DNA of 64,000 bases from the NCBI GenBank assembly GCA_030536855.1, contig JAUNPK010000001.1, positions 4,965-68,964 on the forward strand. Reading direction: 5' to 3'. Positions 1 through 64,000 of this stretch are shown here, in pieces. The stretch is from Eubacteriales bacterium. GTDB lineage: Bacteria; Bacillota; Clostridia; Lachnospirales; Lachnospiraceae. Both the position numbers and the translations under genes were made by a program. Within the stretch, counting starts at the first letter, position 1. Each line of letters begins with the position of its first letter. The notes under the pieces are model-generated. The model searched no databases. It had not been told where the DNA came from and saw only the letters and a program-made list of their open reading frames with translations.

Positions 1-10
1 CATAAAAGAT

Positions 11-1135
11 ATGTTGTCCATGAAAACCTGTCATGATAAGACAACCTACAAGAAACCCGGAGTTACCGACTGGGTAGGTTCTTTCTTTACCACACAGCCT
101 TCCCACGTTCCCGGCACCCAATTCTCTTATGATACATCTGCAACTCATGTACTGTGTGCCCTGGTATCAAGATTATCCGGAATGAAATTGTTAGATTACC
201 TTAGAGTTAAGTTTCTTGATAAGATTGACTTTTCCTCAGATGCGTATATGTTAACAGCAACTGATGGCAGTGAACTTGGAGGCTCAGGTTTATGCGCCAG
301 ACCTATTGATATATTAAAGGTTTTATATATAATTTCCAGGGAAGGAAGACTTAATAACCAGCAGCTTCTTCCTAAGAATTATGTAATTGATGCCGTCAAA
401 AAGCACAGCGACACCTACTGTAAGAGTCCTGTAATAGAAGAAATGCAGGGATACGGTTATCAGATGTGGCTTGTCCGCAATAACGGATACGGATTCTATG
501 GTATGGGAGGACAGTTGGCATTTTATTATCCTGATAAGGACATTTTTATGATGACAACAGCTGACACTCAGGACAGACAGGGTGGAAACCAGGCGATTTA
601 TGATGCTTTCTACCAGGAAGTATATAATAAGATTGATGATGAAATGTGTAGCATAGCACCGGAAAATGATATGCTGCCGGAATATTGGGAATTTGTTAAC
701 AGCCGTAAAATTATATCTCTCTCAGGAAACTTTTTGGATTCTGTGGAAGAAAAGATTAACGGAATTACCTATCTGTGCGATGAAAATTCCTGTGGAATTA
801 AGAACATAAAGGTTGATATTATCGAAGATGGAGATGTGAAAAAAGGAACTCTCACGTATACCAATGCCACGGGGGAACATTTTATTCCTTTCGGATTCGG
901 GTACAATGAATTCTTCAGCTTCCCTGATTACGGATTTTTCTGTGGTGCAAGCGCAGCTTACAAAGACAATAACAATCTCCTTATAAAAGTGCAGATAATC
1001 GACAGCGCCATAGGAAGTATGTATATTTCCTTAAGCTACAGACAGGAATACATCACTGTATTGTTTAAGAAAAAGGAAGAGACTATGCTTAACGAATATA
1101 ACGGCACGTTCGGTGGCCGGATTAGTCAAATATAA
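11..1135 (+). CDS. Serine hydrolase (beta-lactamase class C-like family), probably 5'-truncated by the window edge
   Basis: FSYDTSATHVL, GYGYQMW and YGMGGQ motifs typical of the family; frame is open to the window start and no SxxK motif is visible. Confidence 0.7.
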   Translation: MLSMKTCHDKTTYKKPGVTDWVGSFFTTQPSHVPGTQFSYDTSATHVLCALVSRLSGMKLLDYLRVKFLDKIDFSSDAYMLTATDGSELGGSGLCARPIDILKVLYIISREGRLNNQQLLPKNYVIDAVKKHSDTYCKSPVIEEMQGYGYQMWLVRNNGYGFYGMGGQLAFYYPDKDIFMMTTADTQDRQGGNQAIYDAFYQEVYNKIDDEMCSIAPENDMLPEYWEFVNSRKIISLSGNFLDSVEEKINGITYLCDENSCGIKNIKVDIIEDGDVKKGTLTYTNATGEHFIPFGFGYNEFFSFPDYGFFCGASAAYKDNNNLLIKVQIIDSAIGSMYISLSYRQEYITVLFKKKEETMLNEYNGTFGGRISQI

Positions 1136-1138
1136 TGT

Positions 1139-2311
1139 TTAACACATAATAATATGCAGAATATTTTCTACTCTCTGCTTGTATGAATGATGACATTTCA
1201 CAATATCATGTCCGTTTTTTGCAATTGTCATACGTTCATCCTCATGAGACAGATAATATTCTGCTTTTCTTTTGCAGTCATCAAGATCCTGAAAATAAAC
1301 CATATCCCTGCCCTGCTGAAAGAAATCCGGCAGTTCTACCTGAAAATTTGTAAGTAAAAATCCTCCTGCCCCAAGTATATCCCATACTCTTAATGGAATC
1401 CCTGTTCTTATGTTTCTTATGGTAAAGTTTAAATTTATCTTAGATAAGTTAAATACTTTTGGAGCATCCTCCATATATGAAACGGTACCTTTGTTTTCAA
1501 CTCCTACAAGCCCATCGTCAAATTCATCCGTATACAGCGATACATTCATAGAGGAAGCAAGCTTATTAAGGCCCTTAACTCTTTCCATATTGGCCAGCTT
1601 GAAACCTAAAAATGTAGACGAAAAAACTAGGACGATATCAGAAAAAGAACGATTATCCTGCTTAAATTCCAGGGTTCCCATCAATTCCTTTATAACGTCC
1701 ACGTTAAGTAATTCATCTATTATATTATCTCCGTATATACACATTTGTGCCATCATGGCTGCCTGAAAGTATCCCTGCAGATAAGGCGACAATTTGTCCT
1801 TAATCCTGTCGTAAGAATTTCTGTGATACATACTTCCCACAAATGTAACATCATTCCGGTACATCTGCTTATCACTGTCAGTCATAGAACTAAGCTGGTT
1901 ATCAAGCCTTTCCGTATCCACTGCCAAAGGAAGATAAAATACATTTTTAATTCCTCTGTTCTTCATCTCAACACAATAAAATCTGTCAAAAATAAATATA
2001 CGGTTACAACTGTTATAAACAGATTCATGATAAAGAGAAATAAGGGGACTATCCACAGTCCAGGATATATAAAGAACATGCAATTTTTCACACAAATCAG
2101 ATACATGTGAAAAATAATTTAAAGAAAAGACAATATCATATTGGGAAAATACATCTGAAAGCAACACCAAATCATGACTCTTATATCCTGTCACTTCATC
2201 CTGCTTCTCTACCTGCTCCTCGTACATATCCACATCATGTCCGAAATATTCAAAAGCAGTTTTTATATCGTGCTGATTAAACACGTTCCATTTATATATC
2301 AGTATCTTCAT
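1139..2311 (-). CDS. CgeB/DUF3880-type glycosyltransferase (spore-associated)
   Basis: W(T)VDSP, LPLAVD, FVGS, SKINLN and IPLRVWDILGAGGFLLTN motifs. Confidence 0.8.
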   Translation of the reverse strand: MKILIYKWNVFNQHDIKTAFEYFGHDVDMYEEQVEKQDEVTGYKSHDLVLLSDVFSQYDIVFSLNYFSHVSDLCEKLHVLYISWTVDSPLISLYHESVYNSCNRIFIFDRFYCVEMKNRGIKNVFYLPLAVDTERLDNQLSSMTDSDKQMYRNDVTFVGSMYHRNSYDRIKDKLSPYLQGYFQAAMMAQMCIYGDNIIDELLNVDVIKELMGTLEFKQDNRSFSDIVLVFSSTFLGFKLANMERVKGLNKLASSMNVSLYTDEFDDGLVGVENKGTVSYMEDAPKVFNLSKINLNFTIRNIRTGIPLRVWDILGAGGFLLTNFQVELPDFFQQGRDMVYFQDLDDCKRKAEYYLSHEDERMTIAKNGHDIVKCHHSYKQRVENILHIIMC

Positions 2312-2414
2312 ATAAGTATCTTCCGCTCAGACATCCTTTTTCTCTGTTTAACTATCAATATCTTTCCGTCATTCCATACAGGCATACTTTTATATGTAAT
2401 ATATGTAAAAATAT

Positions 2415-2765
2415 TTATTTCATAAATTTATCAATAGCATCATTGAGCTCATCTACCGCTTCCATGTCCCCCTCATCCACAGCCTCAATAATACAGTGAC
2501 TTATATGCTGTTTCAGAATTTCCTTGCCCGTATTATTAATGGCTGATTTTACCGCTGCAAGCTGTACTAAAACCTCGCTACAGTCTCTTCCATCTTCCAC
2601 CATACGTTTAACAGATTCCAAATGTCCTATTGCTTTGGCAAGTCTGTTGGAAATCGCCTTCACATCTTTAGGATCATGGGTATGGGTATGATTATGGGCG
2701 TGAGTATGATTATGGTTATGGTGATATTCATCATAATGATGCATATGTTCTATTTCCTCCGACAT
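2415..2765 (-). CDS. CsoR/RcnR-family metal-sensing repressor with His-rich N-terminus
   Basis: NRLAKAIGHLESVKRMVEDGRDCSEVLVQLAAV...HISHC core; start set to MSEEIE. Confidence 0.85.
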   Translation of the reverse strand: MSEEIEHMHHYDEYHHNHNHTHAHNHTHTHDPKDVKAISNRLAKAIGHLESVKRMVEDGRDCSEVLVQLAAVKSAINNTGKEILKQHISHCIIEAVDEGDMEAVDELNDAIDKFMK

Positions 2766-2784
2766 AACAGCCCCCATTTACACA

Positions 2785-4092
2785 TTATTCACGTGTCGCT
2801 TTTTCCAATACCTCAAAATAATCCTCAAAGGTTTTTCTGCAGCACTCATAATCATCAATAATGATTCCATCAACCTTAAGTCCAATAAGAGCAAAGGCCA
2901 TCGCCATACGATGATCTGCATGCGTCTTAACAACACCCGGTTTTACTTCACCAGGCAATATCTCAATCCGGTCTTTGCCTTTCTTAATATCTATACACAG
3001 ATTATTAAGCTCTTCTGCAATCGCTTCAATTCGGTCAGATTCCTGTAATCTGATATGTTCAATGTTTCTGATACATGTTGGCGTATTGGCAAAAGGTGCA
3101 ATAGCTGCAAGTGTCATTGTCTGATCTGAAAAATCATTCATATCCACGTCAATACCATCATACTTTCCACCTTCAGGGCCCTTGACACTTATACCATCCT
3201 GCTCTTCCGTAACCACACATCCCAGCTTCTTAAGCACCTCAAGAAACTTCATATCTCCCTGCATAGAAGAAAAACGGACATTTTTTACAAGAGCATATCC
3301 TCCTGTAAGTGCTGCTGCCGCATAGAAATAACATGCTGCAGACACATCAGGTTCTATCTGATATGTTTCCGGAATATAAGAACTCCCCGCAGGAATCTCA
3401 TAAACAGCCCCCTCATGTCTTACCTCACAGCCAAAATGTCTCATCATATTGGAAGTGATTCTGATGTAGGAACCATCTGTCTTTTTGCTGGTTATATTAA
3501 TCTTTAATCCACTCTTTAACATAGGTGCAGTCATCATAAGTGCACTTAAAAACTGTGTACTTTCACTTATATCTATGGAAACCTCATTTTTAGGGGTCCT
3601 GCCGTTACTTGCTGCTCCTATCACCTTCACAGGAAGATGTCCGTTTTTTTCAATAAATGCAAATTCTGCTCCCATGCTTTCCAATGCCTCAAATAACGGA
3701 AGCATTGGTCTTCTCTTCATCTGCTCAGAAGCATCTATAACATATTCACCATCTGATAATGACAGCATAGCTGTGAGAAATCTCGCAGCTGTTCCGGCAC
3801 TGCCAACATTAATGGTTCCTGTCTTTTTAGGAATATCTCTGCCATGACCTTCAATTATAATATAATTTTCAACTTCATTAGCCTGGATTATATATCCCAG
3901 CGAAATAAGGCTCGTAAGAAAGAATCTCGAGTCGTCCGAAAATAATACTCCATTAAGTCTGCATTCTCCATCAGAAAGTGCTGCCATAAGCAATGCTCTG
4001 TTTGTTATACTCTTAGAGCCCGGAACTTCAACAGTACAATTAATGGGTTTATTTAACTTTCTAACCTTATATTGTGACATATCCTTATACAC
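2785..4092 (-). CDS. aroA: 3-phosphoshikimate 1-carboxyvinyltransferase (EPSP synthase)
   Basis: VPGSKSITNRAL, GSAGTAARF, RLQESDRI and DHRMAMAF motifs; true start may be 4080. Confidence 0.95.
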   Translation of the reverse strand: MYKDMSQYKVRKLNKPINCTVEVPGSKSITNRALLMAALSDGECRLNGVLFSDDSRFFLTSLISLGYIIQANEVENYIIIEGHGRDIPKKTGTINVGSAGTAARFLTAMLSLSDGEYVIDASEQMKRRPMLPLFEALESMGAEFAFIEKNGHLPVKVIGAASNGRTPKNEVSIDISESTQFLSALMMTAPMLKSGLKINITSKKTDGSYIRITSNMMRHFGCEVRHEGAVYEIPAGSSYIPETYQIEPDVSAACYFYAAAALTGGYALVKNVRFSSMQGDMKFLEVLKKLGCVVTEEQDGISVKGPEGGKYDGIDVDMNDFSDQTMTLAAIAPFANTPTCIRNIEHIRLQESDRIEAIAEELNNLCIDIKKGKDRIEILPGEVKPGVVKTHADHRMAMAFALIGLKVDGIIIDDYECCRKTFEDYFEVLEKATRE

Positions 4093-4110
4093 TCCATTGT
4101 GTTTCTTATA

Positions 4111-5493
4111 TTAACGTTCATCCATCACTATATACTCTCTGTGATGTCCTACATATTTATATGCAGGACGAATAATTTTACCTGCATTAACCAACTCCTC
4201 AAGACGATGTGCACACCATCCTGAAATTCTTGATGTTGCAAACATTGGTGTAAACATCTCTTCCGGAATTCCCAGCATAGTATACACGAATCCGCTGTAA
4301 AAATCCACGTTGGCACAGACAGGTTTAAACATTTTTCTCTTATTCATGATAAGCTGACCTGCCTCACGCTCTACTGTCTCATATAATGCAAATTCTTTCT
4401 GCATTCCCTTCTCTTCCGAGAGATTCTTGGCAAACTGCTTAAGGATTACTTCACGAGGATCCGAATTGGTATATACAGCATGTCCCATACCGTAGATAAG
4501 ACCCAGCCCGTCAAAGGCCTCCTTATCAAGAATCTTATTAAGATATGCGCAAATTTCTTCTTTATTGTCCCAATCCTTGCAGTGCTTCTTAATATCTGCA
4601 AACATTTCCTGAACCTTTAAATTAGCACCACCATGTTTAGGTCCCTTAAGGGAAGCAATTGATGCCGCTACTGCCGAATAAGTATCCGTTCCTGATGATG
4701 TTACAACATGATTGGTAAATGTTGAGTTATTACCACCACCATGTTCTGCATGGAGAACCAGGCATATATCCAATACCTTTGCCTCAAGCTCTGTGAATTG
4801 TCCATCATCCCTTAACATATAAAGTATATTCTCAGCTGTGGAATAACCCTTCTTAGGATTCTTTATCATAAGAGTTCCATCCAGCTTAAAATGTCTGTAT
4901 GACTGATATGCATAAACAGTCAGCAAAGGCATTTTGGCAATGAGCTGCAATGACTGACGAAGCACATTTGGAACCGATATATCATCAGGATTCTCATCAT
5001 AAGAGTACAAACTTAATATACTCTTCATTAATGAATTCATGAGATTGGTACTGGTAGCTTTCATAATAACATCTCTTATAAATGCTCCCGAGAGTTCCTG
5101 AAGATCTGTCTGAATTCTTATAAAACGGTCAAGCTGGTCTGTAGTCGGAAGCTTTCCAAAAAGAAGAAGATATGTAACCTCCTCAAATCTGAATCTATCT
5201 GTCTTAGAGCCTTTTATCAAATTTTCAACATTATACCCCTGAAAATACAACTCGCCTTCCACAGGAATTTTCCTGCCATTAACACTATGAACACCACATA
5301 CATCAGAGATTTCTGTAAGTCCCGTAAGAACACCATTACCATTACTGTCACGGAGTCCTCTTTTTACGTCATACTCCGTATATAAATTTTGATCAATAGA
5401 ACCGGATCTGGTGCACTCTTTGACAAGCTGTTCAAACTCGCTCTTATCAACAGTTGTAAGTTCCATCATTTCCTGATTATTCATACATACCAC
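4111..5493 (-). CDS. gltA: Citrate synthase
   Basis: LHAEHGGGNNSTF, GPKHGGAN, GMGHAVY and NVDFYSG motifs. Confidence 0.93.
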   Translation of the reverse strand: MVCMNNQEMMELTTVDKSEFEQLVKECTRSGSIDQNLYTEYDVKRGLRDSNGNGVLTGLTEISDVCGVHSVNGRKIPVEGELYFQGYNVENLIKGSKTDRFRFEEVTYLLLFGKLPTTDQLDRFIRIQTDLQELSGAFIRDVIMKATSTNLMNSLMKSILSLYSYDENPDDISVPNVLRQSLQLIAKMPLLTVYAYQSYRHFKLDGTLMIKNPKKGYSTAENILYMLRDDGQFTELEAKVLDICLVLHAEHGGGNNSTFTNHVVTSSGTDTYSAVAASIASLKGPKHGGANLKVQEMFADIKKHCKDWDNKEEICAYLNKILDKEAFDGLGLIYGMGHAVYTNSDPREVILKQFAKNLSEEKGMQKEFALYETVEREAGQLIMNKRKMFKPVCANVDFYSGFVYTMLGIPEEMFTPMFATSRISGWCAHRLEELVNAGKIIRPAYKYVGHHREYIVMDER

Positions 5494-5564
5494 CCCTTCA
5501 TGTTTAGTCCTTTATTTATAATGCAATTTAGCCTATTATCTATTATCTTTTACTTTTTGTCAAT

Positions 5565-6122
5565 TTATACGTCCTTTGTACTTTCCTCTCTCAATCCTAT
5601 CACAGCCTGCGCAAGCTGCCTTAAGTCTTCCTCTGTTCCCTCAATAAATCCTTTCTTACTAAATACAAGACTGTCATCCTGTCCCACAAATATGTAAATG
5701 TTATCTGCATCCTGAGCCCATCTGTTAACCTGTTCCCACATAAATGTGTCACTGTCCTGCTCTTCATCATGAACCACAATCTTTTCGGCATCCACCTCAT
5801 AATAAAACGTAATCCCTACCATCTTTCCATAAATATTATGGTACTTTTTCTTATTATTCCTGTCCATGGCTACCATTCCAATATAAAGAAATAAGGCTGT
5901 GAGAATTCCGTAAAATACAATCATGAATGAATCTGCCTTATCGCTTCCCATCACCTGAAAGACCATATACCTTACAAAAAGCATCCCAAATATGAGCCCG
6001 AAAATGTTATATATCATTTTAAACATTTTATACTTATTATTATCAAAATTGGCAGCTCTCATAGCTCCTTCCACACAGTCGTTTGTAAATTTTGTTTCGT
6101 TTTTAATTACCATATTTGTCAC
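5565..6122 (-). CDS. YcxB-like membrane protein
   Basis: Two TM helices followed by a W...W...D..IYIF...SLVFSK C-terminal domain. Confidence 0.6.
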   Translation of the reverse strand: MTNMVIKNETKFTNDCVEGAMRAANFDNNKYKMFKMIYNIFGLIFGMLFVRYMVFQVMGSDKADSFMIVFYGILTALFLYIGMVAMDRNNKKKYHNIYGKMVGITFYYEVDAEKIVVHDEEQDSDTFMWEQVNRWAQDADNIYIFVGQDDSLVFSKKGFIEGTEEDLRQLAQAVIGLREESTKDV

Positions 6123-6224
6123 CTTGTTTACTTTCTGTTACTAATTTAATAATAAATGTGTTACAATTGTTTATATTTTATAGTACCATTGGTAAACTTA
6201 CAAGAACTTACATGAGATTTACAT

Positions 6225-6433
6225 AGGCATTTGCAAAACGCCTTTTTGGTGCTGAACAGTTGTGCAATTATACTATATTGCAAGCTAGGTGCTTTGCTGC
6301 CACCGGTGCTTAACAGCTGTATTTTAGCCGTTTATGCACCGCTGTGAGCAGCAAGTAGCAAGAGCGTGCCTAGCGGTAATATAATATAATTGCACAACGT
6401 ACAGTATTAAATCACAGAGTTTCGCAAACGCCT
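6225..6433. mobile_element. 209-bp non-autonomous fold-back (MITE-like) element with 13-bp target duplication
   Basis: ATGAGATTTACAT at 6212-6224 and 6434-6446; terminal IRs AGGCATTTGCAAAAC / GTTTCGCAAACGCCT match 13/15; nested internal IRs. Confidence 0.75.
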
Positions 6434-6465
6434 ATGAGATTTACATTTAGGAGGTGTTAATATCA

Positions 6466-7272
6466 ATGAAAACAGCATGTATTACCGGAGCCAGCAGTGG
6501 AATCGGAAGGGAATTAGCAAAAAAACTCAGCATGATGGGATATAATCTTATACTCATATCAAGAAATACCAAGGCATTGGATGCGTTATCCGGAAAGCTC
6601 CCCACAAAATGCGAAATAATTTCCTGCGATCTTTCCCATGAAGATAAATGTAAAGAGTTGGCAGAAACTCTCTCAAAAAGAAATATTTATATTTTTATTA
6701 ACAATGCAGGATTTGGCAGTTTAGGGAGATTTGACGAAACGGACGCCAACAATGACTTATCAATGATAAACGTGAATATAAAAGCTGTGCATATTCTTAC
6801 AAAGGCCATGATTACAGCTTTTAAGAAAAGGGATTGTGGATATATCATGAACGTAGCATCCTCCGCAGGTCTTATGCCGGCAGGTCCCTACATGTCTACT
6901 TATTACGCCACAAAAAGCTATGTTACAAGCCTCACAACTGCAATACATCATGAGTTGAAGGAAAGCGGCAGCAACGTACACATATGCATGCTGTGCCCGG
7001 GACCTGTGGATACAAATTTTAACAACGTGGCAGGAGTTACCTTCAGCCTTCCCGGCATTTCTTCCTCTTACTGCGCCGAATACGCACTTAAAAAAATGTT
7101 TCAGGGGAAATTAACAATCGTCCCTACGCTTACAATGAAACTGGCAGTAATTGCAGCCAAGATTTTTCCGAGAGAATTTATGACCTCTATGGCTGGAAAA
7201 CAACAAACAAAAAAAGGGAAAGGGTTAAGACCCCATAAAAATTTTAAAAAATTTAACGCGAAAATTTTATAA
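6466..7272 (+). CDS. Short-chain dehydrogenase/reductase (DltE-like)
   Basis: TGASSGIG, NNAG and YYATK motifs; AGGAGG at 6449-6454. C-terminal residues run into a homopolymer-rich palindrome. Confidence 0.9.
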   Translation: MKTACITGASSGIGRELAKKLSMMGYNLILISRNTKALDALSGKLPTKCEIISCDLSHEDKCKELAETLSKRNIYIFINNAGFGSLGRFDETDANNDLSMINVNIKAVHILTKAMITAFKKRDCGYIMNVASSAGLMPAGPYMSTYYATKSYVTSLTTAIHHELKESGSNVHICMLCPGPVDTNFNNVAGVTFSLPGISSSYCAEYALKKMFQGKLTIVPTLTMKLAVIAAKIFPREFMTSMAGKQQTKKGKGLRPHKNFKKFNAKIL

Positions 7273-7304
7273 AAATTTTTTGGGGTCTGACCCCATTTCC
7301 CCTT
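7213..7304. repeat. Imperfect palindrome with GGGGTC-GACCCC units between convergent genes
   Basis: TGGGGTCTGACCCCA at about 7281-7295, mirrored by GGGTTAAGACCCCA at about 7222-7235. Confidence 0.55.
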
Positions 7305-7318
7305 TTCCCCTTTTCCCT

Positions 7319-8335
7319 CTAAAACTTCCTCGAGTATGTTATTACCCGTGGTTCTTTTATTGATGCCACGTTAAAAAACACATTTACAGCATCTTTATAG
7401 TCCCCCATTTTCTGGGATTTTTTAATAGCTTTTATTTCCTTCTTATTATCGGGAAATATGTACTCCATATAACACCACATTTCCTTCATACGGTGTATGG
7501 CATGTTTATCTCCTGACATTATTGTCAGTCTTTCCTCGTAAACACTGTCATGAAGTTTCTTCATATTCTCTAAATCCGCCGAAGTATCTCTTTGATAATT
7601 TGCGGGATTATCACTTGAAATTACGTTAATAAGTCCCGGATCTGTGATAAGACCTCTTCCTAACATCACTCTTTCAGTATCGCCAAATCTTTCAAGGAAA
7701 CTTACGTAATTATCCGCCGTAAATATGTCTCCGTTATAACAGACAGGATTAACGCTCTCCTCCAGCGCCATCTTATAAGCATTATACTTAATATCGTTTC
7801 TATAAAAATCTGTCCTCACACGGGGATGAACTATAAGTTCTTCCATTTTAAACTTATTATACACTTCTAATATTTCAGCCCACTCATCCTCCGACTCAAG
7901 TCCGATTCGTGTTTTTACCGAAATTTTAATTTTATTATTCAAAATATATGAGTCAGAAAATATTTCATAGAGAATTCTTTCTAATTCATCTGTATCCCCC
8001 AGCATTCCTGCCCCTTTATTCTTGGATACCACCGTACCTGAAGGGCACCCTGCATTCAGATTAATTTCGTCATACCCGAACTGTTCATGAAGGAGCCTGG
8101 CTGTCCATATAAAATCTCTATGATTGTTAGTCATTACCTGAGGTATTGACTTTACTGTCTGATTGTTAACCCTGTCAATATCCCTCATCTCCTTAGCCAG
8201 AAATTTATCCGACTTATTGGGAGATATAAAAGGCATAAAATATTTATCTATCTTTCCCTGTCCAAAGAACTCATCATATGCATTTCTATACATATAATCT
8301 GTCAGTCCTTCCATAGGGGCAAGGTATATTTTCAT
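7319..8335 (-). CDS. tRNA-dihydrouridine synthase family protein
   Basis: LAPMEG, INLNAGCPS, VKTRIG, HPR, NGDIF and MLGRG motifs; start moved to MKIYLAP after GGAGGA. Confidence 0.9.
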   Translation of the reverse strand: MKIYLAPMEGLTDYMYRNAYDEFFGQGKIDKYFMPFISPNKSDKFLAKEMRDIDRVNNQTVKSIPQVMTNNHRDFIWTARLLHEQFGYDEINLNAGCPSGTVVSKNKGAGMLGDTDELERILYEIFSDSYILNNKIKISVKTRIGLESEDEWAEILEVYNKFKMEELIVHPRVRTDFYRNDIKYNAYKMALEESVNPVCYNGDIFTADNYVSFLERFGDTERVMLGRGLITDPGLINVISSDNPANYQRDTSADLENMKKLHDSVYEERLTIMSGDKHAIHRMKEMWCYMEYIFPDNKKEIKAIKKSQKMGDYKDAVNVFFNVASIKEPRVITYSRKF

Positions 8336-8349
8336 ATTAATCCTCCATT

Positions 8350-8419
8350 CCGCAGGCACTTTAGTGCCGAAGGAAACGCGAGCCAAATATCAGATTTGAC
8401 TCTGCAATAAATGCTATTT
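8350..8419. repeat. Truncated copy of the multi-hairpin dispersed element (66/70 identical to 29436-29505)
   Basis: Direct alignment with the copy upstream of truA; abuts the SD of the dus gene. Confidence 0.85.
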
Positions 8420-8444
8420 TCCGTTCTAATAATATCTGTATTAT

Positions 8445-9794
8445 CTAAAATTTCCCGTCTATACTAAAGGGTTCATTGTAAAAATGTCTCAACGCCCTGA
8501 TCATATAAGCAGTATCCTTAACACCTGCAGTCTCGTAAGCAGAATGCATTGCAAGCTGTGCAAGTCCGATATCCACTGTATTAATCGAAATATGGGAATT
8601 AGATATATTACCAAGTGTTGAGCCTCCTGCTATGTCAGAACGGTTAACGTAGGTCTGGTACGGCACACCGGAATCTGCACACACTTTTTTCATTATAGCT
8701 GCGGAAACCGCGTCAGTACTGTACTTCTGATTAGCATTATACTTAATTACAACGCCTCCGTTCATATATGGTCTGTTGGTAGGGTCTGATTTGTCCGTAT
8801 GATTAGGATGAACCCCATGGGCATTGTCGGCAGAAATCATAAATGATGATGATAAAGCCTGTAAATACTCATCTCTTGTCTTATTACAATTAATAGAAAT
8901 CCTCTCGAGAACATCTGAAAGAAAAGTTGAATCTGCCCCCTGTTTGGTTGTGCTTCCCACTTCCTCATTATTGAAAATAGCACAAACTGTAACATTATTT
9001 TCATTTTCACTTTCAACAAATGATGCAACAGCCGAGTATGCACATTGGATATCGTCAATTCTCGGTGCAGAAAAATACTCATTATCTTTTCCCCATATTG
9101 TACCTTCCTGTCTGTTATACAGGAATAAATCTGAAGACAATATAGAAAGCTGTCCACTCTCTTCCAGCAGGCTGTCATCGGAAAGTTCTGTTGAAACTTC
9201 TTCTTTAATCATTTTGTCAAATGTATCTTTAGAATCAATACCCCCAAACAAAGGAATCATATCCTTTTGAGGATTAAATTTATAGCCCTCATTAATCTCC
9301 CTGTTAAAATGTATGGCCAGATTAGGTATTACAAGAAGATCTCTGTCAACATCAACCAGACATCTTGCAATCTCATTTCCCTTTGTGACAACAGCTCTTC
9401 CTGCTACGGATAAAGGTCTGTCGATCCATGTAGACATAATCATTCCACCATATTTCTCCACATTAAGAGATACATACCGGTTATCTGAGACAATCTCAGG
9501 ATTTTCTTTTATCTTAAAGCAAGGTGAATCACTGTGGGCTGCCACAATCTGAAAACTTCCGAATTTAGAAATATCCTTCATATTAGGAAGCCTGAATGCA
9601 ATTATGGAAGAGCCTCCTCTTATAACAAAATATTTTCCTCCGCTTACAAGATTCCATTTACTTCCTTCATCAACAAGCGTATATCCGGCATTTTCAAGTA
9701 TTGAAGCTATATTTGCCACTACATGAAAGCAAGTGGGACTTTTCTTTATAAAATTTAATAACTCTTTTGTAGTTTCTTCGTACATATATTCCAT
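8445..9794 (-). CDS. M18-family (aspartyl) aminopeptidase
   Basis: AHSDSP, RIDD, NNEEVGS, SADNAHG, GGSTLG and LAMHS motifs. Confidence 0.92.
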   Translation of the reverse strand: MEYMYEETTKELLNFIKKSPTCFHVVANIASILENAGYTLVDEGSKWNLVSGGKYFVIRGGSSIIAFRLPNMKDISKFGSFQIVAAHSDSPCFKIKENPEIVSDNRYVSLNVEKYGGMIMSTWIDRPLSVAGRAVVTKGNEIARCLVDVDRDLLVIPNLAIHFNREINEGYKFNPQKDMIPLFGGIDSKDTFDKMIKEEVSTELSDDSLLEESGQLSILSSDLFLYNRQEGTIWGKDNEYFSAPRIDDIQCAYSAVASFVESENENNVTVCAIFNNEEVGSTTKQGADSTFLSDVLERISINCNKTRDEYLQALSSSFMISADNAHGVHPNHTDKSDPTNRPYMNGGVVIKYNANQKYSTDAVSAAIMKKVCADSGVPYQTYVNRSDIAGGSTLGNISNSHISINTVDIGLAQLAMHSAYETAGVKDTAYMIRALRHFYNEPFSIDGKF

Positions 9795-9875
9795 AAGATA
9801 TTACCTGAACCTTTTTATTTATGCATTCGTCACTTTGCAAATCTGTCATTTTATTTACAACTGCGGTCTGACTCA

Positions 9876-11294
9876 TTACCTGCGGTTCTGACCGTTGCGT
9901 CTTCTTCTCTGCTTTTCCCTTCGTTGTCTGTCTACATTTATCTTAAGAACAATTAAGACTGCTGCCACTATAACGACCAGGATTACAGATACAATTATAA
10001 TTATATTATTCTTTGATTTATTGTCTTTTATACTATCTTCATTATCCCCGGTGTTTCCCTCATCTCCATTTTCTAAAAGACTCACTTCATCAATGCTCTT
10101 TTCCTGATAAATCACCTGATTGCATCGTGTACACACACCTTTGGTAAGATGCATGTACTCCACATTATATCCTTCTACCTTTTCCTCCTCGCCTAGGCTG
10201 TGTACAGGCTTGATATATGAGCTTTTATATGTGTATCCGCACTGATTACATTTGCTTAATACATATCCGTAATCAGGACAGTTATTGTTTACAACTGTTG
10301 TTGTATAAGTTGCATTTTCACAGGTATGAGGTTTCAAATCAGTTGAGTAATCGAACACTTCATTTCTCACAAATGAATCCGTATTCTCAACAGGCGCCTT
10401 ATGTGCACTCATAGTCTCACCAACCACAGCCCTGCAATACGCTCTTCTGTCAGCATTGTCTTCGAAAAATGTTATCTTACCCTCTATGTTATTTCCCGAA
10501 ATTTCACCTACGAAGCCTGTCTCTTTAGGATATACAATATAAAGTCCCGTAACACCTCCTGAATGAACATAACCATGGTCTGATATATATCCGTCTATCT
10601 TAACATTACAGTTTTTAACCTCTGTATACCCATCGGAATATACTCCTCCCATAAACTGCTCATCCTTAACAGTTAAATTTGTATCTATACTCACCAGAGT
10701 GCAATCCACGGTACTTTCCTCGATAAGTCCGTTACCAAAGCCCAGGATTCCTCCTACTCCCCACATTTTTTCCGAACATGTGAGAGAAATGCTGGTAACA
10801 ACATGACAGTTGGAAATTGTTGAATTATCCATATATCCGGCGATAGTTCCAACCATTGTATGTTCCTGTGATGTTACATCAATATATCCTCCCACTATCC
10901 CAAGATTCTTAACGGTGGCATTCTTAAGAATCCCAAAAAATCCTGCAAAATGTGTGTCATAAGATTTCAGATTACCGTCATATGTCTTTTCTGTTTCTGA
11001 TGTTGTACTGTTAATTCTAAGATTATAAATAGTATGTCCGTTTCCATCAAATGTTCCGCTGAAATTCCACGGTTTCCAGTATCCGTCATTCTGCTCATCC
11101 AAATCTATGTCTGCCATAAGAATGTAATTTCCATCCGGATGCTTTGCTGCCTCACAAAGTTCCGTATAGGTTCTGATTTCAATAGGCGAATCATCAGCAT
11201 TAGTTTTCTGTGGACTAAGAAGTGTAACACAAACACCTGTTATTACTAAAAGCAATACCATCGAAACGGTTCTTTTAAAAATTCCTTTTTTCAT
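9876..11294 (-). CDS. Membrane-anchored secreted protein with a GLUG-like/beta-helix N-terminal region
   Basis: Signal peptide; NYILMADIDL...FSGTFDGNGHTI; Gly-rich repeats; Cys/His-rich segment; C-terminal TM with Arg-rich tail. Confidence 0.6.
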   Translation of the reverse strand: MKKGIFKRTVSMVLLLVITGVCVTLLSPQKTNADDSPIEIRTYTELCEAAKHPDGNYILMADIDLDEQNDGYWKPWNFSGTFDGNGHTIYNLRINSTTSETEKTYDGNLKSYDTHFAGFFGILKNATVKNLGIVGGYIDVTSQEHTMVGTIAGYMDNSTISNCHVVTSISLTCSEKMWGVGGILGFGNGLIEESTVDCTLVSIDTNLTVKDEQFMGGVYSDGYTEVKNCNVKIDGYISDHGYVHSGGVTGLYIVYPKETGFVGEISGNNIEGKITFFEDNADRRAYCRAVVGETMSAHKAPVENTDSFVRNEVFDYSTDLKPHTCENATYTTTVVNNNCPDYGYVLSKCNQCGYTYKSSYIKPVHSLGEEEKVEGYNVEYMHLTKGVCTRCNQVIYQEKSIDEVSLLENGDEGNTGDNEDSIKDNKSKNNIIIIVSVILVVIVAAVLIVLKINVDRQRREKQRRRRNGQNRR

Positions 11295-11326
11295 TATTCC
11301 TCTCCTTTATCCGGATATATATCCAA

Positions 11327-11869
11327 TTAGTTACTCCTAAATGTATACTTTAACACCTGACAATTCTTTATTCCGTAGGAAGCAAACTCTTCATTAGTGC
11401 AGTCATTAAAGTATGAATTAACCACTCTGGCAATACCATTATGAGCCACAAGAAGGTAAGTCTTATCCTCCCTGCTTATATCATCGAGAAGATTATATAT
11501 ACGCTGTGCCAGGTGAAGCATGGTTTCCCCACCATCAAAATGGCTAATAAAATTACATTTTGCTACTTTAAATTCCTCTCCGTCTCTCGGAGTGGATTCA
11601 TATTTCCCAAAATTCTGTTCTTTGAGTCGTATTTCCTCCCGCATAGAAATTCCCGTTATTTCCGAAATATGTCTTGCAGTCTCCTTTGCCCTCACCAGTG
11701 GGGAATACAGAATTTCATCTATGGGAAGTTTCTCTTCTGCTATCCTGTGTCCCAGTTGTATAGCCTGTTCATGTCCCAATTGTGTCAGCTCTATATCCGT
11801 TGCTCCGCATATCTTATTCTCAACATTCCATACTGTCTGTCCGTGTCTGGTAAAATAAACATCTCCCAT
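11327..11869 (-). CDS. Histidine phosphatase (phosphoglycerate mutase-like) family protein
   Basis: RHGQT, SPL.RA.ETA, E.NFG.YE and AHNG motifs. Confidence 0.9.
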   Translation of the reverse strand: MGDVYFTRHGQTVWNVENKICGATDIELTQLGHEQAIQLGHRIAEEKLPIDEILYSPLVRAKETARHISEITGISMREEIRLKEQNFGKYESTPRDGEEFKVAKCNFISHFDGGETMLHLAQRIYNLLDDISREDKTYLLVAHNGIARVVNSYFNDCTNEEFASYGIKNCQVLKYTFRSN

Positions 11870-12039
11870 GAATATCCTCCCTGCCATAAAGTAATTAATG
11901 ATATCATTTCATATTGCACAATTATACTCTAAAGAATACAGAAATTCCAGCACTCCCATTAAGAAGTGCCGGAATAATAAACATCATATTCGATTCCTTA
12001 GACAAAAATAAGTTGCATATATTAAGATTCATTTACTGC

Positions 12040-14316
12040 CTATTGTATGGAATACTTTGCTTCAAACTCTCTTACCGGTATTGGTTTTGAAAAATAGTAA
12101 CCCTGAAACATCTTACATCCCATTCCGGTGAGCATCTTTAGCTGTTCCTCAGTTTCTACTCCTTCCGTTATAACCTCCATACCAATTTTTCCGGCAAGAT
12201 TAATAACGCTTTCCAATATATCTCTTCCTTTAGACTCATTTTCAGATTGTCTTAAAAATCCCATATCAATCTTTAATACATCTGCACTTATATCCTTAAG
12301 CATATTAAGAGAAGAATATCCGCTTCCAAAGTCATCAATTTCTATCTTGAAGCCGAAATCCTGCAGCTTATGTATAACCCTCATATTTTTTTCAAAATCA
12401 GACATGAGGGCTGTTTCTGTAATTTCCAGCTTAAGATTTACAGGATTTATATTATACTTTTCAATAAGGTTTTTAAAAATCTGGTATATATTAATAAAAT
12501 AAAAATCTCTGGCTGATATATTAACTGAAATATATAAATCTTCCCGTCCGATTTCTTTCCACTCTTTAAGCTTTTTCGCGGCCAGATTCCATATATACAT
12601 GTCAAGCTTGTAAACCAGACCGGTCTTTTCAAGAACGTCAATAAATGCACCAGGAAAGAGCAATCCACGCTCAGGATGTTCCCAACGCACCAGTGCCTCC
12701 GCTCCATATATGGTACCATCCTCTGCTGCCTGAGGCTGAAGATACATAACAAACCGGTTATTTTCAATAGCATTTTCAAATTCCCCGATTATCAGTCTCT
12801 CCTCAACCGACTTTTCAAAAAGCTTTGCATCGTAATAGGCTATATTTCTCTGATAATTATTTCTTATTGTCTCTGCAGCTATATTCGCCTTATCCACCAT
12901 GCTGCTTATGGCTTCGCCGCTGTCTTTTATGTTATATATACCCACCATTACATGAAGATGAAATGATGTATCCAGAAACTCTTTTTGCATCTGCTGAATA
13001 GATGTAAGAATAAGTTGCTCTCTTATGAGTCTGGTAGGCATACATAAAGCATACCTGTCTCCTTGAATCCTGCCATAAACTCCCCCTGACAGAACAAGAT
13101 CATTCATAATCCGGGACTGCTTAATCAGTATCTCATCTCCTTTTTGGAGTCCAAAGAGCTCGTTGATAAGCTTAAAATCTTTTATATTACTGCATATCAT
13201 GCTGTAATCCACATCCGGATTTCTTTCTATAAGCTCTCTTACCTCTACAAAGAAATTCTCTCTGTTATACAGCCCTGTTAAACTATCGTGGGTGGCACGA
13301 TACTTTTCTCTTTCGTAAGACTGTATCTGTGCTGACCTGTCATTGAATATAAAATAATCACAGATGAAATTGTTGTCTTCATCATATACTTTTTTATATA
13401 CAACTTCATATATTCTCTTATCATCACAAATTTCCATCTGTATTTCGAATCTAAAGGATTCGCTGTCAGAAGAATCATTCTTTGCCATCCACATTTTATA
13501 ATAATCTTGTGCATTCCCCTTATTAAGGTGTTTGTCGTAGATATCACACAAAATATCACTAATATATAAACACCTGCCATTATTATCAAAGCAGATAATA
13601 CCACAATTCATATCTTTGATAATTAATGAGAGGGTATTTTCTATAATCTCATTGGGAATATAATCCAGAGAATAATAATATATGAGTATAGACATAAGTC
13701 CATAGGCAGCAACAGATACATCATATAAATAATTGGTTCCTGTTACCATAATGTTAATCACATTGGCCGCCACCAAAGATGAAAAAATCCATTTATATCT
13801 GATTCTATAAAATCTGGAAGTCTTTATCATCTTTATGCCAAATACCAGCATAACCAATAATATGCCCACATAATTAAAAATATAATGTATTCTCATCAGA
13901 AGACCTGTCTGGGTAAACTGATAAACAATACCGTCACACATCATATCTTTAACAGGAAACATTATCTCATTCCACGGGTTACTGATAAGCATAATGGTAT
14001 CCGCCAGACAATACAATGATAATATTATCTTGATTATCCTATGCGTTCTGAATACCTTTGTATAAAATTCAGTATAAAAAATAAGCAGCATAACAAGCCA
14101 GTCAAAACAGGAAAGCATTATTCCCCGAAACAACATGGCCATATTAGTATTTTTTACAAAGTAACAACCAAGTACTGAAGCAGCACAGATAACTACCATA
14201 CTCTCATATAACGCAATAAATTTCGCCAGGTTGTTTTTACCTTTGAATGCCTTGCAGGCACAAACAGCCAAGCAGAACATTTCCGCCAGCACTACACAGA
14301 CAAATATAATATTCAT
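12040..14316 (-). CDS. Membrane GGDEF-EAL protein, likely c-di-GMP phosphodiesterase
   Basis: N-terminal multi-TM region; HDSLTGLYNR; degenerate QGDRY at the GGDEF site; intact EALVRW and IDDFGSGYSSL. Confidence 0.88.
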   Translation of the reverse strand: MNIIFVCVVLAEMFCLAVCACKAFKGKNNLAKFIALYESMVVICAASVLGCYFVKNTNMAMLFRGIMLSCFDWLVMLLIFYTEFYTKVFRTHRIIKIILSLYCLADTIMLISNPWNEIMFPVKDMMCDGIVYQFTQTGLLMRIHYIFNYVGILLVMLVFGIKMIKTSRFYRIRYKWIFSSLVAANVINIMVTGTNYLYDVSVAAYGLMSILIYYYSLDYIPNEIIENTLSLIIKDMNCGIICFDNNGRCLYISDILCDIYDKHLNKGNAQDYYKMWMAKNDSSDSESFRFEIQMEICDDKRIYEVVYKKVYDEDNNFICDYFIFNDRSAQIQSYEREKYRATHDSLTGLYNRENFFVEVRELIERNPDVDYSMICSNIKDFKLINELFGLQKGDEILIKQSRIMNDLVLSGGVYGRIQGDRYALCMPTRLIREQLILTSIQQMQKEFLDTSFHLHVMVGIYNIKDSGEAISSMVDKANIAAETIRNNYQRNIAYYDAKLFEKSVEERLIIGEFENAIENNRFVMYLQPQAAEDGTIYGAEALVRWEHPERGLLFPGAFIDVLEKTGLVYKLDMYIWNLAAKKLKEWKEIGREDLYISVNISARDFYFINIYQIFKNLIEKYNINPVNLKLEITETALMSDFEKNMRVIHKLQDFGFKIEIDDFGSGYSSLNMLKDISADVLKIDMGFLRQSENESKGRDILESVINLAGKIGMEVITEGVETEEQLKMLTGMGCKMFQGYYFSKPIPVREFEAKYSIQ

Positions 14317-14426
14317 AAAAATACCCCATTTCACATATAGCTCTCTCCCTTACTACAGGGGATATATCACGAATCTGATGAGACTAATTATATATGAAAC
14401 AGGGTGACTTGTAAATCTTATTAAAT

Positions 14427-15902
14427 TTATTCTTTTGACTTTTCACGAGTCCTTGGACCCATTACAAGGCATAAAATTGATACCAGTAATACCAGTGCAA
14501 CGCACATCCATGAAAGAAGCATTACGGTTCCTTTTGTAGAAAACATATCATAGTAACCTTTAAGATAGATGATAACTATCACTGCCGGTACAAAATAAGT
14601 CATATAATATCTTATTCCGTTAGTGAGACTAATTCCTTTACCGGTGTTAGCTTCTTTGAGAAAATTACCCCATCCCCATCCATTCTTCTTTACACAGAAA
14701 AGAACGAAAATAAGGCTACCCAGAGGAAGAATATTATAAGAGACCAGGAAATCTTCCACATCCATAATTGTAGTTCCTTCACCTAACAGGCTGACAAAGG
14801 ATAGAACACTAAATCCCAGCACTGCCGGAATTGATGTAACTGTAATACCCACAAGATTAACTGCAACAGATTTCTTTCTGCCCCAATCTTTAGCTTCCTG
14901 AGTCATCTTAACAATATTTTCAAATACAGCTATTACCGTTGAAAGAGCCGCAAATGTCATAAATATAAAAAACAGTGTTCCCCACACTCTTCCCCCAGGC
15001 ATATGATTAAAGACGTTTGGAAGTGTAATAAACAGTAATGATGGTCCTGCGTCAGGCTCAACTCCATATGCAAAACATGAAGGAATAATTATAATTCCTG
15101 CCATTAACGCAACAAATGTATCCAGAAGCATAACATTCAAAGCTTCTCCTGTAATCTTTCTTTCCTTAGAAAGATAGCTTCCAAAGATTTCCATTGAACC
15201 CATACCAATACTGAGGGTGAAGAATGCGTGTGTCAAGGCTGCAAAAAATACATTTCCCACTCCGGCATCTGCCATTTTCCCAAAATCAGGAACCAGATAA
15301 AACTTAAGTCCTTCTTTTGCACCGCTTAATGTAACAGACCTGACAGCAAGCACCAGCATAAGACCGATAAGCAAAAGCATCATAACCTTAGTTATCCTCT
15401 CAACACCGTTTCTAAGACCTAATAAACATATTCCAAAAGATAATACAATGACAATTACTGTCCAGAACATCATCATTCCCGGATTGGACAGCATATTGGA
15501 AAACACTTTTGACACTCCCTGAGTATCAAGGTTTTCAAATGTACCTTTCGCTGAAAGAAACACATAATACATCATCCACCCTGCAACCATGGTGTAGAAC
15601 ATCATAAGTAGATAATTACCTGAAAAACATACCCATCTTACCTTACTCCATCTGGTTCCCTCAGGCTGTAATTCAGTATAAGCTCTCATTACACTTTTTC
15701 CGCTGCCCCGTCCCACTGAAAACTCACATATAAGACAAGGAAGTCCCACAAGCACAAGAAGAATCAAATAAATAACAATGAATGCCGCACCACCATTCTC
15801 TCCGCAAATATAGGGAAACTTCCATACATTTCCAAGACCAACAGCACATCCTGCGGATACTAATATAAATCCAAGTCTTGAGCCAAATTTTTCTCTTTCC
15901 AT
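14427..15902 (-). CDS. Sodium-dependent transporter (SNF/NSS family)
   Basis: SAGCAVGLGNVWKFPY, GPSLLFITLP; about 12 TM segments. Confidence 0.92.
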   Translation of the reverse strand: MEREKFGSRLGFILVSAGCAVGLGNVWKFPYICGENGGAAFIVIYLILLVLVGLPCLICEFSVGRGSGKSVMRAYTELQPEGTRWSKVRWVCFSGNYLLMMFYTMVAGWMMYYVFLSAKGTFENLDTQGVSKVFSNMLSNPGMMMFWTVIVIVLSFGICLLGLRNGVERITKVMMLLLIGLMLVLAVRSVTLSGAKEGLKFYLVPDFGKMADAGVGNVFFAALTHAFFTLSIGMGSMEIFGSYLSKERKITGEALNVMLLDTFVALMAGIIIIPSCFAYGVEPDAGPSLLFITLPNVFNHMPGGRVWGTLFFIFMTFAALSTVIAVFENIVKMTQEAKDWGRKKSVAVNLVGITVTSIPAVLGFSVLSFVSLLGEGTTIMDVEDFLVSYNILPLGSLIFVLFCVKKNGWGWGNFLKEANTGKGISLTNGIRYYMTYFVPAVIVIIYLKGYYDMFSTKGTVMLLSWMCVALVLLVSILCLVMGPRTREKSKE

Positions 15903-16142
15903 AATCCTCCATTTCTGTACATCTTTTAAGTACATAACGAGTTAATAATATTTATCCATAATCTCGTTTTAATATTTATTTATAAGTGTACATGATAATG
16001 TACTTTAACACCAGTAATTTTTACAATAATTACTTGTTTTTTATTATTCATATAAGTATACTTTTAGGCTGGAATGATTATTCCCTCAAATTTGTACCTG
16101 TGGTTAAAGTTTTGCAGGTTACTGAAAGGTATGGTTATTGAT

Positions 16143-16628
16143 ATGAATTATATACTTATCGGCATGCCCGGATGCGGCAAAAGCACTGTAGGCGTTGTTC
16201 TGGCTAAGAAAGTGGGATTTAAGTTTATAGACTCAGATCTTGTTATTCAGGAACAGGAACATAAACTTTTGCATGAAATAATATCAGAAAATGGTATTGA
16301 AAAATTTAAGGATATAGAAAATAAAGTTAATGCCGGTCTGACAACAGAATACTCTGTTATTGCCACCGGCGGCAGTGTAATATATGGCAGGGATGCCATG
16401 GAACACTTGAAATCAATGGGTACTATTATCTATCTTAAACTCTCCTATCCGGAAATTGAAAACCGCCTGGGTGACCTGACAGAAAGAGGTGTAGTTCTTA
16501 ATCCGGATCAGACACTGATGGATTTATATAAAGAACGTACACCTCTTTACGAAAAATATGCCGATGTTACTATAGACTGCGACAACAAGACAATAAGAGA
16601 AATAGTAAACTGTATTGTCAACCCCTAA
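16143..16628 (+). CDS. aroK: Shikimate kinase
   Basis: GMPGCGKST P-loop, DSD, ATGGS and ERTPLY motifs. Confidence 0.9.
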   Translation: MNYILIGMPGCGKSTVGVVLAKKVGFKFIDSDLVIQEQEHKLLHEIISENGIEKFKDIENKVNAGLTTEYSVIATGGSVIYGRDAMEHLKSMGTIIYLKLSYPEIENRLGDLTERGVVLNPDQTLMDLYKERTPLYEKYADVTIDCDNKTIREIVNCIVNP

Positions 16629-16892
16629 TTACTTTACGCACTGCTTGTACTGCTGCTTCACTTCATCAAGCTTTTTCTGCTCTGCCGCAGGGGTTGGGTA
16701 ATACCCCTCTGCATGCATCATATTAAACACATCCTGCTGAATATCATGTTCTTCCTTCAAAATGTGAAGCATCACCTGTCTCACATCCTCATGAACGCAT
16801 TCATTTGCATAGGTATTGAAATTACCTGTTGATGCTTTCTGTGCAGCGAGAGCATCACTTAAGATTTCTTTTTCGGTATAAATTCCTGCCAT
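16629..16892 (-). CDS. Spore coat protein (Coat F domain)
   Basis: EKEIL.DAL...YNTYANEC...EEH...VF..M...GYYP pattern. Confidence 0.75.
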   Translation of the reverse strand: MAGIYTEKEILSDALAAQKASTGNFNTYANECVHEDVRQVMLHILKEEHDIQQDVFNMMHAEGYYPTPAAEQKKLDEVKQQYKQCVK

Positions 16893-16905
16893 TATTTTCC
16901 CCTCC

Positions 16906-17091
16906 TTATGACAACTTTGAATAAAGCTGATTAAAATGTTCCTGATGCTTGTCCGAAATACTAATCATTTTGTCCTTTAATTCACTTGTTTCTGCATGTT
17001 CTGCAAGCATCTTGAATTTTTTTACAAGGAGATCCTCCTCTGACAGTAAATCCTTAATTGAAGATAATTCTTTTTCCGACAATTGAGTCAT
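16906..17091 (-). CDS. Small spore-coat-associated protein (Coat F partner)
   Basis: LSEKEL..IKD.L..EDLLVKKF...H pattern; AGGAGG SD; directly upstream of the Coat F gene. Confidence 0.65.
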   Translation of the reverse strand: MTQLSEKELSSIKDLLSEEDLLVKKFKMLAEHAETSELKDKMISISDKHQEHFNQLYSKLS

Positions 17092-17185
17092 GGTTCTTCC
17101 TCCTATCACAATAAATCCGGCTTCCTATTCTCATAGTTACCACTTTCTTTATTATTTCCGTGAGAAATGAATTTATACAGCACAA

Positions 17186-17707
17186 TCAATAATTTTCTTC
17201 TGTTACCGCAGACTCAAGGGCATTATTTACAGCATTAATAATTCCCTTAGATGAGTATGTTGCCCCTGACACAGCATCAACATTCAGTGTCTGGTTATGT
17301 ATTTGAACCTTCATAAACTCCATCTTTTAACTGTGCTCCGGAAGCTTCTGTAGATGAATTGGTCTGATTTAAAATACTATTTACAACATCATCTTTATAA
17401 CTATCATCATTGTTATCATTCTGAGTATATTCCTTATTTTTTGACTTATTCACAATCCTCGACGGAAGACTGATTCCCACATCTGCAATATGTATCACAA
17501 TAAAACCTATCCATGAATCAATCCCATAATAACCATTAAAATCCCCATAGGAATATGAATTTTATGAAAAAAACGATTAAGCTTTGCAGACTTGCTTTTT
17601 CGGGCAATATATTTTAAAGATGTCATAATTCCCAACAGGACAGCAATCCATGCTAATATAAGACTAACAATACTTTCCGACGCACTTTTACTCTTCGCAA
17701 GAAACAC
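17186..17707 (-). pseudogene. Fragmented membrane-anchored FMN-binding protein gene
   Basis: Three pieces: TM fragment (17507-17707), linker ending LKDGVYEGSNT* (17295-17498), and an out-of-frame tail QTLNVDAVSGATYSSKGIINAVNNAL...* ending at 17186. Confidence 0.7.
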
Positions 17708-18208
17708 GATATCAGCTTTTTAGGTATATGCTGTAGGAGTTACTACCCAACTCAGTGGCAGTTGATTTCTCTCACACATAACATGATAAATTATTTAAAA
17801 GATAATTAGAACCGAGATATATTACAAATTTCGTAATAAAAGTGGTAGTATTATTATGGATTTTTATAAAATGGGGATTTTTGAAAAGAAAAAAGTCCCA
17901 TAAATAGCTTGTTATCACTATTTATGAGACTCTTGTTTATGCTATAAATTGAACAAATCCGCATGTGTTCCGGTTAGTATTAATTCATATTGCATTAATC
18001 CATATCCTCCAAAGCATCAGAAAAGCTTGCATATCTCTTTGTATTAGGATATCCTCATTATTTTTATATCTCATTATAAAAAAACGGAGCATCATTTGGA
18101 AAAACATCCCTAATAATTTACATATAAATGTCCATTATATAATACTATTAAGTTACTTGGTTGTTACCTTTATAATTCTATACACATCTACACTTTCCCA
18201 AATAAAAA

Positions 18209-18570
18209 CTAAGCTATTCTCTCTTTCACATTAGGTAATTCATACAACGTATCCGGATCAATATCCAAACAGGTCGTATTATCTCTATTTTTACAAATAT
18301 CCCATGCCAGAGTATCATTCAGTACCGTACAGGTATCTATAAAAACATTTATATCTTTTAAGGTTTGAAACGCTTCTTTCTCTAACATTGGGGTCATATC
18401 ATAGCATACAATTTTTCCATCTTTAGAGAGTTCCCAATTCTGCATCAATTCATCCTGATGCAAAACACACCACGCCAAAATCAATTTCAATTGCCTTGAG
18501 GGTAAAGCACCTTTTATCACTCTTGCTCCATCTATTTCAATTAATGCCTTATTTCCATATATCCTTGACA
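18209..18570 (-). pseudogene. Fused DUF4160/DUF2442-like remnant (putative type II TA pair)
   Basis: YGNKALIEID...GALPSRQLKLILAWCVLHQDEL..NWEL joined in frame at KDGK to IVCYDMTP...LAWDI....D...LDIDPDTLY. Confidence 0.65.
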
Positions 18571-18829
18571 GTGTAAGCATACCACAAATATCACTGAAAA
18601 AAACCCACAAACTTGATGTTTGTGGGTTTCCATATAATAAAAATACTCTTTTTCTTATCTCTTTGTTAACGTTTTGAGAGCGAGAAAAGCCCTGAAACAA
18701 GGGATTTGTTGGTAGCAGTGTTGCATATGTGTTTTATGTTGAGAACTGCCCACAACTTCCTTTAGCTTCCATATATTTCAAATCTATTTGTCAATTTCAC
18801 TTTTAATTGTTTCCTTCAAATTATTTTTA

Positions 18830-18858
18830 TTGCATACTAACCATTTTACTGTTATTAT
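18830..18858 (+). promoter_or_regulatory. Sigma-A promoter of the putative type I toxin, copy 1
   Basis: TTGCAT-17-TATTAT with extended TG; predicted start near 18865. Confidence 0.7.
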
Positions 18859-18969
18859 TAATTTGGTGCTACCCTATTCGGTAGGCGGTTAGTTCTTCAG
18901 CATAGGGACTGTGACCCTCTGATTACATAGAAATCATCTTGTATGAAATCTTTCAAAGGAGGGATGCCA

Positions 18970-19101
18970 ATGTTGACTCTTGAAAGTCTCATTGCAGTTT
19001 TAAGTTTTGGCTTAACCTGCTTTGGACTTGGATATACACTCGGTAATAAATCACGAAAAAATAATCGCCACCGGTCTGGTAAACTGAGGCGATTATTTTA
19101 A
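18970..19101 (+). CDS. 43-aa hydrophobic peptide, putative type I toxin, copy 1 (absent from ORF track)
   Basis: MLTLESLIAVLSFGLTCFGLGYTLGNKSRKNNRHRSGKLRRLF*; SD AAGGAGGG at 18956-18963; one TM helix plus basic tail. Confidence 0.75.
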   Translation: MLTLESLIAVLSFGLTCFGLGYTLGNKSRKNNRHRSGKLRRLF

Positions 19102-19146
19102 TCAATTCATAAACTGGACTAACCGTCTATCGGTAGCACCTTTTAT
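19056..19146 (-). ncRNA. Putative antisense antitoxin RNA, copy 1 (about 90 nt)
   Basis: Convergent promoter TTGACA(19181-19176)-17-TATTAT(19158-19153); 12-bp IR 19058-19069/19088-19099 followed by a T-run on the minus strand. Confidence 0.6.
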
Positions 19147-19196
19147 GAGATAATAATAACATCATTAACAAAACATGTCAAAAGAATTTTCATACA

Positions 19197-22100
19197 TTAT
19201 TTAAGTTTTTTTCTTTTGTCATTCAATTCTGCCAATGCTACAATTGACAAAAGGAAAAGTGCTGTCCAAAGTGTTGGATTGCATTCATCACCTGTTTCCG
19301 GTTTATTCTTCTTTGTTTCAGTCTCTGTTTCCGATTTAGGTTTCCTTGCTTCAGCCTCTGCCCCCTGATCATTATCGGTCTGGGGTTCGTTTTCGGCAGA
19401 AGCGGATTTCTGAAACCGAGCATAATAAGTAGCCTCCCCTGTGGTGGTGTAGCTGATAGTATTTCCATTGTTGATCAAAATATCTTCATCAACCTTTTTA
19501 CCTTCTGCATCATACCAGCCCACAAATTCGTAACCCTCTTTTGCCGTTGCGGTGGAACTGGCTGTTGCTCCCACTACATCCGTATGAGTATAGCAGTCAA
19601 GAGTTGCTATACTGTCATCCGTGGTAACCTTCCAGTTATCTCCATCCTTTACTTGACGGATGTAGGTCTGGGTCACGGTTTCGGCAGATACGACTTTCTT
19701 AAACCGGGCATAATATGTAGCATTCCCGGTTGTGGTATAACTCAGGGTTGTTCCTTTGTTGCTTAACTTATCACTCGCAACCAGATTCCCTTCTGCATCA
19801 TACCAGCCCACGAATTCATAACCTTCTTTCGCTGTTGCAGTGGAACTGGCTGTTGCTCCCACTACATCCGTATGCGTATAATAGTCAAGGGTTGCTATTG
19901 TGTCATCCATGGTATTTCCCCAGATATTTCCATCTTTAATTTGGCGAATATAGGTCTGTGTCACCGTCTCGGCTGCTTCAATTCTCTGAAACAATGCATA
20001 ATAGATAGCATTTTCTGTGGTGGTGTAACTCAGGGTTTTCCCATTGTTGCTTAACTTATCACTCGCAACCAGATTCCCTTCTGCATCATACCAGCCCACA
20101 AATTCGTAACCCTCTTTTGCCGTTGCGGTGGAACTGGCTGTTGCTCCCACTACATCCGTATGAGTATAGCAGTCAAGAGTTGCTATACTGTCATCCGTGG
20201 TAACCTTCCAGTTATCTCCATCCTTCAACTGACGGACAAAGGTCTGTGTCACCTTTTTTTCAAATCTTGCGATATATGTTGCGCTCACAGTTGCTGTGTA
20301 GCTTAGGATGTTACTGGTTGCCCCCAGCATGGATTCTGCCACTGCATTTCCACTTTCGTCATACCAGCCCACAAACTCATAGCCTGTTCCTGCCGTCGCT
20401 GTGGAACCGGCTGTGCTTCCATACTCAACTATTAAGCTTTCAGGTGCGACAGTTCCGACGTTGGTATCGCTGGTAGCTTCCCATGTTTCCCCATTCTTTA
20501 CCTGTCTCTTATAAGTCTGGGTTACCTTGACTTTCTGGAATCGTGCGATATATGTAGCATTTGCAGTTGCTGTATAACTCAGGGTGGTTTCTGTTGTTGT
20601 TGCTGTTTCTGCTACTGCTTCTGTTTCACCGGTTGTTTCCACTTTATACCAGCCCACAAACTTATAGCCTGTTCCTGCTGTCGCTGTGGAAGTAGCAGTT
20701 GCTCCCACTACATCCGTATGGGTATAATTGGTCAGCATTCCTACTTTATTATCTGTGGTTTTTATCCATGTACTTCCCTCTAATATCTGACGGTCAAAGG
20801 TCTGGGTTACTGTTTTTTCAAATCTTGCAATATAAGTGGCACTTCCGGTTGTTGTATAACTGATGGTTTTTCCATCACTACTTAATCCTGTTGTCACCTT
20901 ATTTTCTGTGGAATCATACCAACCAACGAATTTATAGCCTTCTCCTGCTGTCGCAGTAACACTAATGTCCTTTCCTGCTACATCAACATAAGAATAACGG
21001 TCCAGGTTTCCTGCGTCATCATTATTTTCGCCCTGAATCCCTTTCCAGTTATCCCCATCCTTTACCTGGCGCTTATAGGTCTGGGTTACTGTTCCAGAAA
21101 ATCTTGCATAGTAAGTGCCAACATTTTCTTGCATTTCGGTAAAACTGTAGGTTGCATGCGTCGTAATCAAATTTGCATCACTGCCGGTACCATCATACCA
21201 GCCCTCAAATACATAACCCTCTTTTGCCGTTGCCTTGGCAGTTACAATTTCATCCGTTTCGGCAAAATAAGCTTTTCCACCGTTTGCATTATATGCAGCC
21301 ACATAATTGGCATCCGTATTTGGTACACTGGTAATCTCAACCGTTCCACCTGTATCAGAATTGGTATATCCTTCACCACTATTTATTTGCGGAAGAAATG
21401 CCTGCCGCCACCGCCACTGGGCAACCATAGTAAGACCTTTGTGGATATTGGCATAACTAAGTGTTGCACTCGAATCATTTGTGGTCCATTTTGTATATGT
21501 TGATCTATCAGTCTCCTGCTTTAGGTCAGGCGCAGCAATACTCTTATTCCATATTTGAAAATACTGTTCCTTCTTCGTACTTTCTCCACTAAAATCACAA
21601 GCAATGGTATGCTCTGCCGGAAGCAGTAATGAACCTAGTTTATCAGCATTTACCTTAACCGTACCCTGCGGTATATCACTCACTGTATCACCGGTCAATA
21701 ACCATCCCATAAATTTCCAGCCATCTTTACCTTCTGCTGCATGGGATACATAGGGAGAAATATATGTAAATGTATTTCCCTCACCCGTTTGAGGAACCGG
21801 CTTGAAGCTGTATACATTACAAGCTTCTTCCGTATTATAAGTCCTTTCAACAGTATAGACACTTCCCCCATTCGGGTCATAAGTCACTGTAGGACTCTTG
21901 ATAAAGACAAAATGCAAATCTGTTGCCGTAGTGATATTATCCAGATAATAGGTATAAATGATATCTCCGCCATCGTTAGTATATTTTATCCATTTATTCT
22001 TCTTTTCTTCATTTGTCAAATTATCCTGATAATCAATCTCATTTCCATCTTTTTTCAAAAATGTAGTTACCAAATTTCCCGATGTATCCTGTACCGTATA

Positions 22101-23294
22101 ATATAATCCGACAAATTCACATCCTTCATCAGCATCCTTTTTCTTAATAACCGCCTGGACCTTCAAGGGTTCCCCATCCACGGCATAGGTAATCAGATGA
22201 TTGTCCACTGTAATCTGGTGTCCTGAACTTATAGCCGATTCGCCTGATGTTGCTCCAGTGCTGTCACTAACCACACCGCTTCCGTGAAGTGTCGAACTTC
22301 CTGACAATGGATGAAATATCTTAAAATTAATATTGTCTAGGAAATTTCCAAAAGTCTTTTGTGTACTAGGAGCACCTGATGCATTCGTAACACATCCAAC
22401 AGACACAAATCCAAATATAGTTTCTGTCTGATCAGCAGGTACAGTATAGAAATAATCTCCACTCAAGTTTCCCCCTGTAATACTGTTAGCGGGATCATTG
22501 GCACCATATTTGCCCCATGGATTCGTACCACTTGAGATATTTCTGTCTGCTATAATCCAGATTTGCCATTCTTCCGTATAGATGGCGCTTGGTTTCAGAC
22601 TGAAAGCATTATTTCCGGAATTATTTGCAAAGGTACCATTTGCAGCAAATTTCTTACTGTAAACTGTAAGATGTTTCTCTATACCTGCAGATGCCTTTAC
22701 AGACGTCTTTCCCTCGGCAATCAGCCAGTCTACCATCTGCATCAACTGATCCCGTCCGCCTTTATCCGGTTTTCCATCGTTATTCGTATCCTGTTTTGAT
22801 GGATCCACAGTCTGTTTTGGTCCGATTACCAATGCCATGGTATCCGCATAATTACGGGCACCATGATCCAATCCCCATTCATAGATACTGGCGGGAGTTG
22901 TAGCAACATTTTGATACAATGTACTCTCTTCTTCAGCATTTAACTCTGCCGCAATAGTACCTGCTGAAGGTATTAATTTCACACCTTTTATATAAGTACC
23001 CGTATTTTCTTTAAATAATTCTATTTTTCCATCAGTGGCTGTTGTGTTCCATGCTGTAACCTTTTCTTGGGTTGGTGATGCGTAACAACTCGAAAACGTA
23101 ACACCGTCAGCAATATTTTCAAAGCTACCGTTTAACAGCATTTTATTATTTGCATTGGTTGCCTCTTCTGAATTTGCTACATGAAGACTCATACCGGTAA
23201 CAAAACACAGCTCCAGTATAAGTGCGAATAATATAATCAAAAAATGATTTTGTTTATGTTTTCTTTTGTACCACATAGTTTTGCCTTTCCCCAT
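19197..23294 (-). CDS. 1365-aa cell-wall-anchored protein with InlB B-repeat-like (Flg_new-type) domains
   Basis: Signal peptide; seven A..GY.F.GWY repeat units; C-terminal KPETG + TM helix + KRKKLK sorting signal. Confidence 0.82.
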   Translation of the reverse strand: MGKGKTMWYKRKHKQNHFLIILFALILELCFVTGMSLHVANSEEATNANNKMLLNGSFENIADGVTFSSCYASPTQEKVTAWNTTATDGKIELFKENTGTYIKGVKLIPSAGTIAAELNAEEESTLYQNVATTPASIYEWGLDHGARNYADTMALVIGPKQTVDPSKQDTNNDGKPDKGGRDQLMQMVDWLIAEGKTSVKASAGIEKHLTVYSKKFAANGTFANNSGNNAFSLKPSAIYTEEWQIWIIADRNISSGTNPWGKYGANDPANSITGGNLSGDYFYTVPADQTETIFGFVSVGCVTNASGAPSTQKTFGNFLDNINFKIFHPLSGSSTLHGSGVVSDSTGATSGESAISSGHQITVDNHLITYAVDGEPLKVQAVIKKKDADEGCEFVGLYYTVQDTSGNLVTTFLKKDGNEIDYQDNLTNEEKKNKWIKYTNDGGDIIYTYYLDNITTATDLHFVFIKSPTVTYDPNGGSVYTVERTYNTEEACNVYSFKPVPQTGEGNTFTYISPYVSHAAEGKDGWKFMGWLLTGDTVSDIPQGTVKVNADKLGSLLLPAEHTIACDFSGESTKKEQYFQIWNKSIAAPDLKQETDRSTYTKWTTNDSSATLSYANIHKGLTMVAQWRWRQAFLPQINSGEGYTNSDTGGTVEITSVPNTDANYVAAYNANGGKAYFAETDEIVTAKATAKEGYVFEGWYDGTGSDANLITTHATYSFTEMQENVGTYYARFSGTVTQTYKRQVKDGDNWKGIQGENNDDAGNLDRYSYVDVAGKDISVTATAGEGYKFVGWYDSTENKVTTGLSSDGKTISYTTTGSATYIARFEKTVTQTFDRQILEGSTWIKTTDNKVGMLTNYTHTDVVGATATSTATAGTGYKFVGWYKVETTGETEAVAETATTTETTLSYTATANATYIARFQKVKVTQTYKRQVKNGETWEATSDTNVGTVAPESLIVEYGSTAGSTATAGTGYEFVGWYDESGNAVAESMLGATSNILSYTATVSATYIARFEKKVTQTFVRQLKDGDNWKVTTDDSIATLDCYTHTDVVGATASSTATAKEGYEFVGWYDAEGNLVASDKLSNNGKTLSYTTTENAIYYALFQRIEAAETVTQTYIRQIKDGNIWGNTMDDTIATLDYYTHTDVVGATASSTATAKEGYEFVGWYDAEGNLVASDKLSNKGTTLSYTTTGNATYYARFKKVVSAETVTQTYIRQVKDGDNWKVTTDDSIATLDCYTHTDVVGATASSTATAKEGYEFVGWYDAEGKKVDEDILINNGNTISYTTTGEATYYARFQKSASAENEPQTDNDQGAEAEARKPKSETETETKKNKPETGDECNPTLWTALFLLSIVALAELNDKRKKLK
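19400..21260 (-). repeat. Coding tandem repeats of 270-288 bp within the surface protein
   Basis: GWY codons recur at 19513, 19801, 20089, 20362, 20647, 20917 and 21196. Confidence 0.9.
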
Positions 23295-23417
23295 TTACAT
23301 TTATCAAACATAAATACTGTTCAAAAGAATTACCTTAGTTTTTCCTCAGTATATGGCTTTCACAGACATAACGGATATTTCTACATTTGTCACAAATCAG
23401 TCTACACTCGGTAGCAT

Positions 23418-23449
23418 ATTATCACACCCACCCTTACAAAAACCTTACA
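23418..23449 (-). promoter_or_regulatory. Candidate activator-dependent promoter of the surface protein gene
   Basis: TGTAAGG-tttt-TGTAAGG direct repeat, 8 nt, then GATAAT as -10. Confidence 0.5.
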
Positions 23450-23585
23450 CTTTGGGTTTTTTTACTAATATTTTACAATTTTTACTTTATCTTCAAATGT
23501 CCAAAACGTAAAAACAACACAATACAGATAGCTCCTACTACCTATATTGTGTTGCTCATATTGTCATAGTTTTTTCATATTTTAA

Positions 23586-24398
23586 TTATTTTTCGCTGCC
23601 GGTATCCTTTTCCCATTGGATTTTCTGCTCCGCAAGCTGGGCATTCCGTTCCTCTGCCCAGCTAAATCTTTTTAAATATGCCCCATGATAATCCGCAATC
23701 GCATCTTTCTTTCCCGATAATATCCGGTACAGGTCACATTCCACCTGATCCGTACGAAGATATTTCGTTTTTCCGTCTGTTCCGATAATATTGTCAATCC
23801 CCACTTCCTTAAGCTTATCCTTAAGCCTCGACATGGTAACCCAGTAAATGCTATCTCCTACGGTCTTATCCGGCCACAGACAGGCAATCGCCTCTCCTCC
23901 GGTAATTCCCACGTCTCCTCTGTCAACCAGCAGTGCAAACAACTCCTCATGCTTTGTGTGCCCCAAATGCAGTGGACTGCCATTTACCGTCACAAGCAAA
24001 TCCGGCATGGTCTGTATTTCTATCTTCTTCTTTGGTCGTGAACCAATATAAGAGGCCTTCTCCAGTTCCTTCTCTACATCCTCCCTGAAATAAGGCTTTA
24101 GAAGATAGCCAATAGCATCTACCCCAAAAGCCTCCAACGCATACTGCTCATATGCAGTCACAAAGACAATACGGATATTCCGGTCTATGCCTTTCAACCT
24201 CTTCGCCAGTTCAATACCATTGATTCCCGGCATCTGAATATCTAAAAAAGCCACCTCCACAGGATGATTCTGTGCCCATTTCAAAGCTTCCTCGCTTTTA
24301 CGGAACAGGTTTAGTTCCTCCACCATAGATAACCCTTCAACCGTCATGCGGAAATTATCCAACAATGCGGTCTCATCATCTACATATATTACTTTCAT
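23586..24398 (-). CDS. Response regulator: receiver domain plus SARP/OmpR-like winged-helix output
   Basis: VDDE, FLDIQMPG, FVTAY, YLLKP; ELFALLVD.G...EAI..LWPD...MSRLK..L. Confidence 0.88.
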   Translation of the reverse strand: MKVIYVDDETALLDNFRMTVEGLSMVEELNLFRKSEEALKWAQNHPVEVAFLDIQMPGINGIELAKRLKGIDRNIRIVFVTAYEQYALEAFGVDAIGYLLKPYFREDVEKELEKASYIGSRPKKKIEIQTMPDLLVTVNGSPLHLGHTKHEELFALLVDRGDVGITGGEAIACLWPDKTVGDSIYWVTMSRLKDKLKEVGIDNIIGTDGKTKYLRTDQVECDLYRILSGKKDAIADYHGAYLKRFSWAEERNAQLAEQKIQWEKDTGSEK

Positions 24399-26221
24399 TC
24401 CGCCTCCATTAGTATTTTTATAGTTACTTTCGTCCCCTCCCCGGGAGTACTGTCAATAGCAAGGCTTCCGCCTGCCATGTTCTCCAGACGGTATCGGACA
24501 TTTCGAATACCTACGCACTCCTTGGATTTTATCTCCTGTGGAACGAATCCTACACCGTCATCCACAATCGTTATCACAACCATCTCTCCTTCCCGCTCTG
24601 TCCGGAGTATCACCATTCCGCTGCGGTCTTGTTCCAACAGCCCATGTTTGATGGCATTCTCCACAAGTGGCTGCACGGTAAGAGGCGGAATCCTGAAATT
24701 CATTTCCTCTATGTCCTTAGAAAACAGAATCTTGTCAGGGAAACGCATCTGCTCCAACGCAACATAATCCTCCAACTGCTCCAGCTCTGCTGAAAAATCA
24801 ATCATACCTTCTTCCTCAATGATTCTTATATTCTTTCGCAGATATCTGGAAAAACGAATCAACGCTTCATCCGCCTTTTTTGCATCAGACTTGCAAAAAC
24901 CGCTGATTGTGGTCAGAACATTGAAAATGAAGTGTGTACGTATCTGGCTCATCATAACGGCGATACGCCGTTCCGTCAGCTTCCGCTCCGTCTCAGCCAG
25001 TTCCTTCTCCTGATTGGCAAGCTGTCTTTCCTGCTCTGAAATCCTTATCTCCTGTTCACTGTAATTATACATAGTAGCAATACCTAAAAATACAATATAA
25101 AACAAAAACGCCATCAGCGAAAATAGTAGTCCGGAAGAATTACCCTTAATATAAAAAGCTGCCACATCTGCCATCGCCCCTGCCACAAACAGATAGGAAA
25201 GTCTTCTGGCTGCCGGTATTTCCTTCTTCCGCGGATACTTTTTCCGTTCCTGCACTGCAATACCAATCATTATGACGGCATCTGTTCCAATCAGGATATG
25301 TGTAAGCACTAGCATTTCCCGAAAATCTAGGATGCCGCAGATTTGGAACAAAACCTGAACAAGACATGCAAGTGCATCCACAATGCAGCAGACATCCAGC
25401 ACCTGCCGCCCTTCCTTCTCAAAATATTCCCCAAACCATTTCATCAGAGGTATCATCCCCAGCATTAACATACAGATAGACACATAGAAGAGAAAGACAG
25501 GTTTCTCCGGCAGGATAAAAGGGGTGAACCTTGTATCCGTCAGCCTCCACAAACCTATCATTGTAGAAAACAACCCTAAAGAAATCAGGCTCTTACCCCG
25601 TCCCTTTTCAACTACATTGTAAGTTGCCACGCAGAGAAAAACAATTCCCACAAATATCGCCATGATACCAAGAATAATCTGCGGCAAATCCAACGCCAGG
25701 CGATAACGGTAAATGGCAAGTGATGAACCAAAAAGGAACTCAACCTGCCTGTCCCGGAAGCTTTCATAGACTGGAGTAATCTCCACACGAATTTCTTTTC
25801 CAGCATCCTCCCTGTAAAGTGGTATCATAACCCAGTTGCTGCCGGCTGTTTTGATGGTACTTCGTTCCTCCACAGGTTCCATCCGGAAAACACACTCTCC
25901 CTCCAGATACACCTCCACATTCTGATGCACGGTATAAAACGCAAGGCTTGCATCGTGATCACTCCTCTGGTCCAGGAAAAACACATATTCCTTTTTGATA
26001 CCTATAGGTGCTTCGGCATCCTCAATCTCCTGGCAGGCCACCTCCTCCAGCACCTCATAACTACAATCCTCTCTGCTCTGATAAACCTCAATATTATCCG
26101 TTACTCCCAGCCACAACAAAAAGCCTGCCATTGTAATCCCCGCTGCTATCGACAGCAAAACGGAAATTTTTGACAAGCTGTCACTTTGTTTTGAATTATA
26201 ATGACTTGCTAAATTCGGCAT
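24395..26221 (-). CDS. LytS-like sensor histidine kinase with 7TM-DISM-like input
   Basis: SQIRTHFIFNVL H-box, QPLVENAIKHG, DDGVGF, VGIRNV and STPGEGT; overlaps the regulator by 4 nt. Confidence 0.9.
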   Translation of the reverse strand: MPNLASHYNSKQSDSLSKISVLLSIAAGITMAGFLLWLGVTDNIEVYQSREDCSYEVLEEVACQEIEDAEAPIGIKKEYVFFLDQRSDHDASLAFYTVHQNVEVYLEGECVFRMEPVEERSTIKTAGSNWVMIPLYREDAGKEIRVEITPVYESFRDRQVEFLFGSSLAIYRYRLALDLPQIILGIMAIFVGIVFLCVATYNVVEKGRGKSLISLGLFSTMIGLWRLTDTRFTPFILPEKPVFLFYVSICMLMLGMIPLMKWFGEYFEKEGRQVLDVCCIVDALACLVQVLFQICGILDFREMLVLTHILIGTDAVIMIGIAVQERKKYPRKKEIPAARRLSYLFVAGAMADVAAFYIKGNSSGLLFSLMAFLFYIVFLGIATMYNYSEQEIRISEQERQLANQEKELAETERKLTERRIAVMMSQIRTHFIFNVLTTISGFCKSDAKKADEALIRFSRYLRKNIRIIEEEGMIDFSAELEQLEDYVALEQMRFPDKILFSKDIEEMNFRIPPLTVQPLVENAIKHGLLEQDRSGMVILRTEREGEMVVITIVDDGVGFVPQEIKSKECVGIRNVRYRLENMAGGSLAIDSTPGEGTKVTIKILMEAE

Positions 26222-26682
26222 AGGTTTTTTCCTCTTCTGTAAAAGGTGGATTTGGATTTATCTTGTTTCCATGATACCACTCCTTTATCGTCTCATTTTA
26301 TGATATCATTTATTGTATCATTTAATAACTCATTTTATTCGTTCGTCTATGATTTTCCCACGTTATCTGCGAACACAAGAAGAACCTCGATTCCGCTTCG
26401 CTTCATCTCGGTCATTCTTGCGTTCCTATGTATTGCATATGTGTTTTATGTTGAGAACTGCCCACAACTTCCTTTAGCTTCCGTATATTTCAAATCCCAT
26501 TTGTCAATTTCACTTTTAATTGTTTTCTTCAAATTATTTTTATTGCATACTAACCATTTTACTGTTATCATTAATTTGGTACTACACTATTCGGTAAGCG
26601 GTTAGTCCTTCAGCAGAGGGACTGTGACCCTCTGATTACATAGAAATCATCTTGTATGAAATCTTTCAAAGGAGGGATGCCA

Positions 26683-26814
26683 ATGTTGACTCTTGAAAGT
26701 CTCATTGCAGTTTTAAGTTTTGGCTTAACCTGCTTTGGACTTGGATATACACTCGGTAATAAATCACGAAAAAATAATCGCCACCGGTCTGGTAAACTGA
26801 GGCGATTATTTTAA
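26683..26814 (+). CDS. 43-aa hydrophobic peptide, putative type I toxin, copy 2 (identical CDS)
   Basis: Same sequence and SD as 18970-19101; promoter TTGCAT(26543)-17-TATCAT(26566). Confidence 0.75.
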   Translation: MLTLESLIAVLSFGLTCFGLGYTLGNKSRKNNRHRSGKLRRLF

Positions 26815-26859
26815 TCAATTCATAAACTGGACTAACCGTCTATCGGTAGCACCTTTTAT
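26769..26859 (-). ncRNA. Putative antisense antitoxin RNA, copy 2
   Basis: TTGACA(26894-26889)-17-TACTAT(26871-26866); same terminator hairpin as copy 1. Confidence 0.6.
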
Positions 26860-27062
26860 GAGATAATAGTAATATCATTAACAAAACATGTCAAAAGAAT
26901 TTTCATACATCGTTATTAAAATATCCGGTTTCTTCCCATACTGGAGCTATGTCAAGACTTTGGACATTGAAAATCAACAACATTTCCATCCTCATAATAT
27001 TCAATTCCTCTATCTAAAATGTGCTGTCTAAATAATGTATACTAGTTCATATTGTATCATAC

Positions 27063-27272
27063 TTATTTTTCAAAGCCATATTCCGTCTTTAATCTTTCAA
27101 ATATTTCAAATGCAACCAGACAAACCTGAACAGCCTCCAACATACTATACAAACTATGTAAACGTTCTGGCTGGTTTGTAGATGCATCTTTCTTTATATC
27201 AGATAAAGGTATACTCCCATAATAGCACTTACAACAATTTCTACATCTACTACAATCATACTCTTCAAACAA
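27063..27272 (-). pseudogene. Remnant of a YkgJ-family cysteine-cluster protein
   Basis: DCSRCRNCC joined directly to TNQPERL...VC.VAFEIFERLK; the second Cys cluster and N-terminus appear missing. Confidence 0.55.
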
Positions 27273-27462
27273 TTTATTGTGTAATTTGGCAAATTGCTCA
27301 TCTAATTTTTTTCATCTGCACTACACTTCAAAAACATGCGGAACTCCAAATTTTCTCTTTCCATTTTCTCCGCCATATGTTTTATCTTTCTTGGTGCTAT
27401 CATAATTGTCCTTCCCTGCATATAAATATTTTCACTATAAGTAATTTTACCACAGTTATCAT

Positions 27463-27495
27463 AAAAAACACCCCAGAACAAAAGTCCTGGAGTGT
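27463..27495 (-). terminator. Intrinsic terminator of rplM-rpsI
   Basis: ACACTCCAG/CTGGGGTGT stem followed by a T-run on the minus strand. Confidence 0.75.
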
Positions 27496-27543
27496 AATAT
27501 ACTTTTCTGAAACGTCCTGAGACGTTCCGGATTGTGAAATCGA

Positions 27544-27948
27544 TTATCTCTTTGAGAACTGTGGAGCACGACGGGCTGCTTTGAGACCGTACTTCTTTCT
27601 TTCCTTCATTCTTGGATCTCTTGTTAAGTATCCTGCTTTCTTAAGTGCTGGACGATACTCTTCAGAATCTGCCTGAAGAAGAGCTCTTGAGATACCATGT
27701 CTGATAGCTCCGGCCTGACCTGTGTATCCACCACCGTGTACATTAACAATTACATCAAACTTCTCAGTTGTTTCTGTAAGTACTAATGGCTGCTTAACAA
27801 CAACCTTAAGTGTTTCAAGACCAAAATATTCATCAAGTGATCTCTTATTTATTGTGATATTACCATTACCTGGTACTAAATATACTCTAGCAATACTGCT
27901 TTTTCTTCTACCTGTTCCGTAGAACTTTCCGTTTGCTTTCTTAGCCAC
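27544..27948 (-). CDS. rpsI: 30S ribosomal protein S9
   Basis: GTGRRK...ARV; [19 protein letters not shown]. Confidence 0.98.
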
Positions 27949-27979
27949 TGTTAATTCCTCCTTATTAATTGTCCCTTAA

Positions 27980-28408
27980 TTAAAACTTTAAAACTTCTGG
28001 CTTCTGAGCTGCATGATCGTGATCCGGACCAGCATAAACGTGAAGCTTTGTGTACATCTGTCTTCCTAAAGGTCCCTTTGGAAGCATACCCTTAACAGCA
28101 AGTTCAATAACTCTCTCAGGTTTCTTTTCCATCATTTCCTTAAGTGTTGTTTCCTTCATACCACCAACATAATCTGAGTGATTGTAGTAAATCTTCTGGT
28201 CTAACTTCTTACCTGTAAGCTGAACCTTCTCAGCGTTGATAACGATAACGTTGTCACCACAATCAAGGAATGGTGTATAAGTAGGCTTGTTCTTACCTCT
28301 TAATACAGCAGCAACCTGTGATGATAAACGACCTAATGTATAATCTGCAGCATCAACAACATACCATTTTCTTTCGATGTTTGACGCACTAGCCATATAA
28401 GTACTCAT
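27980..28408 (-). CDS. rplM: 50S ribosomal protein L13
   Basis: WYVVDA..LGRL; KPTYTP; [10 protein letters not shown]. Confidence 0.98.
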
Positions 28409-28548
28409 TAGTTTTCCTCCTAAAATATTGCTTAAATGCTTTTATAATTGTTTACTGTTAATATATATTAAATGCTTCTCCGGGGCATTATTGGTGAAAC
28501 ACTTAAATCAGATTAACTATGAATTGGGCGCACTTTTGCACGCCACAT
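28409..28548 (-). promoter_or_regulatory. Probable L13 autoregulatory leader
   Basis: About 140-nt 5' UTR of rplM containing GCCCCGG; position matches Firmicute L13 leaders (not model-tested). Confidence 0.45.
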
Positions 28549-28554
28549 TTAAAG

Positions 28555-28583
28555 ATTATATAACACGACCCCTGGTGTGTCAA
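28555..28583 (-). promoter_or_regulatory. Sigma-A promoter of rplM-rpsI
   Basis: Perfect TTGACA-17-TATAAT. Confidence 0.9.
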
Positions 28584-28681
28584 TAAAAAATATTTATAAT
28601 TTTTTAAAAATGTTTTTTAAAAAATATGGTCCTTTCCACATTTTCCTCAATTAAAATTTCAGTTATCCACCAGACGCATTG

Positions 28682-29422
28682 CTATTCAACATATTCAATG
28701 TTCATAAGTGTCAGACCTTGAGGCGGAGCTGTCTGTCCTGCCTCTGTCCTATCACACGCAGAAAGCATCTCCTTTATATAATCCGGTTTATATTTTCCTT
28801 TCCCCACCTGAACCAGCGTTCCTGTAATTATCCTAACCATATTATAGAGAAATCCATTTCCCATTATGTCAAGGTATATCTCATCATTATGGCGTTTAAG
28901 TTGAATATCATAAATGGTTCTCACTGTTGATTCTGCCTGCGTCCTCACGCAGCAAAAACTTTTAAAATCATGTTCACCCACTATGTATTTTGCAGCCTCT
29001 TTCATAGCTTCAATATCCAGTTTTCCCTTTACATTCCATGTATAATTCCTTTTCTGTGGCACAGGAAATTCGGTATTTAGTATTCTGTAACGGTATGTCT
29101 TTCTGGTCTCACAATGTCTTGGATGAAAATCCGGGGCAACCTCACATGAACTTTGTACAGCAATATCCTCCGGTAAAAATCTGTTAAGAGCATAAGAAAA
29201 TCTTTCACCGGGTATTGAAGATTCCGTGTCAAACACAGCTACATTACCCAGGGCATGCACACCGGTATCCGTCCTGCTGGCACCTGTTACATGAACCTTC
29301 TCTTTTGTAAGTTCATATATGGCTTTATCCAATTCATTTTCTATGGTTGGTTCATTAGGCTGTATCTGCCATCCGCAATAGTTGGTTCCGTCATAAGCAA
29401 CCACCAGCTTAATTCTCTTCAT
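28682..29422 (-). CDS. truA: tRNA pseudouridine(38-40) synthase
   Basis: YDGTNYCGWQ, GASRTDTGVHA, FLYNMVR and APPQGL motifs. Confidence 0.96.
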   Translation of the reverse strand: MKRIKLVVAYDGTNYCGWQIQPNEPTIENELDKAIYELTKEKVHVTGASRTDTGVHALGNVAVFDTESSIPGERFSYALNRFLPEDIAVQSSCEVAPDFHPRHCETRKTYRYRILNTEFPVPQKRNYTWNVKGKLDIEAMKEAAKYIVGEHDFKSFCCVRTQAESTVRTIYDIQLKRHNDEIYLDIMGNGFLYNMVRIITGTLVQVGKGKYKPDYIKEMLSACDRTEAGQTAPPQGLTLMNIEYVE

Positions 29423-29435
29423 ACTATTCCCCACT

Positions 29436-29564
29436 CCGCAGGCACTTTAGTGCCAAAGGAATCGCGAGCCAAATATCAGATTTGGCTCTGCGATAAATGC
29501 TATTTGTGGTGCCTGCGGCACAAATAGCCGTATGAAAAATCAGCGCATCAGCGTGATTTTTCAC
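29436..29564. mobile_element. 129-bp multi-hairpin insertion with 13-bp target duplication that includes the truA SD
   Basis: ACTATTCCCCACT at 29423-29435 and 29565-29577; four internal hairpins; related copies at 8350 and 39869. Confidence 0.72.
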
Positions 29565-29591
29565 ACTATTCCCCACTAAATTCAATCATAT

Positions 29592-30392
29592 TTACAAAAA
29601 TATTCTAATTACAACGGCGATCAAAAGATAAAGTCCCATATAAAGATACGCCATCCGGTCTCTCTTCTCATATTTTAACGGCTTCATCTTAGTTCTTCCC
29701 TCGGAACCATGATAACATCTGGCTTCCATGGCAAGCGCAAGATCATTGGCTCTTCTGAAGGCTGATACAAATAATGGTACAAGTATGGGAACCATCGCCT
29801 TGGCTCTCTTCAATAAATTGCCATTTTCAAAATCTGCACCTCTTGCCATCTGGGCTTTCATTATCTTATCCGTCTCTTCTATAAGGATAGGAATAAATCT
29901 TAATGCTATGGACATCATCATGGCAACCTCATGTACTGGCACCTTTATATATTTTAAAAATCCCAGCCCTTTTTCAAGTCCATCCGTAAGATTATTAGGT
30001 GTAGTTGTAAGTGTCATAAGAGACGAACCGATAATCAGGTATATAATCCTTATAACCATAAATACAGCCGTTTTTAATCCCTGCTTTGTAATTGTAATCT
30101 TCCATACCGTTATCAACGGGTCTCCTGTGGTAAGAAAAAGATTAAATGCTGCACTTATTACTATTAATATAACTACCGCTTTCAAGCCCTTAACAATGAA
30201 CTTAAAAGGTATTTTGGAAATTTTTAAGACAGCGGCAAGACAAAATGTTATGAATATATACATCCATAAATTCTGTCCAAGAAATAGCGACACTATAAAT
30301 ATTAATGTACCCATAAGCTTTACTCTTGGGTCTAATTTATGAATCACTGAATCCGCTTTATAATACTGACCTATTGTAATATCTCTAATCAT
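29592..30392 (-). CDS. ecfT: ECF transporter transmembrane component T
   Basis: LDPRVK, ALRFIP, AQMARG and AMEARCY motifs. Confidence 0.95.
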   Translation of the reverse strand: MIRDITIGQYYKADSVIHKLDPRVKLMGTLIFIVSLFLGQNLWMYIFITFCLAAVLKISKIPFKFIVKGLKAVVILIVISAAFNLFLTTGDPLITVWKITITKQGLKTAVFMVIRIIYLIIGSSLMTLTTTPNNLTDGLEKGLGFLKYIKVPVHEVAMMMSIALRFIPILIEETDKIMKAQMARGADFENGNLLKRAKAMVPILVPLFVSAFRRANDLALAMEARCYHGSEGRTKMKPLKYEKRDRMAYLYMGLYLLIAVVIRIFL

Positions 30393-30456
30393 ATATTCTC
30401 CTGTTGACGTCGTGTCCGTTCGCCACTTATATGTTAATTGCTAATTAAAATTCCGG

Positions 30457-31302
30457 TTATCGTATTGCATTTAAAATGCTGTTTCTCGCCTCGTCCACTG
30501 TGATTACATTGGTATCCACATTAAAGCCGGCATTTTTAATATCATTCATAATGTAAGTTACCTGAGGCGCAGCAAGTCCGATACTTTCAAGTTCTCTATA
30601 ATGTGTAAATACATTTGCAGGTGTATCATCATACATTAAAATGCCGTCATTCATCACCATGATTCTGTCCACATATTTGGCTACATCCTCCATGCTGTGA
30701 GACACCAATATTATTGTCATTCCTGTTTCTTCTTTCAAATATTTCAAGCAATCCAAAATGTCATCTCTGCCTTTTGGATCAAGCCCCGCCGTTGGCTCAT
30801 CCAGAATAAGGACTTCCGGTTTCATGGCAAGCACACCTGCAATTGCCACCCTTCTCTTTTGTCCTCCTGACAAATCAAACGGTGACTGATAATATAGATT
30901 TTCATCAAGTCCCACCATTCTAAGACTTTCAAATGCCCTTATTTCATATTCCTGTCTGCTTAGCCCCTGATTCTTAGGTCCGAAACACACATCCTTAAAT
31001 ATATCTGTTTCAAAAAGCTGATGCTCGGGATACTGGAAAACCAGACCCACTCTGCTTCTTAAATCCTTCATATTGTAGCCGTCTTCATATATATCCTTGC
31101 CATTGTAATATATATGACCGCTTGTAGCCTTTATCAGCCCATTAAGGTGCTGTATAAATGTTGACTTACCGGAACCTGTATGACCTATCAGTCCAATAAA
31201 TTCGCCATCTTCAATAGCGCAGGAAATATTTTTTAATGCTTTTTTTTCAAAGCCTGTACCAATTTCGTATGTATAACTTATATTATCAACGATTATCGAC
31301 AT
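30457..31302 (-). CDS. ecfA2: ECF transporter ATPase A2
   Basis: GHTGSGKST, FQYPEHQLF, LSGGQKRRVAIA. Confidence 0.93.
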   Translation of the reverse strand: MSIIVDNISYTYEIGTGFEKKALKNISCAIEDGEFIGLIGHTGSGKSTFIQHLNGLIKATSGHIYYNGKDIYEDGYNMKDLRSRVGLVFQYPEHQLFETDIFKDVCFGPKNQGLSRQEYEIRAFESLRMVGLDENLYYQSPFDLSGGQKRRVAIAGVLAMKPEVLILDEPTAGLDPKGRDDILDCLKYLKEETGMTIILVSHSMEDVAKYVDRIMVMNDGILMYDDTPANVFTHYRELESIGLAAPQVTYIMNDIKNAGFNVDTNVITVDEARNSILNAIR

Positions 31303-31348
31303 ATGCTCTCCAATCTAACACGCAAAATGTTTCACTATTAAATCCCTG

Positions 31349-32206
31349 TTAATCAGCTCTGACTCTCTCCAATTCCTGAATTAATTCCTGATTAGTAAGA
31401 ATACCGTCTTTTATAGGAATACCTGCCTTTTTCAACTCATATGCCAGCTCAGTAACCTGAGGCACATCCAGTCTCAATTCTTTTAACTTCTCAACCTGTG
31501 AAAAAATCTGTCTCGGTGTTCCGCTCATGACAAGCTTTCCTTTATCCATAACATATACATGGTCTGCATCAATTACCTCTTCCATATAATGTGTTATAAG
31601 AATAATCGTAACATTTTCCTGTTTATTAAGCTGATGTAATACATTAATCACTTCTCTTCTTCCCAGAGGATCAAGCATTGCAGTAGGCTCGTCAAGAACT
31701 ATACACTTAGGCTTCATTGCGACTATTCCCGCTATGGCAACCCTCTGCTTCTGTCCTCCGGAAAGTTTGTTAGGTGAAGCATTTCTATACTCATACATTC
31801 CCACTGATTTTAAGCTGCTCTCTACTCTTTCCCATATCTCATCAGTAGGTACACCAATATTTTCAGGACCAAATCCAACCTCCTCATCAACCAGGGTACA
31901 TATTATCTGGTTATCAGGATTCTGAAACACCATTCCTGCAGTCTGGCGCACTTTCAATGTATTATCCCCATCCTTGGTGTCCATACCATCAACATAAACG
32001 GTGCCCTCTGTTGGCATAACCAATGCGTTAAGATGCTTTGCAAATGTTGATTTGCCGGAACCATTATGCCCTAACACAGCCACAAAATCTCCGGCTTTAA
32101 TATCTATATTAACGTTGTCAACCGCTGTAGTTATTCCCTCAACGTTACCATCTTCATCACGACGAATGTATTCAAATGTAAGATTTTCTGCCCTTATTAT
32201 TCCCAT
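31349..32206 (-). CDS. ecfA1: ECF transporter ATPase A1
   Basis: [28 protein letters not shown]; start moved to MGIIRA. Confidence 0.93.
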
Positions 32207-32298
32207 TATACATTCTCCTATCTGTAACCTCTCATTATATACAACAAGAGCGGACAGAAGTAGAGGCCCCCATCCGCTCATAAATTATAATATTAATA

Positions 32299-32835
32299 CT
32301 AAACTAATTCAAGAAGTACTTCCATAGCTGCATCGCCCTTACGTAAACCAATCTTTACGATTCTTGTGTATCCACCCTTGCGATCAACATACTTAGGAGC
32401 TATCTCATCAAATAACTTATCTGTGAGATCAACCTTCTTTGTGTTCTTCTTCTTTCCAGCAACTTCAGTAGGAACTTCTGTAACTGTGTAAAGAATCTTA
32501 TCCATCTGCTTTCTTGCATGGAGTCTTGAAGGAAGATCCTTTTTGATTTCCTTCTCTACTGTATCATAAACAGTAACCTTCTTGCCATTAACAACTTCTT
32601 TAACTCTCTTGCCGTTAGCATCTTTCTTTGCAACCTTAGCTGAAACAGTAACTGTCTCATAGTTGTCTTTTTCCTTAACTGCAAGTGTTATAAGCTTTTC
32701 AGCAATCTTTCTTACTTCCTTAGCTCTTGCCTCTGTAGTAACAATCTTTCCATTCTCGATTAAAGCTGTTACCTGACCTCTTAATAAAGCCTTTCTCTGG
32801 CTTGATGTTCTGCCAAGCTTTCTATACTTTGCCAT
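32299..32835 (-). CDS. rplQ: 50S ribosomal protein L17 (with internal insertion)
   Basis: [15 protein letters not shown]; GGYTRIVK...RKGDAA. Confidence 0.97.
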
Positions 32836-32911
32836 TTTATTTAACCTCCATTTGTAACGTCTATACAAGCGCATATGGTCTTACTGTATAGATGTCTTTG
32901 TCTACAAATAA

Positions 32912-33880
32912 TTAATCTTCGCTAGATTTAAGATGCAAATTTAACTGCTTAAGTTTCAAAAGCACTTCATCTAATGACTTCTTACCAAGATTTCTAACCT
33001 TGATCATATCATCTGGTGTCTTATTGCAAAGTTCCTCAACTGTGTTGATTCCTGCTCTTCTAAGACAATTAGATGAACGAACTGATAACTCAAGATCTTC
33101 AATACTCATTGAAAGAACCTTTGTTGATTCATCTTCCTGCTGCTCAACCATAATTTCAGCCTTAGCTGCATTTTCTGAAAGATTAATGAATCCCTTTAAA
33201 TGTTCACTGAGAACCTTAGCTGCAAGACTTAATGCTTCGTCCGGAGCGATAGTTCCATTTGTAAATATATCAAGAGTAAGCTTGTCAAAATCTGTATCCT
33301 GACCTACACGAGTGTTCTCAACAGCCATATTAACTCTCTCTACAGGTGTGTAAATTGAATCAATGGCAATAACGCCAGCTGCCTGATCGTCTCTCTTATT
33401 TCTTTCTGAGCTTACATAACCACGTCCATTTGTGATTGTAAGTTCCATAACGAGCTTGCTATCTGCATTATTAAGATGTGCAATAACAAGATCTGGATTT
33501 ATGATTTCAATATCAGGGTCTACCTGAATATCAGATGCTTTAACTACACCTTCGCCTACGAAGTCAATATGTGCTTCCTTAGGCTCAACAGAAACTCCGT
33601 TGTTCTTGATTGATAACTGCTTAATGTTCATTACGATTTCAGTAACATCTTCCTTAACGCCTGGAATTGAGCTGAATTCATGAAGAACGCCTTCAATCTT
33701 GATACTACTTACAGCAGTACCAACTAATGAAGAAAGCATAATTCTTCTCAATGAATTACCAAGTGTTAAACCATATCCTCTTTCAAGTGGCTCAACTACA
33801 AATCTTCCATACTTTCCATCTTCTGACTCTTCAGTCATCTCAATCTTTGGCATCTTGAAATTAAAATCTGCATCAACCAT
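32912..33880 (-). CDS. rpoA: RNA polymerase alpha subunit
   Basis: [16 protein letters not shown]; [10 protein letters not shown]; RNLGKKSL. Confidence 0.98.
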
Positions 33881-33940
33881 GTATAGCCCCTCCTTCATTA
33901 TTGGGTTTAAATAAGTTTATTCTTTGCTAACCCTTAAAGA

Positions 33941-34534
33941 TTACTTAGAATATAACTCGACGATAAGCATCTCATTAACTGGAACATCGATAACTTCTCT
34001 TGTAGGTAATGACTTAACTGTACCCTTAAGAGCATCAGCATCAGCCTCTAACCACTCTGGAACTAATCTTCCATTAGTAGATTCAAGCACTTCCTTATAT
34101 CTTGCAGAAGACTTTGACTTCTCTCTGATTTCAATAACATCTCCAGCCTTAACTAAGTATGAAGGGATGTTAACGCACTTACCATTTACTAATACATGCT
34201 TATGATCTACGATCTGTCTTGCTTCTTTTCTTGTTCTGGCAAAACCTAATCTGAAGATAACATTGTCAAGTCTGAGCTCAAGCATAACCATAAGGTTCTC
34301 ACCAGTCATACCCTTCTGTCTCTCAGCCTTCTTATAGTAATTTCTGAAAGGCTTCTCTAATACACCGTAGATGAATTTAGCCTTCTGCTTCTCACGAAGC
34401 TGTAAACCGTACTCGCTAACCTTTCTTCCGGCATTCTTAGCCTTTCTTCTAGACTTTTTATCTATTCCTAAATATACAGGATCTAAATCAAGAGATCTAC
34501 ATCTCTTGAGCACAGGTGTTCTATTAACTGCCAT
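33941..34534 (-). CDS. rpsD: 30S ribosomal protein S4
   Basis: [12 protein letters not shown]; LELRLDN; RQIVDHKHV. Confidence 0.98.
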
Positions 34535-34553
34535 TGTTATTTACCTCCCTAAA

Positions 34554-34949
34554 TTAAACTCTTCTACGCTTTGGTGGACGGCATCCATTATGTGGAACTG
34601 GAGTAACATCCTTAATACTTGTAACTTCAAGACCGCATGCAGAAAGAGCACGAATAGCTGCCTCTCTACCTGAACCAGGTCCCTTAACCATAACGTCTAC
34701 AGACTTTAATCCGTGAACTAAAGCAGCCTTTGTTGCTGTTTCTGCTGCCATCTGTGCTGCATATGGAGTAGACTTCTTAGATCCTCTGAATCCAAGTCCA
34801 CCTGCAGATGCCCATGATAAAGCATTTCCTTCTGCATCTGTTAAAGTAACTATTGTATTATTGAAAGATGACTGAATATGTGCCTGTCCTCTTTCAACAT
34901 TCTTTTTAACACGCTTCTTTGTCACTTTTTTTGTAACTTTCTGAGCCAT
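34554..34949 (-). CDS. rpsK: 30S ribosomal protein S11
   Basis: SFNNTIVT; KSTPYAAQ; [13 protein letters not shown]. Confidence 0.98.
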
Positions 34950-34978
34950 GATTATCTAACCTCCTGTGAGTTTAACAA

Positions 34979-35353
34979 TTATTTCTTCTTATTTGCTACT
35001 GTCTTCTTTGGACCCTTACATGTTCTTGCATTAGTCTTTGTTTTCTGACCTCTTACAGGAAGTCCCTTTCTGTGACGGATTCCTCTGTAGCAACCGATTT
35101 CCTTTAATCTCTTAATATTCATGGCAACTTCTCTTCTTAAGTCACCTTCTACTAAATTCTCTGTGTCTGCATCGATAACCTTAGCGATCTTTGCAACTTC
35201 CTCATCTGTTAAATCCTTAACTCGAGTATCTGGATTAACACCAGCCTCAGCAAGAATCTTAGATGCTCTAACTCGGCCAATACCATAAACATAAGTAAGT
35301 CCGATCTCGATACGTTTTTCTCTTGGTAAGTCTACACCTGAAATACGAGCCAT
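34979..35353 (-). CDS. rpsM: 30S ribosomal protein S13
   Basis: [10 protein letters not shown]; [15 protein letters not shown]. Confidence 0.98.
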
Positions 35354-35644
35354 GTGTTCTTTAACCTCCGTTTAATCAATAAATAATAATATTATGTAGT
35401 TTATACATACGCAGCTCGTCACTTAGTGACGCCTGAAATGTGTGCGTTGCCATAAAACTACGGATTTATAATATAGTAACGTTCCACCTACAACATAGCC
35501 TGGTGGTTCATTACTGCAGCCGCAAAACTATTATCTTACCTCTTACTATAATTATGAGGTAAAACTTATGTTGTGATGCCAACTAGTGATATTGACTTCA
35601 CAACGCACAAACATGAGAAGTATCTCTACTTCTCTCCTTAAGGA

Positions 35645-35758
35645 TTAACCCTGTCTCTGCTTGTGCTTAGGGTTTTCACATATTATCATGATTCTACCCT
35701 TTCTCTTAATGACTTTGCATTTTTCACAAATTGGTTTTACTGATGATCTAACCTTCAC
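35645..35758 (-). CDS. rpmJ: 50S ribosomal protein L36, Zn-binding type (absent from ORF track)
   Basis: GTG start; [37 protein letters not shown]; AAGGAGG SD. Confidence 0.97.
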
Positions 35759-35792
35759 TGCAAAAGCCTCCTTTCAGACAAGTTCGTTGACT

Positions 35793-35822
35793 ATTATAGC
35801 ACAGTATATTTTTATAATGCAA
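35793..35822 (-). promoter_or_regulatory. Internal sigma-A promoter upstream of rpmJ
   Basis: TTGCAT-18-TATAAT with extended TG. Confidence 0.65.
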
Positions 35823-35841
35823 GAAAAATTTTTACATTTTT

Positions 35842-36060
35842 TTACTTATCTCTCCAGATAATTCTTCCTTTTGTTAAATCGTATGGAGAAAGTTCAATTG
35901 TTACCTTATCTCCAGGAAGAATTCTGATAAAATTCATTCTTAATTTTCCGCTTATTGTTGCTAAAATCTGATGTCCATTTTCAAGTTCTACCTTAAAAAA
36001 TGCATTAGGTAACTTTTCAACAACAGTTCCTTCAATTTCGATTACATCTGCCTTTGACAT
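35842..36060 (-). CDS. infA: Translation initiation factor IF-1
   Basis: [12 protein letters not shown]; [17 protein letters not shown]. Confidence 0.98.
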
Positions 36061-36341
36061 ATATTGCCTCCTTTAATATCTTTAATCTGCTTTTTTATTG
36101 CCAATTTTATATCTTCGTTTCTTATTTCAAGATTTTGCTCGAGTTTATATGAAATCGTTTCATCACATTTTTTGATTACCTGAATATGTTTAATCTTCTT
36201 CTTCTTTAAATTGTCTGTAGTTCTTATCTTACCGTCACAAAGATAAACATATTCACCTTTCACATCAACAATAACATATATTGAACCTTTGTCATGTCCT
36301 GCCATTGAATATGCAAAATATCCAACTTTATAATCTATCAT
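36042..36341 (-). CDS. KOW-domain RNA-binding protein (L14e-like)
   Basis: SMAGHDKG...DGK.R.....KKKKIKHIQ; usual position between map and infA. Confidence 0.85.
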
Positions 36342-36360
36342 AACAGCTGTCTGCCTTTCT

Positions 36361-37116
36361 TTATTCAACTAAGGATAATATTTCCGGTCCGTTTTTTGTG
36401 ATTAACACTGTATTCTCATAATGGGCGGCTAAGGATTTATCCTGAGTTACTACTGTCCAGTCATCATCCAGCCACTTAACCGAATAACCTCCCGCCGAAA
36501 CCATAGGTTCTATGGCAAGGGTCATTCCTGAATATAGCTTCATTCCCCTTCGTTCCTGTCTAAAGTTAGGAATCTGTGGTTCCTCATGAAGCTCTGTGCC
36601 AATTCCATGCCCAACAAGATCTCTTATTACGCCGTATCCAAATGATTCATTATAATCAGCAATTGCATTTGAGATTTCATGTAGGTGGCAGCCTTCCTTG
36701 GCAAATTTTATTCCTTCAAAGAAACTCTGCTTTGTTCTTTCAATCAGTTTCGATGCTTCCTCACTTATCTCACCCACGCCTACTGTTCTGGCAGCATCTG
36801 AATGGTATCCGTGATATATAACTCCGGCGTCCATACTTATGATATCCCCATCTTTAAGAATACGCTTCTTAGATGGAATACCATGTACAACCTCTTCGTT
36901 AACTGATGTACATATTGAAGCAGGATATCCCTGATAATTTAAAAATGAAGGAATACATCCGTAGCTTCTTATCATCTCGTCGCCTAATTTATTAACCTGA
37001 TAAGTTGACATTCCCGGGTGAATCTCCTTACTTAAATCCCTAAGTACTGTTCCCAGTATTCTGCCCGCTTCTCTCATTAATTCAATTTCACGCTCTGATT
37101 TTACTGTTACAGACAT
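36361..37116 (-). CDS. map: Methionine aminopeptidase type I
   Basis: SVNEEVVHGIP; DAG...YHSDAART; GHGIG..LHEEP; HYENT. Confidence 0.96.
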   Translation of the reverse strand: MSVTVKSEREIELMREAGRILGTVLRDLSKEIHPGMSTYQVNKLGDEMIRSYGCIPSFLNYQGYPASICTSVNEEVVHGIPSKKRILKDGDIISMDAGVIYHGYHSDAARTVGVGEISEEASKLIERTKQSFFEGIKFAKEGCHLHEISNAIADYNESFGYGVIRDLVGHGIGTELHEEPQIPNFRQERRGMKLYSGMTLAIEPMVSAGGYSVKWLDDDWTVVTQDKSLAAHYENTVLITKNGPEILSLVE

Positions 37117-37123
37117 AACAAGC

Positions 37124-37768
37124 CTACTTTCCTAATACATTTACAATTGAATTAAACACATCTTCCATGCTCTGTGTACCGTCAACCTCTGCTAATATAC
37201 CCTTCTTAGAATAGTAATCAATTAATGGCTGTGTCTGATCATGATATACGGATAATCTGTTCTTTACTGTCTCCGGCTTATCATCATCTCTTAATATAAG
37301 TTTCTCTCCACAAGCATCACAGATACCTTCAACCTTAGTAGGGTTGAACTGAATGTGATATGTTGCACCACATCCTACACATGCACGTCTTCCTGACATT
37401 CTGTTAATAATATTTTCATCCGGAACTTCAACATTAATTGCAAAGTCTACAGATTCATTATTTGCACTTAAAGCCTTATCAAGAGCTTCTGCCTGAGGAA
37501 TTGTTCTTGGGAAACCATCCAGAACGTATCCGTTGGCACAATCTGCTTCCTTAAATCTATCCATAATAAGGTCAACTACCAATTCATCCGGTACAAGCTC
37601 ACCTTTATCCATATATGTCTTAGCCTTCTGACCAAGTTCTGTATTATTCTTTATATTCGCTCTGAATATATCTCCTGTTGAAATATGTGGGATTGCATAT
37701 TTTTCAGCAATTCTCTTAGCCTGAGTACCCTTACCTGCTCCCGGAGCACCTAACATAATAATTTTCAT
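37124..37768 (-). CDS. adk: Adenylate kinase
   Basis: [10 protein letters not shown]; LDGFPRT; Zn-lid CxxC...CxxC. Confidence 0.97.
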
Positions 37769-37879
37769 ATTTTTCTCCATTCTTGCGCATAGCGCTGTAA
37801 AGTCCTAATACGTTTTCTCATTATACACAAATGACTCGCCCAGCATTTCTGCCAGGCAAGTCTATAATCATACATAAGC

Positions 37880-39199
37880 TTACTCGCTTAAGAATCCCTT
37901 ATAATAACGGTTAACCATCTTTGATTCAATCTGCTTTAATGTCTCAAGTACAACACCAACAATAATGATTATTGATGTTCCTCCAAATGAAACACTGGCA
38001 TTAAAGAATCCTGTGCACATGATTGGAATCAAGGCAATGATGAGTAATCCGATTGCACCGATAAACACGATGTAATTTAAGATTTTGTTGAGGTATTCAC
38101 TAGTAGACTTACCAGGTGTAATACCAGGTATTACTCCACCAGCTTTTTTCAAGTTATCTGCAACTTCAATAGGATTAAATGTAATTGATGTATAAAAATA
38201 TGCAAAAACAATAAGTAAAACAATGTATAATATTAATCCGATTGAATACTTAGGTGTTGCTACCTTACACCAGTATGATGAACTAAGGTACTTAGTCCAC
38301 TCATATGATTTACCGAATAACTGCGCAATAATTACAGGGAACTGCATAAGTGAGGATGCAAAAATAATCGGCATAACACCTGCAGTATTAACCTTTAATG
38401 GAATATTAGTTGACTGTCCGCCAACAGATCTTCTTCCGGTTACCTTCTGTGAGTACTGTACAGGAATTCTTCTCTCTCCATCCTGTAAAAAGCAAACCAA
38501 AACAACCATTACAACAAGAATCGCAATAATGATTGCTGCTGCTAAAACTCCTTTAGCAATTGTTCTCGGAGCAACGAATGTACTGTATAATGTTGCAAAA
38601 TCACCTGGCATTCCTGAGATAATGTTAATTAACAACACAATAGAAATACCATTACCAACACCATTTTCTGTGATTCTTTCACCAAGCCACATAAGCATTG
38701 CTGAACCTGCTGTAAGTGCTGCAACAACAACAATAAGACTTACTACATAATGCAATGTACTGAAATCTTTATATCCCTTAATAAGACCTGATCTACCGAA
38801 TCCAACTGCCATTGCAATACTTTCGATTAATGAAAGACCAACAGTTACATATCTTGTAATTGAAGCTATCTTCTTTCTACCATCTTCACCTTCTTTTTGC
38901 ATTTCCTCTAACTTAGGAATTGCAATAGTAAGAAGCTGCATGATAATAGAAGATGTGATATATGGGGTAATACTTAATGCGAAGAGGGACATTCTTTCGA
39001 ATGAACCTCCCGTAAATGCACTAAGGTAACTTAAATCACCTGTATTAATTCCACTAAGTAAGCTACTGAAATAATCTGTATCTACCCCAGGAATAGGAAG
39101 TAAGCTTCCCACTCTAACGACTACAAGAATCATAAGAGTATAAAGAATTTTTTTCCTTATATCTTTATTTTTAAATGCAGCTACAAGTGTTTTTAACAT
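37880..39199 (-). CDS. secY: Preprotein translocase SecY
   Basis: ALSITPYITSSIIMQLL; GVGNGIS; AGVMPIIFA; GGTSIII. Confidence 0.98.
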   Translation of the reverse strand: MLKTLVAAFKNKDIRKKILYTLMILVVVRVGSLLPIPGVDTDYFSSLLSGINTGDLSYLSAFTGGSFERMSLFALSITPYITSSIIMQLLTIAIPKLEEMQKEGEDGRKKIASITRYVTVGLSLIESIAMAVGFGRSGLIKGYKDFSTLHYVVSLIVVVAALTAGSAMLMWLGERITENGVGNGISIVLLINIISGMPGDFATLYSTFVAPRTIAKGVLAAAIIIAILVVMVVLVCFLQDGERRIPVQYSQKVTGRRSVGGQSTNIPLKVNTAGVMPIIFASSLMQFPVIIAQLFGKSYEWTKYLSSSYWCKVATPKYSIGLILYIVLLIVFAYFYTSITFNPIEVADNLKKAGGVIPGITPGKSTSEYLNKILNYIVFIGAIGLLIIALIPIMCTGFFNASVSFGGTSIIIIVGVVLETLKQIESKMVNRYYKGFLSE

Positions 39200-39200
39200 A

Positions 39201-39641
39201 CTAGATCACCTCGCAAGAACCACCAAGAGCTTCTATCTTTTCTTTAGCTGAAGCACTGAATGCGTTTGCCTTTACATTAAGCTTCTTTGTAAGCTCACCA
39301 TTAGCAAGAATCTTAATTCCATCCTTAGGATTCTTAACGATTCCTGACTCAATTAATGTATCTACAGTAACCTCTGCACCGTTATCGAATCTCTCTAATG
39401 TGCTGATGTTAATAGCAACGAATTCCTTGCGGTTTCTATTTGTGAAACCTCTCTTAGGAATTCTTCTATATAATGGCATCTGTCCACCTTCAAAGCCTGG
39501 TCTTGGTGCTCCTGAACGAGCCTTCTGTCCTTTGTGACCCTTACCGGCAGTCTTGCCGTTACCAGATCCATGTCCACGACCTCTTCTGAAATTATCACTT
39601 GTTACAGAACCTTCTGCAGGTCTTAAATTAGATAAATCCAT
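39201..39641 (-). CDS. rplO: 50S ribosomal protein L15
   Basis: [19 protein letters not shown]; FEGGQMPL. Confidence 0.98.
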
Positions 39642-39669
39642 CTCTGCACCTCCTTATCTGATTTATTTA

Positions 39670-39855
39670 TTAGATTTCTTCTACCTTTAACATGTAACCA
39701 ATCTGCTGAATCTGTCCTCTTGTTGCAGCATTATCAGGAAGTTCAACTGTCTTATGCATCTTTGTAAGACCCATAGCTTCAACAGTTCTTCTATGCTTAG
39801 GAACAGCACTGATTGGAGACTTTACTAAAGTTATTCTTAACTTCTTATCAGCCAT
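39670..39855 (-). CDS. rpmD: 50S ribosomal protein L30
   Basis: ITLVKSPI...TVEAMGL.K...VELPDN. Confidence 0.95.
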   Translation of the reverse strand: MADKKLRITLVKSPISAVPKHRRTVEAMGLTKMHKTVELPDNAATRGQIQQIGYMLKVEEI

Positions 39856-39868
39856 TTTAACCTCCATG

Positions 39869-39960
39869 CCGCGAGTGCTAACGAATTATTAATAACACAG
39901 TTTGTGGAGCTCGCGTCACAAACTGCCATGTGAAAAGCTATTATGCAGACCTCTCACATC
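39869..39960. repeat. Diverged member of the multi-hairpin element family in the rpsE-rpmD spacer
   Basis: CAGTTTGTG-10 nt-CACAAACTG-CC-ATGTGAAAA parallels GCTATTTGTG-10 nt-CACAAATAGC-CGTATGAAAA at 29499-29538. Confidence 0.55.
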
Positions 39961-39980
39961 AACCTTCATTTTATAGTTAA

Positions 39981-40490
39981 TTAACCAAGAATTTCGCTAA
40001 CTGACTTTCCACGAAGTCTTGCAACTTCTTCCGGAGTCTTCATTGCCTTAAGTCCTTCAATTGTAGCTAAAACAACGTTCTGCTTATTGTTAGAACCAAG
40101 TGACTTTGTACGGATATTCTTGATACCTGCAAGCTCGAGAACTGAACGAGCTGGACCACCAGCGATTGTACCAGTACCTTCAGGAGCTCTCTTAAGGAGA
40201 ACTGTAGCTCCTCCAAATTTTCCGATGAAATCATGTGGAACTGAACCATTCTCATCCATTGGAACTTCTACTAAATGTTTAATAGCATCTTCTTTTCCTT
40301 TACGGATAGCTTCAGGAACCTCAGCTGCTTTACCAACACCTGCGCCAACATGTCCGTTGCCGTCACCAACAACAACCAAAGCTGCAAAACGCATATTACG
40401 TCCACCCTTTACAACCTTTGTTACACGCTTGATTGATACTACATTATCATTCAATTCTAAATTACTAGCATCAATTATTGTACGTTTCAT
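39981..40490 (-). CDS. rpsE: 30S ribosomal protein S5
   Basis: [10 protein letters not shown]; GTGTIAGG; SLGSNN. Confidence 0.98.
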
Positions 40491-40512
40491 ATTGTCTGTT
40501 TCTCCCTTCCGC

Positions 40513-40881
40513 TTAGAATTCAAGGCCAGCTTCACGAGCTGCCTCTGCTAATGCTTTTACTTTACCTTCATATATATAACCGCCTCTATCGAAAACGACA
40601 GTTGAAATGCCTTTCTCTAAGGCCTTTTTAGCAACTACTGTACCTACTACTGTAGCAGCTTCAACGTTATTAGTCTTTTCAACCTCAGCCTTAACATCTT
40701 TATCAAGTGTTGATGCTGAAACTAATGTCTTACCAACTGTGTCGTCAATAATCTGAGCGTACATATGATTATTGCTTCTAAACACAGCCAAACGTGGTCT
40801 TTCTGCTGTACCACTGAAACGATTACGTAATTTTCTATGCTTATTTTCACGAACTACTGTTCTTGACTTCTTACTAACCAT
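40513..40881 (-). CDS. rplR: 50S ribosomal protein L18
   Basis: [16 protein letters not shown]; [12 protein letters not shown]. Confidence 0.98.
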
Positions 40882-40900
40882 TGTGTATTCACTCCTTTAA

Positions 40901-41443
40901 TTATTTCTTACCAGTCTTACCAACTTTACGTCTAATAACCTCATCAGAATATTTGATACCCTTGCCCTTATATGGCTCCGGAGCTCTCTTAGCTCTGATT
41001 TCAGCTGCGTACTGGCCAACTTTTTCTTTACTGATACCCTTAACAATAATGATGTTGGTTCCATCAAGAACTGTTTCAATTCCTTCTGGATCTTCCATCT
41101 CTACCGGATGTGAGTAACCTAATGATAATACTAACTTCTTACCCTGCTTCTGAGCTCTGTAACCAACACCGTTAATCTCAAGCTTCTTCTCATATCCATC
41201 AGTAACACCAATTACCATATTGTTAATTAATGTTCTTGTCAAACCATGTAATGACTTCATTTTCTTTAAGTCGTTTGGTCTGGAAACGATGATTTCCTCG
41301 CCTTCCTTCTTAATGTCCATCTCTGCAGGTAAAACTCTCTCAAGAGTACCCTTAGGACCTTTTACAGTCACTTTATTATTTTCTGCGATCTCAACAGTGA
41401 CACCTGCTGGGACAGCGATAGGCATTCTTCCTATACGTGACAT
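40901..41443 (-). CDS. rplF: 50S ribosomal protein L6
   Basis: MSRIGRMPI; [11 protein letters not shown]. Confidence 0.98.
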
Positions 41444-41526
41444 GCCGTGCACCTCCTATAAATGATTAAGAAAACATTTTACTAAGATAGGAATATGTTT
41501 TCTTTGTAAGTGAGTATCTATAATAA

Positions 41527-41922
41527 TTACCAAACGAAGCAGAGAACTTCTCCACCAACGCCCAGCTTTCTAGCTTCCTTATCTGTTACAACACCCTTGT
41601 TTGTAGAGATGATTGCAACACCAAGACCACCAAGAACCTTAGGAAGTTCTTCCTTGCTTGCATAAACTCTAAGTCCCGGCTTAGAAATTCTCTGAAGTCC
41701 TGAGATGATCTTCTCATTCTTATCAGCTCCGTACTTTAATGTAACACGGATATCCTGGAAGTTTCCGTTCTCAACGAGCTCATAAGACTTAATATAACCT
41801 TCATCTAAAAGAATCTTAGCAATTGAAAGCTTCATCTTTGATGATGGAATATCTACTGTATTATGCTTTGCTGTATTAGCATTACGAATTCTTGTAAGCA
41901 TATCTGCAATTGGATCTGTCAT
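41527..41922 (-). CDS. rpsH: 30S ribosomal protein S8
   Basis: [13 protein letters not shown]; ISKPGLRVY; GGEVLC. Confidence 0.98.
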
Positions 41923-42074
41923 TGTAAATGTTCCTCCTTAATTAATTCACTGGTTTCCTGTATATACAGGACTACGTCAATTGTTCATGCACATATAGCA
42001 TACGGCCTTAGCCGTATTACTATTTCATGCATATATATCTTGAAAATCCACTACGATCTACTCGTATACAAATC

Positions 42075-42260
42075 TTACCAAGATGCCTTCTTAACTCCAG
42101 GGATCTGACCCTTGTAAGCTAATTCACGGAAGCAAATTCTGCAGATTCCGTATTTCTTCAAAACAGAATGTGGACGACCACAAATTGTGCAACGTGTATA
42201 AGCTCTTGTAGAGAACTTAGGTGCTCTCTGCTGCTTTACTTTCATAGAAGTCTTAGCCAT
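42075..42260 (-). CDS. rpsZ: 30S ribosomal protein S14, Zn-binding type Z
   Basis: RCTICGRPH...CRICFR; PGVKKASW. Confidence 0.97.
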
Positions 42261-42280
42261 AGTAATTTACCTCCTCCTTT

Positions 42281-42820
42281 TTAATTTTTGAATGGCATGT
42301 TGAATAATCTTAATAATTCACGTGCCTCTTCATCTGTCTTAGCTGTTGTTGTGATGATAACATCCATACCTCTAACCTTATCAATCTTGTCATACTCGAT
42401 TTCAGGGAAGATAATCTGCTCTTTAATACCTAAAGCATAATTTCCTCTTCCATCGAATGAATCAGCGCTAACGCCTCTAAAATCACGTACACGTGGTAAT
42501 GCAAGATTTACAAGTCTATCAAGGAATTCATACATCTTCTCTCCACGGAGAGTAACCTTACATCCGATTGCCTGACCTTCTCTTAACTTGAAGTTAGCAA
42601 TTGAATTCTTTGCTCTTGTAAGAACTGCCTTCTGACCTGAAATAGTTTCAAGTTCTTTAACAGCTGCGTCAAGAAGCTTTGAGTTCTCTTTAGCTTCGCC
42701 AACGCCCATATTTATTACAATCTTATCGATCTTAGGAATCTGCATAGGATTCTTGTAACCGAATTTTTCTGTCATCTTTTTAGTGATTTCATCATCATAT
42801 AAATCTCTAAGTCTACTCAA
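42281..42820 (-). CDS. rplE: 50S ribosomal protein L5
   Basis: [11 protein letters not shown]; LPRVRDFRG; GNYALG. Confidence 0.98.
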
Positions 42821-42841
42821 AATTATTGCCTCCTTCCTCTA

Positions 42842-43177
42842 TTATTTGTTAGCCTTCTTAACTACGTCGATAACCTTACCTGTTGACTTTGCAACACGAA
42901 CTTTATCTCCGTTGTCTTCATATCGGAATGCAACCTTTGTAGCTTTTCCATCAACAACTAACATAAGGTTAGAAATATCGATTGGAGCTTCCTGATGGAG
43001 AATTCCACCCTGCTGGTTAGCTGCACTTGGTTTAGCATGCTTTGTAACCTTGTTAACATCCTCAACGATAGCTGTATGTTTTTCAGCATTTACAGACAAT
43101 ACCTTGCCTTCCTTGCCCTTATCTTTTCCTGCGATAACCTTAACAATATCGTTCTTTTTAATTCTACAAGCTGACAT
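42842..43177 (-). CDS. rplX: 50S ribosomal protein L24
   Basis: VIAGKDKGKEG; EAPIDISN. Confidence 0.97.
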   Translation of the reverse strand: MSACRIKKNDIVKVIAGKDKGKEGKVLSVNAEKHTAIVEDVNKVTKHAKPSAANQQGGILHQEAPIDISNLMLVVDGKATKVAFRYEDNGDKVRVAKSTGKVIDVVKKANK

Positions 43178-43188
43178 TGTGGCACCTC

Positions 43189-43557
43189 CTATAATACTTC
43201 TGGAGCAAGAGATACTATCTTCATAAACTTCTTATCTCTTAACTCTCTAGCTACTGGTCCAAAGATACGAGTTCCCTTAGGAGTCTGATCATCTTTAATT
43301 ATTACAGCAGCATTCTCATCAAATTTAATGTATGAGCCATCTTTACGACGTGCGCCCTTTACAGAACGTACTACAACGGCCTTAACAACATCGCCCTTTT
43401 TAACAACGCCGCCTGGTGTTGCTTCTTTAACAGTAGCGACAATAACATCTCCGATATTTGCATATCTTCTTGTTGATCCACCCATAACTCTGATGCAAAG
43501 GATTTCTTTAGCACCTGTGTTATCGGCAACCTTAAGTCTGGTTTCCTGTTGTACCAT
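43189..43557 (-). CDS. rplN: 50S ribosomal protein L14
   Basis: VADNTGA; FDENAAV; [12 protein letters not shown]. Confidence 0.98.
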
Positions 43558-43600
43558 AATACTACCCCTTTCAGTAATATCAAATATAAATTATCATTAA

Positions 43601-43858
43601 TTATTTTGCTCTGCTGATAATCTCAACTAATCTCCATCTCTTATCCTTAGATAAAGGTCTAGTTTCCATTACCTTAACAACGTCACCGATTAAACATTCA
43701 TTGTTCTCATCGTGAGCCTTTAACTTATATGTTCTCTTTACAATCTTGTTGTAAAGTGGATGCTTAACATTATCTTCTACAGCAACAACGATTGTCTTAT
43801 CCATCTTATTGCTGACTACCCTACCTGTACGAGTTTTTCTTAAATTTCTCTCTTCCAC
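43601..43858 (-). CDS. rpsQ: 30S ribosomal protein S17
   Basis: [12 protein letters not shown]; ETRPLSK.KRW. Confidence 0.98.
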
Positions 43859-43901
43859 AGTCGTTCTCCTTTCCTAGGAATATAAACATATAAAATGTGA
43901 T

Positions 43902-44102
43902 TTAAGCATTCTTCTGAGCAATTACAGTCTGAATTCTAGCAATATTCTTTCTAACTTCTTTGATTCTTGCTGTATTATCTAACTGATTTGTTGCGTTCTG
44001 GAATCTTAAATTGAAAAGTTCCTTTTTAGCAGCTACTAATTCCTCATTTAAATCTGCAGCTGATTTTGCCTGTAAATCTTTTACATAAGTATTAGTTTTC
44101 AC
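43902..44102 (-). CDS. rpmC: 50S ribosomal protein L29
   Basis: [14 protein letters not shown]...RKNIARI; GTG start overlapping the rplP end. Confidence 0.95.
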
Positions 44103-44529
44103 TGTTATCACCGCCTTCTAAGTCTGCACGTGAAACGATCTTGCACTTGCAAGGAAGTTTATGAGTAGCAAGACGTAAAGCTTCTCTTGCTGTTTCTTCA
44201 GGAACTCCTGAAATCTCAAACATAACACGTCCAGGTTTAACTACTGCTACCCAGCACTCTAAGTTACCTTTACCTTTACCCATACGAACACCGATAGGCT
44301 TACCTGTTACCGGCTTATCTGGGAAAATCTTAATAAATACTTTACCGCCACGCTTGATATATCTTGTCATAGCGACACGGGCTGCTTCTATCTGATTTGA
44401 CTTAATCCAGCATGGTTCTGTTGCAACAATACCATATTCACCATTAGTAATCTTGTTGCCTCTTGTAGCCTTACCAGCCATAGAACCACGGAACTGTCTA
44501 CGATGTTTAACTCTCTTAGGTAGTAACAT
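44092..44529 (-). CDS. rplP: 50S ribosomal protein L16
   Basis: [12 protein letters not shown]; RMGKGKG; KLPCK. Confidence 0.98.
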
Positions 44530-45194
44530 TACTTATCGCTCCCTTCCTTATCAACATTAGTCTTAGTTGGAAGTACCTCACCTTCATATATCCAAACCTT
44601 AACACCAACTTTGCCGTATGTTGTGTTTGCTTCTGCAAAACCATAGTCAATGTCAGCACGAAGTGTCTGAAGTGGAATTGTACCTTCGCTGTAGAACTCT
44701 GTACGAGCCATATCTGCTCCGCCAAGACGACCTGAGCAAGCTGCCTTAATACCCTTAGCTCCCTGCTTCATTGTTCTGCTCATGCAAGACTTCATAGCTC
44801 TTCTGAAAGAGATACGATTTTCTAACTGCTGAGCAATATTCTCAGCTACTAACTGAGCGTCCTTATCCGGTCTCTTAACTTCCTTAATATCAATGCTTAA
44901 TCTCTTAGCAGATGTTAACTTCTCAACCTGTTTCTTTAAGTTCTCGATCTCAGCACCACCTTTACCGATAACAACACCCGGCTTAGCTGTGTAGATGATA
45001 ACCTTTAATCTGTCTGAAGCTCTTTCTGTTTCAATCTTTGAAATTCCTGCAGCGTAAAGCTTATTTTTAAGGAATTTTCTAATGTTATAATCTTCTACAA
45101 GGTTGTCTGCAAATGTTTCTTCTGCATACCATTTTGAGTCCCAGTCTTTGATAACGCCGACTCTCAAACCATGAGGATTAACTTTCTGTCCCAT
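44529..45194 (-). CDS. rpsC: 30S ribosomal protein S3
   Basis: [11 protein letters not shown]; GRLGGA; [11 protein letters not shown]. Confidence 0.98.
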
Positions 45195-45226
45195 AAAATC
45201 TCCTTTCTATTCTTTAGGAAATGTAA

Positions 45227-45613
45227 TTATCTTTCATTTAATATAACAGTGATATGGCTCATTCTCTTTTCGATTCTATAAGCTCTACCCTGTGCTCTTG
45301 GATGAACTCTCTTCATTGTAGGTCCTTTGTTAGCGTAGCACTCTTCTACATATAACTTGCTTGGATCCATACCGTTGTTGTTCTCAGCATTAGCTGCTGC
45401 TGATTTCAATAACTTCTCTATAAGTGATGAAGCATATCTTGGATTGTACATAACAATACCGAGTGCTTCTTCAAGGCTCTTGCCTCTAATAGCATCTAAT
45501 ACGAAACAAGCCTTCTGAACAGATACTCTGGCGTAAGATAACTTTGCGCTTGGTCTTGTATCCTTAACGGCGTTTCTTTCACGTTTAATCTGGGATCTAT
45601 GTCCGTTTGCCAT
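45227..45613 (-). CDS. rplV: 50S ribosomal protein L22
   Basis: KLLKSAAANAENN; PRAQGRA...SHI. Confidence 0.97.
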   Translation of the reverse strand: MANGHRSQIKRERNAVKDTRPSAKLSYARVSVQKACFVLDAIRGKSLEEALGIVMYNPRYASSLIEKLLKSAAANAENNNGMDPSKLYVEECYANKGPTMKRVHPRAQGRAYRIEKRMSHITVILNER

Positions 45614-45642
45614 CGATTAAACCTCCTTTCAAAATATCCTAA

Positions 45643-45918
45643 TTATCTACTCTTCTTTTCGTCTTTACCGTGTCCTCTGTAAGTTCTTGTAGCAACGAAC
45701 TCACCGAGCTTATGACCAACCATGTCTTCTGTAACATATACAGGAACATGCTTTCTTCCGTCATGAACAGCGATTGTATGACCAACAAAAGATGGGAAAA
45801 TTGTTGATCGACGTGACCATGTCTTGATAACTTCTTTATTGTTTGCTGCATTTAATGCATCAACCTTCTTAAGTAAGCTTTCATCTGCGAATGGTCCTTT
45901 TTTTAATGAACGAGCCAT
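45643..45918 (-). CDS. rpsS: 30S ribosomal protein S19
   Basis: [10 protein letters not shown]; MVGHKLGEF. Confidence 0.98.
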
Positions 45919-45988
45919 AGGTTGAAACCTCCTTATAATCTTTCAAAATCTTAGTATAATCTAATCAAGGTACAATCAAGTAATATAA

Positions 45989-46831
45989 TTACTTGATTGC
46001 CTTTCCGTCTCTTCTTCTTATGATAAGCTTGTTAGAAGCTTTCTTCTTCTTACGAGTCTTGAGACCCATAGCAGGCTTACCCCAAGGAGTCATTGGGCTT
46101 GGACGACCAACTGGTGCTCTACCTTCACCACCACCGTGTGGATGGTCATTAGGGTTCATAACAGAACCACGAACTGTAGGTCTGATACCCATATGTCTCT
46201 TACGTCCAGCCTTACCAAGATTGATAAGGTTATGATCACCATTACCTACAACACCGATTGTTGCACGACAGATAATTGGTACCATTCTCATTTCTCCGGA
46301 AGGTAATCTAAGTGTTGCATACTTTCCTTCCTTAGCCATTAACTGAGCTGAGTTACCAGCAGAACGAACAAGCTGTCCACCTTTACCTGGATATAATTCA
46401 ATGTTGTGCACCTGAGTACCTACAGGAATCTCTGTGAATGGTAAGCAGTTACCAACTCTTACTTCTGCACCGGCACCGTTCTGAACTGTCATACCGTCTG
46501 TTAATCCCTGAGGTGCAAGGATATATGATTTCTCTCCGTCTGCGTAGCAGATAAGAGCAATGTTAGCTGTTCTGTTTGGATCGTACTCAATTCCGATAAC
46601 CTTAGCAGGAACGCCTTCTTTATTTCTCTTGAAATCGATAATTCTGTATTTCTGTCTGTTTCCACCACCGTGGTGTCTAACAGTTATCTTACCCTGGTTA
46701 TTACGACCAGCTGTCTTGCTCTTCTTAGCGAGCAATGATTTCTCAGGAGTAGTCTTTGTGATTTCTGAGAAATCTGATCCAGTCATGTTTCTTCTGGAAG
46801 GTGTATATGGGTTATATGTTTTAATTCCCAT
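45989..46831 (-). CDS. rplB: 50S ribosomal protein L2
   Basis: GRNNQGKIT; EYDPNR; [13 protein letters not shown]. Confidence 0.99.
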
Positions 46832-46892
46832 TATATTCTCTCCTTTCGAGTCTGTGTAATATTGTTTTCTACACGTTAAATGTTTCTAAATC

Positions 46893-47192
46893 TTAAAGTC
46901 CTTCGAAGAGCTCGATATCCTTGCTATCTTCAGTTAACTGAACAATTGCCTTCTTTGTCTTAGCAGTTGTACCAACTGTTCTTCCTCTTCTCTTCTTCTT
47001 TCCAATGCTGTTCATTGTGTTTACTGAAGCAACCTTAGTTCCTTCGAACATTTTCTCAACAGCTTCCTTAATCATTGTCTTATTAGCATCTGTATGAACT
47101 AAGAATGTATATTTCTTATCAGCCATATCAGCCATAGACTTCTCTGTGATTACAGGTTTGAGGATTACATCATAATACTGTACGTTTGCCAT
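46893..47192 (-). CDS. rplW: 50S ribosomal protein L23
   Basis: PVITEKS; KYTF.V; KKAIVQL. Confidence 0.97.
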
Positions 47193-47812
47193 TATGCATA
47201 CACCTCCTCTAATTTCTCTACAGCTGCCTTAGTTACTACTAAAGTATCATACTTAAGAACATCAAATGTATTGATTTCATTTGTTGCTGTAACCTTAACT
47301 GTAGGAACATTTCTACCGGAAAGAACAACATTCTTGTTCTCACCTTCAAGAACAACTAAAGCCTTATCAACTTTAATATTATTCATAACTTCAACAAATT
47401 TCTTTGTCTTGATTTCATCTAACTTGAACTCGTCAAGTACAACGATCTTGCTATCTGCAACCTTTGATGATAATGCAGAAAGAAGAGCGAGCTTCTTTTC
47501 TTTCTTATTCATCTTAAATGAATAATCTCTTGGCTTTGGTGCAAATACAACACCACCGCCTGTCCACTGTGGAGCTCTTGTAGAACCCTGTCTTGCATGA
47601 CCAGTTCCCTTCTGTCTCCAAGGTTTTCTTCCGCCACCAGAAACTTCTGAACGTGTCTTAGCGTTCTGTGTTCCCTGACGATTATTTGCAAGCTGATTAA
47701 CTACTGCCATGTGTACAAGGTGTTCGTTAACCTCAACACCGAATACTGCATCATTTAATTCAATAGAACCAACTTCCTTGCCTTCAATATTGTAAACAGA
47801 TACGTTTGCCAT
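47192..47812 (-). CDS. rplD: 50S ribosomal protein L4
   Basis: [19 protein letters not shown]. Confidence 0.98.
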
Positions 47813-47840
47813 CTGTATGGTCCTCCTTCCTTAGCAAAAA

Positions 47841-48476
47841 CTACTTGCTAGCCTTTACTGTTTCTTTCAGTGTTACTAATGATTTCTTAGGTCCAGGTAC
47901 TGCACCCTTAACTAAGATTACGTTATTTTCAACATCAACTCTTACTACTTCAAGATTCTGGATTGTGATTCTCTTTGAACCCATATGTCCAGGCATTCCT
48001 TTTCCCTTGAATACTCTACCAGGTGTTGTTGCTGATCCGTTTGAACCCTGATGTCTGTGGAACTTAGAACCATGAGCCATAGGTCCTCTTGACTGGCCTA
48101 ATCTCTTGATTGCGCCCTGGAAACCTTTACCCTTTGAAATAGCAGTTGCATCCACCTTATCGCCTACTGCGAAGATATCTGCCTTAATTTCGTCCTTAAC
48201 ATTGTATTCAGAAGCGTTCTCAAACTTGAACTCTCTTACGAATCTCTTATAAGGAACTTCTGCCTTATCAAAATGTCCTTTAACAGGCTTGCTGACTAAC
48301 TTTTCTTTAATATCAGCGAAACCTACCTGAACTGCATCGTAACCGTCGTTTTCTACTGTCTTAACTTGTGTAACAACACAAGGACCAGCCTGAAGAACAG
48401 TTACAGGTGTTAACACACCGTCTTCATTGAAGATTTGAGTCATTCCGACTTTAGTAGCTAAAATTGCTTTCTTCAT
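47841..48476 (-). CDS. rplC: 50S ribosomal protein L3
   Basis: KVGMTQIF; SKGKGFQG; GKGMPGHMG. Confidence 0.98.
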
Positions 48477-48687
48477 TGATTTTCCTCCTGTTTAATCTAC
48501 AGCGGACAAGATGATATGTTCATTACTATATGAAACACAGCGCATCCTGTCATCCTAGAACAGCTAATATAAGTGGAACCTGCACCACTGTGCTGCACTT
48601 TCGTGCATCGTTACTTCTATATTAAACCCTTAGGATTATTGCTTTTACTACTTACGCGAATTCATTCGCTAAAATGTTGTGTAATGA

Positions 48688-49002
48688 TTAGTTCATTACC
48701 TTAAGATTGATGAATACACCAGCTGGCATCTCTAATTTAGATAATGCATCTACAGTCTTCTGAGATGGCTGTAATACATCGATGAGTCTCTTATGAGTTC
48801 TCTGCTCGAACTGCTCTCTTGAATCTTTGTACTTGTGAACAGCTCTAAGAATTGTAACAACTTCCTTCTTTGTTGGAAGAGGTACCGGACCACTTACCTG
48901 TGCTCCTGTCTTCTTAGCAGTTTCGATGATTTTCTTAGCTGACTGATCTACTAACTGATGATCATAAGCTTTCAGTGTAATTCTAATTACCTGATTTGCC
49001 AT
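48688..49002 (-). CDS. rpsJ: 30S ribosomal protein S10
   Basis: RITLKAYDH; GPVPLPT; [11 protein letters not shown]. Confidence 0.98.
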
Positions 49003-49249
49003 AAAAAAAGTCGCCTCCTTCGCACTTTATAAATGTAAGTACGACAAGCGGTGACTGTACACACTCCCACGCGTATCGAAAGTTTTCACTCGACAAAACA
49101 ACGCGCGTCATTTCTGCCTGTGCAGATGATATAGGTACAGTGACTTGTCGCCAGATTATTCGCCGGTTACCCGGCCTTGACATTCGCTCCACGGAAAAAC
49201 CTGCATATTAGCAGCAACCTCACGCTTCTACGCTATCAATGTCACAGCA
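49003..49249 (-). ncRNA. Structured S10-operon leader (Clostridia-type)
   Basis: About 245-nt 5' UTR with GAGGTTGC, CCGTGG and CCGGGTAACCGG segments and GACAAG/CTTGTC pairing; not model-tested. Confidence 0.6.
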
Positions 49250-49255
49250 AGTATT

Positions 49256-49284
49256 ACTATACACTACCGGAATAATAAAATCAA
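49256..49284 (-). promoter_or_regulatory. Sigma-A promoter of the S10 operon
   Basis: TTGATT-17-TATAGT with extended TG. Confidence 0.75.
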
Positions 49285-49311
49285 CCAAAAAAATTGTTTT
49301 TTTTGAGATAC

Positions 49312-49373
49312 AAAAAAGAAGGCTGCTCCGCCGGAATTACTATGTAATCCCAACGGAGCAGTCCTATAATTTT
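49312..49373 (-). terminator. Intrinsic terminator
   Basis: GACTGCTCCG/CGGAGCAGCC stem followed by TTCTTTTTT on the minus strand. Confidence 0.85.
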
Positions 49374-49417
49374 ATGCTTACAACATATTGTAATCAACAC
49401 ATAATTTTAAACTATAA

Positions 49418-50770
49418 TTACATATATAAACTGAATGTGTTAATTAACCATGTTCCGTTCTCTAATACATACTCAATGTAGTATGATGAAGATGAAGCTG
49501 TTCTTGTACGAGTTCTTTCATCTGTAGAAGTTGATGTTGTATACTTCTCTTCTAATGTATATCCTACAGTAACTCTTACTGTTGGCTTTCCATCCGAATT
49601 GAGAGTGTACTTTGTTGTATAAACAGATGCCTTTACATTAGATAATGTACCGCTCTTCCATGTATAGCTAGATGATAAATTACTTACTAAATTGTTATAT
49701 CTTGTCTGGCATGTAGACTTAGATCCTGAATTGCAGATAGAGCTGATTGAAGAAAAATCTTTCTTAGCAATAACTGCATCTACAATTGTCTTCAAATCCT
49801 TTTCAGCCTGTGACTGTAATGAAGAAACCTTTCCTGTATCAATTGTAAGGCTTGATGAGCTGATTGATGCAGAATCTTCATCATAATCAAGCGAAACTGT
49901 TTTTGTGAAATCCTCAATCATATCGCCTGTAACTTTTAATTCATTAGTTCCTTCAAATAAGAATGGCAAAATATACTTATCATATGATGAGCTTGAGTTA
50001 TCAGATGACTTGTAAGCATCTGACACCTGAATATCATTAATATAAAGAGTAAGACCCTTTGGCACTGAAATTTCGCAATCTTTTACTACAAAGCTGTCTG
50101 ATGAAACAACATACTTATTAAAGAATAACATGTACTTCTTGCTTGACTTTGTTAAAATAAGTTCTTCAGAATCAAAGCCTGTAGGTGTCTGATATGTAAC
50201 TGTTACAGCCTTGTTACCAGGCAAGTTACCAAGTGTAGAAAAGCTATCAGTAACTGTCATTGTTGTTACAGCCTCTCCTGTTGCATCCTGATTAACCTTT
50301 GCTAATGCTTCCTTTGTAAGGAATTCGCTCTCAGGAATATTCATAAGTGAATATGCTGTATTCCAATCACACTGTTCTACAGCCTTAATATACTTCTTGG
50401 CTGTCTTCTTATAATCTGTGTTGCTCTTTCCAATACTTACAAATGTGATAATTGCTGCTATAACTACAACAACTGCTACTGCAGCACCAATAATTGCACC
50501 TGAAATCTTAAATGGTTTCTTTTCATTTGGTGCCTGTGGCTGAGCATTGTACTGTGGCTGTGCGCCAAACTGTGGCTGCTGTGGCTGTCCACCAAACTGT
50601 GGCTGACCACCAAACTGTGGCTGTTCCTGTGCAGCCTGTGAATTATCTACTGATGCTGTCTGAACTGCATCTGTTGCAGATGCAGATGTATCTGGTGCAA
50701 GAGCTGTTCCACAGTTAGCACAGAATACTGCATCATCTTCGTTTTGTGTTCCGCAATTAGGACAAAACAT
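49418..50770 (-). CDS. Zinc-ribbon membrane protein (TcaA-like architecture)
   Basis: MFCPNCG...CANCG; Q/P-rich PQFGGQ repeats; one TM helix; Ser/Thr-rich external domain. Confidence 0.75.
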   Translation of the reverse strand: MFCPNCGTQNEDDAVFCANCGTALAPDTSASATDAVQTASVDNSQAAQEQPQFGGQPQFGGQPQQPQFGAQPQYNAQPQAPNEKKPFKISGAIIGAAVAVVVVIAAIITFVSIGKSNTDYKKTAKKYIKAVEQCDWNTAYSLMNIPESEFLTKEALAKVNQDATGEAVTTMTVTDSFSTLGNLPGNKAVTVTYQTPTGFDSEELILTKSSKKYMLFFNKYVVSSDSFVVKDCEISVPKGLTLYINDIQVSDAYKSSDNSSSSYDKYILPFLFEGTNELKVTGDMIEDFTKTVSLDYDEDSASISSSSLTIDTGKVSSLQSQAEKDLKTIVDAVIAKKDFSSISSICNSGSKSTCQTRYNNLVSNLSSSYTWKSGTLSNVKASVYTTKYTLNSDGKPTVRVTVGYTLEEKYTTSTSTDERTRTRTASSSSYYIEYVLENGTWLINTFSLYM

Positions 50771-50902
50771 GGATTATTCCTCCTCGTCTCAACGTAAAAT
50801 ATTATATGCCTGAATTTTTTCCAAACATTACCTGTATACTAACATATAAAAAAATAACTTTCAACAAAATTGTATGCACTTTGTTTGAATTAAAGTTTCA
50901 AT

Positions 50903-52750
50903 TTATACACTTTTCTTACTGTTCTCTATTTTCTCTGCAAGATCGTTTAAATAAACCCACCTGTCCATTTTCTCCTCAAGCGCTTTTTCCTTGTCTTCTT
51001 TTTCCTGCATAAGCTCATTAAGCCTGGAATACTGGGTTGCGCATTCGGCAATCTGAATGTCCAGTTGTTCTATTTCCTTCTCCAGTCTCTCTATATCTTC
51101 ATCTATGGTTTCATACTCTTTTTGCTCCATATACGTGAATTTTATCTTAGCTTCTCTCTGCTTGGTATATGAACCTTTATTAGCATTTTTATACATATCA
51201 TCTGCTGCCTTATTATTATCGAAAGAACTACTTACACTTCCAGAAGAGTCTTTCACATTAAATATAGAAGAAACACATTTTTCTTTATAGTCTGTATACC
51301 CACCTTCATATTGTGAAATATGTCCATTAGATTCAAATGCAAATATTCTATCCACAACTCTGTCCAGAAAATACCGGTCATGAGAGACAGTAATGACAAT
51401 TCCGGCAAATCCATCCAGATAATCCTCCAGAATCTCCAGTGTCTCGATGTCAAGGTCATTGGTAGGCTCGTCCAATATCAAAACATTGGGTGCACTCATA
51501 AGGACGCTTAGGAGATACAATCTTCTCTTCTCACCACCTGAAAGCTTTGAAATCTGTGTCCATTGCTGCTTTGGCGGAAACAAAAATCTTTCGCACATCT
51601 GACTTGCCGTTGCCTTTCCCGTTGCAGTTGTCACATACTCACCAATGCTTCTTACAAACTCCAGAACCGTAAGACTTTCGTCAAGAGGTTCATTTTCCTG
51701 CATAAAATAACCTATCTTTACAGTTTCTCCAATCTCCACGCTTCCTTCATCCGGCTTCACATCCCCGTTAATAATCTTCATAAGTGTGGATTTTCCACAG
51801 CCATTGTTTCCCACAATGCCTATGCGGTCATCTCTAAGGAAAATATATGTAAAATCATCAATGAGAGCTCTCCCCTCATAGCTTTTCTTTATTCCCTTTA
51901 ATTCCACTGTCTTTTTTCCCAGTCTGCTGCTTACGGAATTCATATCCAGAGTGGAATTATCAAATCTTGCCCTTGCCTGTCTTGAAGCTTCCTTCATATC
52001 TTCAAATCTGTCTATACGTGCCTGCTGTTTTGTAGAACGGGCCTGGCAACCCCTTCTTATCCAGGCAAGTTCCGTTCTCAATATATTTTGTCTTTTAGCT
52101 TCTGTTGCCCGTTCCATCTGTTCCCGTTCAGTCTTAAGTTCAAGAAAACCCGAATAATTCGTGCTGTAACTGTACAGTTCTCCTCTGTCAAGTTCAACAA
52201 TCCTGTTGGTTACATTATCCAGAAAATATCTGTCATGAGTAACCATCAGCAATTCTCCTTTAAAGCTCTTAATATACTGTTCAAGCCACAACACCATATC
52301 ACTGTCCAAATGATTTGTAGGCTCATCAAGGATAAGCACTTCTGTGGGCTCCACCAAAGTTTTTGCCAATGCCACTCTTTTTTTCTGCCCTCCCGAAAGC
52401 TTATCCATAAGGATGTCATACTCCGTAATTCCCAGTTTATTAAGAATGCCCTTCGCTTTCGGTTCATTTTCCTGAGATCTTCCCCGAAGAACATATTCCA
52501 GCACATTTTCATTCTTATAATAATCCGGAGACTGGGCAAGATAAGATACCGTTACATCTCTACCCTTAACCACCTGCCCCTTATCTGCCTCTTCAATTCC
52601 GGCGATAATTTTTAAAAGGGTAGACTTACCTGTTCCGTTAACTCCGATTACGCCTATCTTATCACCTTTATTAACCCCTAAAGTAATATCCGTAAACAGT
52701 TCTTTCTCACCAAATGTCTTGCTTACCTTTTCTACATTTAATATATTCAC
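50903..52750 (-). CDS. ABC-F family ATPase (Uup/YfmR-like)
   Basis: Two Walker A motifs (GVNGTGKST, GNNGCGKST); LSGG twice; LDEPTN twice; coiled-coil C-terminus; no TM. Confidence 0.92.
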   Translation of the reverse strand: MNILNVEKVSKTFGEKELFTDITLGVNKGDKIGVIGVNGTGKSTLLKIIAGIEEADKGQVVKGRDVTVSYLAQSPDYYKNENVLEYVLRGRSQENEPKAKGILNKLGITEYDILMDKLSGGQKKRVALAKTLVEPTEVLILDEPTNHLDSDMVLWLEQYIKSFKGELLMVTHDRYFLDNVTNRIVELDRGELYSYSTNYSGFLELKTEREQMERATEAKRQNILRTELAWIRRGCQARSTKQQARIDRFEDMKEASRQARARFDNSTLDMNSVSSRLGKKTVELKGIKKSYEGRALIDDFTYIFLRDDRIGIVGNNGCGKSTLMKIINGDVKPDEGSVEIGETVKIGYFMQENEPLDESLTVLEFVRSIGEYVTTATGKATASQMCERFLFPPKQQWTQISKLSGGEKRRLYLLSVLMSAPNVLILDEPTNDLDIETLEILEDYLDGFAGIVITVSHDRYFLDRVVDRIFAFESNGHISQYEGGYTDYKEKCVSSIFNVKDSSGSVSSSFDNNKAADDMYKNANKGSYTKQREAKIKFTYMEQKEYETIDEDIERLEKEIEQLDIQIAECATQYSRLNELMQEKEDKEKALEEKMDRWVYLNDLAEKIENSKKSV

Positions 52751-52789
52751 CTTAATTTCTCCTGCCCTGCATACATTCTATTAAAGATT

Positions 52790-55018
52790 TTATTTTCCGT
52801 TTTCTTTTTCACCGTCTTCTTCACCATCATTTATATGATATAGAAGCTTCATCTTCTTTGCCAGCTCAGGATTCTCCCCTGCCAGCTTTTCAACATGTTC
52901 TTTTCTGCGCTCCATTATATACCTGTAACCCTCCGGATTATTTTGCTTAAATCTCGCCAGCACCTCATCTCTGTGCTTATGAAGCGTTTTTATAGCCTCA
53001 GGGTTAAGCTTTGCTATTTTCTCTTCAACCTTAAGGCGCCTCTCTTCTATCCGTTTCTCAATCTCTTCAGGGTTATGGTCTTTATACTGAGTCATTGCAA
53101 AAAGACGCATTTCCACCCTCTCAAGAAGTTCATCTTCATCAAATAATCCAATACGTCCCCACTCGCCGCTGTTCTCTGCATGAAGGATAATATCCTCCGT
53201 TGTCTCATTGCTTTTGGAAATATCATCCACCACTCTTACAGCAGCCTTCTCAAGCCACTCATCTGCATCTTTGCCAAATGCCCACTCAATTTCCGCCAAA
53301 CGTTCATTATCCTCGATGAATTCCTTCGTATCTTCTTCGGAAACAGTCTCCCCTACAAGTGGATAAGGTCTCATGACTCCTGCATCTCTAAGAGCCAAAG
53401 AAATAGTTCTTCTCGTAACTCCTTCCTCCACAAGACTTCCGGCTCCCAATGTTCTAAGCTGATCATTAACATTTCCAACATGCTCTGTTATATAAAATTT
53501 GATATTTTTCTCCTTTAACATTTTGTTAAAAGTTAAAAGTCTGTCAGCCGCAGTTATATCAATGCTTCCTATTCCGCTGGCATCCACAATAACCTGTCTG
53601 GTATCAGGCTGTATTGCATCTTCAATTTCCTTCTGGAACGTAGCTATATTTGCAAAAAACAGCGTTCCGCTGAATCTGTAAATTATGGTATGTTCAATCT
53701 CCCTCGCATTTCTATTTCTTTTAATATTGTAAAATCCTTCATGTCCCGGAATAACTCCCAAAAATGTTGTGGGAGGAACCACCGCTCTTATAATTACAGC
53801 AATAAAAGACAGTACAATTCCAATTACAACTCCATATATGGTTCCCAGCAACAGCACGCCAAACATAGCTGCCATAAATATAAAAAACTCTGTGCGGTTA
53901 ACCTTCCAAAGCTTGGCAGCCAACTTATTTTCTATAATACCAATAAGGGCAGCAATAACTATTCCTGTAAGAACCGGAACCGGAAGATACTGAAGCAGAG
54001 GTGTTCCAAACAACACTACCAAAAGCATAGTTAATGCAGCTGTAATTGACATAATCTGTGATTTGCATCCAAACTGGTCTGCTATTCCAGTCCTTGAAAC
54101 GCTTCCGTTAAGCGGGCAGCATCCCATAAAAGCTGATGCTACATTTGACACAGAATATGCAAATACCTCACGGTTGTTGTTAACCTTATACCCGTATCTG
54201 TTGGCATAATTATTGGTAGCAAGTAAGGTCTGTGCCATAATTACCAGGGCCACGGTAAGTCCCAAAATAATGATTTCTTCTGTGTCATTTTTAAGAAGAG
54301 TTAAATCAGGCACAACAAACTTCGGCAGTCCCGCTTCCACCTTGGGTAGCAACTTTACACCATACCTGTCAATATGAAATATTGCTGTGGATAAAGCTCC
54401 CGCTCCCATAAGGATAACTGACATAGGGAATTTAGGTGATATTTTCTTTGAGATAAGAATGATGACAACTGTAGCTATTCCCAATACTGCCGACAAAATA
54501 TTAAAGCTGTCAAATTCCAGTATTATATGTACCAAAAGTTCAAACAGTTCTCCCGTCCCCGGATTTCCTCCAAACAGTTTAGGAACCTGCATAAGAATAA
54601 TGGTAATTCCTATTCCGCTTATAAATCCACCCATAACAGGTGTAGATATATAATTAACTATGCGTCCTGCTTTCACCACACTAAACAACAGCAGCCACGC
54701 TGCCACCACAAGAGTGATAACAGGCACCAGTTCCATGGCTTCCCGGGAGCCACCCACAATACCAAGAGAGGCAAGTGTTCCTCCCACCAATACTGCAGGG
54801 GTAGCATCAACGCCAAACACAAACTGAGGTGACGATGTTATCAAACCATATATTAATACAGGAAGCAGCGATCCATAAAGACCATATACCACCGGCAGTC
54901 CTGCAAGGCTTGCATATCCCATGGATATGGGAATAGAAACCAACGCCACAATAATTCCGGCTAAAATATCGTTTTTTATGTTCTTTTTATCCATGTGTTT
55001 TTTTAACGTATTCTCCAC
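52790..55018 (-). CDS. SulP-family anion transporter with STAS domain and C-terminal extension
   Basis: PISMGYASLAGLP..YGLYG; GSVSRT; LFFAN; IDITAA. Confidence 0.92.
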   Translation of the reverse strand: MENTLKKHMDKKNIKNDILAGIIVALVSIPISMGYASLAGLPVVYGLYGSLLPVLIYGLITSSPQFVFGVDATPAVLVGGTLASLGIVGGSREAMELVPVITLVVAAWLLLFSVVKAGRIVNYISTPVMGGFISGIGITIILMQVPKLFGGNPGTGELFELLVHIILEFDSFNILSAVLGIATVVIILISKKISPKFPMSVILMGAGALSTAIFHIDRYGVKLLPKVEAGLPKFVVPDLTLLKNDTEEIIILGLTVALVIMAQTLLATNNYANRYGYKVNNNREVFAYSVSNVASAFMGCCPLNGSVSRTGIADQFGCKSQIMSITAALTMLLVVLFGTPLLQYLPVPVLTGIVIAALIGIIENKLAAKLWKVNRTEFFIFMAAMFGVLLLGTIYGVVIGIVLSFIAVIIRAVVPPTTFLGVIPGHEGFYNIKRNRNAREIEHTIIYRFSGTLFFANIATFQKEIEDAIQPDTRQVIVDASGIGSIDITAADRLLTFNKMLKEKNIKFYITEHVGNVNDQLRTLGAGSLVEEGVTRRTISLALRDAGVMRPYPLVGETVSEEDTKEFIEDNERLAEIEWAFGKDADEWLEKAAVRVVDDISKSNETTEDIILHAENSGEWGRIGLFDEDELLERVEMRLFAMTQYKDHNPEEIEKRIEERRLKVEEKIAKLNPEAIKTLHKHRDEVLARFKQNNPEGYRYIMERRKEHVEKLAGENPELAKKMKLLYHINDGEEDGEKENGK

Positions 55019-55189
55019 CCTGATTCCTCCAAGCAGTCCTTATAACTTTTTATATTCCTTATGTTACATTAACAACGGGTTTATTTCAATTAAATGAAAA
55101 TTAACTATTTACATTTATTCAAATATATTGCCCCAAACTGCAATAATGTTATATACTGATATAAACATTGGTTTGAAAGGATAATATAT

Positions 55190-56086
55190 ATGTTTATTGC
55201 AGATAACTGGAAAGACTATGAAGTTATAGATACATCCAAAGGCGAAAAGCTGGAAAGATGGGGAGATTATATTCTTGTAAGACCTGATCCTCAGGTAATA
55301 TGGGATACTCCTAAAACAGACAGCAGATGGAAACACATGAACGGGCATTACCACAGAAGTTCTAAAGGAGGCGGCGAATGGGAATTCTTTAATCTTCCCC
55401 AAGCTTGGACAATCAATTATTCCTGCCCCTCTTTTGAGACTCCTCTTACCTTCAATCTGAAGCCCTTTAGTTTCAAACATACCGGAATCTTCCCGGAACA
55501 GGCCGCCAATTGGGACTGGTTTTCTGAGCTCATCGTTAAGGCAAAGCATAATCAGCCTGAAAGGCAGATAAAAGTTCTCAATCTTTTTGCTTATACAGGA
55601 GGTGCGACTCTTGCCTGCGCTGCTGCAGGAGCACATGTTACCCATGTGGATGCATCCAAAGGCATTGTAGCCTGGGCAAAAGAAAATGCTGTTTCTTCCG
55701 GACTTATTGACAAACCAATAAGATGGATTGTTGACGACTGTGTAAAGTTTGTTGAACGTGAAATCCGTCGCCAAAATCATTACGATGCAATTATTATGGA
55801 CCCTCCTTCCTACGGAAGAGGTCCTAAAGGTGAAATTTGGAAAATCGAAGATTCCATTTATCCTTTAATCAAATTATGTGCACAATTACTCAGCGAAAAG
55901 CCTTTATTCTTTCTTATAAATTCATATACCACAGGATTGCAGCCTGCAGTTCTTACGTATATGCTGAGCACTGAGTTGAAACGTTTTGACGGATACTGTG
56001 ATTCCAATGAAGTGGGACTCCCTGTAGTATCCAATGGTCTTGTACTTCCTTGCGGTGCATCCGGAAGATGGATAGGAGAAAAATGA
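55190..56086 (+). CDS. Class I SAM-dependent methyltransferase (RlmI/YwbD-like)
   Basis: KHTGIFPEQ; VLNLFAYTGG; HVDAS; IMDPPSYG. Confidence 0.88.
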   Translation: MFIADNWKDYEVIDTSKGEKLERWGDYILVRPDPQVIWDTPKTDSRWKHMNGHYHRSSKGGGEWEFFNLPQAWTINYSCPSFETPLTFNLKPFSFKHTGIFPEQAANWDWFSELIVKAKHNQPERQIKVLNLFAYTGGATLACAAAGAHVTHVDASKGIVAWAKENAVSSGLIDKPIRWIVDDCVKFVEREIRRQNHYDAIIMDPPSYGRGPKGEIWKIEDSIYPLIKLCAQLLSEKPLFFLINSYTTGLQPAVLTYMLSTELKRFDGYCDSNEVGLPVVSNGLVLPCGASGRWIGEK

Positions 56087-57747
56087 CAAATAAACACAAA
56101 CATTTGGAAACCTTTGTAAAATGGGCCTATGCTCTTGGAATACTTATATGTATTGTAATTTCCATCTATATGTGGCTATTCATTAAAAATGACATTTATG
56201 AAACGAGACCTCATGACGCTTATTCCATTATCAGGGATTACAAATGCATAGAGGTTGATGATCCGGAATCGCCTGCCGGAAGCCACATGGAAACTCTGTT
56301 TTCCATAAACTACATAGGTCAGACTAATTCCTGTCTTGTATTTTACACAAGACATCAGGGTGTTGAAGTATTTATTGAAGACAAATTGGTATACTCAATG
56401 AATTCAAGTCCTGACAACGCATTTTCTAAAACAGAAGGAAATACCTGGAATTATATTATGCTTACCCCTGAGGACTCAGGAAAGAAAATAAGGATTGTTT
56501 ATCATCCGGCATATAAAAACTCCAATCAAATTGTAGATGAATATTACTTTGGTTCAAAACTTGACATTTTCAAGTATTTGATTATGTGCAATTTTTTTCC
56601 TTTTTCTTTGGCTCTGATTACTGTATTTATAGGTATTTTCTTTTTTGGATTTACACTTATTAATTACAACAACAAGCATTTTGACAGAAGTTTGATGATG
56701 ATGGGTATATTCTCCATATGCATAGGTGCATGGAAAATCGCTGATTTGCCAACCACAAGCATTCTTATACCTGCCAGCACAGCTTTAGCTTATGTTCCTT
56801 ATTTTGCGCTGTTGCTTTCAGCAATCTCTTTTGTTCTTTACATAAAAGAGAAGTTTACCGAGAAGAACAATATTATTTGGTACCTGCCGTGCTTATTCAG
56901 CATTGTATCAATTTTTTTAAACATCATACTTCAGCTTACAAATGTATATGATATGCGTCAGTTACTTAAATTGACACATCTATCCATGTTTTTCGTAATG
57001 GTTTCTTCTGTGATTATGATAATCAGAGAGGCTAAGCTGTATGGTATAAGCAAAAAGATGAGAAGAACATTTATATGCATCCTGCTTTGCCTTGCAGGCT
57101 TTGTTGCGGATGTGATTCTTTACTATAATTCTAACGGCATACAAAAAGCCGTTGTGGGAATAATCAGTTTTCTTATTTATATCCTTGTACAGGGAATAGA
57201 TACAATCAAGGAAACAAAAAAACTTATGGCCATAGGCAGTCAGGCAAAAAAACTTGAAGAAATAGCATACCATGACCAGTTAACAGGCCTATACAACAGA
57301 ACCGCCTACGCAGAAACAATAAAAAGCGATACATTTTCTCCTGATAATTATGGCATTATCATGGTAGATCTCAATAATTTAAAGACCTGTAACGACACTT
57401 TAGGTCACGAGATGGGTGACAAATATATTGCAGACAGCACCAAAATTATTAAAGATATATTCGGAGAATATGGAAGCTGTTACAGAATGGGTGGAGATGA
57501 ATTTTGTATTCTCACAAATAAATTAGACAGAGATGATATCCGTGAGCTTATATCCAAAGTTAACGACGCCTGTGATGCATATAACAAGGCTAATCCGGAT
57601 ATTTACCCTATGGATATTGCATGCGGTTATGCCTTTTATGACCAGCTTCTTGATTATGATATTGGAGACACTCTTAGACGTGCTGATAAATTTATGTATG
57701 AGAACAAGCTTTATATAAAAATGCAGAAGGGAGAACTTCCTCGCTAA
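56083..57747 (+). CDS. Membrane diguanylate cyclase with 7TM-DISM-like input
   Basis: HDQLTGLYNR, DLNNLKTCND..GH..GD, intact RMGGDEF. Confidence 0.9.
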   Translation: MTNKHKHLETFVKWAYALGILICIVISIYMWLFIKNDIYETRPHDAYSIIRDYKCIEVDDPESPAGSHMETLFSINYIGQTNSCLVFYTRHQGVEVFIEDKLVYSMNSSPDNAFSKTEGNTWNYIMLTPEDSGKKIRIVYHPAYKNSNQIVDEYYFGSKLDIFKYLIMCNFFPFSLALITVFIGIFFFGFTLINYNNKHFDRSLMMMGIFSICIGAWKIADLPTTSILIPASTALAYVPYFALLLSAISFVLYIKEKFTEKNNIIWYLPCLFSIVSIFLNIILQLTNVYDMRQLLKLTHLSMFFVMVSSVIMIIREAKLYGISKKMRRTFICILLCLAGFVADVILYYNSNGIQKAVVGIISFLIYILVQGIDTIKETKKLMAIGSQAKKLEEIAYHDQLTGLYNRTAYAETIKSDTFSPDNYGIIMVDLNNLKTCNDTLGHEMGDKYIADSTKIIKDIFGEYGSCYRMGGDEFCILTNKLDRDDIRELISKVNDACDAYNKANPDIYPMDIACGYAFYDQLLDYDIGDTLRRADKFMYENKLYIKMQKGELPR

Positions 57748-57835
57748 CCAGCATTATGGCGGGATATATACCTTGCCTATAAGACAAAACAAGCTGCTCA
57801 CCAATTATTTATTTGATTGTCACGCAACCAAAAAC

Positions 57836-57873
57836 GAGCCAAGAAACGCCGTAAATTCGGCATTTCTTGGCTC
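57836..57873. terminator. Hairpin, probable terminator downstream of the GGDEF gene
   Basis: GAGCCAAGAAA/TTTCTTGGCTC 11-bp IR with inner GCCG/CGGC. Confidence 0.6.
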
Positions 57874-57917
57874 ATGTTCGTTATTCAAACTCAATAATGA
57901 CATCCTATAACTCTCGT

Positions 57918-58061
57918 AAATGCTTCGCATTACTTTCGTACAGTGCGAGCCTGACTCCGTCAGTCTCTACGCGCTATCGCACTCTATGAGAATAAATATA
58001 AAAGACCTCAGTTACGAGCAAGCTCGCACTGAGGTCTTTTATATTTATTCTCGCACTGTAC
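57918..58061. repeat. Nested palindromic element directly 3' of tuf
   Basis: 25-bp perfect IR 57988-58012/58028-58052; 12-bp IR 57938-57949/58050-58061; small hairpins. Confidence 0.8.
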
Positions 58062-58074
58062 TCTTAGTACGCGA

Positions 58075-59268
58075 TTATTCAATAATTGTAGCAACAGCAC
58101 CTGAACCTACTGTACGTCCACCTTCTCTGATAGCGAAACGAAGACCCTGCTCCATAGCTACGTTGTGGATAAGCTCAACTGTCATCTCTACGTTATCACC
58201 AGGCATGCACATTTCTGTACCTGCAGGAAGCTCACAAACACCAGTAACATCAGTTGTTCTGAAGTAGAACTGTGGTCTGTAGTTGTTGAAGAATGGAGTA
58301 TGACGTCCACCTTCGTCCTTTGTTAATACGTAAACCTGAGCTGTAAACTTATGATGTGGTGTGATTGAACCTGGCTTACAAAGAACCTGACCTCTCTGGA
58401 TCTCGTCTCTCTGAACACCTCTAAGAAGAGCACCAATGTTATCACCAGGCATAGCCTCGTCAAGGAGCTTTCTGAACATCTCGATACCAGTTACAACAAC
58501 CTTACGGATATCTTCATGGATACCAACGATTTCAACTTCCTCGTTAACCTTAAGTACACCTCTCTCTACTCTACCAGTAGCAACTGTACCACGACCTGTG
58601 ATAGAGAATACATCCTCTACAGGCATAAGGAATGGCTTATCTGTATCTCTCTGTGGATCTGGAACATACTCATCAATTGTATGCATAAGCTCAAGGATCT
58701 TATCACCCCATTCGCTGTTAGGATCTTCAAGAGCCTTAAGAGCTGAACCCTGGATAATTGGTGTATCATCACCTGGGAACTCATATTCGTTAAGAAGTTC
58801 TCTGATTTCCATATCAACTAATTCAAGAAGTTCTGGATCATCAACCATATCACACTTGTTCATAAATACTACAATATATGGAACACCTACCTGACGAGCA
58901 AGAAGGATATGCTCTCTTGTCTGAGCCATAACACCATCAGTAGCAGCAACAACGAGGATACCAGCATCCATCTGAGCAGCACCTGTAATCATGTTCTTTA
59001 CATAATCAGCATGGCCTGGACAGTCAACGTGAGCATAATGTCTCTTCTCTGTCTCGTACTCAACGTGAGCAGTAGAAATTGTGATACCTCTTTCTCTTTC
59101 CTCTGGAGCCTTATCGATATTTTCGAATGCAACAGCCTCACCTGTACCAAGTCTCTCATGAAGAGTCTTTGTAATAGCAGCTGTTAATGTAGTCTTACCG
59201 TGATCTACGTGTCCAATTGTACCAATGTTGCAATGTGGTTTTGTTCTTTCAAATTTAGCCTTTGCCAT
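58075..59268 (-). CDS. tuf: Elongation factor Tu
   Basis: GHVDHGKTT; [12 protein letters not shown]; NKCD; [11 protein letters not shown]. Confidence 0.99.
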
Positions 59269-59336
59269 TGTTTAAAATCCTCCTAAATATGATAAATAGA
59301 ATTATTACCCTTTTCGGGTTTTCATAGCTGATATCT

Positions 59337-59365
59337 ATTATATAAAACTTTATAATTTTTTTCAA
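59337..59365 (-). promoter_or_regulatory. Internal sigma-A promoter of tuf
   Basis: TTGAAA-17-TATAAT. Confidence 0.75.
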
Positions 59366-59381
59366 CTATAAATTTATTAAC

Positions 59382-59421
59382 ATGCCATACAGAATGCATA
59401 AACTACATTCTGTATAGCATA
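59382..59421 (-). terminator. Hairpin after fusA
   Basis: ATACAGAATG/CATTCTGTAT 10-bp IR with flanking ATGC/GCAT. Confidence 0.6.
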
Positions 59422-59437
59422 TTTTTAACTTTATTGA

Positions 59438-61603
59438 TTACTTGCCTGACTTAGCAGCAATAACCTTATCCTGAACTGACTTTGGAGCCTGCTCATACTT
59501 ATCAAAGAACATAGAGTAGTTACCACGACCCTGTGTTTTAGAACGAAGGTCTGTAGCATATCCGAACATCTCTGAAAGTGGAACGAAAGCCTTAACCATC
59601 TTACCACCACTGATGTCTTCCATACCTTCAATACGACCTCTACGAGAGTTGATATCACCGATAACATCACCCATATATTCTTCCGGCATAGTAACTTCAA
59701 CCTTCATGATTGGTTCAAGAAGAGCTGGAGCTGCCTTAGCCATAGCATCCTTGAATGCCATAGAACCAGCAATATGGAATGCCATTTCTGATGAATCGAC
59801 TTCATGGTAAGAACCATCATAGATATCTGCTCTAAGTCCAAGAACCGGGAATCCAGCTAAGATACCTGAATTAGCAGCTTCTCTGATACCATCTGCAACT
59901 GAAGGGATGTATTCCTTAGGAATAGCACCACCAACTACTGAAGACTCACAGAAAAGTACCGGAGGCTCATTAATTAATACTGTATTCTTTGTCTCAACAT
60001 CAAACTTATCAACGTTAGCTTCAAGTGGAGAGAAACGTACTTTACAGTGACCATACTGTCCACGTCCACCTGACTGCTTAGCATACTTACTATCAATATC
60101 AACAGACTTAGTAAAGCACTCTCTGTAAGCAACCTGAGGAGCACCAACATTAGCCTCTACCTTGAATTCACGAAGAAGTCTGTCAACGATGATATCAAGG
60201 TGAAGTTCACCCATACCAGCGATAATTGTCTGGCCTGTTTCCTGATCTGTATGAGCACGGAATGTAGGATCTTCTTCAGCAAGCTTTGCTAAAGCTTCAC
60301 CCATCTTACCTTGGTCATTCTTTGTCTTAGGCTCGATAGCAAGCTCGATAACTGGCTCTGGGAATTCCATAGACTCTAAGATTACCGGATGCTGCTCATC
60401 ACAGATAGTATCACCTGTAACTGTAACCTTAAGACCTACTGCTGCAGCAATATCTCCTGAGTAAACCTTGTCTATTTCATTTCTCTGGTTAGCGTGCATC
60501 TGAAGGATACGGCCAACTCTTTCTTTTTTATTCTTATTAGAGTTAAGTACATATGAGCCACCATTTAATGTACCTGAATAAACTCTAAAGAATGCTAACT
60601 TTCCAACGAATGGATCTGTCATAATCTTGAATGCAAGAGCTGAGAACGGCTCATCATCTGATGACCTTCTTGTTACTTCATTGCCATCTTCATCAATACC
60701 TGTGATATCAGGGATATCTGTAGGAGCTGGCATGTACTCGATAACTGCATCCAAAAGCTTCTGAACACCCTTGTTCTTATAAGCTGTACCGCAAAGACAA
60801 GGAATAGCTTCACCTGAGATAGTACCTTTTCTTAAAGCAGCCTTTAACTCTGGAACTGTAATTTCCTCATCATTAAAGAACTTCTCCATAAGATCTTCAT
60901 CAAGTTCAGCACACTGCTCAACAAGCTTATCGTGATATTCCTGAGCCTGATCCTTTAAATCATCAGGAATCTCACCAACGCTGATATCATCTCCCTTATC
61001 TCCGTTGAAGACATACGCCTTCATCTCAAATAAGTCAACAATACCTGCAAATGAATCTTCCTTACCAATAGGAATCTGTACAAGTACAGGATTCTTTCCA
61101 AGCTTAGTAATAAGCTGTTTGCATGATCCGAAGAAGTCAGCACCCATCTTATCCATCTTGTTCATAAATGCCATACGTGGTACGTTATACTTATCAGCCT
61201 GACGCCATACGTTCTCTGACTGTGGCTCAACACCGTTCTGTGCATCAAATACACCTACAGCACCATCAAGTACTCTAAGGGAACGCTCAACTTCTACTGT
61301 AAAGTCAACGTGTCCTGGAGTATCGATAATGTTAATACGATATTCTGGCTGTGTCTTATCTGGCTTACCCTCTTTTTCAGGTGTCCAGTGACATGTTGTA
61401 GCAGCTGAAGTGATTGTGATACCTCTCTCCTGCTCCTGAGCCATCCAGTCCATAGTAGCAGTACCTTCATGAGTATCACCAATCTTGTGATTAACACCAG
61501 TATAATAAAGGATACGCTCTGTTAATGTTGTCTTACCAGCATCAATATGAGCCATAATTCCGATATTTCTGGTTCTCTCCAATGGATATTCTCTTCCAGC
61601 CAT
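59438..61603 (-). CDS. fusA: Elongation factor G
   Basis: AHIDAGKTT; DTPGHVDF; GMGELHL; GGRGQYGH; SYHEVDSSE. Confidence 0.99.
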
Positions 61604-61627
61604 GGATAAAACCTCCTATAATTATTA

Positions 61628-62098
61628 TTAGAATCTGTAATGAGCAAAAGCCTTGTTTGCCTCTGCCATCTTGTGCATATCTTCTTTTCTCTTTACTGAT
61701 GCACCTGTGTTGTTAGCTGCATCAAGAATTTCATTTGCGAGTCTTTCTTCCATAGTCTTCTCGCCTCTAGCTCTTGAAAATGTTGTCATCCAACGAAGAG
61801 CTAATGCCTGTCTTCTATCAGGCTTTACCTCGATAGGTACCTGATAAGTTGCACCACCGATACGTCTTGCTTTTACTTCGAGTACTGGCATGATGTTGTT
61901 CATAGCCTCTTCGAATACTTCAATAGCAGGTCTTTCAGTCTTAGCTGCAACTCTTTCAAATGCTCCGTATACAATCTTCTGAGCTACTCCTCTCTTACCA
62001 TCAAGCATAATGTTGTTGATAAGCTTAGTAACCACCTTGTTATTGTAAATAGGATCTGCTAATACTTCTCTTTTTTGAGTATGTCCTTTACGTGGCAC
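61628..62098 (-). CDS. rpsG: 30S ribosomal protein S7
   Basis: MPRKG; GGATYQVP; [15 protein letters not shown]. Confidence 0.99.
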
Positions 62099-62388
62099 GG
62101 TTCTTCCCTCCTTAACATTGTTTTGTTGTTCTCATTTTGCTTTAAAAATTCCATACAACATACAAATCTTCAAAGTCATGTGATAAACAACTTCATTAAT
62201 TCATAGGTACTCACAAATTAAATTGTGTTCGGGCCGTTTATATTAAACCTGCAACCTTCGGATTAATCTAACTCCGGCACTTTATTAATTTAATTGTTCG
62301 TAAATTATTTGTTGCAATAATTTGCAAATCTTATGATTTACCATGTAAATCACCAATCGTTAATTTAACTTAAGCCTTTAAGCTTTAA

Positions 62389-62808
62389 TTATTTAGCGTC
62401 CTTAGGTCTCTTAGCACCATACTTAGAACGAGCCTGTCTTCTCTTAGCTACGCCTGCAGTATCAAGAGTACCTCTGATGATGTGATATCTTGTACCTGGT
62501 AAATCCTTAACTCTACCACCTCTTATAAGAACAACGCTATGTTCCTGAAGATTGTGTCCCTCACCTGGAATGTAAGATGTTACTTCGATTCCATTTGATA
62601 AACGAACTCTGGCAATCTTTCTAAGAGCTGAGTTAGGCTTCTTAGGTGTTGCAGTCTTAACTGCTGTACATACACCTCTCTTCTGTGGAGAAGAGATATC
62701 TGTTGCTTTCTTCTGAAGAGAGTTGTAACCCTTCTGAAGAGCTGGTGCTGTAGATTTCTTTGTTACAGACTTTCTACCCTGTCTAACTAACTGGTTAAAT
62801 GTTGGCAT
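62389..62808 (-). CDS. rpsL: 30S ribosomal protein S12
   Basis: MPTFNQLVR; [11 protein letters not shown]; RVKDLPG. Confidence 0.99.
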
Positions 62809-62932
62809 TCCTTTTTCACCTCCCGGAATTAGAATAATGAATGGTTGCACTTAGTAAAAATACTAAGAAATATATGGACTTTTGTCCTTTAAAACGCACA
62901 AAAAGAAAGCTTGCCTTTTCGCACGCTTAATT

Positions 62933-62961
62933 AGTATATATTCTTCAAATTCATAAGTCAA
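62933..62961 (-). promoter_or_regulatory. Sigma-A promoter of the str operon
   Basis: TTGACT-17-TATACT. Confidence 0.8.
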
Positions 62962-63025
62962 GAATTTTTTCATTGAAATCTTTTAAGAATTCTTATAATA
63001 AATCTTTTAAGAAAAGAATAAATTA

Positions 63026-63074
63026 AAAAAGCATATCCCTTCGGAAACTATTACAGTTCCCGGAGGAATACGCT
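63026..63074 (-). terminator. Intrinsic terminator after rpoC
   Basis: GCGTATTCCT.../...AGGGATATGC stem followed by TTTTTT on the minus strand. Confidence 0.7.
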
Positions 63075-63116
63075 CTAAAATACATTAGCATCAGATTAGC
63101 ACTAAGACTTTTCTTA

Positions 63117-64000
63117 TTACTCTTCTTCGCTTAATGTTAACTCCATCTCTTCTGTCTCTTCACTGTTATCCTCGTAGTTCAATCCGGTATCAAGCTGTAC
63201 ATTCTGATATCTCTTCATACCTGTACCTGCCGGAATAAGCTTACCGATAATAACATTTTCCTTAAGACCAATAAGTGGGTCAACCTTTCCATTGATAGCT
63301 GCATCAGTAAGAACCTTTGTAGTCTCCTGGAATGAAGCTGCTGAAAGGAATGAGTTAGTTGCAAGAGAAGCCTTTGTAATACCAAGGATGATAGGAGTTC
63401 CTGTTGCAGGAGTCTTTCCTTCCTCCTCAAGTCTCTCGTTAACTTCTGTAAATTCAATTGTATCAACCTGTGAACCTGGTAAGAAATTGGAATCTCCCGC
63501 TTCATCAATTACAATCTTCTTTAACATCTGTCTAACAATTAACTCAATGTGCTTATCATTGATTTCAACACCCTGAATACGATATACCTTCTGAACTTCA
63601 CGAAGCATGTAGTCCTGAACAGCACGTACGCCAAGGATTCTAACTATATCGTGAGGATTTTCAGAACCCTCTGTAATTTCCTCACCCTTTTCAACTATCT
63701 GGCCTTCCTTAACCTTAACTCTTGTATCTCTTGATACAGGGTAAGCCTTTGAATTGCCTTCGTCATCGGTAATAACAATATCTGTCTTCTTCTCTGTCTT
63801 TGCAAAGCTTACTGTTCCACCAAATTCTGCAAGAACTGCAAGTATCTTAGGTTTTCTGGCTTCAAAAAGTTCTTCTACTCTAGGAAGACCCTGTGTGATA
63901 TTATCACCGGCAACACCACCTGTATGGAACGTTCTCATAGTAAGCTGTGTACCTGGCTCACCGATTGACTGAGCTGCGATAATACCAACTGCTTCACCTA
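63117..64000 (-). CDS. rpoC: RNA polymerase beta' subunit, C-terminal part (continues beyond the window)
   Basis: MRTFHTGG; [12 protein letters not shown]; [11 protein letters not shown]; LKENVIIG. Confidence 0.98.

What the first reader, a model, noticed from the sequence alone, without database searches (positions are those of the whole stretch)
18721..26910. Sensor-regulator-adhesin cassette bracketed by two direct-repeat type I TA modules
Seen: 477- and 478-bp repeats 7.7 kb apart (about 12 differences, identical core) enclose exactly three genes: histidine kinase, response regulator and a 1365-aa wall-anchored repeat protein. The left repeat ends on the stop codon of the surface protein. 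The two-component genes look more GC-rich than the host genes. No integrase or transposase is present. Inference: a composite-transposon-like unit built from TA modules rather than IS elements. Recombination between the repeats would excise or amplify the cassette while leaving one TA copy. I know of no named system with this layout.
Basis: partly seen in the sequence, partly recalled or inferred. Interest (0 to 1): 0.75.

Follow-up and report, generated by a model that had tools for sequence, protein, structure and literature searches.

The report
Toxin-antitoxin repeats flanking adhesin cassette
Two copies of a small toxin-antitoxin module bracket a horizontally acquired sensor-regulator-adhesin gene set, and related gut bacteria show that recombination between the copies has removed or inserted the gene set more than once, always keeping one toxin-antitoxin copy.

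Summary
Repeats 18718-19197 and 26430-26910 differ by 12 substitutions and 1 indel, with a 252-nt identical core. They enclose only a histidine kinase, a response regulator and a sortase-anchored Flg_new-repeat protein. This cargo has 42.5% GC against 36.5% for the genome, and no recombinase is present.

Each repeat is a 110-nt segment A plus a complete predicted type I toxin-antitoxin module. The family is widespread in Lachnospiraceae and absent from Pfam and Rfam.

The repeats and cargo form an 8.85-kb island (18662-27509) at the 3' end of rpsI. It is 97-100% identical in bacteria whose core genes are only 65-79% identical, and the window's closest relative lacks it. This indicates recent horizontal transfer.

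The cultured Roseburia porci isolate has the same TA-cargo-TA layout. Other R. porci-like strains have one repeat and no cargo in 99%-identical flanks. Their single copies are left/right mosaics with three different crossover points, which indicates recurrent homologous recombination. Most other carriers have lost the left toxin-antitoxin module through one shared deletion.

Self-transposition is not: the island sits in an rpsI cassette hotspot bounded by att-like repeats.

The parts
18662..27509 (.). Horizontally transferred island: left flank stub, left TA repeat, three-gene cargo, right TA repeat and 600-nt spacer.
   Evidence: It gives one colinear 8,895-nt match (95.9%) to the Roseburia porci isolate, with no similarity outside it. 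Its segments are 97-100% identical in contigs whose rplM, rpsI, truA and ecf genes are only 65-79% identical to the window. It is absent from the close relative L033.
18718..19197 (+). Left direct repeat: segment A (18718-18815) plus TA module B (18816-19193).
   Evidence: It carries the left-type SNPs 18720G, 18771A, 18813C, 18868G, 18873C, 18884G, 18894T and 19156A. The left copies in R. porci and L065 share them.
26430..26910 (+). Right direct repeat (segment A plus TA module).
   Evidence: Its right-type SNPs are shared with the right copies of all other carriers.
18830..18858 (+). Predicted toxin promoter: TTGCAT, 17-nt spacer, TGtTATTAT. The right copy is at 26543-26571.
   Evidence: Read directly from the sequence. 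The position is conserved across family members.
18865..19145 (+). Predicted toxin mRNA of about 281 nt. Its 5' end GGTGCTACC pairs with GGTAGCACC at 19132-19140. The right copy is at about 26578-26858.
   Evidence: RNAalifold on 11 family members predicts a long 5'-3' helix, a helix that sequesters the ribosome-binding site, and a terminator. Of 53 predicted pairs, 15 show compensatory changes.
18970..19101 (+). Toxin ORF, 43 aa: MLTLESLIAVLSFGLTCFGLGYTLGNKSRKNNRHRSGKLRRLF. The right copy is at 26683-26814.
   Evidence: It has a ribosome-binding site GGAGG at 18958-18962, a hydrophobic helix and a basic tail. The A6 run at 19056-61 shifts the tail out of frame. A7 gives the canonical 31 aa ending KSRKK, and A8 gives 39 aa.
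19052..19181 (-). Predicted antitoxin sRNA unit. Promoter TTGACA (19181-19176), 17-nt spacer, TATTAT (19158-19153). The RNA runs from about 19146 to about 19052. The bidirectional terminator hairpin is at 19058-19099. The right copy is at 26765-26894.
   Evidence: The promoter scan matches 11 of 12 positions with an extended TG. The inverted repeat is I1. The TTGACA and TATAAT boxes are conserved in most family members.
19197..23294 (-). Cargo gene 3: wall-anchored surface protein, 1365 aa, with internal repeats of about 288 nt.
   Evidence: Pfam Flg_new_2 2.7e-31 and Flg_new 5.9e-21. TIGR02543. N-terminal signal-like sequence and C-terminal PETG anchor. Internal repeats D1-D7.
23586..24398 (-). 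Cargo gene 2: response regulator, 270 aa, with a receiver domain and a weak PhoB-like C-terminal domain.
24395..26221 (-). Cargo gene 1: sensor histidine kinase, 608 aa.
   Evidence: Pfam His_kinase PF06580 and HATPase_c. Its 90%-identity cluster has 483 members.
26359..26429 (.). 71-nt segment directly left of the right repeat. It is a probable scar of an earlier rpsI-adjacent location of the cargo.
   Evidence: It is 96% identical to sequence about 80 nt downstream of rpsI in the island-free genomes L215 and L216.
26911..27509 (.). 600-nt non-coding spacer that always travels with the right TA copy.
   Evidence: It is 98-100% identical in all carriers, including the cargo-free ones. It has no Pfam or Rfam match.
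27444..27554 (-). att-like boundary sequence: the last 11 nt of rpsI (CAAAGAGATAA), a hairpin, the rpsI terminator and a TGTGGTAAAAT -10-like box.
   Evidence: Copies of this sequence separate many small cassettes downstream of rpsI in related contigs.
18655..18665 (-). Remnant of the distal att core. It reads CAAAGAGATAA on the minus strand, at the island's left end.
   Evidence: L052, L055 and L077 have the full copy of about 95 nt at this position. The window keeps only the core.
18690..18702 (-). Terminator-like hairpin CCCTTGTTTCAGGG followed by a T-rich tail, downstream of segment A.
   Evidence: It is conserved in all carriers.
18209..18558 (-). Degraded and fused remnant of a DUF4160-DUF2442 cassette. 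It lies outside the island.
   Evidence: Pfam. tblastn against the intact L077 pair finds only residues 30-77 and 21-91.

Best explanation
The region is an 8.85-kb horizontally acquired island at the 3' end of rpsI in a Lachnospira-like gut bacterium. In it, a three-gene cargo is bracketed by two direct copies of a 480-nt unit. The cargo is a histidine kinase, a response regulator and a sortase-anchored Flg_new-repeat surface protein.

Each 480-nt unit has a 110-nt upstream segment A and a complete type I toxin-antitoxin module. The module encodes a short hydrophobic peptide. Its mRNA is locked by a 5'-3' helix and by a helix that sequesters the ribosome-binding site. A convergent antisense sRNA of about 95 nt overlaps the mRNA's 3' end.

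The two copies act as ordinary homology for host recombination. Crossovers anywhere along the 480 nt delete the cargo, or by the reverse reaction insert it, and always leave one hybrid TA copy. Gene conversion keeps the cores of the two copies identical.

What is shown:
- the anatomy;
- horizontal spread of the island;
- the TA-cargo-TA state in three assemblies;
- single-copy mosaic alleles with three crossover intervals.

What is inferred:
- that the module is a working toxin-antitoxin pair;
- that recombination depends on RecA;
- the direction of each event, where excision is favoured;
- that the surviving TA copy is favoured by post-segregational killing.

The island as a whole does not move through its TA ends. 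It is one module of an rpsI cassette hotspot whose modules are separated by att-like repeats, and it was probably placed there by a recombinase supplied in trans or by flank homology.
For: Anatomy of the repeats and module.

The TA family:
- The peptide is conserved (MLT.E.LIAV.S.CLTCF.LGY..G...K.QK) across 13 diverged loci of the genus.
- The promoters are conserved.
- 15 of 53 predicted RNA pairs show compensatory changes.
- The 24-nt 3' motif occurs in at least 119 contigs of species-representative genomes.

Horizontal transfer:
- Island segments are 97-100% identical where core genes are 65-79% identical, and GC is 0.425 against 0.365.
- The close relative L033 lacks the island.
- The best kinase match within the genus is only 50% identical.

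Second and third instances of TA-cargo-TA:
- ERZ24911592 NODE_233 has repeats 97.5% identical around 7.5 kb of cargo.
- The Roseburia porci isolate has the same layout.

Cargo-free alleles:
- L062 and L064 have flanks 99.2-99.6% identical to the cargo-bearing form and a single repeat.
- The SNP tables show a crossover in 18895-19155 for L205, L207 and L213, in 18745-18770 for L208 and L211, and in 19157-19197 for L214.
- For the last two classes, the stretch shared by the two copies is only 26 and 41 nt. That is shorter than the assemblers' k-mers, so they cannot be graph-collapse artefacts.

Concerted evolution: both window copies have A6 and both L065 copies have A8.
Against:
- The crossover class inside the identical core (L205, L207, L213) could in principle be a false join by a metagenome assembler.
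- Mosaic single copies could also arise from allelic recombination between strains, without any intrachromosomal excision.
- RecA dependence is not tested.
- TA function is not tested. The peptide matches no Pfam or NCBIfam model, and both window copies carry a frameshifted tail.
- Most carriers lack the left TA module, so the bracketed form is not the stable end state.
- How the first TA-cargo-TA arrangement arose is unresolved.
Confidence: 0.75

Rival explanations
1. Reverse direction. The single-copy alleles are the ancestral state. TA-cargo-TA arises when a circular or linear cargo-plus-TA fragment integrates into a resident TA module by homologous recombination (Campbell-type capture).
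For: The sequence outcome is identical to excision. An L208-type resident plus an incoming copy would reproduce the observed left and right copies with a crossover at 18745-18770. The island is clearly mobile between genera.
Against: Three different single-copy mosaics would need three different ancestral alleles that each happen to be mixtures of left and right types. The same left/right SNP pattern occurs in two genomic contexts, the window and R. porci, so the two-copy form predates at least one arrival. Intramolecular deletion is the easier reaction.
Confidence: 0.2
2. Different origin of the layout. The TA unit is itself a cassette of the rpsI hotspot. It was inserted twice, independently, on either side of a cargo cassette by the hotspot's site-specific machinery. 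Alternatively, the cargo was dropped between two tandem TA units.
For: Family members occur as tandem pairs 414-477 nt apart (L091, L103, L106). The hotspot stacks small cassettes between att-like repeats. The 71 nt left of the right repeat look like a scar from an rpsI-adjacent site. The left and right copies differ by about 8% in 18856-18903.
Against: There is no recognisable site or duplication at the repeat boundaries. Segment A is not found upstream of other family members. This would explain only the origin, not the mosaics with several crossover points.
Confidence: 0.25
3. The small ORF and antisense promoter are not a toxin-antitoxin pair. They could be a harmless small membrane protein gene, or a repeated 3' UTR or terminator element. 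In that case the repeats are plain non-coding homology.
For: No Pfam, NCBIfam or Rfam hit. Three tail variants (A6, A7, A8) are tolerated. No expression data exist.
Against: The peptide is conserved with a hydrophobic helix and a lysine-rich end. Covarying 5'-3' and ribosome-binding-site helices are typical of type I toxin mRNAs. The convergent promoter is near consensus and conserved. The same RNA scaffold carries Hol_Tox PF16935 peptides elsewhere.
Confidence: 0.1
4. The second repeat copy is an assembly artefact.
For: The window's genome is a 54-contig draft. Logan contigs of the likely source run break inside the repeats.
Against: There are 13 fixed differences between the copies and unique junction sequences. 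The identical layout occurs in an isolate genome and in an unrelated metagenome contig.
Confidence: 0.01

Closest known systems
E. coli LDR (ldr/rdl) and QUAD/SIB (ibs/sib) loci: type I toxin-antitoxin modules carried on long direct repeats of about 0.5 kb (Fozo et al. 2010, PMC2887945)
   Same: Each repeat unit of about 480-530 bp is one type I module, with a small hydrophobic peptide and a cis-antisense RNA. The copies lie in direct orientation at one locus. Tandem pairs also occur in this family.
   Different: In E. coli the copies are adjacent and enclose nothing, and that paper reports that type I loci are not prone to horizontal transfer. Here the copies enclose 7.2 kb of cargo and the whole unit moves between genera. 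There is no sequence relationship, and membership was not shown.
B. subtilis txpA/RatA and bsrG/SR4, and C. difficile type I modules on prophages and islands (from my own knowledge)
   Same: The toxin mRNA and the antisense RNA converge and overlap at their 3' ends, share a terminator region, and lie on mobile or island DNA.
   Different: The peptide family is different. Those modules are single copies inside an element. They are not paired repeats that act as recombination substrates.
Hol_Tox (PF16935) small holin-like toxin family
   Same: The 24-nt 3' RNA motif and the module layout are shared with loci that encode Hol_Tox peptides.
   Different: The window's peptide does not match the Hol_Tox model even at E<=10. 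It is not a member by the HMM test.
CIMEs and tandem accretion of IMEs/ICEs at the 3' end of rpsI, e.g. IMESag-rpsI (PMC5704250, PMC5090054)
   Same: The island has no integrase and lies at the rpsI stop codon. Relatives have direct repeats of about 95 nt that re-encode the rpsI end. Several cassettes are stacked at the site, and integrase and Mob_Pre elements occupy the same site in other genomes.
   Different: In the window only the 11-nt core survives at the distal end. No cognate integrase was identified. Cargo gain and loss documented here happen at the internal TA repeats, not at the att sites.
Composite transposons and IS26 translocatable units
   Same: Cargo is bracketed by two direct copies of a selfish element. 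One copy plus the cargo can in principle leave as a circle and re-enter at another copy.
   Different: There is no transposase and no target-site duplication. The crossover points are spread along the repeat, which marks homologous recombination, not transposition.

Membership tests
Type I toxin-antitoxin system | Short ORF (under about 60 aa) with a ribosome-binding site, encoding a hydrophobic, membrane-type peptide with a charged end. | tested here: met
   The 43-aa ORF at 18970-19101 has a GGAGG site. The canonical family form is 31-34 aa and ends in K.QK or KK. It is conserved in 13 diverged loci.
Type I toxin-antitoxin system | A cis-encoded antisense RNA with its own promoter and terminator that overlaps the toxin mRNA. 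| tested here: inconclusive
   The prediction is strong. The minus-strand promoter matches 11 of 12 positions with an extended TG, it is conserved in the family, and there is a bidirectional terminator.
Type I toxin-antitoxin system | A structured toxin mRNA with 5'-3' pairing and an occluded ribosome-binding site. | tested here: met
   The RNAalifold consensus has 53 pairs, 15 with compensatory changes, including the 5'-3' helix and a helix over the AAAGGAGG site.
Type I toxin-antitoxin system | The peptide is toxic when overexpressed and is neutralised by the RNA. | not testable with these tools
   This needs expression in a laboratory strain.
Hol_Tox (PF16935) | Match to the family HMM at or above the gathering score. 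| tested here: not met
   The window peptides give no hit at E<=10. Peptides from other loci with the same RNA motif do match, e.g. 29.2 bits against a cut-off of 23.3.
Composite transposon | IS elements with a transposase at both ends, plus a target-site duplication. | tested here: not met
   Pfam finds no transposase or integrase between 16629 and 27543. No duplication flanks the repeats or the island.
CIME (cis-mobilizable element) at rpsI | Lies at the 3' end of the target gene and is flanked by attL and attR direct repeats that include the gene's end. | tested here: inconclusive
   The rpsI-proximal copy is intact (27444-27554). The distal copy is reduced to the 11-nt core in the window (18655-18665). 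L052, L055 and L077 keep a full distal copy at 88-95% identity.
CIME (cis-mobilizable element) at rpsI | Has lost its own integrase and transfer genes and is mobilised by a related integrase in trans. | tested here: inconclusive
   The absence of an integrase is shown. A cognate integrase was not identified. Integrase-bearing elements occupy the same site in L074 and L080.
Repeat-mediated (RecA-type) deletion/insertion polymorphism | Alleles with and without the segment in otherwise identical flanks. The single copy is a hybrid, and crossover points vary along the repeat. | tested here: met
   Flanks are 99.2-99.6% identical. Three mosaic classes were found. RecA dependence itself cannot be tested here.

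The most novel reading that the evidence does not exclude
Type I TA modules of this Lachnospiraceae family may act as selected, portable 'addictive homology arms'. Every recombination outcome keeps at least one copy, and losing the last copy would be penalised. Under that condition the modules could let cargo operons be captured, swapped and shed by host recombination across genera, without any dedicated recombinase. Together with the att-like joints, this would make the rpsI tail an integron-like cassette platform in gut Firmicutes.
Probability: 0.15. Interest if true: 0.8.

Novelty: new variant of a known kind. Interest (0 to 1): 0.5.

Why it matters
[quoted passage not shown] Here one is part of an island shared at 97-100% identity between gut genera. 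Its two copies are demonstrably the points at which an adhesin and its two-component regulator are lost or gained within a species.

This gives a simple, testable route to on/off strain variation of a surface protein in gut commensals. It also assigns a concrete role to duplicated type I modules, as recombination handles that survive every outcome. A cultured strain with the complete layout, Roseburia porci MUC/MUC-530-WT-4D, makes it directly testable.

The underlying mechanism, deletion between direct repeats, is ordinary. The value lies in the documented natural series of states, not in a new principle.

Tried and rejected
No depth, split-read or circle test was possible.
- Pfam and NCBIfam on the toxin peptides, and Rfam at a permissive threshold on the TA and spacer region: no meaningful hits.
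- Circle or tandem junction pattern (kinase-upstream anchor, repeat, surface-gene anchor) in JGI metagenome contigs: none found. A control showed that only 4 contigs in that collection carry the anchor at all, two of them without the island. The negative is therefore uninformative.
- Site-specific recombination at segment A as the cause of the cargo polymorphism: rejected for the main class, whose crossover lies inside the TA core to the right of A. Varied crossover points also argue against any single site.
- TA module as a small transposable element with a 7-bp ATTATTT duplication: rejected. The real junction in all A-only contigs is gtttcc|acatta, with no duplication or microhomology.
- Synteny of the TA family in the genus: other copies lie in unrelated contexts. 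The kinase-regulator pairs in G026 and G035 (about 50% identity) have no TA module and no surface gene.
- The same repeats around a different cargo: not found among the places inspected. Only 24 of 403 index blocks were read.

Full report
OBSERVATION. The window holds two direct repeats, 18718-19197 and 26430-26910, offset by 7712-7713 nt. They differ by 12 substitutions and one 1-nt indel. Eleven of these differences fall in 18720-18903 and two at 19156 and 19160. The 252 nt from 18904 to 19155 are identical.

Only three genes lie between the repeats, all on the minus strand. The first is a 1365-aa protein with Flg_new and Flg_new_2 (Listeria-Bacteroides) repeats, a signal-like N-terminus and a C-terminal PETG motif followed by a hydrophobic stretch and a basic tail. 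The second is a 270-aa response regulator. The third is a 608-aa His_kinase/HATPase_c sensor. The left repeat ends on the surface gene's stop codon.

The cargo has 42.5% GC, against 36.5% for the genome and 32-38% for the flanks. No integrase, transposase or tRNA lies between 16629 and 27543.

WHAT THE REPEAT IS. Each copy has two parts. Segment A (18718-18815) is about 100-110 nt of upstream sequence. Module B (18816-19193) has the full anatomy of a type I toxin-antitoxin locus:
- a plus-strand promoter, TTGCAT-17-TGtTATTAT (18830-18858);
- a transcript predicted to start at GGTGCTACC (18865) and end at GGTAGCACC-TTTT (19132-19145), so that the two ends are complementary;
- a GGAGG ribosome-binding site and a small ORF (18970-19101) encoding a hydrophobic helix with a basic tail;
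- a minus-strand promoter matching 11 of 12 consensus positions with an extended TG (19181-19153), which would give an antisense RNA of about 95 nt;
- a bidirectional hairpin at 19058-19099 that would terminate that RNA.

The module belongs to a family. The genome has a third, diverged copy on another contig. Of the 61 genomes searched (the window's own plus 60 relatives), 19 have matches, and these cover only the module, not segment A. In 13 diverged loci the peptide is conserved as MLT.E.LIAV.S.CLTCF.LGY..G...K.QK, and both promoters are conserved. RNAalifold on 11 members predicts the long 5'-3' helix, a helix over the ribosome-binding site, and the terminator. Fifteen of the 53 predicted pairs show compensatory changes.

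A 24-nt motif from the mRNA's 3' end occurs in at least 119 contigs of species-representative genomes. Almost all are Lachnospiraceae (Roseburia, Coprococcus, Butyrivibrio, Eubacterium and others), and some hold tandem pairs 414-477 nt apart. Some of these loci encode Hol_Tox (PF16935) peptides instead. The window's peptide itself matches no Pfam or NCBIfam model, and the RNAs match no Rfam family. I therefore accept 'type I TA module' as a well-supported prediction. Neither toxicity nor the antisense transcript could be tested.

THE UNIT IS A HORIZONTALLY TRANSFERRED ISLAND. The host is a Lachnospira-like bacterium, since the best named RpoA relatives are 87-88% identical 'Lachnospira sp.'. 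A close relative, GCA_051879535.1, is 95-99% identical across the adjacent ribosomal and ecf genes. Its similarity to the window stops exactly at the rpsI stop codon (27545), and it has other genes there. Within the genus the best kinase match is 50% identical.

By contrast, the kinase belongs to a 90%-identity cluster of 483 sequences. A dozen pig-gut and human-gut metagenome contigs carry the spacer, TA module, kinase, regulator and surface-gene N-terminus at 97-100% identity, while their rplM, rpsI, truA and ecf genes are only 65-79% identical to the window's. Their GC content of 42-45% matches the cargo.

The cultured Roseburia porci MUC/MUC-530-WT-4D gives one colinear 8,895-nt match (95.9%) to window 18662-27509 and nothing outside it. 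This defines the island. More distant relatives with an 85-86% identical kinase keep the kinase-regulator-surface trio but have no TA module upstream of the kinase and different neighbours there. The trio is therefore the functional cargo, and the TA association is specific to this island.

R. porci and metagenome contig ERZ24911592 NODE_233 both have the same TA-cargo-TA layout as the window, with 483-nt repeats 97.5% identical around 7.5 kb. They sit in a different context, between a Zeta-toxin-like module and an Abi_2 gene. Several contigs with 99.2-99.6% identical flanks have one repeat and no cargo.

Fixed SNPs distinguish a left type from a right type. The left type is 18720G, 18771A, 18813C, 18868G, 18873C, 18884G, 18894T and 19156A. 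Both types are the same in the window and in R. porci. The single copies are mosaics of three kinds:
- Left type up to 18894 and right type from 19156 (L205, L207, L213).
- Left type only up to 18744 (L208, L211).
- Left type up to 19156 with a right-side flank (L214).

The first kind lies in the identical core, which is longer than the assemblers' k-mers, so it could in principle be a false join. For the other two kinds the shared stretch is only 26 and 41 nt, so they are real recombinants. Crossovers at several places along the repeat mark homologous recombination, not site-specific recombination. Three different mosaics are more simply explained by repeated deletion from the two-copy form than by three ancestral alleles. 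At least two independent events are needed on any reading.

A second sign of exchange between the copies is concerted evolution. The poly-A run inside the ORF is A6 in both window copies and A8 in both copies of NODE_233. In the isolate it is A7 in the left copy and A8 in the right copy.

OTHER STATES. In seven further contigs from several species backgrounds the left copy is reduced to segment A. All seven share the identical junction gtttcc|acattatttaag, which corresponds to loss of 18816-19193. This was one event that then spread. It is now the commonest form of the island and leaves only 92%-identical 110-nt repeats around the cargo. The junction has no microhomology or duplication, so insertion of B cannot be formally excluded. 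However, the left-type SNPs inside B are shared by the window and R. porci, which favours deletion.

CONTEXT. The island's rpsI-proximal end is a sequence of about 100 nt. It comprises the last 11 nt of rpsI (CAAAGAGATAA), a hairpin, the terminator and a TGTGGTAAAAT box. Copies of this sequence separate many small cassettes downstream of rpsI in related contigs, including DUF4160-DUF2442, a Zeta-like module, HepT/MNT and restriction-modification genes. Integrase-bearing and Mob_Pre-bearing elements occupy the same site elsewhere.

In L052, L055 and L077 a full second copy closes the island on its distal side. The window retains only the 11-nt core at 18655-18665, next to a degraded DUF4160-DUF2442 remnant. 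This matches the known picture of integrase-less elements (CIMEs) accreted at the 3' end of rpsI (PMC5704250, PMC5090054), and it matches earlier notes of this scan. Movement of the island between genomes is therefore better attributed to this hotspot than to the TA repeats.

One oddity remains. The 71 nt immediately left of the right repeat (26359-26429) are 96% identical to sequence just downstream of rpsI in genomes that lack the island. This hints that the cargo once sat directly at rpsI.

MECHANISM AND VERDICT. The best-supported reading is that the TA copies act as 480 nt of portable homology. Host recombination between them deletes the adhesin and its two-component system, or in reverse captures them, and always keeps one hybrid TA copy. 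Gene conversion homogenises the cores. Whether the TA function biases these outcomes by penalising loss of the last copy is inference only.

No amplification, no circles and no alternative cargo were found. Read-level tests were impossible, and the one junction search was uninformative. The layout resembles the E. coli LDR and QUAD type I repeats (PMC2887945), but with cargo enclosed and with clear inter-genus transfer. It fails the defining tests of a composite transposon. I rate it a new variant of known kinds: interesting for TA biology and strain-level adhesin variation, but mechanistically ordinary.

Noticed in passing
window 27444-27554; L055 7843-7932; L065 11554-11684; L078 9809-9940, 10734-10860, 11810-11868; L074; L076: An att-like sequence of about 100 nt recurs at the joints between many small cassettes stacked downstream of rpsI in Lachnospiraceae. 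It comprises the rpsI end CAAAGAGATAA, two hairpins and a TGTGGTAAAAT box. The cassettes include DUF4160-DUF2442, a Zeta-like module, HepT/MNT, restriction-modification genes, and integrase/Mob_Pre elements.
   Followed up: partly
L072-L081: One exact 86-aa DUF4160 protein is indexed in 3005 blocks. In each of the ten places listed it lies downstream of rpsI, either directly next to it or separated from it by islands of 5-8 kb, and the surrounding genomes differ from place to place. The DUF4160-DUF2442 pair therefore looks like a very widely spread rpsI cassette.
   Followed up: partly
window 19056-19061 and 26769-26774: The poly-A run inside the toxin ORF varies. A7 gives the canonical 31-aa peptide ending KSRKK (isolate's left copy, L060, L214). 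A8 gives 39 aa, the commonest allele, indexed in 403 blocks. A6 gives 43 aa, in both window copies. This could be slippage-driven tail variation or attenuation.
   Followed up: partly
window 26359-26429; L216 9960-10030; L215 430-495: The 71 nt left of the right repeat recur 96% identical next to the rpsI terminator of island-free genomes. There they lie within a region bracketed by the 13-nt inverted repeats GTTATCTGCGAAC and GTTCGCAGATAAC.
   Followed up: partly
It is paired with either MLTIEGLIAV-type or Hol_Tox-type peptides. There is no Rfam family for it.
   Followed up: partly
window 6224-6435 vs L033 8302-8512: The fold-back element of about 210 nt at 6224-6435 has a 92% identical copy in the close relative GCA_051879535.1. 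That copy sits at a different place, in the ecfT-truA spacer, which suggests recent mobility.
   Followed up: no
window 19373-21250: The surface gene has internal repeats of about 288 nt. Its length ranges from 1264 to 1454 aa among otherwise 97-100% identical islands.
   Followed up: no
L209 1-8547: In one R. porci-like strain a prophage carrying a reverse transcriptase (a DGR-like Mtd_N/RVT_1 region) abuts the Abi_2 gene where other strains have the TA island. No TA copy is present there.
   Followed up: no
window 26911-27440, minus strand: The 600-nt spacer is 98-100% conserved in all carriers and has no ORF called by any annotation. It starts just after a -10-like box that points toward the TA module and the kinase. 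It could be a long leader or a non-coding RNA.
   Followed up: no

What the first reader, a model, noticed from the sequence alone, without database searches (positions are those of the whole stretch)
18830..19181. Unannotated type I toxin-antitoxin locus with complete regulatory architecture (also at 26543-26894)
Seen: extended sigma-A promoter; predicted mRNA 5' end GGTGCTACC (18865) complementary to GGTAGCACC (19132-19140), and CGGTTAGT (18886) to ACTAACCG (19118); anti-SD candidate CCCTCT (18915); strong SD; 43-aa TM peptide with basic tail; convergent TTGACA-17-TATTAT promoter and 12-bp hairpin defining a 90-nt antisense RNA over the 3' end. Established: this layout matches Firmicute type I systems such as txpA/RatA and the C. 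difficile loci. The peptide family is not one I can name. The ORF reads through the hairpin, so the basic tail could be a frameshift extension.
Basis: partly seen in the sequence, partly recalled or inferred. Interest (0 to 1): 0.65.

Follow-up and report, generated by a model that had tools for sequence, protein, structure and literature searches.

The report
Unnamed Lachnospiraceae toxin–antisense RNA cassette
Both flagged stretches are intact copies of a widespread but unnamed gene cassette of gut Lachnospiraceae, built like a type I toxin-antitoxin pair: a tiny membrane peptide on an mRNA whose two ends pair, plus a facing antisense RNA; here the peptide carries a frameshift-extended tail.

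Summary
Window 18830-19181 and 26543-26894 are two about 98% identical copies of a 350-bp cassette. Each has a sense promoter, a 105-nt leader, a strong ribosome-binding site (SD), a 43-codon membrane-peptide ORF, a bidirectional terminator and a convergent near-consensus promoter for an antisense RNA of about 95 nt.

The cassette is conserved in 99 of 301 genera of the family. Its antisense RNA model matches 50 of 400 genomes across the class, and 17 viral contigs encode relatives. The 25-bp pairing between the mRNA 5' end and its 3' UTR is backed by compensatory changes (10 of 26 pairs). The antisense RNA's 5' end is a near copy of the mRNA's 5' end, so both compete for the same 3' UTR site.

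Two corrections. The canonical peptide is 31-32 aa and stops in the terminator stem (84 of 92 modules); the window's 43-aa form comes from an A-run one base shorter. The "anti-SD" CCCUCU usually sits in a local hairpin and has no covariation with the SD.

No Pfam, NCBIfam, Rfam or literature match was found. It is a new variant of a known kind, of moderate interest.

The parts
18718..19198 (+). Repeat unit A (481 bp): the whole cassette plus about 112 bp upstream
   Evidence: Direct repeat families D4 and D8; alignment; own-genome search at 100% and 97% identity
18830..18858 (+). Sense promoter: TTGCAT, 17 nt, TGtTATTAT (extended -10); transcription start inferred at about 18865
   Evidence: Sequence; TTGnnn, 16-18 nt, TAnnnT at the same place in 97 of 112 modules; alignment
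18865..18895 (+). mRNA 5' arm: GGUGCUACC (18865-73), 6-nt bulge, GGUAGGCGGUUAGUUC (18880-95). It pairs with the 3' UTR and is a near copy of the antisense RNA's 5' end
   Evidence: MFE fold; covariation
18901..18921 (+). P2 hairpin CAUAGGG-ACUGUGA-CCCUCUG. It contains the candidate anti-SD CCCUCU (18915-20). The 5' arm carries a G-to-U change in copy A only
   Evidence: RNAalifold consensus; 98.1% of cells paired and 1 compensatory pair; predicted SD partner in the window copies
18958..18963 (+). Shine-Dalgarno GGAGGG, 6 nt before the ATG
   Evidence: Sequence; invariant in the alignment
18970..19101 (+). Peptide ORF, 43 aa plus stop: MLTLESLIAVLSFGLTCFGLGYTLGNKSRKNNRHRSGKLRRLF. One TM helix; a basic tail that is a frameshift read-through of the terminator
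   Evidence: ORF list; homologs; hydropathy and codon-position pattern; stop-codon statistics
19056..19064 (+). A6 run followed by TAA. This is the family's canonical stop, out of frame here. Relatives have A7 (31 aa) or A8 (39 aa)
   Evidence: a locus 99% identical over 5 kb (L053, Roseburia porci) has A8
19058..19099 (.). Bidirectional intrinsic terminator shared by both RNAs (about 12-bp stem)
   Evidence: Folds; 6 of 12 pairs with compensatory changes
19116..19140 (+). mRNA 3' UTR arm GGACUAACCGUCUAUCGGUAGCACC. It is the partner of the 5' arm and the target of the antisense RNA's 5' domain. It is nearly invariant across the family
19052..19146 (-). Predicted antisense (antitoxin) RNA, about 95 nt: a 5' hairpin followed by the terminator
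   Evidence: Fold; consensus structure; model R1 scores 87.8 bits on both copies
19153..19181 (-). Antisense promoter: TTGACA, 17 nt, TGnTATTAT
   Evidence: 11 of 12 consensus positions; conserved in 98 of 111 modules
26430..26910 (+). Repeat unit B. The same cassette lies at 26543-26894, with the ORF at 26683-26814. Its 5' arm is GGUACUACA (2 uncompensated mismatches), its -10 is TATCAT and its P2 is intact
   Evidence: the same 5' haplotype occurs in L053 and L148
26765..26859 (-). Predicted antisense RNA of copy B; its promoter is at 26866-26894 (-)
   Evidence: Offset of +7713 from copy A; R1 scores 87.8 bits

Best explanation
Each copy is a self-contained cassette with type I toxin-antitoxin architecture, from an unnamed family of gut Lachnospiraceae and their phages.

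**Transcripts.** A sigma-A promoter with an extended -10 gives an mRNA of about 280 nt for a single-pass membrane peptide. The canonical peptide is 31-32 aa; here it is 43 aa because an A-run is one base short. A convergent consensus promoter gives an antisense RNA of about 95 nt. This RNA is fully complementary to the mRNA 3' UTR and ends at the shared bidirectional terminator.

**Shown by covariation.** The first 31 nt of the mRNA pair with 25 nt of its own 3' UTR and close the molecule.

**Seen in the sequence.** That 3' UTR segment is also the target of the antisense RNA, whose 5' end is almost the same sequence as the mRNA's 5' end. Two invariant G.U wobbles make the intramolecular helix weaker than the perfect antisense duplex.

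**Inferred.**
- The closed mRNA is a stable form that hides the antitoxin target.
- The antisense RNA invades and displaces the 5' arm. This creates a long duplex for RNase III-type decay.
- In silico, the freed leader masks the ribosome-binding site more tightly.
- When the antisense RNA falls, the peptide is made, inserts in the membrane and arrests growth. That would stabilise the DNA that carries the cassette.
For: - **Architecture.** It is conserved end to end in 30 loci from other genera. DNA matches occur in 99 of 301 genera of the family. An exact 26-mer of the leader occurs in at least 118 genome records, nearly all Lachnospiraceae.
- **5'/3' helix.** 7 of 10 and 3 of 16 pairs carry compensatory changes, and 91.7% and 98.5% of cells are paired. 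For the whole four-helix structure, 93.5% of cells are paired against 33-51% when the partners are slid. 0 of 500 shuffles reach the observed values.
- **Cognate arms.** They pair better than shuffled arms: 9.17 against 8.67 of 10, with a maximum of 8.94 in 2000 shuffles.
- **Mismatch types.** They are strand-specific, as expected for RNA. G.U against A.C is 89:18 and 241:10.
- **Antisense promoter.** It is conserved in 98 of 111 modules.
- **Antisense RNA.** It has a conserved 5' hairpin plus terminator, with compensatory pairs.
- **ORF under protein-level constraint.** Variable columns by codon position are 17/6/28.
- **Peptide.** The N-terminal 19-residue windows have hydropathy of 1.3-1.8, followed by a basic tail.
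- **SD accessibility.** The predicted unpaired probability drops from 0.27 to 0.10 when the 3' region is blocked, over 79 transcripts.
- **Precedent.** In bsrG/SR4, antitoxin binding at the mRNA 3' end extends the helix that sequesters the SD (PMC3834814).
- **Mobile context.** Relatives occur on 17 IMG/VR contigs and in one phage record.
Against: - Both RNAs, and the read-through of the first terminator that the 5'/3' helix requires, are therefore inferred.
- Toxicity is untested. Fozo et al. 2010 found that a family member with the same look (YhzE-2) was not toxic (PMC2887945).
- No sequence match to any named type I toxin family or Rfam antitoxin.
- In the two window copies the SD is predicted closed in both states (0.13-0.20), so the switch model does not apply cleanly here.
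- Copy B has two uncompensated mismatches in the 5' arm.
- The frameshifted 43-aa tail may alter or abolish activity.
Confidence: 0.7

Rival explanations
1. It is a small membrane protein with a normal, non-toxic physiological role, for example a modulator of a transporter or sensor. Its expression is tuned by a cis-antisense RNA. It is not an addiction or toxin module.
For: The ORF is under protein-level constraint. The invariant residues (L15, F18, G21, Y22, G25) look more specific than a generic pore-forming helix. Fozo et al. found the type I-like YhzE-2 non-toxic. Both window copies are chromosomal and lie next to housekeeping genes.
Against: - Copy number is multiple and variable, including tandem arrays.
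- Relatives occur on viral contigs.
- At least three unrelated peptide classes are swapped onto the same RNA scaffold.
- Decayed remnants exist.
- The C-terminal tail length is free to vary.

All of these are typical of selfish toxin-antitoxin modules rather than dedicated physiological partners.
Confidence: 0.17
2. The cassette is mainly a mobile inverted-repeat element (MITE-like). The matching 5' and 3' arms would be terminal inverted repeats recognised at the DNA level, and the ORF and promoters would be incidental.
For: The arms form a 25-bp imperfect inverted repeat near the ends of the conserved unit. The cassette is multi-copy and patchily distributed. The two window copies flank a 7.7-kb insert that one related locus (L121) appears to lack.
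Against: - Arm mismatches are strongly biased to G.U on the sense strand (89:18 and 241:10). DNA-level recognition would not produce that bias.
- Both promoters lie outside the arms and are conserved.
- The ORF shows a coding substitution pattern.
- No transposase partner or target-site duplication was seen.
- The window duplication includes 112 bp outside the arms.
Confidence: 0.04
3. The leader is a sensor RNA, either riboswitch-like or protein-binding. It would control the peptide in response to a signal, with the antisense RNA secondary.
For: A 26-nt leader stretch is letter-identical in at least 118 genome records. It includes the P2 loop ACUGUGA and the segment AUUACAUAGAAA, which is single-stranded in the consensus fold. 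This is more conservation than base pairing needs. The P2 hairpin and the SD compete for the same CCCUCU.
Against: There is no Rfam match, even at E up to 10. The leader is short and has little structure beyond P2 and a small variable hairpin. No ligand pocket-like multi-helix junction is present. A sensor leader could coexist with the toxin-antitoxin reading rather than replace it.
Confidence: 0.09

Closest known systems
bsrG/SR4 and txpA/RatA of Bacillus subtilis (type I systems that overlap at the 3' ends)
   Same: Both have a small single-TM peptide and a convergent antisense RNA overlapping the mRNA 3' end. Both are associated with prophages or mobile elements. SR4 binding at the 3' end extends the helix that sequesters the SD from 4 to 8 bp (PMC3834814). 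That parallels the in-silico drop in SD accessibility found here.
   Different: There is no sequence relationship. Pfam Hol_Tox (PF16935) does not hit these loci or peptides, and there is no Rfam match. Here the two RNAs share one bidirectional terminator. The antisense target is the same segment that the mRNA's own 5' end pairs with.
hok/Sok (tac-fbi fold-back) and Helicobacter pylori aapA1/IsoA1
   Same: A long-distance pairing between the 5' and 3' ends closes the toxin mRNA. SD masking by internal anti-SD sequences is also present.
   Different: In those systems the antisense RNA binds the 5' region, and 3' trimming activates the mRNA. Here the antisense RNA binds the 3' partner of the fold-back itself and mimics the mRNA 5' end. 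The peptides have no Pfam match to HOK_GEF.
par (fst RNA I / RNA II) of Enterococcus faecalis pAD1
   Same: Transcription is convergent, with one shared bidirectional terminator. The toxin is about 30 aa, and the SD is sequestered in the leader.
   Different: In par the 5' repeats of the two RNAs are complementary to each other. Here the two 5' ends are the same sense and both complement the mRNA 3' UTR. There is no Fst match in Pfam or NCBIfam.
Clostridioides difficile type I systems (CD0956.2/RCd10 and others) and the 'TxpA-like' sequence reported in Clostridium bolteae
   Same: They are type I toxin-antitoxin systems of Clostridia with hydrophobic-plus-basic peptides on prophages. Fozo et al. 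2010 reported TxpA-like and Fst-like sequences in C. bolteae, which I take to be a Lachnospiraceae species (classification from my own knowledge; report as summarised in PMC6563280).
   Different: The review says no other Clostridia yielded homologs of known toxins. The C. bolteae sequences could not be retrieved because no supplement is held, so identity with this family is untested. The C. difficile toxins are about 50 aa and share no detectable similarity.

Membership tests
Type I toxin-antitoxin system (generic) | Small (<60 aa) hydrophobic peptide with one TM segment | tested here: met
   The peptide is 43 aa (canonical 31-32 aa). N-terminal hydropathy windows are 1.3-1.8, followed by a basic tail. 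Codon-position variability is 17/6/28.
Type I toxin-antitoxin system (generic) | Cis-encoded antisense RNA gene with its own promoter and terminator overlapping the toxin mRNA | tested here: met
   The promoter matches 11 of 12 consensus positions and is conserved in 98 of 111 modules. The structure is conserved. Model R1 scores 87.8 bits. Only the sequence signals were tested; the transcript itself was not observed.
Type I toxin-antitoxin system (generic) | Both RNAs are actually transcribed | not testable with these tools
Type I toxin-antitoxin system (generic) | The peptide is toxic on expression and is neutralised by the antisense RNA | not testable with these tools
   This needs a wet-lab experiment.
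TxpA/BsrG/BsrE, Pfam Hol_Tox (PF16935) | Match to the family HMM | tested here: not met
   The best own-genome hits score 15.1 bits or less, lie elsewhere and are below the cut-off. The window peptide and 8 family peptides gave no hit at E up to 10. NCBIfam gave none for the window peptide.
TxpA/BsrG class | The antitoxin overlaps the 3' end of the toxin mRNA | tested here: met
   The predicted antisense RNA (19146 to 19052) covers the last 47 nt of the ORF plus the 3' UTR.
Fst/Ldr (par) | Fst-type peptide, and 5' repeats that make the two RNAs complementary at their 5' ends | tested here: not met
   There is no Pfam or NCBIfam hit. The 5' ends of the two RNAs are the same sense, not complementary. 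The shared bidirectional terminator is present.
hok/Sok | Hok/Gef peptide; 5'-3' fold-back; antisense RNA against the 5' leader | tested here: not met
   The fold-back is present and covaries. However, there is no HOK_GEF hit, and the antisense RNA lies over the 3' end.
Any Rfam family (antitoxin sRNAs, leaders) | Covariance-model match | tested here: not met
   Nothing reached the gathering score in the window at this locus. At E up to 10 there were only chance snoRNA and miRNA hits.

The most novel reading that the evidence does not exclude
The cassette is a three-strand RNA competition device. The toxin mRNA carries at its 5' end a built-in, slightly weakened copy of its own antitoxin, kept weaker by two invariant G.U wobbles. 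That copy occupies the antitoxin's target in the 3' UTR. The real antitoxin acts by strand displacement, and the displaced 5' arm then shuts the ribosome-binding site.

On top of this, the A-run that doubles as the antisense terminator's U-tract varies in length (A6, A7 or A8) between near-identical strains. This toggles the peptide between 43-, 31- and 39-aa tails, a possible phase-variable toxin potency. The scaffold is modular and carries at least three unrelated peptide classes.
Probability: 0.3. Interest if true: 0.7.

Novelty: new variant of a known kind. Interest (0 to 1): 0.5.

Why it matters
Lachnospiraceae such as Roseburia and Blautia include well-known human gut commensals. According to the 2019 review, almost no type I toxin-antitoxin systems are known in Clostridia outside C. 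difficile.

A cassette present in about a third of Lachnospiraceae genera, invisible to gene callers and to Pfam, NCBIfam and Rfam, would fill that gap. It would add annotations to thousands of genomes and prophages.

It also offers a compact natural example of an mRNA whose 5' end mimics its own antisense regulator. That design is directly testable with compensatory mutants.

In this window the two copies also appear to have served as the homology for capturing a 7.7-kb adhesin and two-component-system cassette.

Tried and rejected
- **Database matches for the peptide.** Pfam, NCBIfam, Hol_Tox and PDB profile searches all came back empty.
- **Rfam.** Nothing relevant at the gathering threshold or at E up to 10.
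- **Literature.** The string 'SFGLTCF' occurs in no paper. Searches on type I toxin with Lachnospiraceae, Blautia or Clostridia found only C. difficile work and Fozo 2010. The Fozo supplement holding the C. bolteae sequences is not held.
- **Trans targets.** I searched the own genome for targets of the conserved 25-mer and found only the cognate loci plus chance matches of 15 nt or less.
- **SD:anti-SD covariation.** The pairing is always possible (99.8%) but invariant, so it is uninformative.
- **MITE reading.** Rejected on the G.U against A.C asymmetry and the coding signal.
- **LexA box.** A Cheo-type box sits in the promoter spacer of a sister subfamily (L020, L021, L029, L033) but is absent from the window copies (read by eye).
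- **Remembered sequences.** I did not compare against TxpA, BsrG or BsrE sequences recalled from memory, because that would be a lead and not a test.

Full report
**1. What is in the window**

On the plus strand:
- TTGCAT (18830-35), 17 nt, then TGtTATTAT (18850-58).
- A leader starting at about 18865.
- SD GGAGGG (18958-63), 6 nt before the ATG at 18970.
- A 43-codon ORF, MLTLESLIAVLSFGLTCFGLGYTLGNKSRKNNRHRSGKLRRLF, with its stop at 19099-19101.
- A 12-bp hairpin at about 19058-19099.
- A 3' UTR segment GGACTAACCGTCTATCGGTAGCACC (19116-40).

On the minus strand, TTGACA, 17 nt, TGnTATTAT (19181-19153) matches 11 of 12 consensus positions. It would start an RNA near 19146 that ends at the same hairpin, about 95 nt long.

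The duplicated unit is larger than stated. It spans 18718-19198 and 26430-26910 at 97% identity. There are no differences from the ORF through the 3' UTR; the differences fall in the leader, both promoter regions and the upstream 112 bp.

The own genome also holds a diverged third full copy (C40, with a 31-aa peptide). It holds a 3'-half remnant as well (C22:48757-48840).

**2. Folding**

The 283-nt predicted mRNA folds with its first 31 nt paired to 19116-19140. This is a 25-bp helix with a 6-nt bulge. The energy is -96.3 kcal/mol, the z-score is -6.7, and 0 of 200 shuffles fold as well. Cut at the first terminator, the z-score is only -2.4. In both folds of copy A, CCCUCU pairs with the SD.

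**3. It is a family, not a private feature**

- DNA search found the cassette in 99 of 301 genera of the own family.
- An exact 26-mer of the leader occurs in at least 118 genome records: Blautia, Roseburia, Agathobacter, Lachnospira, Eisenbergiella, Eubacterium ramulus and others.
- One of these records, Roseburia porci, is 99% identical to the window over 5 kb. This places the window's organism.
- An alignment of 30 loci from other genera shows the whole architecture conserved. It runs from the sense -35 to the antisense -35, and the flanks are unrelated.
- A covariance model of the antisense RNA matches 50 of 400 genomes sampled across the class. These span many families, and some carry tandem arrays.
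- Seventeen IMG/VR viral contigs and one fecal phage record carry relatives.
- The same leader and 3' scaffold carries at least three unrelated peptide classes.

**4. The 5'/3' pairing is real RNA structure**

On 75 distinct transcripts I counted the named structure: helix 1, helix 2, P2 and the terminator. It forms standard pairs in 93.5% of cells, against 33-51% when the 3' partners are slid by 1-3 columns. 0 of 500 shuffles reach the observed value on any of the five measures.

| Helix | Pairs with changes on both sides | Cells paired |
|---|---|---|
| Helix 1 | 7 of 10 | 91.7% |
| Helix 2 | 3 of 16 | 98.5% |
| P2 | 1 of 7 | 98.1% |
| Terminator | 6 of 12 | 85.8% |

Examples of compensatory arm pairs are GUGUUGCC/GGCAACAC, GUACUGCC/GGCAGUAC, GAGCUACC/GGUAGCUC and CGGUUGGCCC/GGGCCAACCG.

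Cognate arms pair better than arms swapped between loci: 9.17 against 8.67 of 10, with a maximum of 8.94 in 2000 shuffles.

Mismatches are strand-specific. G.U against A.C is 89:18 in helix 1 and 241:10 in helix 2. This argues for pairing in the sense RNA rather than DNA-level inverted repeats.

Two positions of helix 2 are G.U in 75 of 75 and 74 of 75 sequences. In the antisense RNA the corresponding bases are A. The antisense:mRNA duplex is therefore perfect where the intramolecular helix wobbles.

**5. The antisense RNA mimics the mRNA 5' end**

The antisense RNA begins (AUAAAA)GGUGCUACCGAUAGACGGUUAGUCC. The mRNA begins GGUGCUACC-cuauuc-GGUAGGCGGUUAGUUC. Both are therefore complementary to the same 3' UTR segment. 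That segment is nearly invariant across the family.

No other site in the own genome matches this 25-mer beyond chance. I therefore see no evidence for trans targets.

**6. The anti-SD claim needs qualifying**

The RNAalifold consensus of 96 transcripts places CCCUCUG in a local hairpin, P2: CAGAGGG-ACUGUGA-CCCUCUG. P2 is 98.1% paired and has one compensatory pair.

Pairing of CCCUCU with the SD is always possible (99.8%) but never varies, so covariation says nothing either way. By eye, sub-branches that shorten P2 to GAGG/CCUC also have SD GGAGGA, and the C40 copy (CUCC) has GGAGAA. This is suggestive only.

Copy A carries a G-to-U change in the P2 5' arm (CAUAGGG). That change explains why its MFE uses the SD pairing.

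In partition-function folds of 79 transcripts, the mean SD unpaired probability falls from 0.27 to 0.10 when the antisense-covered region is blocked. The new SD partner is either UCCUUC of the released 5' arm or CCCUCU. For the two window copies the SD is closed in both states (0.13-0.20). This switch is a thermodynamic prediction, not a demonstration.

**7. The 43-aa tail is a frameshift extension**

In 84 of 92 modules the stop codon is the TAA or TAG inside the 5' arm of the terminator stem, giving 31-32 aa. The closest relative (G001, 91% identical) reads ...CAAAAAAAATAA, ending KK-stop.

The window has CGAAAAAATAA. This is one base shorter, so translation continues 37 nt through the hairpin and yields NNRHRSGKLRRLF. 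Tail charge rises from +4 to +8.

- Two loci 98-99% identical to the window (L053, Roseburia porci, and L148) have A8 and a 39-aa KKIIATGLVN form.
- A 96% identical module (L136) has A7 and 31 aa.
- All three frames recur in metagenomic proteins.

The tail is therefore either unconstrained or phase-variable. It does not define the family.

**8. Is it coding, and is it a toxin?**

Variable alignment columns fall 17/6/28 by codon position in the largest subgroup. L15, F18, G21, Y22 and G25 are invariant across 20 diverse members. Hydropathy supports one TM helix.

Toxicity is inferred from architecture only.

**9. Comparison with the known**

- No Pfam, NCBIfam, PDB-profile or Rfam match was found, and no source gives the protein a name.
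- The 2019 review of clostridial type I systems states that homology searches found none outside C. difficile. The exceptions are TxpA-like and Fst-like sequences in C. bolteae and an Fst-like sequence in C. asparagiforme (Fozo 2010). Those sequences could not be retrieved.
- The layout is closest to bsrG/SR4 and txpA/RatA, which overlap at the 3' ends. SR4 also tightens SD sequestration from a distance.
- The fold-back recalls hok and aapA1, and the shared terminator recalls par.
- The distinctive point is that the antitoxin's target is the fold-back partner itself.

**10. Earlier notes of this scan**

Notes independently describe the same unnamed cassette family in many genomes. I treated them as leads. 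My own tests agree on the family, on the shared core at the two 5' ends and on phage carriage.

**11. Verdict**

This is a real, intact, duplicated member of a large undescribed type I toxin-antitoxin-like family.

- Supported computationally: conserved architecture, covariation-backed 5'/3' closure and a coding signal.
- Inferred: the transcripts, toxicity, and the strand-displacement and SD-masking mechanism.

It is a new variant of a known kind. Interest is moderate, because the kind is well known and the family has by now been seen repeatedly in this scan.

Noticed in passing
window 18655-19198 and 26430-27051, against L121:5417-6465: One related genome record (L121) has a single cassette. 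Its left flank matches the window left of copy A (from 18655). Its right flank matches the window right of copy B (to 27051). It therefore looks like an empty site lacking the 7.7-kb adhesin, response-regulator and histidine-kinase segment. This fits capture of that segment by homologous recombination at the cassette, which would leave direct repeats.
   Followed up: partly
G000:C22:48757-48840 (own genome, outside the window): A decayed 3' half of a cassette lies directly after the stop of an OmpR-type response-regulator gene. It keeps the last toxin codons, the terminator and a degenerate antisense 5' domain. The leader and the start of the ORF are gone.
   Followed up: partly
L020, L021, L029, L033 (sense promoter spacer): A sister subfamily carries a Cheo/LexA-like box (for example CGAACATATGTTTG) between the -35 and the -10 of the toxin promoter. 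The window copies do not have it. This was read by eye; no formal motif scan was run.
   Followed up: partly
G359:C7:73490-77610 and G552 (other families of the class): There are tandem arrays of 6-9 matches to the antisense RNA model, spaced about 300 bp apart, in genomes of other clostridial families.
   Followed up: no
window 18209-18700 (-): A 163-aa ORF matches DUF4160 only over profile positions 24-65 (residues 49-90). Its N-terminus may be frameshifted or mis-started. It abuts the left end of repeat unit A.
   Followed up: no
window 57941-58058 (-) and 49145-49238 (-): The only gathering-score Rfam hits in the window are a Clostridiales-1 RNA (51.7 bits) and the S10-Clostridia ribosomal leader (74.7 bits).
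   Followed up: no
window 8340-8419 and 29426-29505: An 80-nt direct repeat at 91% identity, unrelated to the cassette.
   Followed up: no

Follow-up and report, generated by a model that had tools for sequence, protein, structure and literature searches.

The closest described concept to the repeat family analyzed here is that of putative mobile promoters, or reused 5' regions, which are defined as sequences with at least 80% identity over at least 50 nt upstream of nonhomologous genes of one genome, at positions −150 to −50 (Matus-Garcia, Nijveen, and van Passel 2012; PMC3575422). Like mobile promoters, the family is a highly similar noncoding sequence that precedes unrelated genes, is common to several genera, and is not in Rfam. 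Its ten full-length copies in the source genome have 77–98% core identity, stand before unrelated genes, and overlap positions −150 to −50. Unlike mobile promoters, which have been read as promoters, the family reaches the start codon, carries a Shine–Dalgarno (SD) sequence, has SD-like direct repeats at both ends, and shows no promoter-like site in a consensus scan. Prokaryotic MITEs such as Correia, ERIC, and RUP are likewise small, multicopy, noncoding, structured, intergenic, and cotranscribed with neighbors, but the family lacks terminal inverted repeats (TIRs) and a fixed target duplication, and is strict in its orientation and in abutting start codons. Shine–Dalgarno sequences, ribosomes, and start codons go unmentioned in a review of such MITEs from 2024 (PMC10969869).

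Other systems share single features with the family. REP/BIME-RAYT systems and IS200/IS605-derived palindromes are also hairpin-rich, oriented, and free of TIRs, but the present family has a far longer unit with four distinct hairpins and SD-bearing direct repeats, and shows no co-occurrence with Y1 HUH transposases. When compared with IS200/IS605 elements, the unit has hairpins at both ends, yet it lies between SD-like direct repeats. BOX elements of Streptococcus pneumoniae are modular multi-hairpin repeats near genes, with copies that lack modules. Unlike this family, BOX modules are not known to end in an SD-bearing repeat or to have a fixed position at start codons, and they occur in a different taxon. 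Integron cassettes with their attC sites, and Campbell-type integration, resemble the family in having hybrid core sites beside hairpin DNA and solo cores after loss, but the family has no cassette ORF, its targets are numerous and scattered where integrons use a single attI, and the positions of its junctions vary. STAB-SD, in the leader of the Bacillus thuringiensis cry mRNA, is a single-gene stabilizer. The 5' repeat of the family is similarly an SD-like leader sequence that does not start the main ORF, but the family is a dispersed repeat. The term STAB-SD occurs in a passage of PMC5737220.

The window is a stretch of 64,000 nt (contig C20:4965–68964 of a 99%-complete assembly of 2.40 Mb with 36.5% G+C) in which an earlier note, made from the sequence alone, had described a 129-bp element between exact 13-nt repeats that hold the SD of truA. 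The coordinates are correct (table 1). The sequence ACTATTCCCCACT is exact at both ends with a spacing of 129 nt, and the minus strand from 29577 to 29420 reads AGTGGGGAATAGT, the 129-nt core GTGAAAAATCACGC...GTGCCTGCGG, AGTGGGGAATAGT, and the truA ATG. The core ends do not form inverted repeats, as had also been stated; the first 25 nt of the core and the reverse complement of its last 25 nt match at 5 of 25 positions. The family unit is ∼142 nt in size. Its four hairpins come first, and CTGCGG-AATGGRGATTAGT, made up of an SD and a spacer of 6 nt, closes it. Because the stop codon of the upstream CbiQ/EcfT family gene is 14 nt from the 5' repeat, the element at truA is inside an operon.

Table 1. 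Coordinates, in the window, of the truA element, its neighboring genes, and two further copies of the family
Feature	Position	Strand	Description
5' copy of the 13-nt repeat	29565..29577	-	AGTGGGGAATAGT; SD-like; the GTG that follows is the first triplet of hairpin 1
Family consensus of the 13-nt repeat			AATGGRGATTAGT
Core	29436..29564	-	129 nt; GTGAAAAATCACGC...GTGCCTGCGG; four hairpins, no terminal inverted repeats
Hairpin 1	29530..29566	-	Stem takes in the RUG triplet and, before it, the final GU of the 5' repeat
Hairpin 2	29499..29528	-	GCUAUUUGUG ... CACAAAUAGC
Hairpin 3	29463..29492	-	CGCAGAGCCAAAU ... AUUUGGCUCGCG
Hairpin 4	29433..29462	-	AUUCC..GGCAC UAAA GUGCC..GGAGU; outer stem extends into the 3' repeat
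3' copy of the 13-nt repeat	29423..29435	-	Contains the truA SD (GGGGA); abuts the ATG
truA	28682..29422	-	tRNA pseudouridine synthase, PF01416; ATG 29422-29420
CbiQ/EcfT family gene	29592..30392	-	Upstream, codirectional
dus copy	8336..8420	-	5'-shortened; half of hairpin 2, hairpins 3-4, CTGCGGAATGGAGGATTAAT, then dus ATG 8335-8333
rpmD copy	about 39856..39937	-	Old, degenerate; 3' arm of hairpin 1, hairpin 2, GCGGCATGGAGGTTAAA, ATG 39855-39853

Structure is conserved in the family. The core is more stably folded than shuffled controls, with z scores of −4.9 for the mRNA strand and −7.5 for its complement. When three genera were compared, compensatory changes were seen in each of the four stems. 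The base of hairpin 1 covaries (ATG..CAT, GTG..CAC, or CTG..CAG), its upper stem varies between CACGC/GCG, CTTAT/ATGAAG, and ATGCC/GGCAT, and hairpin 4 between GGCAC/GTGCC and GACGC/GCGTC. G-U and A-C mismatches are about equal in frequency and therefore do not reveal which strand is under selection, or whether selection is on DNA or RNA.

A conserved upstream peptide was considered, as the truA copy has a 46-codon open frame that starts with GTG and stops at a TAG of the 3' repeat, and was rejected because most copies have frameshifts or early stops and compensatory stem changes scramble the peptide. Also rejected was a general motif of a hairpin immediately before GGAATGGAG, as it is not commoner there (33%) than before other SD contexts (28%). 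A scan of Rfam, proposed in the earlier note, gave no match at gathering score and, at E ≤ 10, only chance microRNA matches on hairpin 1; the element matches none of the Rfam families, including Clostridiales-1, riboswitches, and r-protein leaders. A consensus scan, which is weak evidence, found no sigma-70-like site in the element above shuffle expectation, and no terminator-like site is present within it.

Across the source genome, blastn and nhmmer detect ∼18 copies, of which 10 are full length and about 8 are shortened. Shortened copies are missing 5' or internal parts and every one retains the 3' end, CTGCGG-AATGGAG-N5-7. In 17 of 18 cases, the copy directly abuts the ATG of a same-strand ORF of at least 180 aa. 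The GGAG sits 5–8 nt before the downstream ATG and the copy has the orientation of the downstream gene; co-orientation with transcription, claimed for the members in the window, thus extends to the ∼18 copies genome-wide. The downstream genes are functionally unrelated and encode TruA, Dus, IspF, MnmA, FolD, SpoVAD, PTS EIIABC, chorismate mutase/prephenate dehydratase (PheA), an ABC ATPase, a phosphoribosyltransferase, and a capsule-type ATPase. Nine or ten copies (about half) are <40 nt downstream of a codirectional ORF. The window has the three members that had been listed for it: the copy at truA is full, that at dus is partial, and that at rpmD is real but degenerate (nhmmer E = 4e-4, with compensatory changes in hairpin 2). 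In the other copies, the 3' repeat is near-invariant (CTGCGG AATGGAG ...) and the 5' flank is SD-like, ending in (A/T)AGT and followed by RTG. A search with nhmmer found no longer element in the source genome that shares these ends.

The 13-mer, including its SD, is itself part of the family. Both ends read AATGGRGATTAGT in copies from two other genera. The 13-mer plus start codon, AATGGRGNTTAGTRTG, is present at 2–43 sites per genome in eight carriers and at 0–1 in 12 element-free genomes, and the looser pattern GGAATGGRG-N5-7-ATG at 50–106 sites in carriers versus 0–8 in noncarriers. By both counts, the repeat is no natural SD context. Being common in carriers and nearly absent from element-free genomes, the 13-mer plus ATG indicates that the element carries the SD of the downstream gene. 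On sequence evidence, the element brings the SD from which that gene is predicted to be translated. Two earlier statements consequently need revision. Copies were said to end within a few nucleotides of an SD, but the 13-mer, which is conserved in the family, contains the SD. The 13 bp were also taken for a target duplication, but several genera have AATGGRGATTAGT as the terminal repeat of the family, and element-free genomes lack it.

The source genome has 62 GGAATGGRG-N5-7-ATG sites, 56 of which precede an ORF of at least 60 aa. A recognizable core is upstream of 22 sites, and 38 sites have none. Since most of these sites are coreless, many genes seem to retain an element-derived SD after loss of the core. 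By bringing its own SD to start codons, the element appears to have changed the translation start signals of about 1–4% of genes in carrier genomes. Two Lachnospira genomes also have such sites, 50 in G049, where the covariance model had no match, and 25 in G024, where a DNA search had none; they may have a sister family with other hairpins or footprints alone.

Empty orthologous sites, which the earlier note had proposed to look for, were found in the sister species G023, the main comparison, with flanks 88–97% identical to those of the source genome. At locus C25, where flanks are identical at 139 of 147 positions, G023 has ...TTTC TAAGTAGTAGGAGGCAGT ATGGAAGAG, that is, GGAGGCAGT-ATG. The source genome has ...TTTC TGAGTAACAGGAGAACAGT, 141 nt ending CTGCGGAATGGAGATTAGT, and ATGGAAGAG, or in short form GGAGAACAGT, 141 nt ending AATGGAGATTAGT, and ATG. 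Thus, the unit went in immediately 5' of the ATG, and upstream of it the native SD was left in place. Across pairs of filled and empty sites, the inserted unit is about 141–143 nt in size. At locus C21a, G023 reads CAAGGAGGATTAT ATGTTAGAT (CAAGGAGGATTAT-ATG) and the source genome reads CAAGGAGGATAGT, core, AATGGAGATTTAT, and ATGTTAGAT. The 5' copy combines the native left part with AGT of the element and the 3' copy combines the left part of the element with the native TAT. This reciprocal hybrid is the outcome expected of a crossover inside the SD–spacer region and not of a duplication by a staggered cut. Locus C21a is the one with a clean hybrid junction; others are compatible with it but blurred by 5–25% divergence.

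Two copies exclusive to G023 follow the same junction logic relative to their sites in the source genome. At loci with an empty site, the 5' copy of the repeat is native or hybrid and the 3' copy is element-derived or hybrid, which is not what a 13-bp duplication would leave. At two to four loci, the native SD remains as a pseudo-RBS (ribosome-binding site) at the 5' edge of the element or is replaced. Locus C21b (G000 C21:71636–71774 versus G023 C75:26400–26680) has differing cores between the same flanks (GAGTATAACAGT ... AATGGAGGTATTT ATG). Its core in G023 is shorter and ends with GAACG-TAAA-CGTTC, a compensated version of hairpin 4. At the truA site, the element is absent from every other Lachnospira genome, and distant ones have an ordinary AGGAGG. 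G023 has GGTGGAATAGT GTG AAA AGA at this site, a sequence that could be a footprint joining the 5' junction of the element to the gene. Exact look-ups of TruA and EcfT returned one other sample, and the element is present there too.

Copies at other loci have decayed through loss of internal or 5' sequence but have kept the 3' SD, as at dus and at C26_46911, where the deletion is 72 nt long and lies between GTGCC repeats. For five filled loci, relatives in the G168 genus have an orthologous site that is empty or has a solo AATGGAG SD, and junctions are less clean because flanks are just 70–85% identical. Ends can be redundant beyond 13 nt. On contig C19 of the source genome and at sites i and m of G168, the extra redundant sequence is CTGCGG at the left or GAAAAATC at the right. 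In the family as a whole, redundancy is 13–26 nt. G438, a complete 3.08-Mb genome of the G168 genus, has 19 AATGGRGNTTAGTRTG sites. Most are solo "ATG" ends with no paired "GTG" end ∼140 nt upstream, and footprints or truncated copies outnumber full copies.

The two ends of single copies give a less distinct signal. They agree weakly (9.2 versus 8.8 identities, p = 0.08; 18 versus 12.9 shared nonconsensus positions, p = 0.08), and with p = 0.08 by two statistics, within-copy agreement was rejected as proof of duplication at insertion. Ends identical at 13 of 13 positions occur in 2 of 25 copies (truA and copy e of G168) relative to 0.08 expected from family frequencies. The excess suggests that some insertions were into donor-matching sites, which are probably older footprints, or that ends were later homogenized. 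The 5' copy of the repeat is conserved on its right side and the 3' copy on its left. This gradient fits hybrid junctions, but the fit is weakened because the same bases pair in hairpins 1 and 4.

Distribution of the family is patchy. Scanning Lachnospiraceae with a covariance model, as the earlier note had suggested, was productive: a model built from 14 copies identifies the element in 35 of 201 genomes, sampled at one per genus (35 of 200 genera), and many carrier genomes have at least 14 scored model matches. The same model finds the element in none of about 195 genomes from other Clostridia families. In Lachnospira, 8 of 25 species carry the element. Core identity between genera averages 81% and is up to 88%, which overlaps the 77–98% within the source genome, and a mean core identity of 91% in G168 reflects a recent burst. 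The overlap in identity, the burst in G168, and the patchy distribution point to horizontal spread plus amplification bursts. Copies c–f of G125 (loci L069–L072) keep hairpins 1–2 and the 3' repeat but have a different long hairpin swapped in for hairpins 3 and 4, a composition that shows that the family is modular. Searches of plasmids found no match to the element and those of IMG/VR no exact pattern match. Three contigs from human fecal viromes (MT837007.1, MT838414.1, and MT836788.1, each "UNVERIFIED Bacteriophage sp.") have a full-length copy with 77–79% identity; these fecal "bacteriophage" contigs may be bacterial fragments.

That the family is a non-autonomous mobile cassette carrying an RBS is well supported. 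We infer, with a probability of about one half, that this cassette integrates by short-homology recombination at the SD–start motif. The SD–spacer–RTG end of the element would recombine with the SD–spacer–ATG of a gene, by one of two routes. A circular form with one repeat could integrate by a single crossover. Alternatively, there could be two template switches during replication, with fork stalling promoted by hairpins and the donor copied from its 3' to its 5' repeat. By either route, the core would end up between SD-like direct repeats that are hybrids of native and element sequence. Sites with a prior likeness to the repeat, among them the footprints that earlier copies left, would be preferred targets. 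Copying that stopped early would yield 5'-shortened copies, and slippage between repeats would cause loss of the element with a solo AATGGAG-type SD remaining. No circle, tandem, or switch-product intermediate was observed. The truA copy has two identical nonconsensus repeats, which recombination into hybrids accommodates only if the target was an older footprint or the donor matched.

Because the element carries an SD, insertion is tolerable at start codons, even in operons of essential genes. The part of the earlier inference that held is that the element is non-autonomous and tolerated in essential operons. The part that did not is that it inserts harmlessly upstream of an RBS, as it separates the native SD from the ATG and provides the SD in its place. 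We suggest, tentatively and with more doubt than conviction, that the family may represent selfish elements of a new class, with the universal SD–spacer–start motif as attachment site. Such an element would have no enzyme of its own, would copy itself into genes by short-homology recombination or template switching, would pay with a replacement RBS, and by insertion and loss would have left AATGGAG-type RBSs at 50–100 genes per carrier in many genera of Lachnospiraceae.

Other explanations account for parts of these data. A trans-acting transposase that cuts or copies and pastes the element, with a 13-bp staggered cut, would make the 13-mers target-site duplications. The exact 13 of 13 repeats of the truA copy and G168 copy e, above expectation from family frequencies, are consistent with this, as is the presence in the same genome of an unrelated TIR-MITE that makes 10–13-bp duplications. 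But a staggered cut at arbitrary targets would not yield a single 13-mer consensus over loci and genera that is absent from element-free genomes, nor flank pairs that are unequal to the native sequence and depart toward the element consensus, as at C21a and C25. With redundancy of 13 to 26 nt, no TIRs, and no longer partner element in the source genome, we regard such a transposon as decidedly unlikely. The earlier conclusion that the element is not a typical DDE MITE is borne out by the lack of TIRs and of a fixed-length duplication of an arbitrary target. The parallel that had been drawn to the element at 6225 is superficial, since that element is an ordinary TIR-MITE with true 10–13-bp duplications. 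A dedicated tyrosine or serine recombinase, or an integron-like enzyme that acts on folded hairpins, could recombine a circle into SD-like secondary sites with the 13-mer as core attachment site. The hybrid cores that flank the C21a copy are the expected product of reciprocal site-specific recombination, conserved hairpins adjoin both cores, and solo 13-mers are common. However, the position of the crossover varies within the 13-mer and redundancy extends into CTGCGG or GAAAAATC, unlike a fixed cleavage site, and we consider a dedicated enzyme unlikely.

The family could instead be a functional structured 5'-UTR module that selection maintains, that is rarely copied between genes, and that is not selfish, such as a stabilizer with a STAB-SD-like decoy RBS, an insulator, or a protein-binding leader. 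All four stems are preserved by compensatory changes, copies are always in the transcribed orientation inside mRNAs, and the 5' pseudo-RBS resembles the stabilizing SD of Bacillus leaders. Yet the downstream genes have no common function, presence is patchy even within one genus with sister-species orthologues lacking the element, and copies decay by deletion with the SD end alone kept. The equal frequency of G-U and A-C mismatches gives no sign of selection on the RNA strand and the element has no Rfam family, promoter, or terminator; in our judgment, a functional leader is improbable. The two options raised in the earlier note, HUH-type and RNA-templated mobilization, fared worse. Movement as single-stranded DNA of a palindrome-associated element by a Y1 HUH transposase (IS200/IS605 TnpA or RAYT) would fit the subterminal hairpins, lack of TIRs, fixed orientation, and a short conserved motif (TAGT) at the left flank and right end. 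Copying of mRNA leaders by a reverse transcriptase, SINE-like or retron-like, would fit a constant 3' end with 5'-shortened copies, variable redundancy of ends, and location in transcribed leaders. Co-occurrence tests, which covered these two enzyme families, argue against both. Y1_Tnp (PF01797) is in 11 of 20 carriers versus 12 of 20 noncarriers and is absent from G168, with its >40 repeat ends, and from G110, G124, G176, G199, G205, and G238, making the first very unlikely. RVT_1 (PF00078) is in 10 of 20 carriers versus 13 of 20 noncarriers and is absent from the source genome, G168 (the richest carrier in the family sample), G058, G110, G007, and G011. Some 5' shortening is moreover a later deletion at orthologous sites, and we see hardly any prospect for RNA-templated copying.

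If the reading of the family as a mobile RBS cassette is true, RBSs of abundant human-gut Lachnospiraceae are partly mobile. In each carrier, 50–106 genes would use the SD context GGAATGGRG, which is nearly absent from related element-free genomes, and translation-initiation signals would have been replaced horizontally and repeatedly, including in essential operons (truA, ispF, folD, mnmA, and rpmD). The family provides a testable case for the movement of reused 5' regions. It also provides a natural, portable module of hairpins plus RBS from which tools could be built for these bacteria, whose engineering is difficult, and calls for caution in prediction of RBSs and gene starts in carrier genomes.

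The window has other structured or repeated features. The unrelated TIR-MITE is 209 bp in size (window 6212–6446; ends TAGGCRTTTGCGAAAC / GTTTCGCAAAYGCCTA) and is present at nine other places in the genome, as well as in the ecfT–truA spacer of G023. Its 10 near-full copies are flanked by duplications of 10–13 bp that differ between copies and are therefore true target-site duplications. In all copies, an SD-like GGAGG/CCTCC is near one end, at a distance of at most about 25 nt. Two Rfam families score above the gathering score, a Clostridiales-1 RNA directly after the stop codon of EF-Tu (window 57941–58058, minus strand) and an S10-Clostridia ribosomal protein leader (window 49145–49238, minus strand). 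A tandem array of 288-nt (96-codon) repeats is in a large minus-strand ORF (window 19373–21248), and a pair of 300-nt direct repeats is at 18786–19085 and 26499–26798 of the window.
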